A stretch of DNA of 54,028 nucleotides, counting the filler, from Squatina squatina (taxonomy: Eukaryota): NCBI GenBank assembly GCA_031763465.1. It is 3 parts of 3 records of this genome, joined end to end, with 100 filler letters (N's around TTAATTAATTAA, not from the genome) between each part and the next. Parts side by side here need not be neighbours in the genome. Positions count along the whole stretch, not along the records: positions 39,737 to 54,028 come from JARFOE010000080.1; 2 more parts are not named here. One strand, written 5' to 3'. Made by a program: the position numbers and the translations under genes. Shown here piece by piece: positions 1-54,028 of this stretch. A model generated the notes under the pieces. That model worked only from the letters and a program-made list of their open reading frames with translations, was not told the DNA's origin and did not search any database. Within the stretch, counting starts at the first letter, position 1. The number at the start of each line of letters is the position of its first letter.

Positions 1-764
1 TGTATCTGGTACAATGGAGTGTCTCAGTCCAGCACATATCTTGGGCAGCATTGCCACCTGAGCTGTGAAAGAACCTACATTTACCACATATGGTGGGAGC
101 CCTTAATCAAGTCCATTACTCAGCGCTCATGAATAAAGGTTCTTTCAGAACCATGAACACTCACAGGTCAATGTAACTTTAAAAGATCTTTTAAATGAAA
201 CATGTACATTTTAAGGAAAAAAATTGTAAATGATACTTTTACCCTGAATACCGTTACTGTGAAGAGTTCTACAAAATTAGACCTGCCCTTTATAGTTGAA
301 GGATAAAAATAATAACTTCCTCATTTCTAACAATTTCAACACAATTGGCCCTGAGACTGCAGTTAGAACCGAAAAAAAGCAGCAGCATTTTGTAATAACT
401 GCTGCAAACCATGCTCTATGTTTCCTGCTGATTAGAAAGTTAAACTAAAGTGAGCTGAACTGAACCAGACAGGTGAAAAATGTGCTACGGCTCCCTGCAG
501 CCAACATATATGTGGTTCAGAACCTCCCATTCTCTAGAGCGGGATTAACTTGTACGAACTACATATATAGAGTATTGTGAGGTTGCAGGACGATAGGGAA
601 TGTGGGAATAACCATTGAATAAAACCTGAAATCCGTGTTAAAGGTACGAGATGCTGGGAATGCACGGCTAATACCAGAACCACTCTTTCTCTTTCAGGCG
701 CTGGTTGACTTGCTCTCTGCAGAATTTTCTGCATTTATTTCAGATTCCCAGAAGTTATACTTTT

Positions 765-1145
765 AGGGGTTAGAGATTTGGGGCAGCCAATTTGAGGAAA
801 AACTTTTGGCGCGAAATCAGCGTGAAACGGGCGTAAAGGCACTTTAGGCGTGAAAACACGGGCGCAAAATTAGGGTCCCGTTCGTGCTGGCGCAAAACGG
901 GCACAAGTCCCATAAACTTTGAAGCGCTGGCTGAAGCGTAATCGTGGCACTATGACGTCATAAGTGCGCGTGGCGCCCAAAATGGCCACCCGTCCGAAAT
1001 TGCACAGTGTCAGTGTGCACTAAATCCAGCGGTGATAACACCTGCATTTTTCAACGGTGACACGTGCCTCACCTCAGATAATGCAGCGCAAATGAGAGCA
1101 GTCAGATTGGGCTCCATTGTATTGCTCCGTGATGTGGTATTTACA
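765..1145. mobile_element. CpG-rich DNA-transposon-like terminus with subterminal repeats
   Basis: Iterated ggcgcgaaa/gcgtgaaa/ggcgtaaa/ggcgcaaaa motifs (at least 6 copies in 808-900), typical of subterminal binding arrays. Family not determined. Confidence 0.5.
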
Positions 1146-3053
1146 NNNNNNNNNNNNNNNNNNNNNNNNNNNNNNNNNNNNNNNNNNNNNNNNNNNNNNN
1201 NNNNNNNNNNNNNNNNNNNNNNNNNNNNNNNNNNNNNNNNNNNNNTGTGATGTCCTGAGGGTGTGAAAGGCGCTACAGAAATGCAAGTCTTTCTTATTGT
1301 CCAAACATGGACATGTTTTAGTGTGAATTGTTGGATGACAATCCCATCTCTTTTTTTCACCTCCTTGAGGCCAACTGCAATCAGCGAACTCAACATAGAC
1401 TGGGAATTGAACCCGGGACATCAACTAGTATCTCCACCCATTAAGCCAAAGGGGAAGCTCTAGTTCAGCAATTTTGTCGAAGAAATAGTAGTGAACAGCA
1501 AACTCCCAGGAACTATCCAGTAGTAAATGGAAAAAATGACTGTTACTCTCTGGTGTTTAGTTCATAAGACTTTCATTCTAATCACACAGAAATGAGAGTA
1601 CACTCTTGCATTATTCCTTGTGCAGGCCCTTTAACTAATGCAGAGTAAATTTAATTATTATTTAGCCAGCCCATAACTTGCCACTGTTGTGCAAGCTGCA
1701 TTTGTAACGTGATTATTCAGCTTTCCTCATACTTACACGTATCAAAGTATTTTCAGCAGTTTTGCAGTCCTGTGCTCTAGTGTGAAAGTTTACCAACATT
1801 TCAATGTATTTTTTTCTCCTTTTCCATCAGTTGTTTTCCCCCTTCACCTCTTCCTCTCCTGTAGGAGTTAACCTCTTGATGATATAGGCCTCCACATGAA
1901 CTGATTGTCCTCCCATACTGCTCCCCATTATGTTGGGATGGTATAATCCACCATGGGAGGGGGCATCATGGAAGAGTCCCACCTTGTCCTCATCCACTTG
2001 CCCACACATGTAAAGTTACCAGCAGAAATCACCGGGTAGTGTTCAGGAGAGGGGAACACTGGCTGATTTTTCCTTCTCTAACTCACAGGCCTGATGCCAT
2101 TGAACCCACCCCAAACCACTTCCCCAGCCAAAACCAACAAAGACCGGGGATCAAGTCTGAGAGCTTCCTGTTCTCCATGGTCACTTACTGCTTGAGCCAG
2201 CTGAGCCCTCAGGGGAACAAACCGGTCAAAGATTAAAGTCTGACTGCACTTTAACAAAAATTTGCCTGTTTGACACTGATAAAACTACCAACAGCACCCC
2301 CTATAGGCAAGAAAGATCAGAGCTCCACATCGCCACCGCCACCTCATCGAGGGGCAATGGGGCCAATTGTAATGCCTCCAATTTAGCACAGACCGTGTAT
2401 CAAGTCTGGGGTCTTCCTGATCTGTATGTTTGTTTGTGCGTGTGTGGGTGTGGGTGTGGGTGCGGCTCAAGCGTTGCATTCACCCACCTAGCCATTGGGA
2501 AAAACTGAAGCAATCCCGGCGTGTGTGGCTAAAAGGATGGCTGCGGCACTTGTACTGAAGGAAAAAAACATTCTTGGTGACACTTAATACATTTATTCAG
2601 CAGAAAATCTATTTTACAAAACAGGAAAAGTCCAGATAAAGTGTATGTGCAGGAATTCATTACTGTCGCGTGCTCGATTATACACAGCTGGAAGAGATTT
2701 TCTGGTTAAACAATAATCGTATTTCTTTGCAGAACGTGTCGGCCTTTATTCATGGTGCATAATTTAGAAAATCAAAAAGGCCTGCAGCGCACAGACTTAG
2801 TTCTGGGCACAAGGGCTGCAGCCCAGATTCTTGTTGTCTGAGCAGGTCAGCTTTTGACGGATAACGTGTATGAAGATTCGCTCTCCAGTTTATTGTGCTC
2901 TGTCAATATAATCTCTCCCATGTGGGTACCCTTCCTGTGGTGCACAATTGTACAAGCTTCAAACCGAGTAATTATCTAAAATTTAATACGAGTGAGATCA
3001 GGAATCCCCAATCTGGAGATTTTTATGTCTATATGATCTTTACAAATCAAAGC

Positions 3054-3076
3054 ATATATATATATATATATATATA
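3054..3076. repeat. (TA)n microsatellite
   Basis: About 11 TA units, seen directly. Confidence 0.9.
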
Positions 3077-3304
3077 GTGGTTCGCTATAGCGCGGAACTC
3101 GGTATAATGCAGGTCTGTCTTGGACCCCAAAAGTTTCGCGACGTGTTGAACATAATGTATTATGGAAAAAGGACCTACAGTATTCTATACATATACATAC
3201 TCTGCACATTATTCAGTACCATCAATTAAAACAATTAACGCGGTCCACCTATAACGCAGTCTCGCAACATGGACCTCATGGGCTGTGTTATAGTGGGCCC
3301 CAGT
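3075..3304. mobile_element. Tc1/mariner (Tigger/pogo-like) MITE relic
   Basis: Left end agtggttcgctatagcgcgg, internal tataatgc/tataacgc repeats, right end gtgttatagtgggccccagtg. Embedded in TA-rich flanks. Confidence 0.5.
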
Positions 3305-4465
3305 GTGTATGTGTATATATAATATACCAATAACTGTATTAAATTTGGCAACATATCATTGTATGGATACGCTATGATTACCTGTTAGCTATAATTTGTC
3401 TTCTACCAGTGGCTGACCTAATAAATCCTGAAGGACAAAATTGCAGGTGAGTTATGGTCAGCACCACAGCTGGGATATAATTCATAACTCTGTCAATTTT
3501 ATAATGGATTTTATTTCTATTGTACATAAAAAAAAACCTGCTACAAAATTCTGGTTTAGCTGCCTATTAAATCCCCTCTAAAAATAAGGCTGAGTTTTAA
3601 AAGAGGAAGTCACTAAATCAAAACTTACACAAAAATACAACACGATTGTCAAAGTACCCCACCAGTATCTCTTCAATCTAAGGACATGACCGCTCACTGT
3701 AGCCAGTGTGTATTTCTCTATTTCTCACATGACCTTCCTGAGTAAGACTGACAGCTTGGTGTAATCTTGTGCCAAACTGTGTGTAGTTTTGTGCGATGTT
3801 AAAGTAGTGGGGATGTGATCCCACGTCTGCAGAGAGTTTGCTGATATCGTCAACAGTAGCTCTCTGCTCCTGATTATTATAAGAACATCAGAAATAGGAG
3901 CACAATTAGGCCATTCGGCCCCTCGAGNNNNNNNNNNNNNNNNNNNNNNNNNNNNNNNNNNNNNNNNNNNNNNNNNNNNNNNNNNNNNNNNNNNNNNNNN
4001 NNNNNNNNNNNNNNNNNNNNNNNNNNNTAGTCTCAGAATCAACTGCGTCACTCTCCATCTTAATGAAGAATTCTATCATATTCCCCAAGGGACCTCACAC
4101 AGTGTATTTCAACTCAGATCCGGGTAGAGTCTTTTCTGAAAAGTACAATATCGAGCGGCCACGTTGGATGCGGCAACAAGTGTATTATTCCCCAGATGCT
4201 ACTCTTTTCCTTTGTATTTCTTTCTCCCAGTTTCCTCCCTTCCTCTCCTGAAGGCTGCTCAGATGAGATACAACAACAACTTGCATTTATGCAGTGCTTT
4301 TAATGAAGTAAGATATCCCAAGACGCTTCACAGGAACGCTACCAGACAGTTCCACAGATATTTTACTTAGCCCTCTGCTGGCTCATTCAAGTGGCCTTTC
4401 CTCATGAGCCTAAGCAACAAATCTCAACAGGAGGCATCATTACAGCTGAGTTCGATTCTGCCAGT

Positions 4466-4484
4466 CACACACACACACACACAC
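4466..4484. repeat. (CA)n microsatellite
   Basis: About 9 CA units, seen directly. Confidence 0.9.
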
Positions 4485-5565
4485 CCTCTCCAGTAGTGAT
4501 TTAGATATCCAGTGATCGGAAACAGAAATCCTTGTACCTTTTCTCTCTCTAATGTAAGGGTGCCGTGAACAACTTCAGTACCCAACCTGTTGCCCCAGCT
4601 GAGACCAGTAAATATCATCAGGGTCAAACCTGGAGCCTTCTTGGTTGATATGGGCCTCAGTTCCACACCAGGCGATGCAACCACCAACTAAGCCATCCAA
4701 GCCCATGAATGACTATAATTTCTGACTTTCTTAATGGCGCTCTTTGCAGATTGAAGGCAACATGACATAGAGGAGAAGATAATATAGCTGATGTAAGACT
4801 GGCGGATGGGAACTGTCCCAGGTTTGTGTTACAAATTGCCATTTTTTTTTGCAACAAGCTACTGAGAAATACATAACATGCAAACAGTTAATGAACACAA
4901 GTCTTGCTCCATAATAACCTCCACATTCTCAACCTCAATCCACCCATACCCTGCACACTCCCTCCCTCCCACACCCATACCCCAAGAAAGAGCATCGTCG
5001 CAGGTAATAACCTTACAGAAATGTATGTTACTGACTTACTTTGATATGAGCCGCTGAGTCTGGGACAGTCTGAATCATGTCCTTTTGCTGAGCTACAAGG
5101 TGTAACAACAAGGCAGGCCTCGCAACTCCTGTGCCGAAGGAGAAAAGATGGAATTAGACCAATGGTGAGATGAAGTTCTCTACATGTGGAGCCGGGTGAA
5201 TTAACAGTGCAATATAATAAACAAACACAGCACAAACTGTGCCAGTCAATTTGGTGGCCAAATTTAAAGAGAACAGATTTAACTACAGAAACATATATTT
5301 GAAATGGCCAGAAGCTGATGATGTCAGTTATATTCTAGACTAACCTCAGCACACTGAGCTTTCCAATTTCATAAATAGTCCAATGACATCAGATGTTTTG
5401 AATAATGGAATTATTTTTGGTTAAGGAGCTTGTCCTATGAGTTTCTTTTAAAATGCATCAAAAACNNNNNNNNNNNNNNNNNNNNNNNNNNNNNNNNNNN
5501 NNNNNNNNNNNNNNNNNNNNNNNNNNNNNNNNNNNNNNNNNNNNNNNNNNNNNNNNNNNNNNNNN

Positions 5566-5705
5566 CGGGACCTCGCTGAGCACAAGTTGGCTGCTGCGTT
5601 TCCTACATTACAACAGTAACCATACTTCAAAAAGTACTTCATTGGCTGTAAAGTGCTTTGAGATGTCTGGTGGGCAGGAAGGACGCTACATAAATGCAAG
5701 TCTGT
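5566..5705 (+). mobile_element. DeuSINE 3' fragment (further tails at 1246-1292, about 9920-10095 and 34221-34252)
   Basis: ttggctgctgcgtttcctacattacaacagt...aagtacttcattggctgtaaagtgctttg...taaatgcaagt matches the tail of 28260-28377. Confidence 0.8.
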
Positions 5706-7115
5706 CTTTCTTCTTTCTTAATGTAAGTCATATATATAAAAATGTAATTATAAATTGAATACTTTAAATTGTAGGACTTAACTAAGAATTAATTTTCCAT
5801 AAACGTGTTCTTTTTATCTGCAAATCTTCACAAAGTTCAAATTTCTCATTGACTCAATAAGTAGAAGTCTCCACTTGACTCGAAGCTGACCAAGAAAACA
5901 GACATTAGGTAACACGACTGCTCAATGTTCCTTGGCACCATCCAGAGCTTTGAGTTGTTTTTCTGACCTTTATTGGCTGGCTGAATGTGGTAGGATGGTT
6001 ACTTGTCAGCTATACTGTGTGCAGATGTGACTGTCTAGATCTTAATATGCTCTGGAAGGTTTACAGCACTCACANNNNNNNNNNNNNNNNNNNNNNNNNN
6101 NNNNNNNNNNNNNNNNNNNNNNNNNNNNNNNNNNNNNNNNNNNNNNNNNNNNNNNNNNNNNNNNNNNNNNNNNNACACGCACAGTACAAATACAATGAAT
6201 AAACCATGCCACAAGGCGGTAGGACCCACCATCACCCAGAACTAATAATTAAATACGTGGATTATTAAAGGGTTACATGCTGAATTCACAAAACAGGTGA
6301 GGGGGATTTATGTCTAACAATTGCTGCGTCAGGGACTCTAAAAAGAATCTGAATTGAGTTAAAAGTCCATGCAGCATTGCCCTTTTAAGCCGTGGGGGCT
6401 TTCTTGCAACTGGTAGCAATCAGGCGAACGGCTGCAGTGGACAGGAAATCTAAAATTAGTTTTTACTACCTATAATAGAAGATTTACGGTATGGTTTAAT
6501 TTGTCGTCTCTGGGCTAAACTGTAAGGGAGAACTGAAACAGCCGGTCCTGGACATGGGGTCCAGCCTTCTCACAGACTCACTCTCAGAATCTGACCGCTC
6601 TCGCGGCCATCACACAATATCTATCCTGGCCGAGCACTCGCGACACCAACATCTTTCGCTTTTCCCGTCTTTTCTCTTTTTCAGGTTCTTTCACTCCTTT
6701 TCCCTACTCGCTTCTGCTCTTTTAACCCAACATCAGGCTCGGCTCGTTATTCTCTTGCTTGCATTTTCTGACAGGAAAGGGGAAATGTGGAATGAATAAA
6801 GGGAAGGGTCTTTGACATTGTTCATTTGGCGGTGCTGTCTCGATGGACGTAACGGTGTTGTTAAGTGCGATTAAAACCCGTAAAACAGATGAGTCCAAGG
6901 GGCAAGAAATTGAGTATAAATGACAAATGAAAATGTTACTTTAACAACCCGTTAACTCACTTTCATTTAACTCAATTCAACCAAAAACCCTTTTTCTCGG
7001 AACTCTCAATGTCTACTTGGAGATTACAAATGAAATTCATCTTTTTAAATTGATCTGCCTGTAGAGGCATGACAGGCTATCCTGGCTCAAGCCAATTTTC
7101 ACGAACTTGCGATGG

Positions 7116-7345
7116 GAAAGCAAAAACTAGATGCTCCAAATCTGAAACAAAAATATAAAATGCTGGAAACACTCAGCAGGTCAGTTAGCATTCATGGGGA
7201 GAATGGACAAGTTCATATTTCTGTTATGGATCTTCTGTCAGAACTGCGACAAATGGCCTATACCTGAGACATTAACTTGCCTGTTCTCGCCACAGATACT
7301 GACTGACCTGTTGAGTGTTTCCAGCTTGTCCTGTTTGTGTTTTAC
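7116..7345. mobile_element. Fold-back Penelope-like element remnant
   Basis: gctggaaacactcagcaggtcagttagcat...tgtcagaactg...atactgactgacctgttgagtgtttccagc forms long imperfect inverted arms. Homologous to 39737-39820 and 48720-48843. Confidence 0.65.
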
Positions 7346-7382
7346 GCATATATACTTTTTCAGGATTGCTAGATAGAGATCA

Positions 7383-7804
7383 GCAACAACAATTTACATT
7401 TATATAGCTCCATTAACATAGAAAAACATCCCAAAGGTGCTGTGGACAAAAATGGATACCAAGAAAAAGGAGATTTTAGGAGTTGTGTTCAAAAGCTTGA
7501 TCAAAGAGTTCGGCTTTGGAAGAGTCTTAAAGGAGAAGGATGTGTGGAGAAGCAGAGAGGTTTAGGGAGGGAATTCCAGAGCTTAGGGTTTAGATATCTG
7601 TTGGCATGACCGTCGATGGAGTGGGGGCAGTGGATGAAGGGAGGCAGGGGAGTGCAGAATTGGAAGACCACAGAGTTCGGGGAGCGGTTATAAGGAGATT
7701 ATAGAGATAGAGAGCGGTGAGGCCAGTGTAGATCAGAAAGGGCAAGAGTGGTATTGGATGTGGGCAGTAGAGTTTTGGCTGGGCTGAAGTTTATGCAGAG
7801 TGGA
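7383..7804 (-). mobile_element. L2-type LINE 3' region (also 14426-14560, 4271-4345, 45879-45909)
   Basis: caacaacaatttacatttatatagc...catcccaaagg and gaggtttagggagggaattccagagcttaggg, the latter shared with 14468-14500. The tail is related to the DeuSINE tail. Confidence 0.7.
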
Positions 7805-8739
7805 NNNNNNNNNNNNNNNNNNNNNNNNNNNNNNNNNNNNNNNNNNNNNNNNNNNNNNNNNNNNNNNNNNNNNNNNNNNNNNNNNNNNNNNNNNNNNNNN
7901 NNNNTATTACATTTGAAAAGTCCTGTTACATTGAAATGAAATATGCTGCCTACTCGGGTTATTTTTTCCCCCCATTTTTAGCCAAATATAACACGAGGGG
8001 GGCTGTTAATACAAAAACTGAATACAGTAAAATAACCCTGTAGTACAATAAAATTAATGTTTAAATTCTTGCACCCGATTCGCGCCAAGTACCAGAACAA
8101 GTTCTCTCCAGTGCTCGTAAAAGGCTCTTTGTGGCCAAGTGTCAATCTGCCCTTCACCTGCTCCTTTTGCCAAAAATAATTACAAGTGAATCAAGACCCT
8201 TCTTACAGTCGGGTTTTTTCAACAGTGGTCTGTTCTGTATTTCAGCATACACCTCACCGTGGAAGTCATTTTTGGAGCGCCCCCCCCCCCCCCTCACCTG
8301 AGGGAATAGCATTTCCAGAGGTACCTCTATTAGGTTTGCTGTGGAGCTTGATGAGGTTGCACCAGCAGATGGCATCTGTCCACCTTCATGCAAAGCCCCA
8401 AACGTTTTGGATACTGCACTCTTTACAGTACTGCACCCTTCTGCCCCTTTCATGAAATCTTTCGGCACAATTTGAATTCTGAATTAGGGTGGAAGCTTAG
8501 TCTGCAATTGGCCTCAACCCGTGGCTCACTTGGTACCACTCTCGACTTCAGGTCAGAAGGTCANNNNNNNNNNNNNNNNNNNNNNNNNNNNNNNNNNNNN
8601 NNNNNNNNNNNNNNNNNNNNNNNNNNNNNNNNNNNNNNNNNNNNNNNNNNNNNNNNNNNNNNNGGACAGTTAGCGTCACAGTCTGTAGGGGGGGGAGGGG
8701 GAAGGAAGTTTGATTCCAAGTACCCGTCACACATTCAGT

Positions 8740-9072
8740 TGCAGGGCTTTGATGACAATGGACGGTTCTGGAGGGGCTCCGGGCCCGACCCCTCGGGACA
8801 GGCCAGGGAGAGGCTGCACCGCCGAAGCGGAGCCTCCCGGTCACTGTTCCGGGGGGGGTTACCAAGCCGGGGCCTGGGGGCCCCCCAGACTCGCTAACTG
8901 GCGCCCAGCCCAGCAAAGTCAGTCAGCCGCCCCCGGAGTGGCCGGGAGCGCACAGCGTCCCACGGGCGCCCCGGCGCAGCTAATACCGGGTGGGGCAGGG
9001 TGGGGTGGGCATCGGTGAGCAAAATGGCGGCTCCCACCCTGTACGCGGTGGCAGGCAATTTCGGCCACTAAG
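8740..9072. mobile_element. GC-rich non-autonomous DNA transposon, right end
   Basis: Very GC-rich block ending ggcaatttcggccac|taa, approximately the reverse complement of the terminus at 12293, followed by TAA. Confidence 0.55.
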
Positions 9073-11478
9073 TGTATCTGAATCCAATAAGGTTCAGTTG
9101 ATTGTACTGAACTGAAGAAAATACCTATTATTCTTTGAGAATTTTGCAAAAAAGACTGTAAAACCAGGCAGTAAAATTTTAGACGTACACTCATAGAAAT
9201 CTATGATAGTATTGTTTGTCTGGCACTAGTCCAAGCATTCTGTTGAGTCACTATCTAATCATTTTGCGATATAGATGAAAGCTTACATCTGCGTGGCACT
9301 CCTGAACAGGAAATATGAAGGAATGCAGTGTGGATGTGGTTCAAATACTGCAAATTTTATGTGGAGTACAGGAAGGTGGATGGGGTCTAGCACAATCCTT
9401 GGATTCAGATGATAATTTAAACTGCAGAAGTAATTCATACATTCATCTAGCTGTAGGCTACTCTCCAGATTTTTGATACGACCGTGATGATGTGTGTTTT
9501 ACTCATTATTGAGGAATCAAATCTACGCTTACAGATTTAGTAAAAATAAAGTGACTTTATTGTAGATCTGCCAAATCAGATTCATCCTGACCTCAGCCAT
9601 AGTACTCACTGCTACACTACTAGTCGAAGCTGACTATNNNNNNNNNNNNNNNNNNNNNNNNNNNNNNNNNNNNNNNNNNNNNNNNNNNNNNNNNNNNNNN
9701 NNNNNNNNNNNNNNNNNNNNNNNNNNNNNNNNNNNNNTCTGGTTGGCTCTGAGACCCTGAATCTGCAAGACGTAGAACAATCGGGACTCGGGAGGAGGAG
9801 GTGGTTTAACGTAATCCATGCGGAGAGAGCCTGCCTGCTTGTTCAGGTGGATGTCAAGATCTCACGCTGCTCAAAGAAGGGCAGAGGCTTCTCCGAGTGC
9901 CCTGGCCAACTCTTCACCCTTAACCAGCATCACTAAAAAAATGTTAACCTATCATCTCATTGATTGTTGTGAAATGTTGCTGGTTGTTGTGGTCGTCTAC
10001 ATAACAGCACTCACTGTACTCCAAGTGTAAGTCATGTGTGAAGCACTTTGAGACACTTTAACAATGTAGTCTGGTGCTATATAAATCGAAGTGTGTCTTT
10101 CTGTGCAAAAGCATTCTCCTCCGACTCTAGTGAGCATTTTTCATATGACAAAAATTCCCAATTCCAGCATTGATTACCAACCCTGCATAATGTAACTTGG
10201 TCTTTGACTCAACCTTGCTTTAAAGGAATGAAATGAACAAAGGTTACAATGTTATGTTTACCTTTCCAAAGCCAATCTGTGGAAGTCTGTGTTGGTAGGA
10301 CAGCAATGAAACACTGCTGTGTGTTATTTGGCACTGCCTGTTGGGTGTGCTGTAACACAACCATAGTTACTTCAGCAAGGAGAACTCCATCCACTGTTAC
10401 CAGCAGAGTAAAAGAGATCAGACATTTCAAACAACAACCTGATANNNNNNNNNNNNNNNNNNNNNNNNNNNNNNNNNNNNNNNNNNNNNNNNNNNNNNNN
10501 NNNNNNNNNNNNNNNNNNNNNNNNNNNNNNNNNNNNNNNNNNNNGTAATATCCCCATGGTGAGATAGCCTGTTGACATTTTCAAGTATGACCACTTGAGC
10601 AAGTTATCAGAGGGCAAACCGGACTTATGGGACTGTACCCCAGCATGAGTCAGTGCTTCAGAAAAGCAGGAGGAAAGCAATTCTGGTTATAAAGCAGTAT
10701 TTTTACAACTCACTTTTTTTGCAAACTGAAAGCTAAAATGCAAATGTTTTAAAATCTTCCATTTTCATCTTATGACTGCATACTAAGTGATAGTTCCACA
10801 CAGATGCATTGAAATGCCATGCTTAGCATTGTTTAGTGCACTGTTGTCCCATTCCATGAGCCACATTAGGTTATTACAAGGCATTGGCTAAGTTAATAAT
10901 CCATTAATCCAGTCAGCTTTAGCCACTAGCAAAACATGTTAACTAGAGGGTCTCACTTTAGCTTTGAACCATTGTCTTTCCCATCTGTTGTGACACCTTC
11001 AATCTAATACTGCTCTTCCAACAAGAGTAATTGGTGCTTTGTAAGAGAATGTGTATGAAACCCAGCTCTCAACAGCACCCTCAACTGTAATAAATGCCCA
11101 GAGATAACATCTGTTACCAATGTTTCCCCACATGCTAAACCTTGTAATAGCTTCTTGATATTATCTAGGTATTCTGAGTTACTTTTAAACCTGTGTGCAG
11201 CATTTGGAATTCCAGCTATCTTGAATGTCTGCCTTGACATTGTATAGATTTATTTGAGGTCATACTGAACTATCCAGTATGTCAGTTAAGCTGAATGATT
11301 GGGTGTTAATACATGCCCCGGGATCTTCATAGAACATCATTTTCTTTTGTCACTGTTGCAAAATTTGTCTTGAGAAGGATTTATTAGGGAGGAAGATTAG
11401 AATATGGAACTCCTGAAGAAAATTTTATTCATGTTGGTAGGATTATTCCTCACTGCTTTCTGTTTTTTTCATCTGCAG

Positions 11479-11598
11479 ATGTTGGAACCAATGAGGTTCC
11501 ACTCTTAACGCCTGGTAGCAAAGCGGTAATGAGCCAGGCTCTGAAGGAGAGCTTCAGTGGCTTTGTCAAAGAGAGACGTCGCCTTGGCATCCCAAAAA
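11479..11598 (+). CDS. ETS2: Internal coding exon of an ETS1/ETS2-subfamily transcription factor (MAPK phospho-site and start of the PNT/Pointed domain), most similar to ETS2
   Basis: Acceptor tgtttttttcatctgcag and donor AA|gtaagc. The 120-nt phase 1-1 exon translates as (D)[39 protein letters not shown]. This matches recalled ETS2 [35 protein letters not shown] better than ETS1 VPLLTPSSKEMMSQALK. Family call is strong; exact orthology is less certain. No other ETS exon was found. Confidence 0.82.
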
Positions 11599-11844
11599 GT
11601 AAGCCATCTGAAAACGGTCACTATTTAAATTATAGTTTTGTGACTTTTTTTCTCTTCCAAAATTTCTCACATGGGGCCACCGACCGATGGCATATGGTGG
11701 TTGCAATAAATGGAAAATTTGTATAGATTGGCAAAGACACCTCCATGGAGCCAGCAGTCCAAATCAAATGAGCACTCTAAGCAACGCATGGTGAAAAGCA
11801 TCAAAGTGCTACACACCTAAAAACCAAAAAATTAAGTCACTCAC

Positions 11845-12190
11845 AGTTGACTCAGTTGGTTAAATGCAATACCTACTGTGCAACAGAGGCAGACAGACTA
11901 GAAAGAACATGAGCTTATTCCATGGTCTGTGCTGAATTAGCCAGGCTGGAGATCTGGGTGCAACAACTGGCCTCCACCCCTCTAGGGAGGAGAAAACTTG
12001 AACCAGGGTACCCACTCCTGATTGTTGCCAGGTGATATCTACTAGAAAGTGTGTGGTTGTTGGGCGATTCCAGGATTCTGCTAAGCTCACCCATGAATAA
12101 TGAACACCTTGGGCAGTTTCACCCAAGGGAACTGCTCCCCGAGTGACCATAACTCCAGCATGACTCACCACCTTCAGGAGAAGAATGACC
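11845..12190 (+). mobile_element. Old tRNA-derived SINE, second family (related pieces at about 2039-2215 -, 2300-2500 -, 4490-4700 -, 10550-10680 +)
   Basis: Shared motifs: ggtctgtgctgaattagc, ccagggtacccactcctgat, ccagcatgactcaccaccttcagga (compare ccagcatgagtcagtgcttcagaa at about 10640 and the reverse complement tttagcacagacc at about 2381). Family name not assigned. Confidence 0.55.
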
Positions 12191-12292
12191 ATGGATGAAA
12201 TATAATTACATTTTTTTAAAGATAAATCAAAGTTCCTTCCCTTTTTTTAAGTGAAGGTAACCACATACATGAGATCCATGTATAGAATCTAA

Positions 12293-12837
12293 GGGGCCGA
12301 AATTCATCTGCGCCCCATTGTGGCGCTTACGGGACGGAAACTGGCATTTCTTGCGCTGGCTCCCACCCCGCCCACCACAGAATTCGCAGTTCCGGGGTGG
12401 GAGTGAGCCGCAGTACTGTCGACCTCATTCCTGGACGGAACTTGGGTGGCTTGCCCAGTACATCCTTACAGCGTCCCGCAGCCCCCCACTGGGCTACGAG
12501 GGACGCTGGGGACCGGGCCACCAGCCTGGCACACCAGTTGGTGGCCTGATCGGGCTGTGGACCGCCATTAGTCAGCTGACAAATAAAGATGGCGGCCGCC
12601 GGCACACAGGCCCTCCCCTTTAAGAGAACCTTTGCAGCAACAGGTTTTGCTGTCGCTGTAACTGCCCGGTGCTGCAGAAGCGTCCTACGGGTGAACTTCG
12701 CCCACGGGACGTAAACAGAGCGCAAATGGGGTCGCGGCTGCACAGTGCGGATCAACGTGCATCTTTATGCTGTCACTCGCCGACCCACCTCGGAATTCAA
12801 CGGGCCAGGTGTAAGCGTCTTTCTATCCTAGCTGAAT
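12293..12837. mobile_element. GC-rich non-autonomous DNA transposon, left end (Harbinger-like TIR)
   Basis: Begins TAA|ggggccgaaatt (TAA target plus TIR-like end). The same terminus appears inverted at 9057-9067 (aatttcggcc) and at about 32985 (ggggctgaaatt). CpG-rich, so probably young. Confidence 0.6.
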
Positions 12838-12937
12838 NNNNNNNNNNNNNNNNNNNNNNNNNNNNNNNNNNNNNNNNNNNNTTAATTAATTAANNNNNNN
12901 NNNNNNNNNNNNNNNNNNNNNNNNNNNNNNNNNNNNN
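12838..12937. other. Artificial scaffold-joining linker
   Basis: Exactly 44 N + TTAATTAATTAA (stops in all six frames) + 44 N = 100 bp. Confidence 0.95.
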
Positions 12938-13259
12938 GTTTTTAAAATGTTTTGTGATGTGTTTGTGTTGTTTTTCATCTTTTATTGAAGTTTTGACAGT
13001 TCTTGACAGATCGCATAGAACTGTCAAAATTTCAATGAACGACACACCTACCTGATTGGCTGGGGCCTCCCATGTGACCTCTCCAACCTCTTCGACTTGC
13101 CCGGGAAACTAGAGAGCCCCGCTCCGAATCTCCAACTCGGGCGGGGGCGCTGAATATCGCAAGGTCGCGTGGATCCAGGACCCTGAGGTAAGTACGTCGA
13201 GTAAATTGTCAATCGGAGGCATCCGCATGCAGGAAGCCTCCAATCGTAATTTCAGGGCC
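12938..13259. mobile_element. Non-autonomous element right end, copy 1
   Basis: 13054-13259 is clearly homologous to 46155-46372 (tgattgg.tggggcctcccatgtgacctctcca...ccgcatgcaggaagcctccaatcg.aatttcagggcc). Confidence 0.75.
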
Positions 13260-13962
13260 AGCCTGTTTTATTTCTGTAGCAAAGACCTGTGGAATAGTTC
13301 ATTGGAGATCTATGATTTGCAATTGTATTTAATGTTTTACACAAATTATTTAACAAGCATCTTATTTCAGAAGTTCAATTCCAGATACAATTTTAATCAA
13401 TGTGGCTCTTTGTCACCTACAAAACTCGTCAGGAAGGCAAAGCAAATTTTTCGTGAAGGAGATGGAGACAGATGTCATATTCCTCTCACCTAATAATAAT
13501 TATATCAGCCCTGGCTTCTTTGATATTCTGCATTGATTAGAGTGTAACAATGTGCTCCAGCAACCTGTCCTCTTTACAAAGAAGAATATAAATCACTTTT
13601 TTATGCAGTTTTCCTTCAGTGTTGCTTCTGTTGCTCTGTGAATTTAGTTATTGATACATTTGTATGAAAATTCTGTACTGGCTATCACCGAGCACAATAG
13701 CTTAAATTATTTATGGCTCTCTCCTTTATTGCTGTGGCATTTGCATATCAGAGTAACAACTCATTTTAACAAATTAATGTACTACACTGAGAAGCCAGTA
13801 AATTGAACCTTTTTGAATTGTACAAACACAGCCATTGAAACGCAGTCCTCACCACTTATAGCCACTGTGCTGGTGTTAATGCGATTAGCCCGCTATAAGC
13901 ATTGGATGGTGTGTAGTCTTTTACAGCACCATTTGCCCGTTATAGGCAGCTACTGACAATAA

Positions 13963-14090
13963 GCGTGGACCTGAGCAGGGGCGGAAGCAACGGAGGCAGC
14001 AGCAGCGTAAAGGGAGAGGCGGAGAAGGCCCAGGACAGAGCGAGGACCTGAGCTGGAACGGAGGCAGCAGCAGCAGCCTAAAGGGAGCTC
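13963..14090 (+). repeat. Imperfect tandem duplication in a purine-rich GC block (possible LINE 5' UTR monomers)
   Basis: Two units of gcg.ggacctgagc...aacggaggcagcagcagc..taaagggag. Confidence 0.6.
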
Positions 14091-17000
14091 AGCGGCAATT
14101 CAAAGAAAAAGCCAGGAGTGACATCAGGTAAAGGTCACACCATTTTTTTTTCTCTTTAAGTTAGGGGTCAGAGTTAAATAGCTGGTTAGGGATAAAGCAG
14201 GAGCTTGGAGAATAGTAACTGTTAATACTATATCACATTAGTAACTGAAATACTGTATTAAGTTATTAACTGTTAATATTATATTAAATTAGTCAATGTT
14301 AAAGCTATATGATAGTAATAACTTGNNNNNNNNNNNNNNNNNNNNNNNNNNNNNNNNNNNNNNNNNNNNNNNNNNNNNNNNNNNNNNNNNNNNNNNNNNN
14401 NNNNNNNNNNNNNNNNNNNNNNNNNGGTCAAAGAGGTAGGTTTTAAGGAGCGTCTTAAAGAGAAGAGAGAGGTTTAGGGAGGGATTCCAGAGCTTAGGGC
14501 CTAGGCAGCTGAAGGAACAACAGACAATGGTTGAGCGATTAAAATCGGGGATATGCAAGATATATATATCTCCATATATAATAATTGTTCTCAGATAGTC
14601 TTGTATCAAACACCCAACCCTTGATTCAGGGAGTAAGGAAAATCAAATTGCTAACTTGCCTCTCCTTTGTTTGGCCCACCTTTCAGCATGGCCATGACCA
14701 CTGTTTACACAGTGGGCACAAAAGTAGCTCGGACATCAGCAGGTGTAAACTGGTGTGAACTGCTCACTGACTGGGACAAAGCCAACCTAGCCTGCCCAGA
14801 AAAAGGGAACATTGCTGCATTGTTTTGGCCACTCATTGCCAATTCTTTCTCCAAGATCCTCTCCACAGAGGCACCTTAAGAAATCTAGACCACTTTGATC
14901 ACTCGCATCAAAGCACGCTCTGTACTTACACTGACAAACTGCTGGTAATAAGCGAGCCATTTCAATAATAGTGCTTTAAGTAAATGTTATAATGTTTTTT
15001 AAAAAAACAGAGTACAAAAGAATGCCCAGATAGTGCTTTTTGTTAAAGATTTACACAGGGTACTTCAGTTATGCATGACAGCTTCTATACAATAGGCTTG
15101 TGCTCAAGAGTTGTATGTAGATAGGGACCTTAGCCCAGTTCCAGTTCCAATGTAAGTTCAGCTGATCCCTGCGTCTTTTGAATTGAATGTCCATAAATGG
15201 AGTACGAGTTAGTCTCCTCTGCTTCGGAGTCCGTGGGGTAGATTTCCAAATTGCCGCCCAGGCTTCAAACTGGCATTGTGGAGATGCCCCTTATAGAAAC
15301 CATCTGGTCTTTACCTCCATTTATTTCAATGGAAATTAAAATTACTTTGCAGAAATAGATTAGATTTTTACACAGAATCAATTTCACTGACTGAATAAAA
15401 TGAACATGTACATTTTAGCGTTTAATATGTCATGCACAGAGACTGCCAAGGTCACAAATTCTCAAATTGATCTGACATTTTAGGTTTATAAACTTTGACC
15501 TTTTGCTTTTTATTACAAAGCCTTATTATATTGTCACAATTCATTTAACTTTCCATGGAAAAGCTAAATTGAACCAATTTTACATGGCTGTGTCAAGAGA
15601 GTTGTAAAAAAGTCTATTAAAACTATGTCCCATGGTAAAATATGACATTCAATGAAAAAAGAGGAAATAATTTCACTGGGTTAAACTGGTTTAAAAGAAA
15701 ATTCAGTAACAGCACTAGAGGTCAATACTTTATTAAAAATGAGTCTTTCAATTCCCATCACATAAAAACATTCTGCTGTATGTGATGCTGTGCAGCGGTG
15801 GTGTGCAGAATCTTCTAATAGATATTTAAAGAAGGCTGCTTAAGAATTAATGCAAGTTCATATCTGAAGTTAAGCAAAATATCCAATACAGGATCACACT
15901 TTTATTTTTTCCTTGCTTAAATCACGCAGTTTGTAGAAGCATTGTGGGATATTTACAGAATTTTGAAACATTAATATTTTCTATGAATTTTGTGGTTCAA
16001 GTCACATTGGAGCCAATTTCACCTTTGAGCGCTGGCAGTAGCAGGTTGATCACCAGTTATGTACCCTACCTGATTTTCCTTGCCATTGACTTTAATGGAA
16101 TACTGGTGTTGTCATGTGTGGATGAAGCTTCTTTAATTCCCATTTATAGTAAATGGATTCATGCCTTTGCTAAAATAGTGAACAGAGGAACTTAATACAA
16201 GCGCATCAATGTGTTCATTGACAACATCGTACTCTGAGAGGTGTTTAGTGTTGCTGGGCAACTTGGATGTAAATGGCACAACACAGTGAAGCTACTTCCA
16301 CATTGGATTCCTAAAATACTACTTTCATGCTGAAGATGTGAGGCGAGTCTTGCTCGACAGGAGTTTTGACTGGAGAATAAGAGCGTGGAGGTCACAGCAC
16401 CTGATTTGCAATGCTCCTGATCTGCTGCACATTAACGACCTGATTCTCTGATCTGTGCTTCTGTCAAGTGAGAGTTCTCACAGTACAAGAGACTCTGAAC
16501 ATTTATCCCATATTGCTCATGCAGTGAGCCCTTTAGAAACACAGAAAAGGGCAGGTTGGCTAATCACTAATAACTGGTAGTTTTAATTCATCCATTGCCT
16601 CTGTATTGAAACCTTAACTGAAAATTTGGTGTTCTGATAACATTACAAAAACTAATCAAGGGGGAGTTTTTTTTAGTGTGCTATGTGTAACAATATCATC
16701 AATCTATTATCAAGAACGTGTTTTTTGTGCAGAAAGGAAGTTCTTTCTCCTTATCACTAAAATTACCATTTTATATCTGGTAAGTTACAAGTTGTACTAT
16801 TACCATATAATGGCAGGTTACTACCTCAGTGTTCCTACAGCATAAGGTAGGAATGAAAAAAAAAATTCACTCTTGAAGTGGTGATGCTGACTTAAATTGT
16901 ATTCTACAAATTGCTCTGCTGCCGCTGGGTAGCATGTGTTGGTAGAGTGCATAACTTACTTGCGTTTAAAATAATTTATTAGCTATAATCTTAGAAAAAG

Positions 17001-18784
17001 GTGAAAAGTAACTTGCTAAAACTGCATCAACCCAGAGATTTTGCTCCGAAGAACAAATCACGGAAGAGGTCTTAAAGCACATTATACTTAAATACCAAAT
17101 TTTACATACACAAGAGCCTGGAATTTGCAGTCAGCAGCGAAGCGATGGCACATGCCGCTAATCTTTAAGAAAGCTGCCCACAAAGATCTAGTGATGTATG
17201 TGGCATCGATTTCAGCTATCCTGGCCTCTGGCCTTTGAACCTGGTGCCAAACCCTCAGCATCCTGCAACAATGATGTCATCAAGCAGGCTATGTAGCCAA
17301 TCACATTGAAGTATTATCACAGACAGCAAACCAGGAAGTAAAATGCGCAGATTCTTTTTATGAATGTTAGAGAGTGAAATAAAGATTGGGACATAAACAT
17401 AGGAGGTAGAAACTGAAATCTCAAACTTTAAAAAAAAAAAATTTTCAAAATAATTTAATNNNNNNNNNNNNNNNNNNNNNNNNNNNNNNNNNNNNNNNNN
17501 NNNNNNNNNNNNNNNNNNNNNNNNNNNNNNNNNNNNNNNNNNNNNNNNNNNNNNNNNNNTCCCTATTCAACAGGATCGTTTTGTTTTTAGTTGCTGACCC
17601 ATAGGACAATTAAGTTACTTTAGCTGATGCGTCAAACACGCAATTTTAAAGTGCAACCATTTAAATAAAACTACAGTTTATTAAAAAAAAGTATGGAAAA
17701 TAAATATGCACGATTAATGCATTCAGTTTTATGAAATGTTCCATTTTGGTTCCTGCTGTTTAATCATACGTCGTATTGCTTGCATGCATAACTTTTAATT
17801 CTATTCATTATTGTACTTGTTTTTTACAAGCTGCCACCCCTAGCCTTCCTACTGCTTAGGCACGTGTTTATTTCACAAACCTAAATGCTAATTTCTTTGT
17901 ATTCTGTCATTTAATAGCCTAATTTCCAGTCTAACCTTTTGAAAACAGATTGGTGTGTGAACTATTATAGCTGAGGCCATAATTTTTAATTATCAAATTA
18001 TTCCAACCTTCACAGATGAAAAGGGGGAAAAATATTCGAACTCATTGAAACTGCACTCTGCTCTTGTACAGTTATATTGTAATAAAATGGTATGGAGCTG
18101 TATGTGTACGTCGATATGTTGTCTGCATGGTTGAAGCTTACAAATGGTAAAGAACAATTAGGTTATGCACTGCTCCCTAATCATTCAAAATTTTAATAAA
18201 TAACATGAAGCCAACTTGCGTTAGTCCTACAACAATATATTCTGGGAACATCACAGAACACGAAGAACTAAGTGAAGCAGGCTCAAACCCACTGCAATAG
18301 CACAGACCTGACCCCACCAAATCTTCCAGCATCAGGCCTCATTACAGATTCAGAATACCACAGCAAGCGGTCACTGTTTGAGGGAAGTGATTTAAAGACC
18401 TGCGGCAGCAGATTACGGAAGATAGCACTTTGGTGGTGAAATTTCTCTGCACTTAACAGAGGTTTGGAACAAATGAACAGAGCTATACAAAAGCTCCCAG
18501 GTTTCCTGATACGTCTGTAGAGCTGCATATAATTGAAGTGCAGCAGAGGAAGCTAGTTCTTTGTTGACATTGTTGAGCATCGTTCACACAGGAAAACTTT
18601 CTACAGTGAATGCACAAAGGCCTTTGAGCACTGCAATACACCCAAGAGCACAAAGCAACACCAGGGACAGAGGAGCCTCCACTGACAGAGGTTGTAGATC
18701 CAGTCAACTATCTCTCATTGATGTTCAGACCACTGCTACAGAGGCCTTGGGATTCAAGACGCAACAGACTACATTCAGCAAAAA

Positions 18785-18915
18785 CATAAGAACATAAGAA
18801 ATAGGAGCTGGAGTTGGCCATTTGGCCCTTCGAGCCTGCTCCGCCATTCAACAAGAGCAGGCTGATCTTCTACCACAACGTCACCTTCCCGCACTATCCC
18901 CACATCCCATAATTT
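18785..18915 (-). mobile_element. CR1 3' end (similar ends at 3880-3927 -, 22362-22505 +, 32902-32977 +, 46010-46155 +, 47170-47280 +, 53985-54028 -)
   Basis: acataagaacataagaaataggagc.ggagt.ggccatt.ggccc.tcgagcctgctccgccattcaa is the recurrent CR1 3' UTR with tandem tail. Most copies abut N gaps. Confidence 0.8.
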
Positions 18916-19077
18916 TTGNNNNNNNNNNNNNNNNNNNNNNNNNNNNNNNNNNNNNNNNNNNNNNNNNNNNNNNNNNNNNNNNNNNNNNNNNNNNNNNNNN
19001 NNNNNNNNNNNNNNNNNNATTTTATAATACTGTCTAGATTCCTTTACCAGTATTTCATTCAACTTAGCATACCTTAC

Positions 19078-19644
19078 CATAGGAACAGGAGTAGACTATT
19101 CAGCCTCCTTCAGTGAGATCATGGCTGATTTGTATCTTAACTGCATTTATCGGCCTTGGTTCCATAACCATAAATACTCTTGTCTAACAAAAATCTATCA
19201 ATCTCAGTATTAAAATTTTCAATTAACCTTGCATCAACAGCTTTTTTCAGGAAAGAGTTAAAACAGCATTTTGGGGGAAAGAGTTCCAGAGTTCCACTAC
19301 CCTTTGCGTGAAGAAGTGCTTTCTGACATCACCCCTGAAAGGCCTAGCTCTACTTTTAAAGTTATGTACTGGACTCCCCACCAAAGGAAATAGTTTCTCA
19401 CTAGCTACCCTATCAACTCCTTTAATAATCTTAAACGCCCCAATAGATCATCCCTTAATCTTCTATACTCAAGGGAATACAAGCCCAGTCTATGCAACCT
19501 GTCCTCACATTTTAACCTTTTTAGCCCAGGTATCATGCTGGTGAATCTGCGCTGCACTGCCTTAAAGGCCAATATATCCTTCCTGAGGTGTGGTGCCCAG
19601 ACTGAATGCAGTGCTCCAGATGGGGCCTAACCAGCACTTTACAT
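19078..19644 (-). mobile_element. CR1 LINE 3' fragment
   Basis: KVLVRPHLEHCIQ motif and 3' UTR; homologous to 41715-42112. Confidence 0.85.
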
Positions 19645-19759
19645 NNNNNNNNNNNNNNNNNNNNNNNNNNNNNNNNNNNNNNNNNNNNNNNNNNNNNNNN
19701 NNNNNNNNNNNNNNNNNNNNNNNNNNNNNNNNNNNNNNNNNNNNACACATGCACACATT

Positions 19760-20760
19760 CACTGACCATCATCTGCAGCAAGGGGATGTGCACCACCACC
19801 TGCCATAGGATGACCAATGTTGCCACCCAGTATCTTGGCGATGTCCTCCTCGATGGCAGATAGTAGTATGACATTGGGCTCCCCTCCACCAGTGCGCTGC
19901 TGCTCACCTCTGTTCCTTGCTAGCTTTGACTGCATAAAATAGGAAAAGTGTAGTAAGCTACATACTTTACATAGGTATGTCCATTGCATGTCATGCCCAG
20001 GAAGCTGTGCCATTTGTTAGAAGGCAATAATTCATTATGTATGCATGTAGAAGTGTTTAAAGTGACATGATGCTGAGATTACCTATCCAATCACAAGACT
20101 TTTATCACACTTGCACATTTGTACATTCAACAACAAAGCACACTTACTTTGACTGCACAACTTAGGTCATTGAACTTTTTGTGACATTGATGTCCTGTAT
20201 GCATAGCCTCATCTGAGGCAGACACCTCCCCAGCTATTTCCCTCCATAAGCTCCTCAGCAGTTGAGCACTTCCTCTTCAGCCCGTCTTGGCAAACAGTTG
20301 TGCGGCCCTCCTCTCCACACCTGCAACTGGAGCCTCCAGCGCCTCACTGGTGAACTGTAGGGCTCTGGCCCCTCGTTCATCTGCTGCCATGGCTGCAGCA
20401 CAAAAGGACTTATAACCTTGGAAGAACATTAGAACAAATACCTTCCCTGTGAGCTGTCTGATGCAATACTGACCTAAGCAGTGGGTTCACTGAGTTCAAT
20501 CATTGACTTTAAAGGCTGAGGTGGGCTGGTGAGTGATGAGCCTCATCAGCTAGTTCAGTGAATTGGTCCTGTGAAATCTATCTCGCCCACTTAGCACCAC
20601 ACCAGCACCCAGTTATGCTGATTTGAAGCCCTATTTGGAACCTGCCTGAAAAAAAATATTAAAGACACCAATTCCGCAGTTTAAGAGAGCAGCATAAAAA
20701 TGGCGCAAAAAACAGGCCTTTTCAGTAACTTAACTTACCAGCGCAAGCGAATTGGGCTCC
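19760..20760 (-). mobile_element. Harbinger fragment with Myb/SANT exons 1 and 2
   Basis: MAADERGARALQFTSEALEAPVAGVERR...QCHKKFNDL (about 20390-20160) and QSKLARNRGEQQRTGGGEPNVILLSAIEEDIAKILG (about 19935-19820). Confidence 0.75.
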
Positions 20761-21559
20761 CTTTGGCTCTTTAAAAGTGGGGAATAAAGAGTCCCAATTT
20801 AAATTCTGCAGTAGAAAGATCTGAAGAAGAATTTGAGATGCTTTTTATTTAGCTTGCATGACAAGAGGACCAGGAACTGAATGCGGTTGAAAGCCGAGAG
20901 TTACCATACTTGGAAATGCAAACATCCTGTTTATAAGCTATAAAAAAAATAACTAAAGGTTTGATTACCCTGTATTAAATGAGCAGATGTTACATCCCAC
21001 GCTACAAAATTAATTGAAATGTTATTGCTGTAATCTGTTTGTGAATGGTTCTCAGTCCTCATTTGCTCATTTGATCTCATATGAAATCGAGTTGAAATTC
21101 ATTGGACAAGAGATCTTGCAGCTTTGAGTGAATTATTAACTATGACGAGGTTCCTTTTGATTAAACATGACAAGTGTTAATGCACTGCGTAATGCTTGGT
21201 ATCTGTGAAGCTTTGCTCTTTTTGCACTTTGCAATGTCTGCATTTCATACCACAATGTATTCAAAGTGGTGCTGACTTTAAATTGTTCAAATGGTTTATC
21301 CTTTCAGTACTATATATAGGTCTGAACAATGGGCCCAGTTTCCAAAACAATTTAATCTTTTACAAGGCCATATGCAGACTTGTTTTGCTGGAGGAGACAT
21401 TTAGAGGAAGAAATTGGATAAATCCCGAGAACAATAATAGGGATCGTGGTACACGGTTTGTTGCGTTGCAGCTAACACGTTACATTTGTACTGCCTAGTC
21501 TTTGAAATGATTGCTGTGTGCACCAAGCACTCCCCATGCTGTTCATTCAGCAGGGGGCC

Positions 21560-22130
21560 CAATATCATGGGTGGCTAGTGTTACTTAAAAAGGGAGCCTG
21601 CACCTTTTAAAGGGGAGGTGCATCGTGGCTCCAGGAAGTGGCCAGAGTTTTTTCAAAAGTCAGTCTGGGCTGTGATACTTTGAGGAATAGCTGAATATGG
21701 GAGAAAGCATGCACCAAGGTTTTCAATCACTGCACTGGAGGTCTTGATGCAAGATGTAGAAAGGAGTGATATTTTAATTCCGCGAGGGGCGAGGTGGAAC
21801 AGAAGGCCCTGCAGACATATGCTCAAGAGGCAGTGGGGACAAGTAGTGGTAGATGTCAATGTCAGGAGAGTTGCTCCAAGAACATGGATGCAGAGTAAGA
21901 AGAAGTTTAACAATCTAACACGAGTTGTCAAGGTGAATGAGCTCATCGCCAAATGGCATTTCCTATCAACTAAACCACTAGTCTCATCCACTGCTTAAGT
22001 CACTACAACCCATCACCCACCTTCCAACAATCTCTATTAATCAGTACTCAACCCTTTAATTCATATGCTTTACCTCATCCACACACACTTAGCAATGTTG
22101 CTACAACTCATGCCTGCATGTTTTAACCCC
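21560..22130 (+). mobile_element. Harbinger fragment carrying the first Myb/SANT exon
   Basis: RKHAPRFSITALEVLMQDVERSDIL...LKRQWGQVVVDVNVRRVAPRTWMQSKKKFNNLTRVVK|gtga (about 21700-21932) is the same motif family as 32450-32714. Confidence 0.8.
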
Positions 22131-23589
22131 CATGGAAAATATAGTGCTGACCATCATGGGAAAGGGCATCATTGTGGGGCTGAAGGGATCAATGATGAGG
22201 GTATCTACATTCTGAATCCTCCTTTTCTCAGTCCATTTTTCCCTCAGCCAGCAACCTGTTCNNNNNNNNNNNNNNNNNNNNNNNNNNNNNNNNNNNNNNN
22301 NNNNNNNNNNNNNNNNNNNNNNNNNNNNNNNNNNNNNNNNNNNNNNNNNNNNNNNNNNNNNAATGGGAGTTGAATAAGTATCTGAAGGGAAAAAAATGCA
22401 GGGCTACAGGGAAAGGGCAGGGGAGTGGGACTAGCTGAGAGTCGGCACAGGTTTGACAGGCTGAATGACCTACTTGCGAGCTGTAACCATTCTGTGATTC
22501 TATGATTTGGAACTCTAATTGGAGTGAACAGCACCTCAGTACATCTATTTATTGACAGAATTACAGTGAACAACCAGTGCTATAATATCCATAATTCCTA
22601 ATCTCAATTTTAGTAAGCTTAGGCTGGAAACTTGTTGTTGGTGTACTGGCTGACANNNNNNNNNNTGTGGGTTTCATGCTTCCTGCTTCTTAAGATCTGT
22701 TCTTAAGTTTGTTGCGGGGCCTCTTAATGTATTTTCCCACCCAATCTGTGTGTACCCAGACTTACTGGCCGTACAACTCTGCTACTTGCTGTTATTTAAT
22801 GGGGGGGAAAGGAGCTGGAATATTGCTGCCTTCATGGACTGCATGTGCAGTGCACTAATCTTATCTACTTGAAATGGGGTCAGCCAGCGAGGTTCTTGCA
22901 TGTCAGGAGCTTTAACCTAGCAGCAGGAAAGTCAATTGGCTTTTACTGGCAGATACTTAACAGCTATCGGGATTGCTCTCAGTTCTCCCTTGTCACTTAA
23001 CGTAATGCAGGAGGATGAGCAAGTACAAACAAAAAGAGTTGCCTGGGATGTCAGTGCCTGGGTTGGACTGCCTGCAGACACCAATTTTCTACCAATCATA
23101 TCTACAGGCCCTGGCTCTGCTACCTGGCAATGTCTCAACTGCACGGCCTCTGTAGCCTCAGGTTTAGTGGGGAGATAGTAACGAAGCTGCCTATTTCAAA
23201 GAGACCCGCAAGCAATGTCTAACACAGGGATATCATTGCTAGTGGCCATCAATGCGACCAGGAGCCTCAACTTGTCTGCTTCCAGCTCTTTCCAGTATTG
23301 CAGTACTATTTGCAGTATCAGGTAACTTGGCTGTACATTGCTGTATTAAACAGGTGACTGATGATTTGTTCANNNNNNNNNNNNNNNNNNNNNNNNNNNN
23401 NNNNNNNNNNNNNNNNNNNNNNNNNNNNNNNNNNNNNNNNNNNNNNNNNNNNNNNNNNNNNNNNNNNNNNNNACCAGTGTCAAAATACTTACTTCTCCTT
23501 GAACAGCCTGTAATCAGCCTGCACACTTAGGACTGCTCTCAAGATTTAGTCAGCTCTGTAAATTTCAGGATCTTATTTTGATCAGCTGA

Positions 23590-23955
23590 TAGGGGAGTGA
23601 TTATTTTATAGGATTAGTAATCCAGAGATTTGTATAATAATCCAGAGATTGTGAGTTCAAAATTTGAATTCTGGCATCAACTGAAGTGACCAAAAAGCTT
23701 TCAGATTGTTGTAAAAATCCAGCCGCTTCACTAATATCTTTTTATGCGAAGGAAACCTGTTGTACTTACCCAGTCTGGCCGATATGTGACTCCAGTCCCA
23801 CACCAAAATACTTGACTCTTAACTGCCCTCTGAAGTGTCCCAGCAAGCCACTCGGTTCTTCTGCAGCAGTTCAGCAGCCAAAACATTCTCAGGGCAACTG
23901 GGGACGGGCAGTAAATGTGGCCTTACCAGCATTGCCCACATCCCGTGAACAAAAA
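23590..23955 (+). mobile_element. tRNA-derived SINE with CR1-type tail, third family
   Basis: B-box-like gtgagttcaaa, body gtgactccagtcccacacc...cttaactgccctctgaagtg, tail tctcagggcaactggggacgggcagtaaatg...cccacatcccgtgaac. The same tail occurs inverted at 26320-26393. Confidence 0.6.
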
Positions 23956-26900
23956 TAGGAGAAAAAGTTTGCTGAGCTGATGCTGAAATTTCTATGATTA
24001 CACATTGGATGATGTTTCGTTGGACTGTTTGCCACATAATGCGAAACAATTGAGAGCCTCGCTGCAGTCAGGCAATGTAAAATATGCTCTGCTGCCCTGT
24101 GAAGAGCCCACTGTGGAGCAGCACAGCAGTATAACTAGATTCAAAACTGGAAATACTCCATTCTCCAATATCAACAATGCTCACTCGTCTCAAAAATAAA
24201 TCTGAACTAAAAGATCTAACAAGCAGAATTTATGTTTTGCCATAAGATTCAGCAACCTAATTTTATCACTGGCATCTCGTGAATAATACTCATCCAAAGC
24301 AGGGCGGCAACTGTCAAGAGATGGGAATGTAATCATTTAACACAAATTGCAAACAGTTAATTTATCCAGTTCACACTGCTGTGCACTGTCTAGATATGCA
24401 TAATGCACAGCATCTTAATATTTCTGGAGTGCCAACTAAGCTACAGATGCAGTTACAAATGTAATTTAGGAACAGATTGCCAGTTGTAATCTCAGTCTCA
24501 GGTATGTATCTTTAATTGACTGTGGCCAGATTTGGAATATAAAATAATTAGAATTATTCCAATGTTATGAATTAAATTGGATGCAGTATCAAATTAAATT
24601 GTGATTTTTGTTAAAATGTGGAAATGTTCATACTAATTTCTTATGGCTATAAATCAAGGCAATGAAAAGAAACATATCAAAATGCTGGAAATCTTAAAGA
24701 AAAAAGCAGGAAAATATCGGAAAGTTAAAGCAGAGTTGTCAGCACCTGAAAAGAGAAAATCAGGGGGGTTTATTTGGAGAAGAGGTGAAAACAGGGGCTA
24801 AGTGGGTGCTGTGCTAATAAGACACATCCGTTTCAAAGTCGGGTTTTAGCACAAAATGTTGGGGCNNNNNNNNNNNNNNNNNNNNNNNNNNNNNNNNNNN
24901 NNNNNNNNNNNNNNNNNNNNNNNNNNNNNNNNNNNNNNNNNNNNNNNNNNNNNNNNNNNNNNNNNAGGTGATGACAAGCTTTGGTTCAGCTAGAATGCCC
25001 ACTATGGTCCAATACCCTGTCTGCACTCACCTAGCAGAAGGTGCTTGTGGAGTTATATCATTGCACCTTCAAGGGAGGAGGCAACAAGAAATAAATGAAT
25101 GAATGCTGTCATGTTTACAGAGAACTTACAAAGCAGAAACAGGCCAATCAGCCACGGTCGATGCTGGTGTTTGTGCTGCACACAAGCCTCCGCATAATCT
25201 ACTTCATCTCACGCTATCGGCATATCTCTAACCCTATCAATATATCAGCATGTACATGTAAGTACAAATGCTAGGAGCATAACATCTAGGAAAAAGAGCG
25301 AAAGGGTAAACACAAAAACTAAGCAATGCTGAAAAAATTATTTGGAGCATTATTTACAAGCCGAGGATGTGATGTAGACCAGTCCTGTGAAACAATCCTT
25401 ATTAAATCTTTGCAGCTCAATCAAGAAAAAAAAATTAACAGTCTCTGATTATTATTTTAAGGAGTTTCAAATTCCTACATATATTGAAAAAAAATCATAT
25501 TGTGGCCTGTGTAACTGCAGGCACTGTTTCAAAAGCTGCTCTAAGGACTAAAGCAATGCAAGCAATTCAAAATGTTTGTCAATACAAACTCTTTTCCATT
25601 GTATAAATATAGCATTCTTAAAACTGTGTTTAACTGTTGTAGGCATAGATATTAATGGTAGGGACTGTGCCAGGACACCTTAATTTTGCCAGGATATATT
25701 TCTAAAATATTTACATTATTGTCTTAAATAATTACTTGCTATCAATTGCAGCAAAAGATAATTCATCAAAAAATAAAATGCATCAGCCATATCTACCTCA
25801 ACAACTTACATTTCAATGAAATATGGGGTGTAAGTGCATAATGCTACAGATATGCCCTGATTGTTAATGATAATGATCAATCTGTGTTAGCTGGCTTAAT
25901 AACAAACATCTTCAGCCTATATTCTAATGAGAGCACAGGTTGCAGAGAGAGTGCATCAGAGGAATAGGCTTGTAATTTTGTTTATAAATTTGTTAATAAA
26001 TGGAGTTAATTGACGAATAAAGATCAACAAGCATAAATACATATTTGAGGCAACTTGTCTAGTGTTACTTAACGTACCTTCTGTAAATTGTAGGGGGATT
26101 CTGCAGCTCCATGTCGTGCACAATTGATGCCCTTGAGATGGAGAGTCACAAGAGCTCAAGCACCATGACAACCATAATGATATGGAGTTAGCAACATCAT
26201 AAGAGCACATCAGTCTTTGCTGAAGATAAAGAAAACACATTGCATTGACCTTTTACTGTCACTGCGTGGAAACAGAATTTTTTTTTTTTAATTCCGAATT
26301 TGCATTTGCTTTTTTTAACTCATTCTCAGGATGTGTCCATCACTGGCAAGGCCAGCATTTATTCCCCATCCCTAGTTGCCCTTGAGAAGGTGGNNNNNNN
26401 NNNNNNNNNNNNNNNNNNNNNNNNNNNNNNNNNNNNNNNNNNNNNNNNNNNNNNNNNNNNNNNNNNNNNNNNNNNNNNNNNNNNNNNNNNNNNTTCTGTG
26501 GGTGAAGTTTATGACATTCTTTCACAATTCTGTCATTTTCAAAGCTGATTTAGAAAACATACCTGCAAGCAACAAAAAGTCACAGCCACTTATAGCTTGG
26601 AAATTTTTAATTAACTTTAAATTATTGAACTCGATGCATGTGCAAAAGCAAAAGAAAATTCTGCCAAGCAATGCTTTTAATATTCCTTACAAATATTGAA
26701 TATAATTTTAATATAGCCTGGAGACACAAGCTTTGAATCTCTAATTTAAGCATTAATAAACTTAATAGGATGTAGAGGAATAATTCTTGTATTAAGAGCA
26801 TTTAAATGATTGAGACCGAATGCGGAGCTTCAAGCAGCAAAATACTTAAGGTATAATACTGAGAAACTTTGCTTGAAGCAACTTAATTTGAAACCTTGAC

Positions 26901-26989
26901 TTGAGCGTTTAGCTTTTAATTAGGGCTTTATAAGAAAATATGATAATTGTCATGTCAGGGCAGTGAGAGGGCTGAGGCTGATGGTCTGA

Positions 26990-27401
26990 ACAGAACAGAG
27001 GGGGTAATGAGGACTGGCACATTACGATAGCGTCATGCCTATTGCCAGGAAACTGGGCACAGACCTGCATGAGGTGCTGCCTGTGATCACAAACAAGTTG
27101 AACATTGAGCCATTCCTGTTGAGAAACATGGCCTGGTGGGGAGCACACAGGGCTATGCTGTTAATGGTCACCTGCACATGCAGGAATCCAGAAATGCGGG
27201 TGGATCCCAGTGGTCTTTCTTCCTGCTTGTCCTCTATGGGGAGGGTAACGAACTGTTGATGCCTTGTAAACAGTGCATCAGTGACTTGCCAGATCACGGT
27301 GTGCACAGAAAACTGACTGATGTTGCTGATGTCCCAAGAGCAGTTTGGGAGGACCCAAAGGCAGAAAGACTTAGAGCCATGGTGACCTGTGCTGCCACAG
27401 G
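26990..27401 (-). mobile_element. Second HARBI1-like transposase fragment
   Basis: Across frames: VTDALFTRHQQFVTLP, RISGFLHVQVTI, FLNRNG, LNVQLVCDHRQHLMQVCAQFPGNRHDAIVMCQSSLPPLF. Confidence 0.85.
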
Positions 27402-28029
27402 NNNNNNNNNNNNNNNNNNNNNNNNNNNNNNNNNNNNNNNNNNNNNNNNNNNNNNNNNNNNNNNNNNNNNNNNNNNNNNNNNNNNNNNNNNNNNNNNNNN
27501 NTTACCTCAGAGAAATTTAGGAGATGCTATTATATGGGTGAATTTAATAATATTCTTAGACATGTTGTAATTTTTATGTCTTTTCTATGTGCCAAGCTGT
27601 ATTTCCAACAGTAAGTACTCAGCTTAGTGGTAAACCTAAGAGGACAGCTGAAAGGTGTTCAAATATTTATTGAACAATTTGATGGGCTCAATGTTTTATC
27701 AGTAGCTGTTGCTGACAGCCCATTTTTAATTCATAACTCTTGGTTTTCATTATTTCGTCCTACTGGCTGACTAATATCTTCCCTACCTGTTCAGCTGTGA
27801 TTTGTTGGGACATTGTGACTATGACATTAAAGTAAATCAGAAGCAAATGTGACACAGAAACTTGCAAATATGGACCAAAATTTGATGGACAAATAAGAGC
27901 ATGATAGACACAACATGATAGAACTCCCACATCTCCTGCTATAAGTGGCTGTTTACCACATTTCTCCAGGGTTTCCACCAAAGTTGTGGTAGGAGATTGG
28001 GAGAACCCCTGTGGATTTTCCAGGTTGCA

Positions 28030-28377
28030 CTGTTGCAGGTACCGTCTTTTAGATGAGACATTAAACTGAGGGCCCTGCCTGCCCTCTCAAGGGGACATAA
28101 AAGATCCCATGGCACTATTTCGAAGAAGACCAGGGGAGATCACCCCGGTGTCCCAGCCAATATTTATCCCTCAACTAACACCACTAAAATAGATTACCTG
28201 CTCCTTATTGCATTGCTGTCTGTGGGAGCTTGCTGTCTGTGGGAGCTTGCTGTGCACAAATTGGCTGCCACGTTTCCAACATTACAACAGTGACTACATT
28301 TCAAAAGTATTTCATTGGCTGTAAAGCATTTGGGATGTCCTGAGGTTATGTAAGGCGCTGTAAAAATGCAAGTCTTT
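28030..28377 (+). mobile_element. DeuSINE (SacSINE1-like), 5'-truncated
   Basis: Deu domain and tail homologous to 48500-48914. Internal 17-bp tandem duplication tgtgggagcttgctgtc. Confidence 0.85.
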
Positions 28378-29879
28378 ACAGTAGTTGATGCCGATATCTT
28401 TAACAACTGGCACCCTTCATGTTCGTATTTGTCCTGTGCTCGTACTTTACATTAACATCTACATCTCACACCTGTGCTCTCCTTTAAGTCGTTCAGCTGG
28501 GCCTTGAGGGGGTCCACCCTAAAGCAGATTGACTTGGTTGAGTGAACATACTTGTGGCTGACCTAGGTCACCAAAAACCTTCTCACGTTTCTCCTTGTGC
28601 AGTTTACCAACATACGCAGAGTTTGATTGGTAGGNNNNNNNNNNNNNNNNNNNNNNNNNNNNNNNNNNNNNNNNNNNNNNNNNNNNNNNNNNNNNNNNNN
28701 NNNNNNNNNNNNNNNNNNNNNNNNNNNNNNNNNNGGGTGTATGCAAGATGTATCATACCAGAGGTGAGGATTTTTTTAAAAAATCATTTTGCCCTGCAGT
28801 TTGGGAAAAGGTAATTAGCATGAATAAGTATTAAGGAAAGGGAGAAATTCCATTAGCAATGAAGTTTTATGCAAATAAATTAGATTTTCTTTTTGCTTTT
28901 ATAGCAGAAAGTAACACATATAAATGTGTTTATAACTAATTAACATGCAACACTAATCTACCAAGCAATTTCAGAGTAATTTCTTACACCTTTCTCCCTA
29001 TCGGGGATTCCATCTATTATACAGAGTACCTTGCATAACCAGATTTTCAGTCATATGAAGGAGTTGCTATGGATACACTAACCTAAAGGACATGAACCTT
29101 TCACCTCCTTCAGAAAATTAGGTTATGCAACCAACTAATTAATTTTATGCTCTTAATGTGATTAATTTTGTATGCTTTCGTGATGTTATGTGAATGCAAA
29201 GTGCAGAGAATTTCAACCGAGGAAGGTAAATGTTAATATCAATAAGTCTGACATTTTAGGGAATTAGTAAATCAAAAACTTTTGACATGAAAGATTCTGT
29301 ACAATTCTGCTTGTTTCAGTTCAAGTAATCTGCGTAATTCTCATGATTGCAAGGGTAAATCAATTTTCTTTCTGAAATGGTAATTAAGTTATATGGGAAT
29401 TGATTTAAAAAAAAATTATTTGATTCACCAGGGAGGGCCGTACACAGATTGCTGTCAGAAATACTTCATTAGTATGGTAACTGTCTACTGTGCAGTCACA
29501 GTGTTAGCTATGCCATAAAGTTTGTAAAGAGCATTATCTCTTGAAAGTGTACTGTGATTTTCCATTCAAATTACCTCCAAAATATGGGTTAATAAAGGAT
29601 AAAGCCCTAAACGTTAAAGTACATCAATAAAATTTGGAAATGAGTATGCGGGGTGGGGGCAGAGGNNNNNNNNNNNNNNNNNNNNNNNNNNNNNNNNNNN
29701 NNNNNNNNNNNNNNNNNNNNNNNNNNNNNNNNNNNNNNNNNNNNNNNNNNNNNNNNNNNNNNNNNTCCTCGTTGGATATACTTGTTGGCAGCAGTTCTCA
29801 TACATACATTCAGTGTGGAGCAGTGTGCATGGAGGCTTCACTGAGTCATCATTGAGCTGTGCCATGTGCAGCCTGACAG

Positions 29880-30600
29880 CTGGGTGAAGACTGCACTTTC
29901 AGTAGCTGTGAAAATCACCACTGCTTTAAATTTCTATGCAAATGGTTCTTTCCAGGGAGCCACAGGAGACATTTCCAACAGATCCTAGTTTGCTGTGCAT
30001 CGCTCTATCCGAGAGGTCACAGATGCTCTCTATCGAAAGAAGAGGCAGTACATCTCCTTCCCCATGACCAGAGAGAAGCAGCAGGAGTTCGTAATGGAAT
30101 TAGTCTGGATGGTGGGCTTCCCCATGGTGCAGGGTGCCATAGAAGGCACACACGATGCTCTGAAGGCACCGCAACACAATCCAGAACAGTTCCGCAACCA
30201 CAAAGGCTTCCACTCACTTAGTGTCCAGTTGGTGTGTAACCACAAATGAATGACCATGATGGTGAATGCCCGCTATCCTGGCAGTGCCCACGATGCTGTC
30301 AGAGTAGGGTACCAGCACTCTTCCAGCCACCAAACCAACCTCGCGGCTGGATGCTCGGGGACAAGGGCTATCCACTACAAACCTGGCTCATGATTCCTGC
30401 CCAGCACTCGTACAATGACAGCCATGCCGCCATCAGGAGCATTATTGAGCAGACCATCAGAGTGCTGAAGCAATAATTCCATTGTCCGGACCGCTTGGGA
30501 GGCGTCCTTCAGTACTCACCTGACCGGGTCCCCTTATTCGTCGACGTCTGCCGCATGCTGCATAACCTGGCCATCATGAGGGCACAGCCCTTGCTAACAG
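29880..30600 (+). pseudogene. HARBI1-like DDE transposase relic
   Basis: Motifs across frames: [102 protein letters not shown]. Contains stops, frameshifts and D>E at the first catalytic residue. Confidence 0.9.
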
Positions 30601-32089
30601 ACATGGCTGCAGTAGCGGAGGACACTGAGGAGACCCAGGAGCTGCGAAGGAAGAGAAAGGCCATTCACAGAGATCCTGCAAGGGAGGCCCGTGACAATCT
30701 CGATTCCACTAATTCCCATCCAACTTGCCAATCATGGCAGACGTCCCCATCACCATATCCATCTGCCCTTCCGCTGCCACTTCCACGCACTGAAATGAAA
30801 CACAGCAGCTCAGACTAAAGAATAACAAAGATTTATCCAAATGAAATCCTAATAACAAAACAATGTATTCATGAATCACCCTTGTGCATCTCCTTATATC
30901 CCCTTTTCAATCCTTCTAATCTACTATTCCTCCTCAGTGACTCCTGTGACTGGAGCAGGACCGGTTGAAAGCTGCTCTGATTCATTCCCGTTGACTACAG
31001 GTGGCCTTCTCGGACGCCCTCGAGCATCTCTGCCCCTGGAAGGGCTGAGTGAAGACTGCACCACCTCAGACTGGGCAGCGGCAGGCTGGGCTGCCTAGGT
31101 GACAGTCGTGGACAGCTGCAATGGCGGAGGGGCAATGGCAGGATCAGAAATGTTGTCATCCTGAGAGAGGACAGCAGGTTTTGTCTCCGCTGCAACACTG
31201 CCACTCCCCTGGGGCAGCACCTCAGCATCCCCACCAATCTGATGGAGCTCAGATTGGTGCACCTCAGTGTTCCTGTGAGATCCCCGGTGGACTGTGTTGG
31301 ACCCAGCGGCGATGGCAGCAGTCAGGGCTAGGATGGCATGCAGCTGAGACTGCATGAGACAGTTTGAGCATCTATGCGAGCAGCCGTTGACTCCATTGCA
31401 GCAGCAAGACACTGTGTTGCCTCGGTCTGTGCCATAATAGAGGATGCCACATCGCCCATGAGACACCTCCTGAGATCTGGATCCGTACGCTCTCTATGGG
31501 AGTCCACCAGCGTCTGAAGGCTCAATGATGGGCTCAATGGTGTGCGCAGAGCTCTGCACAATGTGGGAGGTGGACTACCCGGGCATCCTTGCCATTGCCT
31601 CTGTCCATTCTGAGTGCATGCCTGTCACCCTCTTTGGGTCAGACTCACCCTCGAGGTCTGCATCTGTGTCTTCCACGGCAGGACTCACGCCTGAGCTTCC
31701 CTTTCCCCCTTACCTTGCTGTAGCCCGCTAGGCCCCGGTACTTCACCAAGTGAATAACTGTCCCCTAACCTAGCCTGTACTAACCACGAGGTGTGTGTAT
31801 CTGAGCTGCTGCTTGTGCGTGGGAGAAGTGGTGACGGTGGGTTTAGCAACTCCTCCTCTTCCTCTGCAAACTCTTCCCCCTCTTTTTCCTCATCACGTTC
31901 ATGGCTGGGCTACGGGACAGGCTCAGGAATTGGTTGGTCGTTGTCTGAAAGCATAAATGGCACAATAGTTGCTTTAAGGGTCGGGAAGGGGGCAGGAATA
32001 CAGCAAGGAGTGCAGACTGAGTGAGCTCCTTTACATGTTTAAGGCCTTATGGTGTAAGGAGAAAATATGATAAGAGGAGGAAATGCAAA

Positions 32090-32714
32090 TCCATTGTTGC
32101 CCCCAGCAGGCTGCCACGGGCTCCACCACCTGCGGCCCAATGAGCCTCAGCACTCACTCTTCCAGGTCGGAGAGTGGTGTTATTTCAGCTGGCCCTCCCC
32201 CAGTCTAATGCTCCTGAGTGCAGTTGTGGGCTACCTTGCCCTTCAAATAAAGGAAGGTCTGTTAGCATCATTGAAGTTACATATGGTGAGGCAATGCCTG
32301 CCTTGGTTGAATAATGCTCAATGTAGGCAAGGTGTGAAATGAGGATGAGGCTATGAGTGTGGACTGATGAATCCTGCATGCATGTTGGGTTGGGGGCTGC
32401 ATTAAAGACTCTTTACAGATAGAAGAGGAGGCTACGGAAAACAATAACACTGCCACTAACCTTGATGACTCGAGTGGGGTCATTGAATTTCTTTCTGCAC
32501 TGGGTGGAGGTGCAATCAACCACATCTACCCCAGAGACATCCATGGTAATTGCTTGCCACAGAGCACGACACAGCTATAGGGCCGGCCTTCTTCCAGAGG
32601 GGGGTACAGCTGCCACCTCCGTGCCTCCATTGCACCCACCAACATTGCCAGGGCCACGTCATTGAAGTGGCGAGACCGCTGTCTAGAATCTTCTCCAGGT
32701 CTGACCAGCAGCAC
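32090..32714 (-). pseudogene. Harbinger Myb/SANT-like DNA-binding gene relic, first two exons
   Basis: RQRSRHFNDVALAMLVGAMEARRWQLYP ... QCRKKFNDPTRVIK, then an intron and GKVAHN...TGGGPAEITPLSDLEE*VLRLIG. Contains frameshifts and stops. Confidence 0.8.
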
Positions 32715-32984
32715 ATATGAGCAGAGAGGGTAGATGAAGGCAGGACCAATTTCCCCTTTAAGGGCTCCAATGGGGTGGAAACTGATTAGTGCTGAATCAT
32801 TNNNNNNNNNNNNNNNNNNNNNNNNNNNNNNNNNNNNNNNNNNNNNNNNNNNNNNNNNNNNNNNNNNNNNNNNNNNNNNNNNNNNNNNNNNNNNNNNNNN
32901 NATGATCGTGTTGAATGGCGGTGCAGGCTCGAAGGGCCGAATGGCCTACTCCTGCACCTATTTTCTATGTTTCTATGACACAAA

Positions 32985-33270
32985 GGGGCTGAAATTGCCT
33001 CCTGTCTCACTGGAAACGCATATGGGGCGGGAGCCAGTATTTCGCTCACTGGCGTCCGCCCCAGCCGTCCCAGTATTCGCTACTCCGGGGTGCCTGCGGG
33101 ACGCAGTGCACTCCCGGATGCTCCTGGGGCAGCCGGGATCAGATGCCAGTGGCGTGGCTTGAAAGAGTTCACTTTCTGCCACCAGCAGGAGCCTCACTCG
33201 CAGAGAGGTACATGTTGGAACATTACTCCTCACTACTCAGGACGGATACAGTAATGTTATTTTGTGCACT
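32985..33270. mobile_element. Harbinger-like terminal fragment
   Basis: Starts ggggctgaaattgcc and continues as a CpG-rich block. Confidence 0.5.
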
Positions 33271-35365
33271 TTTACAATTCATCAAGTGATGGTTAGATAG
33301 AGAACAATGATATTTTCTCTCTCTCTCTCTCCCTTCCCCTGTATTCCCTTCACAGAAGAATTCCAACTTCAACAGTCAAAATTTCAGCTCTTCAGATCCT
33401 CTGTCCTTGAGGCGAAAGACTGAACAGTTGCCAAGTTTAGCTCAGTTCTCTGCTGGAGATCTGTTTTGTCAAGTAACCCGGTATTGATATTACTCAATTA
33501 TCAAAGTTGTTTTTGTCCCTGAAATATAGAAGATCATAATAACCTTCTCTTAGGTTGTATTCAATCATAAGTCTGCAGTGACTAAGGGTATACAGTTTCC
33601 TTTCTAAATCCATAGCTTGCTCCATATCAGGCATCTCTGATTTATAATAGTCTTGAATTGTGGTCTCTGTAGGCGACCATAGTGTCATTAGCTGATTAGG
33701 GAATCACCTCTACTGCCAACTTCTTGGCTGTTTAATTAGTAACATGAATTATAATTATTTTCCATTCGTTTTTCTGAACAACTCTTTCCAAAAATATTCA
33801 TCAGCTCTATTTTCCAATGAACAAAAGATACTGCAGTGCATTTTTATTTATTTTGATTCTGGGCCAGCAGCCAGAATCCGCACGTATGCACATTACCTTA
33901 ACATCTGTCTCCTGCTCATCAGCATGATAAAGGCTCTGAAAAGATGTTTCCTCAAATGGCTCGAAGGCATCAAGTCAAATCTGCTGTGGGGAAAGTGGTT
34001 ACAAGAAAGCAAGCCTTGCTCAATAGAGCAGAGCATTGTGCTAAAATCACACCAGGCTTGCTGCGGGAGAAGCAACAGACTCCTAGTGTTTTGTGTAAAG
34101 GTCGGGGGAAAAGTACGGATNNNNNNNNNNNNNNNNNNNNNNNNNNNNNNNNNNNNNNNNNNNNNNNNNNNNNNNNNNNNNNNNNNNNNNNNNNNNNNNN
34201 NNNNNNNNNNNNNNNNNNNNGGTTGTGAAAGGCACTATATAAATGCAAGTTCTCTCTTTCTTTCTATTAAATCCTTCCTGCTGTCAGTTTCTCATCTTGT
34301 TTTTAAATTCTTACATTAGTGCAATGGTGCAGAATTTTAGCTAGCCTTGTAGAAGTAGTTTTATGATGATTGGTGTTTAAAGCATGCAGTCAATATTGAA
34401 AATTGTCTCTGGATGACTATAATTATGAATTCTTGTTTTACCTTCTATTTTATGACAAAAATTACAAAATCAATAGCCATTAAAAATGTTTTGGCATAGT
34501 CTAGAAGTGCTTCATCCCTGTCTCTGCTTAATCAACCTCATAATTCAGCTTTATACCACGATTAAGTAGTGACAACCAGCTTGCACATGACCTGCATAAA
34601 CTACAGATAATGACCAGCTAGCACCATTTTGAATAAAAATTTATAATTCAGACTTGAATCTATATTAGACGACCAGCCGTCAAAGGCCTTCTAAAGTCAG
34701 TCCCAAAGCTGGTCATTATACAGCAATTGTCTCGCAAGTGAATAGGTGTAAGAATCTCATGAATATTAATAAAAAAGGATCGTGTGGGAAAGGGCATCAT
34801 TAATATTAACTTATTGGTGCATCTGATACTATATTGTATGAATTTCAATAAGTTTGGAATGTCTCCGAGACTGAGTTTCATAAATATCTAAATGTAAATG
34901 AATCTGAAAATTAGCTCAATTAACGTGAATGGGTGTGGCTCTCAGAATAGGCTTATAAATATGAGCAGGCCCATGAATACAATTAATAAACATAACAAAG
35001 GAGAGTCAACTAATAAATTCAGTAACATTAGCCTCTGTCTGTGAACAAAGTTCATGAATATTTACGAGAAGGCCACAGAGAAAACTGGCATCATGAATAT
35101 GGATCAATGAAGGTCAACACACAAAAAAATCAGGAATGTATAAATGAAAGCAGAGTTGTTTCAAAAATGAGTTTCATGGACATTACCGAGATAGTCAGAT
35201 CACATAAGAAAACATCCCTGCTTGTGTCCTGTGCAATGTGCAACCAAGCTACGTTGGTGTCCTTGNNNNNNNNNNNNNNNNNNNNNNNNNNNNNNNNNNN
35301 NNNNNNNNNNNNNNNNNNNNNNNNNNNNNNNNNNNNNNNNNNNNNNNNNNNNNNNNNNNNNNNNN

Positions 35366-35700
35366 AGGGGAGACATGGGAGAGCCTGGGTGCAGCCCTGC
35401 ACCTCTGTGCAGTGATTGTCAGTGTTTGCAGCAGCTCAATGCTGTAGAACACTTACAGCACAACTATCAAACCAAAATTGCGCATGGTCCCTTTAAGGAA
35501 ATCGGCTGATGATGCGTCATAAAATGACATTATCAGACCCACTTCCTTTTAATTGGCTGGGAGCCTCGCTGGGTGGGCTTAACAAGCCCAATGAATGTAA
35601 AATCACTTCTACAGAATGGGCTGGAGCCAGCAGCAGCTTTGGAGCCCGCCACCGACCACAGCCGCACCGAACCCGCCTCAGTAGGCAAAATCAGTGCCTA
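35366..35700 (-). mobile_element. Harbinger fragment (start of Myb ORF and upstream terminal region)
   Basis: Minus strand reads RAAPRLSHVS, resembling the RAAPRFSD start of these ORFs. The ccctttaag motif is shared with other Harbinger-like copies in the window. Confidence 0.5.
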
Positions 35701-36839
35701 TGATTCCAAAAGCTTTTCACCACTGGGGTTTCCCTCGCATCATGCCTGGGTCTGTTTATAGAGTAATAGATAGAGGTTGATCACTATGATTGGTCAAATT
35801 CCATTATTTTTGCATCATGAGACTAACAGGGTGGTAAAAGGTGAATTTGTTGGAAGGAAGTTGTTCTGACACTCTAACTACCCCCACCCAAACAGATTGT
35901 ATTGCAATCATACCTTGCTCAAGAACTCAAATCTGATTCAAATAGGGAAAGTAAATTTTAGTGCTTGGTAATATGTGAATATGATAATAATTTTTTCTGT
36001 GATGTTCTCAAAAGAGAATACAATAATTTTTGCAGTCAGCAAGGAGTTAAAATTTTCTGGCCACTCCTCCTAACATCTACTTCTTTGGCATGGCATCGAT
36101 TTTCTCCTCACGCTTCTTGGGTTTACATTGGGACAATTTGTTTCTGCTTACAGGGGCTATTCCATCATTTGCTCTTTTACTTTAATCTCTACAGATTTTC
36201 AGGTACATAAGCCACATTTGTTTCCTTGTTTGAAGAGAGACATAAGAGTTACAAAAATTCCACAGCAAGTTGAATGTAGTTGCAGCATCTCTTGGTTTGT
36301 TTCTCAAGCATGTCACAAGAACTATAATTATATCTTCAGCCGTTCGCAGACTGGCAGTTTTTAAACAGCATTAACAAATATTCTTAAATCTTCCTTGTAT
36401 TTGGTGTTTGACAAGTGTAGCCAATTTATTTTACTTAGCTCTCCTTCGAACACCTGTTTTTGAGACTTGCAATTGTATTATTGCATGATTTATTGAAACT
36501 GTGGGCAGCTGACATTGCTACACCACAGGCAGAACAATATTTTTCTCACATTTATAAAATGGGTGGTAAATATGTTAGCATGAATAATTAGATTTTCAGT
36601 GTAATATTTAAAACAGAGCCAACTATTCATCATAATCACTTGTATGTTGACTGGAGAAGCAATAAAAATATGTGCTTTATTTGAATTCTAGAAATATTTG
36701 ATTCCAGATAAAATAAGTGTTTAAAATTACTTCTGAAGGAAACCAAAGTGTACTAGGAAGAAACTTTTCTGTGGTTCTGCCAAATTAAAGCTAGCTAAAT
36801 TGAAGATATTGTAGGCAAGATCATGAGCAAATATATACC

Positions 36840-37005
36840 ACAGAAGGTTATGGGTTCAAGTCCCACTCCGGAGACTTAAGCACATAATCCAAGTTTGTGC
36901 ATCTAATCTAGGCTGACATTTCAGTGCAGTATTGAGGGGATGTCGCACTGGTGGAGATGACATCTATTAGATGAGACCTTAAACTGAGACCCCTCTTGGG
37001 TGGTT
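36840..37005 (+). mobile_element. DeuSINE head fragment
   Basis: B box gggttcaagtcccactcc followed by ggctgacatttcagtgcag...gatgagaccttaaactgag, homologous to 48420-48540. Confidence 0.8.
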
Positions 37006-37104
37006 NNNNNNNNNNNNNNNNNNNNNNNNNNNNNNNNNNNNNNNNNNNNNNNNNNNNNNNNNNNNNNNNNNNNNNNNNNNNNNNNNNNNNNNNNNNNNNN
37101 NNNN

Positions 37105-37400
37105 NCTTGTAATCGAAAGTAGAAGGCAGTGAGAAATGGAAAAGTTCTGGGGGCAGTGATTACTCAGGTTCTGCAAGAATCCATCTGGATCCCCTGCTGT
37201 TCATATAATTCATAAATGACATGGGGACAGGTACTTTTCAGTAAGACAACACATACTGATGAAACTCAGCTCCATTCTCAAGTGAAGAGTATGAGGGACA
37301 CTGTCAAAGGGATTGGGACCAATTAGATGGCTGGGTTAAGGACGAACAGATGGATATTGATGTAGGTAAATATATAGTCATACATGTTGGAACAGGAAAT
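37105..37400 (+). mobile_element. Old degenerate CR1-type RT fragment
   Basis: Frameshifted remnants of W..V.G...QESILDPLLFI.FIND, ADET.L and W...QMD.DV.K..VIHVG motifs. Confidence 0.55.
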
Positions 37401-38596
37401 ATTAAACATTGGAACAGGAAATATTAACTATATATAAAAGCAAAAATATAAGATGCTGGATAAATTCAGGCCAACTCATCCACCACAGTTTCTCCTGCTT
37501 TAAAATATATGTCTTCTCTGTAATGATGGCCATGTATACGTTCACAGGGCTTGACCCATATGCATGCACAAGCCACACAATAGCAGGTATGAGTGAATGA
37601 ACTGATCATTTTTAGTTTGGATTGTACAGCTCTCATTTGTGATGAAAGTTTCTGAAATGATTTGCCTATTGAGCACTGAATTAGTGATGTTTTCAATGCT
37701 GAATGAACAAGGTCGGCACAGAAATATAAACTGGTCTGAACCATGATGTCAGGTATATCAACTAAAAGCAGGTGTTTTTAACATTGCTTCACTGAAAACT
37801 GGAAGAGATGGGTTTGTTTTTTTTAAAAAAAGGACCGTTTTACTATTATGAAGTTTCCAACAAATGGTCATGACCTTCAAAGCAGTAGTGTCACTGATTC
37901 TTCGAGGCACATTTCTGTACGTGCCTTGTTCATCTTCATTACTTTCTGTTTCTCTTCTCGTGTTTAATCAGGTATCTACCAAAACTCACTTCCACAGCCA
38001 CATCTCTTTTCTCAGCAANNNNNNNNNNNNNNNNNNNNNNNNNNNNNNNNNNNNNNNNNNNNNNNNNNNNNNNNNNNNNNNNNNNNNNNNNNNNNNNNNN
38101 NNNNNNNNNNNNNNNNNNAAAGAAAGGACAAAATTTGTAATCCAATTCGAGCAATTTACAGACGGGCTGACTTCAGTAAAGACCTTGGCAGTCAGAACAA
38201 GTAGAACAACTTGCCTGACAATGCGTTCTGGAAAAGGGCCAAATATTTGTCTTTAAGTTTTTTTTCACATTTCTGCCAGTACAGTAATACCACAATGCCA
38301 TCTTCTGTACAAAGCCATGCTAGCACATTCTGCAATACACAATTCTGTAGCTTTTCATAAAAATAACTTTTTAAAATTTGTCTTCTCCCTCTCTTGGAGG
38401 TGCTAATCCTATGGGATAAAAGGACTGATTTCCCAATCCTGGAAAAGGTGCTCCCACATTAGAGGGGAGGGGAGCTGGGAGACTACATTGACAGACTGAA
38501 TCTGGTGAGATCAGCTCATTTATATAATTGTGTATGCTTACTATATGTTTTCCACATGTGCAGGGCTCACTCACTCAATTAACATACTCAGTAAAC

Positions 38597-39590
38597 ACCT
38601 ATGCTCAGCTGCTTATCAGACTGGAAGGAAGTATGCAGTGGGGTTCCCCAGGGATTGATATTAGGACCACTGCTCTTTTTGATATCTATCAACGGTGTCG
38701 ACTCGGGTATAGGGGGCATAATTTCAAAATTTGTAGATGACACCAAGCTTGGAAATGGAGTAACCATTGAGGAGGGGAGTAACAGGGAGGACATAGACTG
38801 GTGAAATGGGTAGGCACATGACAGATGAAATTTAATGTAGAGAAGTGTGAAGGGATACATTCAGTGGGGAGAATGAGGAGAGGCATTATAAACTAAACGG
38901 TACAATTTTAAAAGGGGTGCAGGAACAGAGATGCCTGGGGATGTATGTACATAAATATTTGAAGATGGCAGGGCAAGTTGAGAAGGCTGTTAAAAAAGCA
39001 CATGAGATCCTTGACTTTATTAATAGAGGCATAGAATACAAAAGCAAGGAAGTTATGCTAAACCTTTATGTTCAATTCTTGGCACCACATTTTAGGAAGG
39101 ATGACAAGATCTTAGAGATGGTGCAGAAGAGATTTACTAGAATGGTACCAGGGATGAGGGACTTCAGCTATGTGGAGAGACAGAAGAAGCTGGGACTGTT
39201 CTCCTCAGAGTAGGTTGAAGGAAGATTTGATAGAGGTGTTCAAAATCATGCACGGTTTTGATAGAGTACATAAGAAGAAATTGTTTCCAGTGCAGAAGGG
39301 TCGGTAGCCAGAGGACACTGATTTAAGGTGGTTCGCAAAAAAAACCAGAGACAACATGAGGAAACATTTTTTTTACACAGCGAGTTCTTGCCTGAAAGGG
39401 TTGTAGAGGCAGATTCAATAGTAACTTTCGAAAGGGAATTCGATAAATACTTGAAGGGAAAACATTTCCAGGACTATGGGGAAAGAGCAGGGGAATGGGG
39501 TTAATTGGAAAGCTGTACCAAAGAGCCGGCACAGACACAATGGGCTGAATAACCTCCTTCTGTGCTGTATCATTCTATGAATCTATGATT
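38597..39590 (+). mobile_element. CR1 LINE 3' portion (RT C-terminus and 3' UTR), degenerate
   Basis: SDWKEVCSGVPQGLILGPLLFLISIN...ISKFVDDTKLG; LDFINRGIEYKSKEVMLNLY; LEMVQKRFTRMVPGM. Ends with the (attctatg)-type CR1 tail. Confidence 0.93.
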
Positions 39591-39636
39591 CCAATTTTAA
39601 CTTTTGGTGATTGTATAAAATGGGCGATATCAGATT

Positions 39637-39736
39637 NNNNNNNNNNNNNNNNNNNNNNNNNNNNNNNNNNNNNNNNNNNNTTAATTAATTAANNNNNNNN
39701 NNNNNNNNNNNNNNNNNNNNNNNNNNNNNNNNNNNN
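39637..39736. other. Artificial scaffold-joining linker
   Basis: Identical 44N-TTAATTAATTAA-44N structure. Confidence 0.95.
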
Positions 39737-39822
39737 GAAAAACTCAGCAGGTCAGGCAGCATCTGTGGAGAGAAAAACAGTCAACGTTTCGGGTCGATGA
39801 CCCTTCGTCAGAAGGGTCCAAA
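39737..39822 (-). mobile_element. Penelope-like pLTR fragment containing a minimal hammerhead core
   Basis: Minus strand reads ctgacga agggtc atc gaccc gaaacgtt gactgtttttctctccacagatgctgcctgacctgctgag. Confidence 0.65.
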
Positions 39823-41711
39823 GACCTATCTTCTCTCTGTGGTTCCAGTTAACTTGCTCACAGGAAAGGATCAAGAGTAACCCCATAGTCCTCACCTTTA
39901 ACATACAAATTAGTCACACTTAACTTATGGGCTACACGTATATAGAGGAATTGTGACAGCCAACTTAGATATGTCATTCTGAGTATATAATAATATACTA
40001 CCATTCACTTTTATAACCAGCTGCGTGATAGGGTTTCTCTTTACCTCATTGTATGGTTCATTTTTTTTGCTAATTTTTATAGGTTTTTAAAGGTTATTTT
40101 ACTTGACGCTGTCAGTGATGCAGAGCTCTGCATTCTGGGAAGCAAAACAGACATACTGGAAAAATCACCAGGTTTGGAGGTGTTAACATTTATCAAGACC
40201 TATAGAAATGTCAGCATGGTTCTCTATCAGGATTCATTGATACCAGTGACTCAGGATTCTCAACATATTGGTAATCTGTGCTTCATTTCAAGGCCTGGGA
40301 ATGTTTCTTACTCTCAGAGTTAGAGGTCAAGGACTTTTCACAAATTTACTCGGTTCTCAGCCCTTGATTACAATTTGATTTCCTTTGGCATCAAAAGAAG
40401 ACCTATTTTTGTGAACAATGTTCTTCCTCAACACAGATCTAGTTACAATATTTGGCAGTGAGTCAGATTACTTACCACAACATCTCCCCAGCTTTTATTT
40501 CATTAGATGTGGATGAACCTTTGAAATAGGCTAAAATAAGAATGTACCAAAACAATGTCTTTATTAGTAATAAGTGAGTTTTCTTCTGTAAGAGTTTAGG
40601 CTAGTGTAGCAGTGACTGATTTTTTTTTGGATTGTCTTTCAGCTGGAGCTTTATCAGAGGGTTAATGGGAAACTGTCCTCGTGGGCATGGAAACACAAAC
40701 TGGGATGGTCAGTGCATTCACTATTTTTTTCCCATGAGCTGCTAATTTTAAACCTATTGTTTCTTGTGCACTAAATTTGGAATCTGACCAATAATGATAA
40801 CAACATCTTGTCCAAAATCTTAATATGATGTGACAAAAGGTCATCTGTAATAGTAAAAAATACTGTAGGTGTTACCGACTGCCACAGGGAAATGCTACAG
40901 ACTGTGTGTATCGGAGATTTTTACTGTTGACAAACTATATTCACTGACTANNNNNNNNNNNNNNNNNNNNNNNNNNNNNNNNNNNNNNNNNNNNNNNNNN
41001 NNNNNNNNNNNNNNNNNNNNNNNNNNNNNNNNNNNNNNNNNNNNNNNNNNNNNNNNNNNNNNNNNNNNNNNNNNNNNNNNNNNNNNNNNNNNNNNNNNNN
41101 NNNNNNNNNNNNNNNNNNNNNNNNNNNNNNNNNNNNNNNNNNNNNNNNNNNNNNNNNNNNNNNNNNNNNNNNNNNNNNNNNNNNNNNNNNNNNNNNNNNN
41201 NNNNNNNNNNNNNNNNNNNNNNNNNNNNNNNNNNNNNNNNNNNNNNNNNNNNNNNNNNNNNNNNNNNNNNNNNNNNNNNNNNNNNNNNNNNNNNNNNNNN
41301 NNNNNNNNNNNNNNNNNNNNNNNNNNNNNNNNNNNNNNNNNNNNNNNNNNNNNNNNNNNNNNNNNNNNNNNNNNNNNNNNNNNNNNNNNNNNNNNNNNNN
41401 NNNNNNNNNNNNNNNNNNNNNNNNNNNNNNNNNNNNNNNNNNNNNNNNNNNNNNNNNNNNNNNNNNNNNNNNNNNNNNNNNNNNNNNNNNNNNNNNNNNN
41501 NNNNNNNNNNNNNNNNNNNNNNNNNNNNNNNNNNNNNNNNNNNNNNNNNNNNNNNNNNNNNNNNNNNNNNNNNNNNNNNNNNNNNNNNNNNNNNNNNNNN
41601 NNNNNNNNNNNNNNNNNNNNNNNNNNNNNNNNNNNNNNNNNNNNNNNNNNNNNNNNNNNNNNNNNNNNNNNNNNNNNNNNNNNNNNNNNNNNNNNNNNNN
41701 NNNNNNNNNCT

Positions 41712-42112
41712 ATTTACCTGCCGTAGCTCCATATCCCTTGATACACTTACCTTACAAAAATCTATCGATCTCCAGGAAGCTCCAACTGACCCGGCATTCA
41801 CAGCTTTTTGGGGGAAGAGAATTCAAGATTTTTATTACCCTTTGTGTGAAAGAGTGCTTCCTGATTTTCCTCCTAAATGACCTGGCTCTAATTGCAAGAT
41901 TATGCCTTGCTTTGGATCCTCCCACCAGAGGAAATAGTTTCTCTGTATCTATCCTATCTTACTTACATATTAAGCACCTGAATTAGATCACCACTCAATC
42001 TCCTATACTCAAGGGAACACAAGCCAAGTTTATGCAACCTGTCCTCATAATTTAAAACTCTAAGCCCCAGTATCATTCTGGTGAATCGATGCTGCAGCTC
42101 CACCAAGGCCAA
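41712..42112 (-). mobile_element. CR1 LINE 3' fragment
   Basis: Shares ccaccagaggaaatagtttctct, tatactcaagggaa.acaagcc and tggtgaatc.gcgctgca with 19380-19560. Confidence 0.85.
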
Positions 42113-42114
42113 TA

Positions 42115-42296
42115 AAATGTTCTGATGAAAGTTTGGCTAAGAGTAAACGCTTACGATTCTGACTCTGGATTTACACTGCCAGTTTGAAGCCAGTGCACTC
42201 TAAATTCAAATTCCTGCCTTGACTGACATAGAAAAACTGATTCCCTTCATTAACTGGGTTTCATTTACTCTTAACCAAATTTTCATCAGAACATTT
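42115..42296. repeat. 33-bp inverted repeat pair enclosing 116 bp (MITE-like or fold-back)
   Basis: aaatgttctgatgaaagtttggctaagagtaaa (42115-42147) versus tttactcttaaccaaattttcatcagaacattt (42264-42296): 31 of 33 positions complementary. Confidence 0.85.
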
Positions 42297-43606
42297 CATA
42301 CCAAAAGTAGAGCTGGCTCATTAAAGCGTGTCACCTGTAGTTAATAAAGGATAAGATTGTGGAGAAATCACCGATTGAGGTTATCCTGATAGATGTGTAC
42401 ATATAAGTGAACAATATGTTCATTGTGTGTTAATTGTTTGGTCTGTTGAAACACTAATGAAAAATTAAACTGAAAATAATGGATAACTAGGAGTGATTAC
42501 AAAACAGCAATCTCACGAAGGGGCCTCAAATTACATTATAACTTGACCAGTTTATTGCTATTATCTACCAAGTTAAGATTACAGCGCTGAGTTTGATCCA
42601 ATGTGTCTATTTTTAACTACTATGAAGTCCATAGGGCTGTTTTATTTCATATTCTGTTTTCTTTGCAAATTTAGTTTTGCAATCAACTAGGCGACAGATG
42701 GAAACCCATTTTGATACCCAGCTTATGAGGTAGTTTATTGCCTGAAGTGTAAATACTGAAATAATTGTTTCATTTTTAATGCAAGGACAAGGAAAGTCAA
42801 TTTAGTTTGGTGGGTAATTTACATCCTTGTGTTTTCAGCAACTGGGTGACCCATGCAAACAGAAGTAAATAAGTTATTTCTATTCCTAGTTTGTTAAGCA
42901 GTTTTATCATTTTGAGGGAATGATATGAAATAGTTACTGTTGTGGTTCTTTGTAATTCTTGGGGAATATTGGTTAAGTTATGTTTTTAGCAGGGTGTAGA
43001 GGAGAAAGACACAAAGTTGTATGTCAGACAATTGTGATTTTAGTTAGGAGTGCCTGGTTGTTATAAAATTGAACTGTTTTATGGCATTCCATTGTTGTGC
43101 ACAATGCTTCAAGTGGTGCCCAGAGGAATGGTTGATGGGCTCCAAAGAAAAGCGTCAAAACTGAGGGGCTCATTTACCATTGCCTTGTTCCCAACAAATG
43201 TCTTGCTTACTTGCAGTCAAGTACGCAGTAACTTGGTGACTTCATTCACTGATATCTCTGTGTGCAGATGTCACCTGTGCTATTATTGCAAGGTGGCCTT
43301 CATCCGCAAATAAGGTCACTCCCTTTGGTGCCCACCTAAAGCAAGACCTTCAATNNNNNNNNNNCCCACCCTGTGGCATCCTCTGAGCCACTGTGAGTAA
43401 TTAATCCTTTTTACTGCCACCAGCGCAAATTCCCCTTTTATAGTGAGCTGAAATCCTTTAAGGCCTTCTTCCTCATTGGATTTTGGACACTCCTGCCAAG
43501 AGTGTGGCAGACCAAGCTCTCCGTGGATGGTTTTCCTGTGCCAGTAGTCTATTCAATCTAAGGAGAGGAATTCTCATTGCAAATCATGGCACAGCATGCC
43601 CCCAGA

Positions 43607-44075
43607 GTGAGTCACTGCAGTACATCCTGTAGATAGTACATGCTGTAGCCACAGTGCGCCAGTAGTGGAGGGGGTGAATATTGATTTCAGTGTCGGAGTG
43701 CTACTCTGCTCTGGATGGTGTTGAGCTCCTTGAGTGCTGTTGCAGCTAACAGGTGGTGAGTATTCCATAACACTCTTGGTTTGAATCTTGTAGCACTGAA
43801 GGGTCAGGAGGGAAGTCAATCATCACAGAGTACCCATCATCTTCTCTGCTCTTGGAAGTCATGGTGTAGTTAGGGCTCATCCAGCTAAGCTTCTGGTCAT
43901 CAGCAAACCCCAGGAAGTTGAATGGTGGGGAAATCAGTGATGATGGTGTAATCATTCAGGATGCACTGCAACAACTCGCCAAGCTTACTTCAACAGCATC
44001 TCCAAGCCCCGCAATCTCTACCAATAAGGATAAGAGAAGTAAAAGTCCTGGGAGTGCAATTACCTCCTATGTTCC
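43607..44075. mobile_element. CR1-clade LINE fragment with internal inversion
   Basis: 43607-43955 is on the minus strand (YKIQTKSVMEYSP; LGFADDQKLSW). 43957-44075 continues the same element on the plus strand. Confidence 0.65.
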
Positions 44076-46154
44076 AGTTTACTACTACATGTGCCAATAT
44101 TACTTCTGATTATTGTTGTGGGTGTATTGCAATGTTATTTTTAGAACTGAACAATTCAAATGGGACAATACGCAAGGACTAAAAACAGAACCTCTGAGTG
44201 ACATCTTATTTATCAGAACAAACAGAAATCTAGCCTTGNNNNNNNNNNNNNNNNNNNNNNNNNNNNNNNNNNNNNNNNNNNNNNNNNNNNNNNNNNNNNN
44301 NNNNNNNNNNNNNNNNNNNNNNNNNNNNNNNNNNNNNNCAAACCTTTCAATATCGTCAAATCGGGGCTGAGTGTGGCACTTTGCTCAGATCTAACTTGGT
44401 AGATGCAGGTTCCCTTTCTAACATGCTTTTAAGTCAACCATATGGCTAATTAGCCTCTTGAATATGAAACTTATTTTATATGCAACAGTGCTAAACATTT
44501 GACTCCAGCTTGTCAATTCTGCATTGTACAGCTAATGTGAACAAAAAAACCTCTAGTGAGATAGAGCAAATGTTATAAATCTTACTCTTAGCTGAATAGC
44601 ACAACCCTTTCATTTTAAACACTGCACAGCATTTTTGTAGGGCTGAGAATTAGACAGCTGTAGGTCACGGTGGCTTGTGTAGCTTACAATATTGTGTGCC
44701 AGCAGCTGTGAGCTCAGTTTGTCCATACAGTGCCACAATCCCAGTGAAAACGGAGACAAGGGGAAAATGACAATGAGAAATTATTACTCCTTCCTAATGC
44801 TGCCTCATGTTCCTTAATTATGTTATGTTTTCATGTCTGGCACCTATTAAATAGTCTGAGGTGATCAAATTCATGTTAAAAAAAAGCCAAGACATGTAAA
44901 AAGACCTCACTGCTGCACTTCTTCCCAAAAGAAATATTTACAAGAACCTTGTAGTTTCTTCAGAATTTTCCTGTCAAAATGTTTGGATAAGCTGGTCCTT
45001 CTTTCCCAATATTCGCACATTTGTTCAGACCCTTGGTACCAGGAAGCACTTATTGTTTAAAGTGAATTTAGTCATGTGGTGACAAAGTGACATTTTTCAT
45101 TTACAGGAATGGAGCATTTCCTGCATAGGAGTTTCACATGAGAGTTTCCTTTTCTAATTGAATAGGTCTGAGTAAGAAAGAGCACACCATTATGTAATAA
45201 GTCAAACAATGATACCTTCCCCTTCTCAAAACTATACATTGTTTGATCTCACATAGTAAAATAACTTGACTTGCACTCAACTTTCCTTTCCTAAATTAAC
45301 CTTTCACTGGCACCCCAGAACCTAAATTTACAAGTAGATAAACTTCTAGATGTGTTTTTGATTAAAATAAAGCTTATGTTATGAATGCTTTATAGAAGGA
45401 AAAGCAGATTATGAAACAGTGATTAAATAAATACTCTGAGACTTTGCGAATTAAGTAATAAGTCACCTCCTTCCTTTCTGATTAAGACAATTGCGTAACA
45501 CAAAACAGTTGGTTCCAATTGATCCAGACGGCAGTACCTTCCTATACTGGTTCTTTCCTTCATAAACATTCTCCATAGTCTCATTAGCTGCAGCTATGTA
45601 GCCATTGATGAATGGTTGCCTGCACTAATGCATCACTAGTAAGGACATAGAGAGTAGCCTTGGTCAATGATAGACCATCCTTCAAGTCCCATTGATGTTG
45701 GTACAGCCCCTTTCTGTAATTGGGCAGCTGTGCCATTCTGTTGTCGCTGATTCAGTAGATGAGAAGTTGAAGGTGTTGCCCCTATTAAATAAAGCTTCAG
45801 TCACCAAGTTAACCATCTTTGGACAGCCAATTGGCTGCTACTGCTGATGTTCCCTGTTTTACCCTGGAAACAAATGGACAACAACAACTTGCATTTATAC
45901 AGCGCCTTTNNNNNNNNNNNNNNNNNNNNNNNNNNNNNNNNNNNNNNNNNNNNNNNNNNNNNNNNNNNNNNNNNNNNNNNNNNNNNNNNNNNNNNNNNNN
46001 NNNNNNNNNTTTAATCAGTAAGGGAATCAATGGTTATGGGGAAAGGGCAGGAAGGTGGACTTGAGGAATGTCAGATCAGCCATGATCCAATCGAATGCCG
46101 GAGCAGGCTCGAGGGTCGAATGCCCTACTCCTGTTCCTACTTCTTATGGTCTTA

Positions 46155-46372
46155 TGATTGGTTGGGGCCTCCCATGTGACCTCTCCAGCCTTTACGCAGG
46201 ACTTCCCTGGGACTCTACAGAACCCTGCTCCGAATCTCCAACTGGGGTGGGGTGGCACGGGGGCTGAAACTTGCACGGTTGCGTGGATCGAGGACTGTCA
46301 GGTAAGTACTTAAATATTTTTGTCATCGTAGGCCTCCGCATGCAGGAAGCCTCCAATCGCAATTTCAGGGCC
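46155..46372. mobile_element. Non-autonomous element right end, copy 2
   Basis: Direct homology to 13054-13259; ends aatttcagggcc. Confidence 0.75.
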
Positions 46373-47284
46373 AACATGTTTGTGTCAGATTCCTCTATCC
46401 ACTATTTTAATGGAGATGTTAACTTGGTTATTTTTTGTTCCATTGAGACATGTTTAACAAATTTTACATGAGTATGAAATCTTTTCATTATGGACTTGAA
46501 GGAGTTAACATGTTAAACTATGTTACATATCATGAAGCCTTTGATGTGAAAAAATGAGATAGATATTTTCACCAGTGACAATATAGAAAATCAAATTAAT
46601 CCGAGGTTAAAAAAAAGGACTCCACAGCTATGCTGTAAAATTTATTCCAGGTTTACAGCTTCCCACATACAAGGGAAACACTTGTATCTCAAATCAGACT
46701 TGGGGTGCCTTAAACAATGTAACAAGGAAGCAAATGGAAGTGGTGCAAGGAAATTGCTATGACTCCCAAATTATACAAGCTCTGTAATTTATCAGTGAGA
46801 CAACAATGGAATAACACTGAGATAAACTTTAAAAGAGACAAATAACAATGGCTCCACGACCAGTACAACGTGCGTTGACCTTGCTACTGCAAAATGCTAT
46901 TTTAGAGCTTAGAACATAGGATTATAATAATCATTAGACTAATGAGTGTTGATAAGGATTTCCCATAGAAGCCAAACTGATAGAGAGGTCAGCAAATTGA
47001 TACTGGCGATTGGCAATGCAGTTCTGTTAAGGAGAGAAATCAATTTTTGAACAACTATTCATAGAGCANNNNNNNNNNNNNNNNNNNNNNNNNNNNNNNN
47101 NNNNNNNNNNNNNNNNNNNNNNNNNNNNNNNNNNNNNNNNNNNNNNNNNNNNNNNNNNNNNNNNNNNNGAGAGAAAGCAGGTACGGGGTACTGAGTTGCA
47201 TGATCAGCCATGATCATATTGAATGGCGGTGCAGGCTCGAAGGGCTGAATGGCCTACTCCTGCACCTAGTTTCTATGTTTTAGG

Positions 47285-47800
47285 TAAGGACACCAAAACT
47301 GTACACAATACTCCAGGTGCAGTCTCACCTAGGCCATATATAATTGCAGTAAGACATCCTTGCTCCTGTACTCAAATCCTCTTGTAATAAAGGCCAACAT
47401 ACGATTTGCCTTCCTAACTGCCTGCTGCACCTGCATGTTAGCTTTCAGTGTACTAGGTCACCCAGGTTCCTTTGCACATCAACATTTCCTAATCTACCAC
47501 CATTTAAAAAAAAACACTGCATTCCTGTTTTTCCAACCAAAGTGGGCAACTTCACATTTTTCGACATTATACTGCATCTGCCATGTTTTTGCCCATTCAC
47601 TTAGCCTGTCTATATTACTTTGAAGCCAGTTTCCATCCTCCTCACAACTCACATTCCCACCTAGTTTGGTGTCATCAGCTAACTTAGAAATGTTACATTT
47701 GGTCCCCTCATCATTGATATAGATTGTGAATTGCTGGAGCCCAAGCACCGATCCCTGCGGCATCCCACTAGTCAACCTGAAAATGACCCTTTTATTCCAA
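47285..47800 (-). mobile_element. CR1 LINE RT fragment
   Basis: SGMPQGSVLGLQQFTIYIND...ISKLADDTKLGG...DRLSEWAKTWQMQYNVEKCEVAHFG. Confidence 0.92.
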
Positions 47801-48376
47801 CTCCCAAAGCAGTAATATCGAAGCAAAATTTATGACTCTGATATAAGTTAGATCAATTGAATTCCTAAACAGGCTAAAGTACTCACAACAAAACAAAGTC
47901 TCATGCATTGATGGTATTTATCTCAGAGTCCAGAGAGAAAAAGGAGTTATGAAAGAGTCAATGACTACTGGGGAGAAGAGTCAATTGGAAACAAATCAAT
48001 ATGGGGATCGCTTTTTTTCAAATAAAAGAGGACAAAGCAAATGCAGGCAATTACAGATCTCAGCCCTACTCTCTAGAACTCCCTATTTAAACCCCTCTGC
48101 CTCGCTACTTCCCTGTCCACTTTCGTATCTCCCATCTTTTCAACAAAACTTTCCATCTCTTTTCCTAGCTCTTACACATGGTTCAGCAGCCATTGTTTTT
48201 CTCTATTTCCCCCACCCTTATCTATATAAAGATTTTCCTTTTTTTTTTATTTCTAATGGACAATCTATAGAAGTGTTTGCCACTCTCAGTTTTCACCTAC
48301 AATCTTCAGGCTTTTAAAATGCATATACTTGCCCTCGGCTAATTGCATCTTGCTGTTTCATTCTAATCTCTTTAAT

Positions 48377-48914
48377 GTCAGCTGTGGCTCAGTTGGTCGC
48401 ACTCTTAACTGAGTCATGAAGATTGTGAGTTCAAATCCCACTCGAGAGACCTGAGCACAAAAAAGCCAGGCTGACACTCCAGGGCAGTGCTGAGAGAATG
48501 CTGCACTGTCTTTCAGATGAGACATTAAACCAAGGCTCCATCTGTTCTCTCAGGTGGACATAAAAGATCCCATGGCACTATTTCAAAGAGCAGGGGTCTT
48601 GGCCAATATTTATCCCTCAACCAACACCGCTAAAAAACATTATCTGGTCATTATCATATTGCTGTTTGTGGCTACTGTGTTTCCTACATTACATCAATGA
48701 CTACACTTCAAAAGTACTTAAACAAAAAAAATGCTGGAAAAACTCAGCAGGTCAGGCAGCATTCATGGAGAGCTGAGTTTTGCCAGCATTTTTTGTTTAT
48801 AATTCTAGATTCCAGCATCCGCAGTATTTTATTTTTGCTTTAGAAGTACTTCATTGGCTGTAAAGTGCTTTGGGAAGACTGGAGGTTGTGAAAGACGCGA
48901 TATAAGTGCAAGTC
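48377..48914 (+). mobile_element. Nearly full-length tRNA-derived DeuSINE (SacSINE1-like), interrupted by an insertion
   Basis: Pol III A box tggctcagttgg (48385-48396), B box gagttcaaatcc (48427-48438), Deu domain gatgagacattaaacc...taaaagatcccatggcactatttc, and tail cattggctgtaaagtgctttggga...tataagtgcaagt. Confidence 0.85.
48720..48843. mobile_element. Short fold-back Penelope-like insertion inside the DeuSINE
   Basis: Inverted arms at 48720-48748 and 48772-48798. Flanked by direct repeat aagtactt (48712-48719, 48844-48851). Confidence 0.7.
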
Positions 48915-48974
48915 TTACTCTAACTCTGTTCAGATTTGGCAATGCCCATGACCTTTGCCCCGAGTTACTGCATA

Positions 48975-49314
48975 AGCACGGTCGCTGTGCTGAGCTCAGC
49001 GCGACTGTTGCCCGAAGGCGTTCGGCTATTTCCGGAGCGGCCCGAGTGGTGGGAGGGGCGCGGTGCATTGTGGGCGCGGGTGCCGGCGGTCCTTTTCGAT
49101 ATTTACCCGAGCCGCCATTTTGTCGCTGTTTCGGCGGCGTCTCCAGGCCTCGGGGAATCTGCGAGTTAGAAGCCAGCACGGGAACGTCGAATCGGTGGAC
49201 GGAGCCCTCCCTCGGTCATTGGTAGCCAGGGCGGTGTTGTCCAGGCACCGACTCTCTCTCTCGCTGTCTTCTCCAGCCCACCACCCATCCCGGGATTGGG
49301 CCGCGGCGGCGGCG
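48975..49314 (+). promoter_or_regulatory. ARGLU1: CpG-island promoter and 5' UTR of ARGLU1
   Basis: Abrupt GC/CpG-rich block in AT-rich flanks. ETS-type site atttccgg (49028-49035), GC-rich box near 49052-49063, YY1 motif gccgccatttt (49111-49121). No upstream ATG between 49121 and the strong Kozak gcggcgATGG at 49315. Confidence 0.8.
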
Positions 49315-49465
49315 ATGGGCAGGTCTCGGAGTCGTAGCTCGTCGCGCTCCAAACACGCCAAGAGCAGTAAGCACGCCAAGCGGCGGACGCGCTCCCACTC
49401 GCGGGACAAGGAGAGGCCGCGAAAACGCTCCAAGTCCCGGGAGACGAAGAGCCGCCGGCACGCGG
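49315..49465 (+). CDS. ARGLU1: ARGLU1 exon 1, visible coding part (RS/arginine-rich N-terminus); runs into an N gap
   Basis: MGRSRSRSSSRSKHAKSSKHAKRRTRSHSRDKERPRKRSKSRETKSRRHA matches the recalled vertebrate ARGLU1 N-terminus MGRSRSRSSSRSKHTKSSKHNKKRSRSRSRSRDKER. Confidence 0.93.
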
Positions 49466-49565
49466 NNNNNNNNNNNNNNNNNNNNNNNNNNNNNNNNNNN
49501 NNNNNNNNNNNNNNNNNNNNNNNNNNNNNNNNNNNNNNNNNNNNNNNNNNNNNNNNNNNNNNNNN

Positions 49566-49713
49566 GGAAGAAGAGTTGGAGAAACGTAAAGATGAGATTG
49601 AGCGTGAGGTACTCCGGCGTGTCGAGGAGGCCAAGCGCATTATGGAAAAGCAACTGTTGGAGGAGCTTGAGCGACAGCGACATGCTGAACTCGCTGCACA
49701 GAAAGCTAGAGAG
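49566..49713 (+). CDS. ARGLU1: ARGLU1 exon 2, 3' part (glutamate-rich coiled coil)
   Basis: EEELEKRKDEIEREVLRRVEEAKRIMEKQLLEELERQRHAELAAQKARE, followed by phase-0 donor GAG|gtaacg. The 5' end is hidden in gap 49466-49565. Confidence 0.95.
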
Positions 49714-52659
49714 GTAACGCTCGGTCGTTGGAAAAGCAAACAACAGTCCATGGCAAAACTTTCAGTCACAGTCAATGGTCACCACTTAATCTTCATCAGT
49801 AAATGGAATCAGAATGCATCTTTCCCTTTTCCAGCAGTTTGCAGTACCACAGCGTTGTTTTTTAAGTTGCATTTCTTTTGATGTACAAATCAACATTTCA
49901 TATTAGTTTATGATGCTGAATGTAGTATTTAATTAGGCTGCACAAAGCATTGTTCCGTGGCATTTGCTGTTTAAATTCAAGAACTTTGGGTGAAATAATA
50001 CTAATGTACCAGCATATCAATACCTGTTGAAAATCTTGTTCCACACTTAAGTTTAATTGAAACTTTTGCCATGGCTGCAGACTTTGAGTTACCTAACCAT
50101 GCAAAGAGCTTTTTTTTAAAAGGCTGTTTCAGGCTGGCAATTTGCCCTTCATTTGTGTAATCACTTTGTGTTCCATCCTGACTCCAAGTGGCTTAGTATT
50201 TCCAATGCAGATGTAGGTCAAAGTGGCTGAGCCTGCAGGACTTGCTTACGGCAAGTGGTTTATATTTGCTGTATATCCATCTTAAACTTAAATAAGATTA
50301 AAAAGGGGCAATTTTATCATGAGGTTTCTGACATCAGCCTCCATTTTATTCAAAGGATTCTTGTGGGACTGGAACTAGTCCTTTTATAACCCACCTCCAG
50401 CGTGTAGTTATAAGTACCTTTTCCTCCCAGGAGGGCTATTGACGACTGGTGAGTCCCTCCTTAATGTGAAGCTAGACATCCTGTATGTAATATGGTCACG
50501 GTACTGGAAGCTGAAAAATGTCTTTCTGTGAAATAGTGAAATGCTACTATATTGAATTTTGCCGACACTCATCACCTCTGGATTCTGAAATGAAGTACTC
50601 AGTCTTACAGAGCAGTGCAGTGCCTAGCTGTCCGTAGCAGCTTCAAAAATCTAACATTAACCCTTTGAGTATAAATAACTTAGATTNNNNNNNNNNNNNN
50701 NNNNNNNNNNNNNNNNNNNNNNNNNNNNNNNNNNNNNNNNNNNNNNNNNNNNNNNNNNNNNNNNNNNNNNNNNNNNNNNNNNNNNNNNNNNNNNNNNNNN
50801 NNNNNNNNNNNNNNNNNNNNNNNNNNNNNNNNNNNNNNNNNNNNNNNNNNNNNNNNNNNNNNNNNNNNNNNNNNNNNNNNNNNNNNNNNNNNNNNNNNNN
50901 NNNNNNNNNNNNNNNNNNNNNNNNNNNNNNNNNNNNNNNNNNNNNNNNNNNNNNNNNNNNNNNNNNNNNNNNNNNNNNNNNNNNNNNNNNNNNNNNNNNN
51001 NNNNNNNNNNNNNNNNNNNNNNNNNNNNNNNNNNNNNNNNNNNNNNNNNNNNNNNNNNNNNNNNNNNNNNNNNNNNNNNNNNNNNNNNNNNNNNNNNNNN
51101 NNNNNNNNNNNNNNNNNNNNNNNNNNNNNNNNNNNNNNNNNNNNNNNNNNNNNNNNNNNNNNNNNNNNNNNNNNNNNNNNNNNNNNNNNNNNNNNNNNNN
51201 NNNNNNNNNNNNNNNNNNNNNNNNNNNNNNNNNNNNNNNNNNNNNNNNNNNNNNNNNNNNNNNNNNNNNNNNNNNNNNNNNNNNNNNNNNNNNNNNNNNN
51301 NNNNNNNNNNNNNNNNNNNNNNNNNNNNNNNNNNNNNNNNNNNNNNNNNNNNNNNNNNNNNNNNNNNNNNNNNNNNNNNNNNNNNNNNNNNNNNNNNNNN
51401 NNNNNNNNNNNNNNNNNNNNNNNNNNNNNNNNNNNNNNNNNNNNNNNNNNNNNNNNNNNNNNNNNNNNNNNNNNNNNNNNNNNNNNNNNNNNNNNNNNNN
51501 NNNNNNNNNNNNNNNNNNNNNNNNNNNNNNNNNNNNNNNNNNNNNNNNNNNNNNNNNNNNNNNNNNNNNNNNNNNNNNNNNNNNNNNNNNNNNNNNNNNN
51601 NNNNNNNNNNNCTTGCAATTTGATTTTACACATTTTTATGGTTTGTGAAATTAACCTGCAATTTATTGCATTAATCTGTGACATTAAGTGAAGGAGCATT
51701 ACTGGTATTTTAACGATCTTTAGTTAGTCTGTTGGACTTCGACAAATTTTCATTTCAGAATGTTCTTATCTTCTCCCTTGAAGGGAGAATCGATCTATAT
51801 CTTTACATTTAATGCAGCCACAAGAGACATAAAGTGTATGAGGATAGAGTTAATTTACATGCCATTTTCATAAAATTATAAAACACCTTCAGATCGAGTT
51901 TATGTTATGAACAATGCTGTATTATAAACTGCATAATAGTTAGTGCTACCTTATTTTAATGTACTTCATTTAGTTTTATTTAAACACACACTTATTGAAG
52001 TTGTAAAGTATTCAAAGTGTATTGATGTAAGATAATGCCTATTGTATTATGATTTGCTTTCTAACTTGCTTGTATCCAGGTTATTTAAAGTTCCAGGGTT
52101 GATGAGTATCAGCTTGTAGCACATTACTAGTCATAGTAAGATTATTTTTCTTTTTCATGTCTGATAGTTTTGCTTGGCTTCATGTTAACATTGTCATCCT
52201 ACAGACAAAGGGCAAATTTCTTGGGCCATTCACAGTACTGAAAATGTAATTTTTCTGTTCTGGGCACATTGTGAAATTCTTGATTTTACGCACTTGGNNN
52301 NNNNNNNGTGTGTTTTGTTTGAATTTTGTAGTCGGGTAATCTGTAAATTTGCAAGCAATAACTGAAGTAGATTATTGTAAAATTGTTTGATCTCAAAGTC
52401 AATATAATTTATTGAGAAGTTATTCATTAGACCAGTAATAGCAAACAATGCCTTAATTTTGAGAAGTTACTAGATCACCAGTAGCTTGAATGGCACTTAT
52501 ATGATATGTTCTCAGCACAGAATAAATCATCATTTCTTCCTACTGTGAAAGATGCTCTCAGTTCCACAAGAGGATGGATTAAAGCTTGTATTTTTCACTA
52601 ACAGTAAATGTATCTTTCTTATTAATTGTTTGCCTTAGGAATGGTGATTTATATTGTTT

Positions 52660-52900
52660 CTTCTTACCGTAAACATCTGCATTCCTCAGCTCAGCCTACG
52701 TTGTGTTGTGTTTCTTGTTATTGGCTGAGCTGCTGATGCAGGTGTTGCCAAGCTAACAGTACAAATCAGTTTAAAGAGGAAGCTGGCGCATATGGCAGCC
52801 GAGGAGCACACTCTGCAGGACACTGGATGAGACAGTAAATATTCAACTTTTAATGCTGATTAATGGAGTTATAGGTAAAGAATACGTAGGTATTTGTAAT
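52660..52900 (+). promoter_or_regulatory. ARGLU1: ARGLU1 intron 2 ultraconserved-element homologue (splicing autoregulation)
   Basis: Lies in the 3' part of intron 2, about 350-580 nt before exon 3. The sequence gaggaagctggcgcatatggcagccgaggagcacactctgcaggacactgg...aaatattcaacttttaatgctgatt...ataggtaaagaatacgtagg resembles my recollection of the human ARGLU1 UCE. Boundaries are approximate. Confidence 0.75.
52819..52874 (+). other. ARGLU1: ARGLU1 poison (NMD-inducing) cassette exon, 56 nt
   Basis: Acceptor ctctgcag| and donor TAG|gtaaag. Spliced to exon 2 (phase 0) it reads GAC ACT GGA TGA, with the stop at 52828-52830. Alternative upstream AGs exist, so the 5' boundary is uncertain. Confidence 0.65.
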
Positions 52901-53243
52901 TGATGAGAGAAATCTATTCATTTTTTTTATTTTATTTTTTGTTAATGTAATTGGTAAAGTTTCTTTAGCAGTTGTATTATGTGTGGTTTAAAAAATAGTA
53001 ATATCAGCAAGCCTGACAAAAGAGGGTTTGGGTCATTGCTGTTTGAGGGCTGGGTGGGGTGATTTAAGTCCAGGAAGAATTTAACTAGGGGCAAAATAGT
53101 TCACATGAATGATTGGCAATAAAAACGGTGGCTGTCTTGGGCATAGTCAGTGGAAGGAAAGTATACTAAGGGAAGAAGCAGCTAGCCTAGATGCAATCTT
53201 AAAATTAATTCTCTCTATTAACATCTTCTTGTCTCCTATTTAG

Positions 53244-53327
53244 GAGGAAGAACGAGCTAAACGAGAAGAACTTGAGCGAATATTGGAGGAAAATAATCGA
53301 AAAATAGCAGAAGCTCAAGCTAAATTG
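53244..53327 (+). CDS. ARGLU1: ARGLU1 exon 3 (84 nt)
   Basis: Acceptor tcttcttgtctcctatttag and donor TTG|gtaagt. Translates EEERAKREELERILEENNRKIAEAQAKL, in phase with exon 2. Absent from the ORF track. Exon 4 was not found in the window. Confidence 0.95.
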
Positions 53328-54028
53328 GTAAGTATTGTTAAAATGAATCCATGATTGACTTGTTTAATGTCTTAAATATATTTATCTCTGTTTGAAACTT
53401 TTGTTTACAATAGCCCATAGGGACATTATAAGTCAAAGAGAATCTTTGCATAATGATAGAATGATAGATGCAAATATAGAAACTAAAAATGGTGGGATAA
53501 TTTTGGTTTCTATATTTTTTTTTCCCAAAGATTAGGAGTTCCAATTAAAGTTAACTCCACATACGCAAACTATATTGTCATTAACCTGGAAGCATGGGAT
53601 AGGGAAATGTACCTGTGTACTTTTGTCGCTTAGAAAAACCATGGTAGATCTTGATCACCGAAGGAATATTGCTTTGAATTTCTTGGTTTTCCTTTACAGT
53701 TACAGTGTTCTTGTGTTCTTTTCACCACCGCCACCGTTTTTAAGTTTTAGTTCCTCAGATAAGGAGACCAAAACTCGCCCCGATTGTAATAACTCCACCA
53801 TGGCCTCTGGCTAATGTCAGGTTCAAGTTTTAAAATCTGTCAGTATCAACAATTCAAACCAGTACTGTCTTGAACGGCATGTTTTCAGTCTTGTATCGTT
53901 AGATGAATTTCTGTGTGAAGCCCCTGGGTTTGATGCAACTGACTCCTTCACTGGAGGACTATCTTGACTATTGGAGCATTGAAGTTACATAAGAATTAGT
54001 AGCCGGAGTAGGCCATACTGCCCCTCGA

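Follow-up and report, generated by a model that had tools for sequence, protein, structure and literature searches.

Intron 2 of ARGLU1 in Squatina squatina carries two complementary islands. Comparison with two further loci suggests that they form a genuine pairing across a long stretch of the intron, hereafter helix A, which is deeply conserved. Coordinates count along the window, the whole 54,028-nt stretch of DNA that was analysed, and all features lie on the plus strand. The left arm is a 24-nt block at 49743-49766 (pairing bases 49744-49766), while the right arm occupies 50056-50080, of which 50056-50077 pair and 50078-50080 form a conserved unpaired CAG; the spacer at 49767-50055 is looped out. 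We consider it very probable that helix A, as predicted, forms in cells, and we put at roughly 0.5 the probability that its role lies on the splicing side, where helix A and a second long-range helix (helix B) would compact intron 2 and thereby tune, rather than drive, its detention. As a model of regulated intron detention, ARGLU1 intron 2 has in published work been dissected only for its UCE; the remaining conserved islands of the intron are the arms of the two long-range helices, and these arms offer small, exact targets for asking if RNA structure contributes to detention.

The gene had been named as ARGLU1 in the earlier note, and the Pfam ARGLU family (PF15346) bears this out with a match on exon 2 (49567-49692, E 1.2e-7) and another on exon 3, whose E of 2.4e-5 does not pass the curated cut-off. 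The coding start, with its arginine/serine-rich N-terminus, was located from the sequence and its ORF translation at 49315-49465, ending at a run of 100 N (49466-49565) that masks the remainder of exon 1 and intron 1; this run fuses exons 1 and 2 in frame, and automatic annotation could miss intron 1. The visible part of exon 2 (49566-49713) and exon 3 (53244-53327), both read from their translation, border intron 2 (49714-53243, 3530 nt including N runs of 925 and 10), the orthologue of the human intron that is described as detained in PMC5389617. A UCE-containing conserved block (52546-53067) shares 79.9% identity over 552 columns with a related locus described below (L006) and agrees by eye with the human sequence in Fig. 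S4 of PMC5389617. The 58-nt poison/decoy exon (52777-52834) has equal length and place in L006, and corresponds to the 58-nt exon of PMC6097662.

A duplex of about 20 bp between 49744-49765 and 50057-50077 had been proposed from the sequence alone, and it proved exact in every detail, comprising 20 bp with a predicted energy of -24.7 kcal/mol in the order 3 bp, a bulged U (49747), 11 bp, a C.C mismatch (49759/50063), 5 bp and a G-U pair (49765/50057). It begins, as claimed, 30 nt past the donor at intron position +31, and the loop given as about 290 nt corresponds to 291 nt separating 49765 and 50057. An additional U-A pair (49766/50056) takes the helix to -27.5 kcal/mol. The spacer, said to hold no recognisable repeat, indeed occurs only once in the window, and no copies of the arms other than the two in helix A were found within 3 mismatches in the 54 kb. 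Searching 49000-54028 with Rfam covariance models yielded 0 matches at E <= 1.

Helix A is present in both the minimum-energy fold and the centroid, and is the strongest compact long-range duplex in intron positions +19 to +498, a strength that was reached by none of 500 dinucleotide shuffles. The predicted probability of the core pairs is 0.70-0.99 in the window, 0.49-0.98 in L006 and 0.95 in a third locus (L003). Once the right arm has been transcribed, the core probability is 0.95-0.99, falling to 0.49 for a single L006 prefix and to 0.70 for a single prefix of the window. On the other hand, when both strands of the window were cut into 252 tiles of 480 nt without N, 11 of them contained a duplex at least as strong as helix A, and the 421-nt helix A region as a whole folds no better than shuffled sequences (z -0.77). 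Without conservation, helix A is thus only mildly unusual, and since equally strong duplexes occur in these tiles, the case for it is carried by conservation.

Relatives of the locus were sought in metagenome contigs with a pattern anchored in the exon end, because selection for the arms themselves had to be avoided. This gave 15 matches, of which 13 were not ARGLU1 and were dropped, leaving L006, a complete intron 2 of 2337 nt, and L003, which covers 760 nt of an intron that has diverged further. L006 contains, by eye, all seven UCE 9-mers of Pirnie's Table 1 and has mismatches to several human primers, and on these grounds it is amniote-like and non-human; that L003 comes from a ray-finned fish is a guess. 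A MAFFT global alignment put the right arm in the wrong place and was left out of the comparisons.

Both arms of helix A are identical between the window and L006 (24/24 each), leaving all 21 helix columns unchanged, while the spacer differs in length (287 nt in the window, 199 nt in L006 and 517 nt in L003) and is no more similar between loci than expected by chance, the local scores being reached by 149, 432 and 26 of 500 shuffles. In L003 the right arm is readily recognised (17/18 identical, 0/2000 shuffles matching), whereas by sequence alone the left arm is not significant (614/2000 shuffles as good). The best upstream partner of the L003 right arm, however, lies at +171 to +200 with -31.0 kcal/mol, compared to -17.0 kcal/mol for the runner-up and with none of 300 shuffles as good, and in the window, L006 and L003 alike no upstream sequence pairs better with the right arm than the left arm does (0, 1 and 0 of 300 shuffles, respectively). 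A competing helix outscores helix A in a 24-nt scan of L003. The earlier expectation that the arms would be more conserved than the spacer is hence upheld, with an unconserved spacer of variable length and the pairing predicted in all three loci.

Comparing the 21 columns between L003 and the window, 15 are unchanged, two are altered on one side to G-U, one on both sides (G-U to C-G) and two pairs are broken. Moreover, the central mismatch is changed from C.C to G.G and the bulged U is missing, although each of the three loci keeps an unpaired position in the same helix column. No two-sided changes separate the window from L006, and the overlap of left- and right-arm changes is not significant (P 0.13, three sequences only). 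That the complementarity is a coincidence between elements conserved for unrelated reasons could draw on this lack of significance and on the equally strong tiles of the window, but is extremely unlikely given that the intron has two independent pairs of conserved islands, each of them complementary, and that L003 still pairs although 8 substitutions have occurred and the position has shifted by 144 nt. The closeness of the left arm to the donor is not conserved, as its distance to exon 2 is 30 nt in the window, 29 nt in L006 and as much as 174 nt in L003 (starting at +175). Shielding of a poly(A) site by the loop of helix A finds no support, as poly(A) hexamers lie inside the loop in L003 only.

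The left arm could also be traced in protein sequences, using the peptide read through the L006 donor as query, which gave 6 clusters among 28 candidates, with 40 of 98 members listed. The arm peptide SPWQNFQ occurs in all 40 listed read-through translations, and codons 11-17, which correspond to the arm, do not vary among the 22 distinct tails, which become variable from codon 18 on; peptide conservation thus stops where the arm stops. The search was, it should be noted, seeded with the arm peptide, and there is likewise no variation at codons 7-9, which precede the arm, so that conservation reaches past the pairing bases. A coding read-through isoform as the cause was rejected, since the identical bases read SMAKLS in the window but SPWQNFQ in L006, and this difference in frame excludes coding constraint. 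One listed member carrying the left-arm peptide is the human cDNA FLJ54293. The pattern given for the human intron in the earlier note, with both arms around a different spacer, is borne out in L006, while for human itself the left arm was seen, as a peptide, but not the right arm. No partner arm was found at other loci in scans of viral contigs (2 + 1 matches) or prokaryote genomes (7 matches), where the best candidates have 5-8 mismatches when the match itself is excluded. Among 21 sequencing runs (4 organisms, 8 studies) sharing 0.28-0.48 of words, no RNA data are listed.

It could be argued that the arms are inverted protein-binding motifs in the DNA, or relics of the terminal repeats of a DNA transposon, with the pairing as a by-product. 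The arms may resemble RFX X-boxes and Tc1-type terminal repeats, the palindrome CCATGG is found in both and makes up 6 of the 11 core pairs, and the intron begins about 400 nt past the start codon, near a GC-rich promoter. Pairing of the antisense strand is furthermore as stable as that of the sense strand, or slightly more so, in the window (-30.0 vs -27.5 kcal/mol) and in L006 (-29.8 vs -26.0 kcal/mol). In L003, however, the changes suit the sense RNA, in which three G-U pairs are accommodated, the antisense helix being 12.5 kcal/mol weaker (-23.4 vs -35.9 kcal/mol) on account of these pairs, and helix B has the same sense bias. There is also no target-site duplication, the flanks differ in the window, L006 and L003, and just two arms match within 3 mismatches in the 54 kb. 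An origin at the DNA level is consequently disfavoured and we regard it as improbable.

Helix A appears, from its sequence, to belong to a known kind of element, the PCCR, and was not found described for ARGLU1. PCCRs are defined by Kalmykova et al. 2021 (PMC8052449), as far as the sections drawn on here go, as intronic pairings within the same gene and within 10,000 nt, of at least 10 nt and at most -15 kcal/mol, in conserved regions, and they are associated with splicing control. Helix A, with 20-21 bp and -24.7 to -27.5 kcal/mol, has both arms in ARGLU1 intron 2, 291 nt apart, and would fall into group III (-25 to -30). Its conservation is seen in the 24/24 blocks shared with L006 and the 17/18 right arm of L003, rather than in a human conservation track, and in terms of covariation, which is significant in a supporting subset of PCCRs, the 21 columns hold one two-sided change, two one-sided changes, two broken pairs and one mismatch swap (three sequences, P 0.13). 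It differs from the PCCRs described in PMC8052449 in its depth, with arms identical to those of an amniote-like locus, and in its setting in an autoregulated detained intron.

The RNA bridges of ENAH and RALGAPA1 presented in PMC8052449 likewise use long-range pairing to bring a splice site closer to a regulatory region. There an exon lies within 50 nt of one arm, a distance that helix A keeps in the window (30 nt) and L006 (29 nt) but not in L003 (174 nt), and an RBP site whose protein affects splicing on knock-down lies within 50 nt of the other arm; for helix A no RBP site was identified. Exon loop-out was rejected, since the poison exon at 52777-52834 lies outside both helices and no exon is enclosed by either. 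ARGLU1 is absent from the supplementary tables of PMC8052449 that were searched, including those on bridges and loop-outs; the full catalogue may list it. No description of the helix A duplex was found in the open literature searched, including the supplements of PMC10691357, nor is there anything on it in the accessible portions of PMC5737842 and PMC13561874. An Arglu1 microRNA candidate in PMC3597668 is listed there as CDS. The ARGLU1 studies of the UCE and decoy exon (PMC5389617, PMC6097662) concern the same intron, and in their accessible parts treat the UCE alone, whereas helices A and B sit 5' of it; the terms 'duplex' and 'base pair' are absent from the main text of Pirnie (PMC5389617).

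Five blocks are shared between the window and L006 at E < 1e-5, namely the UCE and four blocks which are the arms of helix A and of helix B, a second conserved long-range helix in the intron that the earlier note had missed. Helix B is a long, imperfect pairing of about 60 predicted pairs between 50503-50593 (conserved core 50507-50549, 83.7% identical to L006) and 52081-52160 (conserved core 52111-52154, 81.8% identical), which loops out the middle of intron 2. In L006 it joins +707 to +789 with +1241 to +1309, and its energies are similar in the two loci (-61.6 kcal/mol in the window, -58.4 kcal/mol in L006). Of the 30 pairs that could be mapped, 25 are the same, two changed on one side, none on both, and three are broken; 31 additional pairs fall outside the aligned cores. 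When the L006 intron was folded from +19 to its end, the helix A core reached a probability of 0.92 and helix B 0.94-0.99. In the window, helix B is enclosed by a further pairing, helix C (50131-50170 with 52187-52228, -30.9 kcal/mol), of which an 11-nt piece of the left arm is identical in L006 and pairs locally there. Helix C was rejected as a conserved element, with -10.4 kcal/mol at the tested place in L006, and is a feature of the window only.

The distance from the donor to the acceptor of the decoy exon is 3063 nt in the window and 1852 nt in L006, but with the loops of helices A and B removed it becomes 1071 and 1003 nt, respectively. The match of these effective distances is suggestive, in two species only. 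Our preferred explanation is that the complementary conserved islands would pair into the 20-bp helix A in the nascent transcript, closing at +364, when the polymerase is still far from the decoy exon (+3064) and the acceptor (+3530). Helices A and B would then compact the intron and bring the donor region closer to the UCE decoy exon, and this compaction would favour engagement of the donor with the decoy, modulating detention. A protein reading helix A would likely take part too, because the arms are frozen in sequence and not just in pairing; a plain bridge should tolerate compensatory drift, of which there is none between the window and L006, and this makes a protein reader probable.

The published minigenes constrain how much helix A could do. 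In the human whole-intron reporter, retention fell and ARGLU1 no longer had an effect once the UCE was deleted (PMC5389617), and the 58-nt decoy exon also functions when placed in another intron (PMC6097662). Helix A appears to be left untouched by every deletion and mutation in the supplement of PMC5389617. As far as the reported constructs go, it is the UCE and not helix A that drives retention in these minigenes, and since the UCE is needed even with helix A in place, helix A is limited to the part of a modulator. One of the two control-deletion primers of Pirnie can be placed on L006 at +1424-1442 (1/300 shuffled primers as good), the other matching best at +1234-1249, which is not significant (235/300). 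The published control deletion (about +1250 to +1423 in L006, with its window counterpart near 52111-52154) hence probably took the right arm of helix B, and was without effect, which suggests that a 'control' removed a conserved arm.

Helix A might instead seed further pairing that takes in the 5' splice site itself and so sequesters it. In the window, such an outward extension is predicted at 50081-50094, where 50088-50094 pair with 49712-49718 of the donor region with a probability of 0.92-0.99. The donor of L003, however, pairs with +136 to +142, upstream of the left arm, L006 is without long-range donor pairing that reaches a probability of 0.3, and a consensus exon 2 donor changed little in the human reporter and did not raise splicing (PMC5389617), making direct sequestration very unlikely.

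That helix A hides a cryptic acceptor is, in our view, also improbable. A CAG lies at or next to the end of the right arm in each locus (+367 in the window, +278 in L006 and +737 in L003) with its upstream pyrimidines inside the helix, and the identity between the window and L006 spans this unpaired CAG and then stops; PCCR arms are, moreover, reported to be enriched at inactive and cryptic sites (PMC8052449). The pyrimidine content is low, with 11, 11 and 9 of 20, where the true acceptor has 16 and 18, though the decoy acceptor is equally poor (9 and 10). Giving up a single AG would cost less than conserving 46 bases, and inspection by eye showed no conserved donor further downstream.

Alternatively, helix A could come into play once splicing has been decided, giving the stable retained RNA a structural domain or protein platform that serves nuclear retention or stability. 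The frozen sequence between the window and L006 together with the kept unpaired column would fit recognition of both shape and sequence. A paper reportedly exists on an Arglu1 stable intronic RNA (sisRNA). The retained ARGLU1 isoform is abundant, stable and nuclear, and the minigenes place splicing control in the UCE (PMC5389617). Nevertheless, helix A lies 30 nt past the donor in two of the three loci, which is suggestive of a connection with splicing, and we hold a purely later role to be rather unlikely.

A more far-reaching reading would regard intron 2 as an ancient folded RNA, where helix A with its fixed central mismatch loads the arginine-rich tail of ARGLU1, or a double-strand-binding partner, near the donor, and helix B delivers it to the UCE decoy. 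If true, the helices would be the structural half of the ARGLU1 autoregulatory switch. The arginine tract has been likened to Rev and Tat, and the RNAcompete motif of ARGLU1 is G-rich (bioRxiv 10.1101/069161); that this motif is missing from the arms of helix A counts against loading of ARGLU1, as does the requirement of the feedback for the UCE (PMC5389617), and we consider this reading improbable.

The first 21 bases of intron 2 are conserved in the window, L006 and L003, well beyond the U1-pairing site, and L006 and L003 are identical over +1 to +21 although the left arm has moved off in L003. No conserved pairing partner for these bases was found in the three loci. In L006, a 14-bp helix is predicted between +2142 to +2156 and +2313 to +2327 (probability 0.97), where it would cover some of the exon 3 acceptor's pyrimidine tract, and its upstream arm sits at the end of the conserved block. 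In the UCE of the window (52835-52910, by eye), four of the seven human donor-like 9-mers of Pirnie's Table 1 are kept, while SS2, SS5 and SS6 are altered and the GT of SS6 is gone. Finally, a near-perfect 31-bp hairpin (48718-48802, 87% complementary), which probably derives from a repeat, lies 5' of the promoter region, and inverted repeat copies at 47237-47278 and 53987-54028 flank the 5' part of ARGLU1.

Follow-up and report, generated by a model that had tools for sequence, protein, structure and literature searches.

A candidate stop-carrying mini-cassette in intron 2 of Squatina squatina ARGLU1, a possible splicing decoy

ARGLU1 and the landmarks of its second intron

The window, by which we mean the whole stretch of 54,028 nucleotides of Squatina squatina DNA that was analysed (filler included), carries at its 3' end, on the + strand, a gene whose sequence identifies it as ARGLU1. 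The Pfam family PF15346 matches both pieces of the gene that are of concern here. The 3' part of exon 2 lies at 49567..49713 and ends, on translation, in phase 0 (Pfam ARGLU, E 1.2e-07 over its first 42 codons). Exon 3 is found at 53244..53327 (E 2.4e-05), also on the + strand, and aligns with positions 6724-6807 of an orthologous locus, L002, described below. The gene model is incomplete in the window because a run of 100 N at 49466-49565 takes the place of the end of exon 1, intron 1 in its entirety and the first bases of exon 2. Many further 100-N runs are present in the window. On the minus strand, 5' of ARGLU1, there is an open frame at 47494-47829, which looks like a decayed LINE reverse-transcriptase fragment.

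Intron 2 (49714..53243, + strand) is 3,530 nt long, of which 935 are N, as against 2,337 nt in L002 and 2,300 nt in human. Its human orthologue is regulated and retained, according to Pirnie et al. (PMC5389617). The known UCE alternative exon occupies 52819..52895 on the + strand, with competing donors at 52835, 52875, 52886 and 52890 (compare Table 1 of PMC5389617). In the window the UCE exon (52819-52874) has an in-frame TGA at codon 4, and in L002 the first stop is codon 15. Poly(A)-type hexamers (AATAAA or ATTAAA) occur at 52521, 52578 and 53118. A comparison of 49740-53300 with Rfam, at E values up to 5, gave 0 matches.

Metagenome contigs were scanned with an ARGLU1 exon 2 alignment, and at least 11 loci were obtained. 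Among the loci listed, L002 is the only one to span a vertebrate intron 2, and conservation as discussed here rests on one orthologue. L002 comprises 8,479 nt with a complete intron 2 and the UCE; it is read as amniote-like because of its intron length, similar to the 2,300 nt of human, and its UCE. A second locus, L001, probably from a bony fish, stops short of the site of interest, and the other 9 have no alignable intron. No orthologous locus was found in the viral contigs and prokaryote genomes searched.

Outside the UCE, the blocks common to the window and L002 are 49743-49766, 50057-50080, 50507-50549 and 52111-52154. Complementary arms at 49744-49766 and 50057-50080 would form a helix of about 23 bp (-25.3 kcal/mol) that begins 30 nt inside the intron and loops out about 290 nt, including the most pyrimidine-rich acceptor of the intron (49835). 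The arms are identical in L002 (4416-4438 and 4641-4664) and pair in the fold predicted for each of the two introns, folds of the whole region being not far above shuffles (17/100 and 10/200). L001 has a predicted helix (437-465 with 979-1006; -33.1 kcal/mol, a value reached in 0 of 300 shuffles) in which the 3' arm is the same and the 5' partner has changed. Judged from these sequences, the long-range helix is better conserved than the local hairpin at 50429-50461 considered further on.

The block at 50507..50549 (+ strand) is 84% identical over 43 nt to L002 5098-5139 (blastn E 2.6e-05) and serves as an alignment anchor. It has no Rfam match. A weak AG at its end is conserved, and L002 has a long U tract and CAG before the block. 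Further downstream lies a second candidate cryptic cassette with its donor (52080..52141, + strand). The cassette itself, 52080-52135, is 56 nt long and contains in-frame stops; its counterpart in L002 is 57 nt long (5613-5669, or 5613-5675 with the donor). The donor, ATA/GTAAGA, falls in an 18-nt block identical in L002 and is aligned in both MAFFT modes, the acceptor in one of the two. A branch-like CTAAC is seen at this cassette in the window. An acceptor-like site at 52184-52207 (TTAAC, pyrimidine tract, CAG/ACA; L002 5709-5732) has no obvious partner donor. The acceptor at 52205 aligns to L002 5730, and one as good was met in 0 of 200 shuffles.

The 18-nt candidate and its counterpart in L002

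Between the blocks 50057-50080 and 50507-50549, which are spaced 427 nt apart in the window (434 nt in L002), sits a candidate cryptic cassette of 18 nt (50431..50448, + strand). The downstream block begins 59 nt past it. Direct reading of the sequence confirms the acceptor and donor of the original prediction, with an AG ending at 50430 and GTGAGT at 50449-50454. The candidate 3' splice site (50408..50430) consists of a branch-like TTATAAG with its A at -18, a tract with 11 pyrimidines in 12 positions, and CAG. The candidate 5' splice site, CTG/GTGAGT (50446..50454, + strand like the acceptor), is predicted to pair with U1 at -9.2 kcal/mol, compared with -11.0 kcal/mol for the exon 3 donor. 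By the energy of its duplex with the U1 5' end, it is the best match among the 165 GTs of readable intron 2, and the acceptor is one of only two internal acceptors there with at least 11 of 12 pyrimidines. The weaknesses of the acceptor are a poor branch-like heptamer and an upstream AG-free run of only 14 nt; the corresponding run is only 10 nt at the UCE acceptor and 63 nt at the L002 counterpart of the cassette.

Translation from the phase-0 end of exon 2 gives GAG GGC TAT TGA, that is, E-G-Y-stop, with the TGA at 50440-50442, as had been predicted. Inclusion of the cassette would place this stop 90 nt before the exon 3/4 junction (exon 4 is outside the window and present in L002). By the usual rule, a stop leads to nonsense-mediated decay (NMD) when more than 50-55 nt separate it from an exon junction further downstream, and at 90 nt the cassette stop would qualify. 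What is found here, then, is paired splice-site consensus flanking a non-coding cassette that bears a premature termination codon (PTC), which is the sequence pattern of a decoy exon.

At the candidate's own strength, no other acceptor-donor pair within 27 nt exists in the 49,338 readable bases of the window, both strands included, and of 1000 shuffled versions of intron 2 only 5 contained one, with cut-offs set on the candidate itself. This uniqueness and the low count in shuffles indicate that the pair is probably more than chance. It must be noted that the cut-offs are post hoc, having been picked once the candidate had been seen, and that looser ones raise the count to 82, 325 and 516 per 1000 runs, the last two of which make pairs of this kind common.

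In three MAFFT runs, position 50431 falls within 2 nt of L002 4993 and position 50449 within 1 nt of L002 5010. The aligned site in L002 has a perfect TACTAAC, 11 of 12 pyrimidines, TAG, 17 nt (4993-5009) and then GT. These 17 nt read AAG TTA TAA, again with a stop in frame. The L002 donor, CAG/GTTGCC, is weak (-5.6, about eighth of 130 GTs). Conservation of the AG, the GT and the stop, proposed with the original prediction as a check on it, holds by position in this one orthologue: L002 has the AG, a GT 17 nt further on, and a TAA in frame. The letters are another matter. The exon bodies agree at 10 of 19 columns and differ in length (18 and 17 nt), and the similarity of the site to L002 is not significant (20, 74, 164 and 187 per 200 shuffles for four query spans, two of which were placed best elsewhere). 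The high conservation of exon and flanks that is expected of poison exons, such as those of SR genes or the ARGLU1 UCE, is absent at the cassette.

TACTAAC occurs in L002 in 2 copies on the + strand, the second being the exon 3 branch point, and in 3 copies on the - strand; 12 of 2000 shuffled introns contained it together with an acceptor. In a further null, which includes the bias of alignment, the L002 interval between the anchor blocks was shuffled and realigned 1000 times. When at least 11 of 12 pyrimidines were demanded, a collinear acceptor appeared in 20 of the 1000 realignments, an acceptor with a GT 14-22 nt further on in 8, a GT that equalled the real one in 0 and a near-perfect branch point in 2. 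With 8 of 12 pyrimidines, the corresponding counts per 1000 were 221, 91, 12 and 5. Because the aligned position in L002 has an acceptor, 17 nt with a stop, and a GT, the splice-site geometry (acceptor, 17-18 nt, GT, early stop) appears to be conserved in this one orthologue. It is the splice signals and the distances between them that selection appears to preserve, rather than the letters of the exon or the hairpin.

The predicted hairpin over both splice sites

It had been suggested that the cassette is folded inside its own hairpin. Indeed, the pairing of ggaggg (50430-50435) with ccctcc (50455-50460) comes out as the fold of lowest energy in each of five sequence contexts, and the longer ones add an A50429-U50461 pair, so that the predicted local hairpin covers 50429..50461 on the + strand. 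The proposed inward extension of the stem also exists (A-U, U-G, U-A, A-U, C-G), but with one G-U pair and not several. In the predicted fold both splice sites are occluded, as had been supposed, with unpaired probabilities of 0.00-0.15 for the AG and 0.03-0.05 for the GT in three contexts; the pyrimidine tract is mostly open.

The hairpin is no more stable than expected of its composition. In contexts of 45-150 nt, z is -0.59, -0.48, -0.07 and +0.10, and the hand-cut 31-nt core alone gives -1.93 (11/200). When the 3' flank is replaced, the fold is equalled or bettered in 131 of 1000 shuffles and by 106 of 892 random 26-mers from the window. The arms of the hairpin are not kept in L002, where the aligned stretch folds at -4.9 kcal/mol. 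L002 forms another predicted stem, between its pyrimidine tract and the end of the exon, which is likewise not above shuffles (z -0.62). The idea that structure gates the cassette is left unsupported by these results, since the hairpin is no stronger than shuffles, its arms are absent in L002 and L002 folds differently. In the lineage of the window only, the hairpin may damp the strong donor.

Known exons, rival readings and the decoy model

By testable features of its sequence, the cassette is a candidate decoy or poison cassette, and three known systems invite comparison. It resembles exons E4a-E4f of SF3B1, as described in PMC6097662, in being a short PTC cassette that is bounded by a splice-site pair and set in a large (more than 1 kb) intron of a gene for a splicing factor, where several elements of the sort occur together. 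However, E4a-E4f measure 29-56 nt, lie in blocks of high identity and are backed in that paper by junctions, U2AF eCLIP and minigenes, whereas the candidate has 18 nt, is conserved in geometry only (in one orthologue) and is known here from sequence. With the UCE exon of ARGLU1, as presented in PMC5389617, it shares the intron, an in-frame stop and what is proposed to follow, either retention or NMD. Ultraconservation and weak sites with competing donors mark the UCE exon, which begins about 2.4 kb downstream of the cassette, whereas the candidate has strong sites and unconserved letters.

Upstream UGC enhancers are characteristic of SRRM4-type neural microexons, and no TGC is present at -30..-3 in the window or in L002. 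In length the candidate, at 18 nt, would belong to the 3-27 nt class of such microexons, but these are usually frame-keeping and highly conserved (PMC7935315), while the candidate carries a stop and has 17 nt in L002. An SRRM4 microexon is ruled out by the in-frame stop and the missing upstream TGC. A recursive splice site is ruled out as well, there being no AG/GT at the junction, and so is a small RNA gene, there being no Rfam match. A minus-strand frame over the site, considered as a protein, had 2 phmmer matches of 32-36% identity, in 6 stretches each, and these are taken as unrelated.

Exons of 17-18 nt are often missed by standard mappers. A search of sequencing runs with 49720-50680 listed no RNA run; 23 runs from 8 studies hold 0.20-0.42 of its words. 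The C-termini of 129 proteins from assembled contigs were also compared (the best 120 of 164 longer matches and 9 of 9 near-length matches). The reading frame runs on into the intron in 84 of them and continues into exon 3 in 7; 1 behaves otherwise and 37 have no anchor. Among these proteins examined, 23 of the 84 that read through contain a peptide word matching the 5' arm of the long-range helix. None of the 129 ends in a microexon tail and none in the known UCE-exon tail, and because the latter is equally missing this comparison says nothing on the cassette.

The literature surveyed on the ARGLU1 intron and on decoy, poison and cryptic exons, some supplements and picture figures lying outside the survey, yielded no second ARGLU1 cassette or long-range helix. 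The cassette is not mentioned in the available text of Pirnie et al. (PMC5389617), the accessible parts of PMC5737842 and PMC13542418 say nothing more on its site, and the supplements of PMC10447433 gave 0 matches. A human list of 2,398 erythroblast cassettes in retained introns has 2 rows for ARGLU1, both of them UCE (58 and 112 nt; PMC12017769). Its source is the work of Parra et al., done with cells in which NMD was inhibited (PMC6097662). Among human unannotated junctions, PMC8091538 has 1 ARGLU1 row, a UCE donor. These UCE-only lists count mildly against use of the cassette in human.

The absence of the cassette from both human lists (PMC12017769 and PMC8091538) also speaks for a chance splice-like motif devoid of function, whose match in L002 would reflect an alignment pulled to a pyrimidine-rich patch. 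AT-rich introns abound in pyrimidine tracts, AGs and GTs; under the looser cut-offs 325-516 of 1000 shuffled introns contain a pair and the window's + strand contains 10-17; and the similarity to L002 at the site is not significant. Nevertheless, even with alignment bias included, the realignment null reproduces acceptor and GT in only 8-91 of 1000 trials, and acceptor and branch point in 2-5, and the cassette donor is the best in the intron. We regard a chance origin as unlikely, if still deserving of some weight.

The textbook strength of the L002 acceptor and the weakness of its nearby donor would be explained if the 3' splice site alone were conserved, serving either a longer cryptic exon, with weak donors at 50507-50549 or beyond, or an alternative terminal exon that closes at a poly(A) signal within the intron, and if the 18-nt donor were a lineage-specific gain. 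The conserved block with GTs 59 nt past the cassette and the AATAAA/ATTAAA hexamers further along the intron could be accommodated in the same way, and decoys with several donors are on record (PMC6097662). Yet the GTs of the conserved block are poor for U1 (-1.7 to -4.4 kcal/mol), and both species carry a GT at 17-18 nt. Conservation of the acceptor alone strikes us as quite improbable. Least probable to our minds is a structure-gated poison microexon, in which the hairpin would hide both sites and its opening would lead to inclusion and NMD. The hairpin is the predicted fold in five of five contexts, with AG and GT paired, and in L002, too, a stem is predicted to cover the pyrimidine tract and the donor. 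Against this, the window's hairpin does not stand out in context (z -0.6 to +0.1), 12-13% of replaced flanks fold equally well, the arms are unconserved and the aligned L002 stretch reaches only -4.9 kcal/mol, the L002 stem has other partners (z -0.62), and U1 pairing (-9.2 kcal/mol) could compete with the inner stem.

The reading that we prefer, and to which we would give about an even chance, is that the stretch is a cryptic stop-carrying mini-cassette acting mainly as a splicing decoy, with rare inclusion leading to NMD. This part of the original prediction, a cryptic PTC cassette or decoy, is supported by the unusually strong pair of sites and by the positional match in L002. In this decoy model, U2AF/U2 and U1 would bind the cassette sites. 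An exon of 17-18 nt may be too small to be defined efficiently unless dedicated microexon factors assist, and for that reason the complexes formed at the cassette would stall more often than splice. Microexons do need special machinery, as set out in PMC7935315. The decoy sites would tie up the ends of intron 2 and so favour retention, and occasional inclusion of the cassette would send the mRNA to nonsense-mediated decay.

There are precedents for both outputs. At the UCE exon, retention is furthered by complexes that do not lead to splicing, and inclusion of the exon sets off NMD (Pirnie et al., PMC5389617); Parra et al. (PMC6097662) generalised this to decoy exons, with six cassettes of 29-56 nt in SF3B1 intron 4. 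The cassette would add to the UCE exon as one of several internal decoys, comparable to E4a-E4f in SF3B1 intron 4. In human cells an upstream decoy would be at most secondary, because UCE deletions by themselves shifted the splicing of the Pirnie reporter towards the spliced form (PMC5389617). A broader proposal, possible but tentative, is that intron 2, instead of depending on the UCE as its one switch, is an ancient multi-decoy intron, from cartilaginous fishes to amniotes, in which a geometry-only microexon of 17-18 nt, the 56-57 nt cassette, the further acceptor and the helix of about 23 bp would tune retention together.

Detained introns are often exemplified by the autoregulation of ARGLU1, which published studies credit to the 3' UCE exon alone. 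Since the kind of mechanism is already known, the gain in understanding would be moderate. A stop-carrying microexon kept by geometry alone, if it is real, would escape phastCons-type screens and standard mappers. Extra conserved decoys in the 5' half of the intron, if they are confirmed, would extend the ARGLU1 model and offer precise, cheap targets for minigenes and antisense oligonucleotides.
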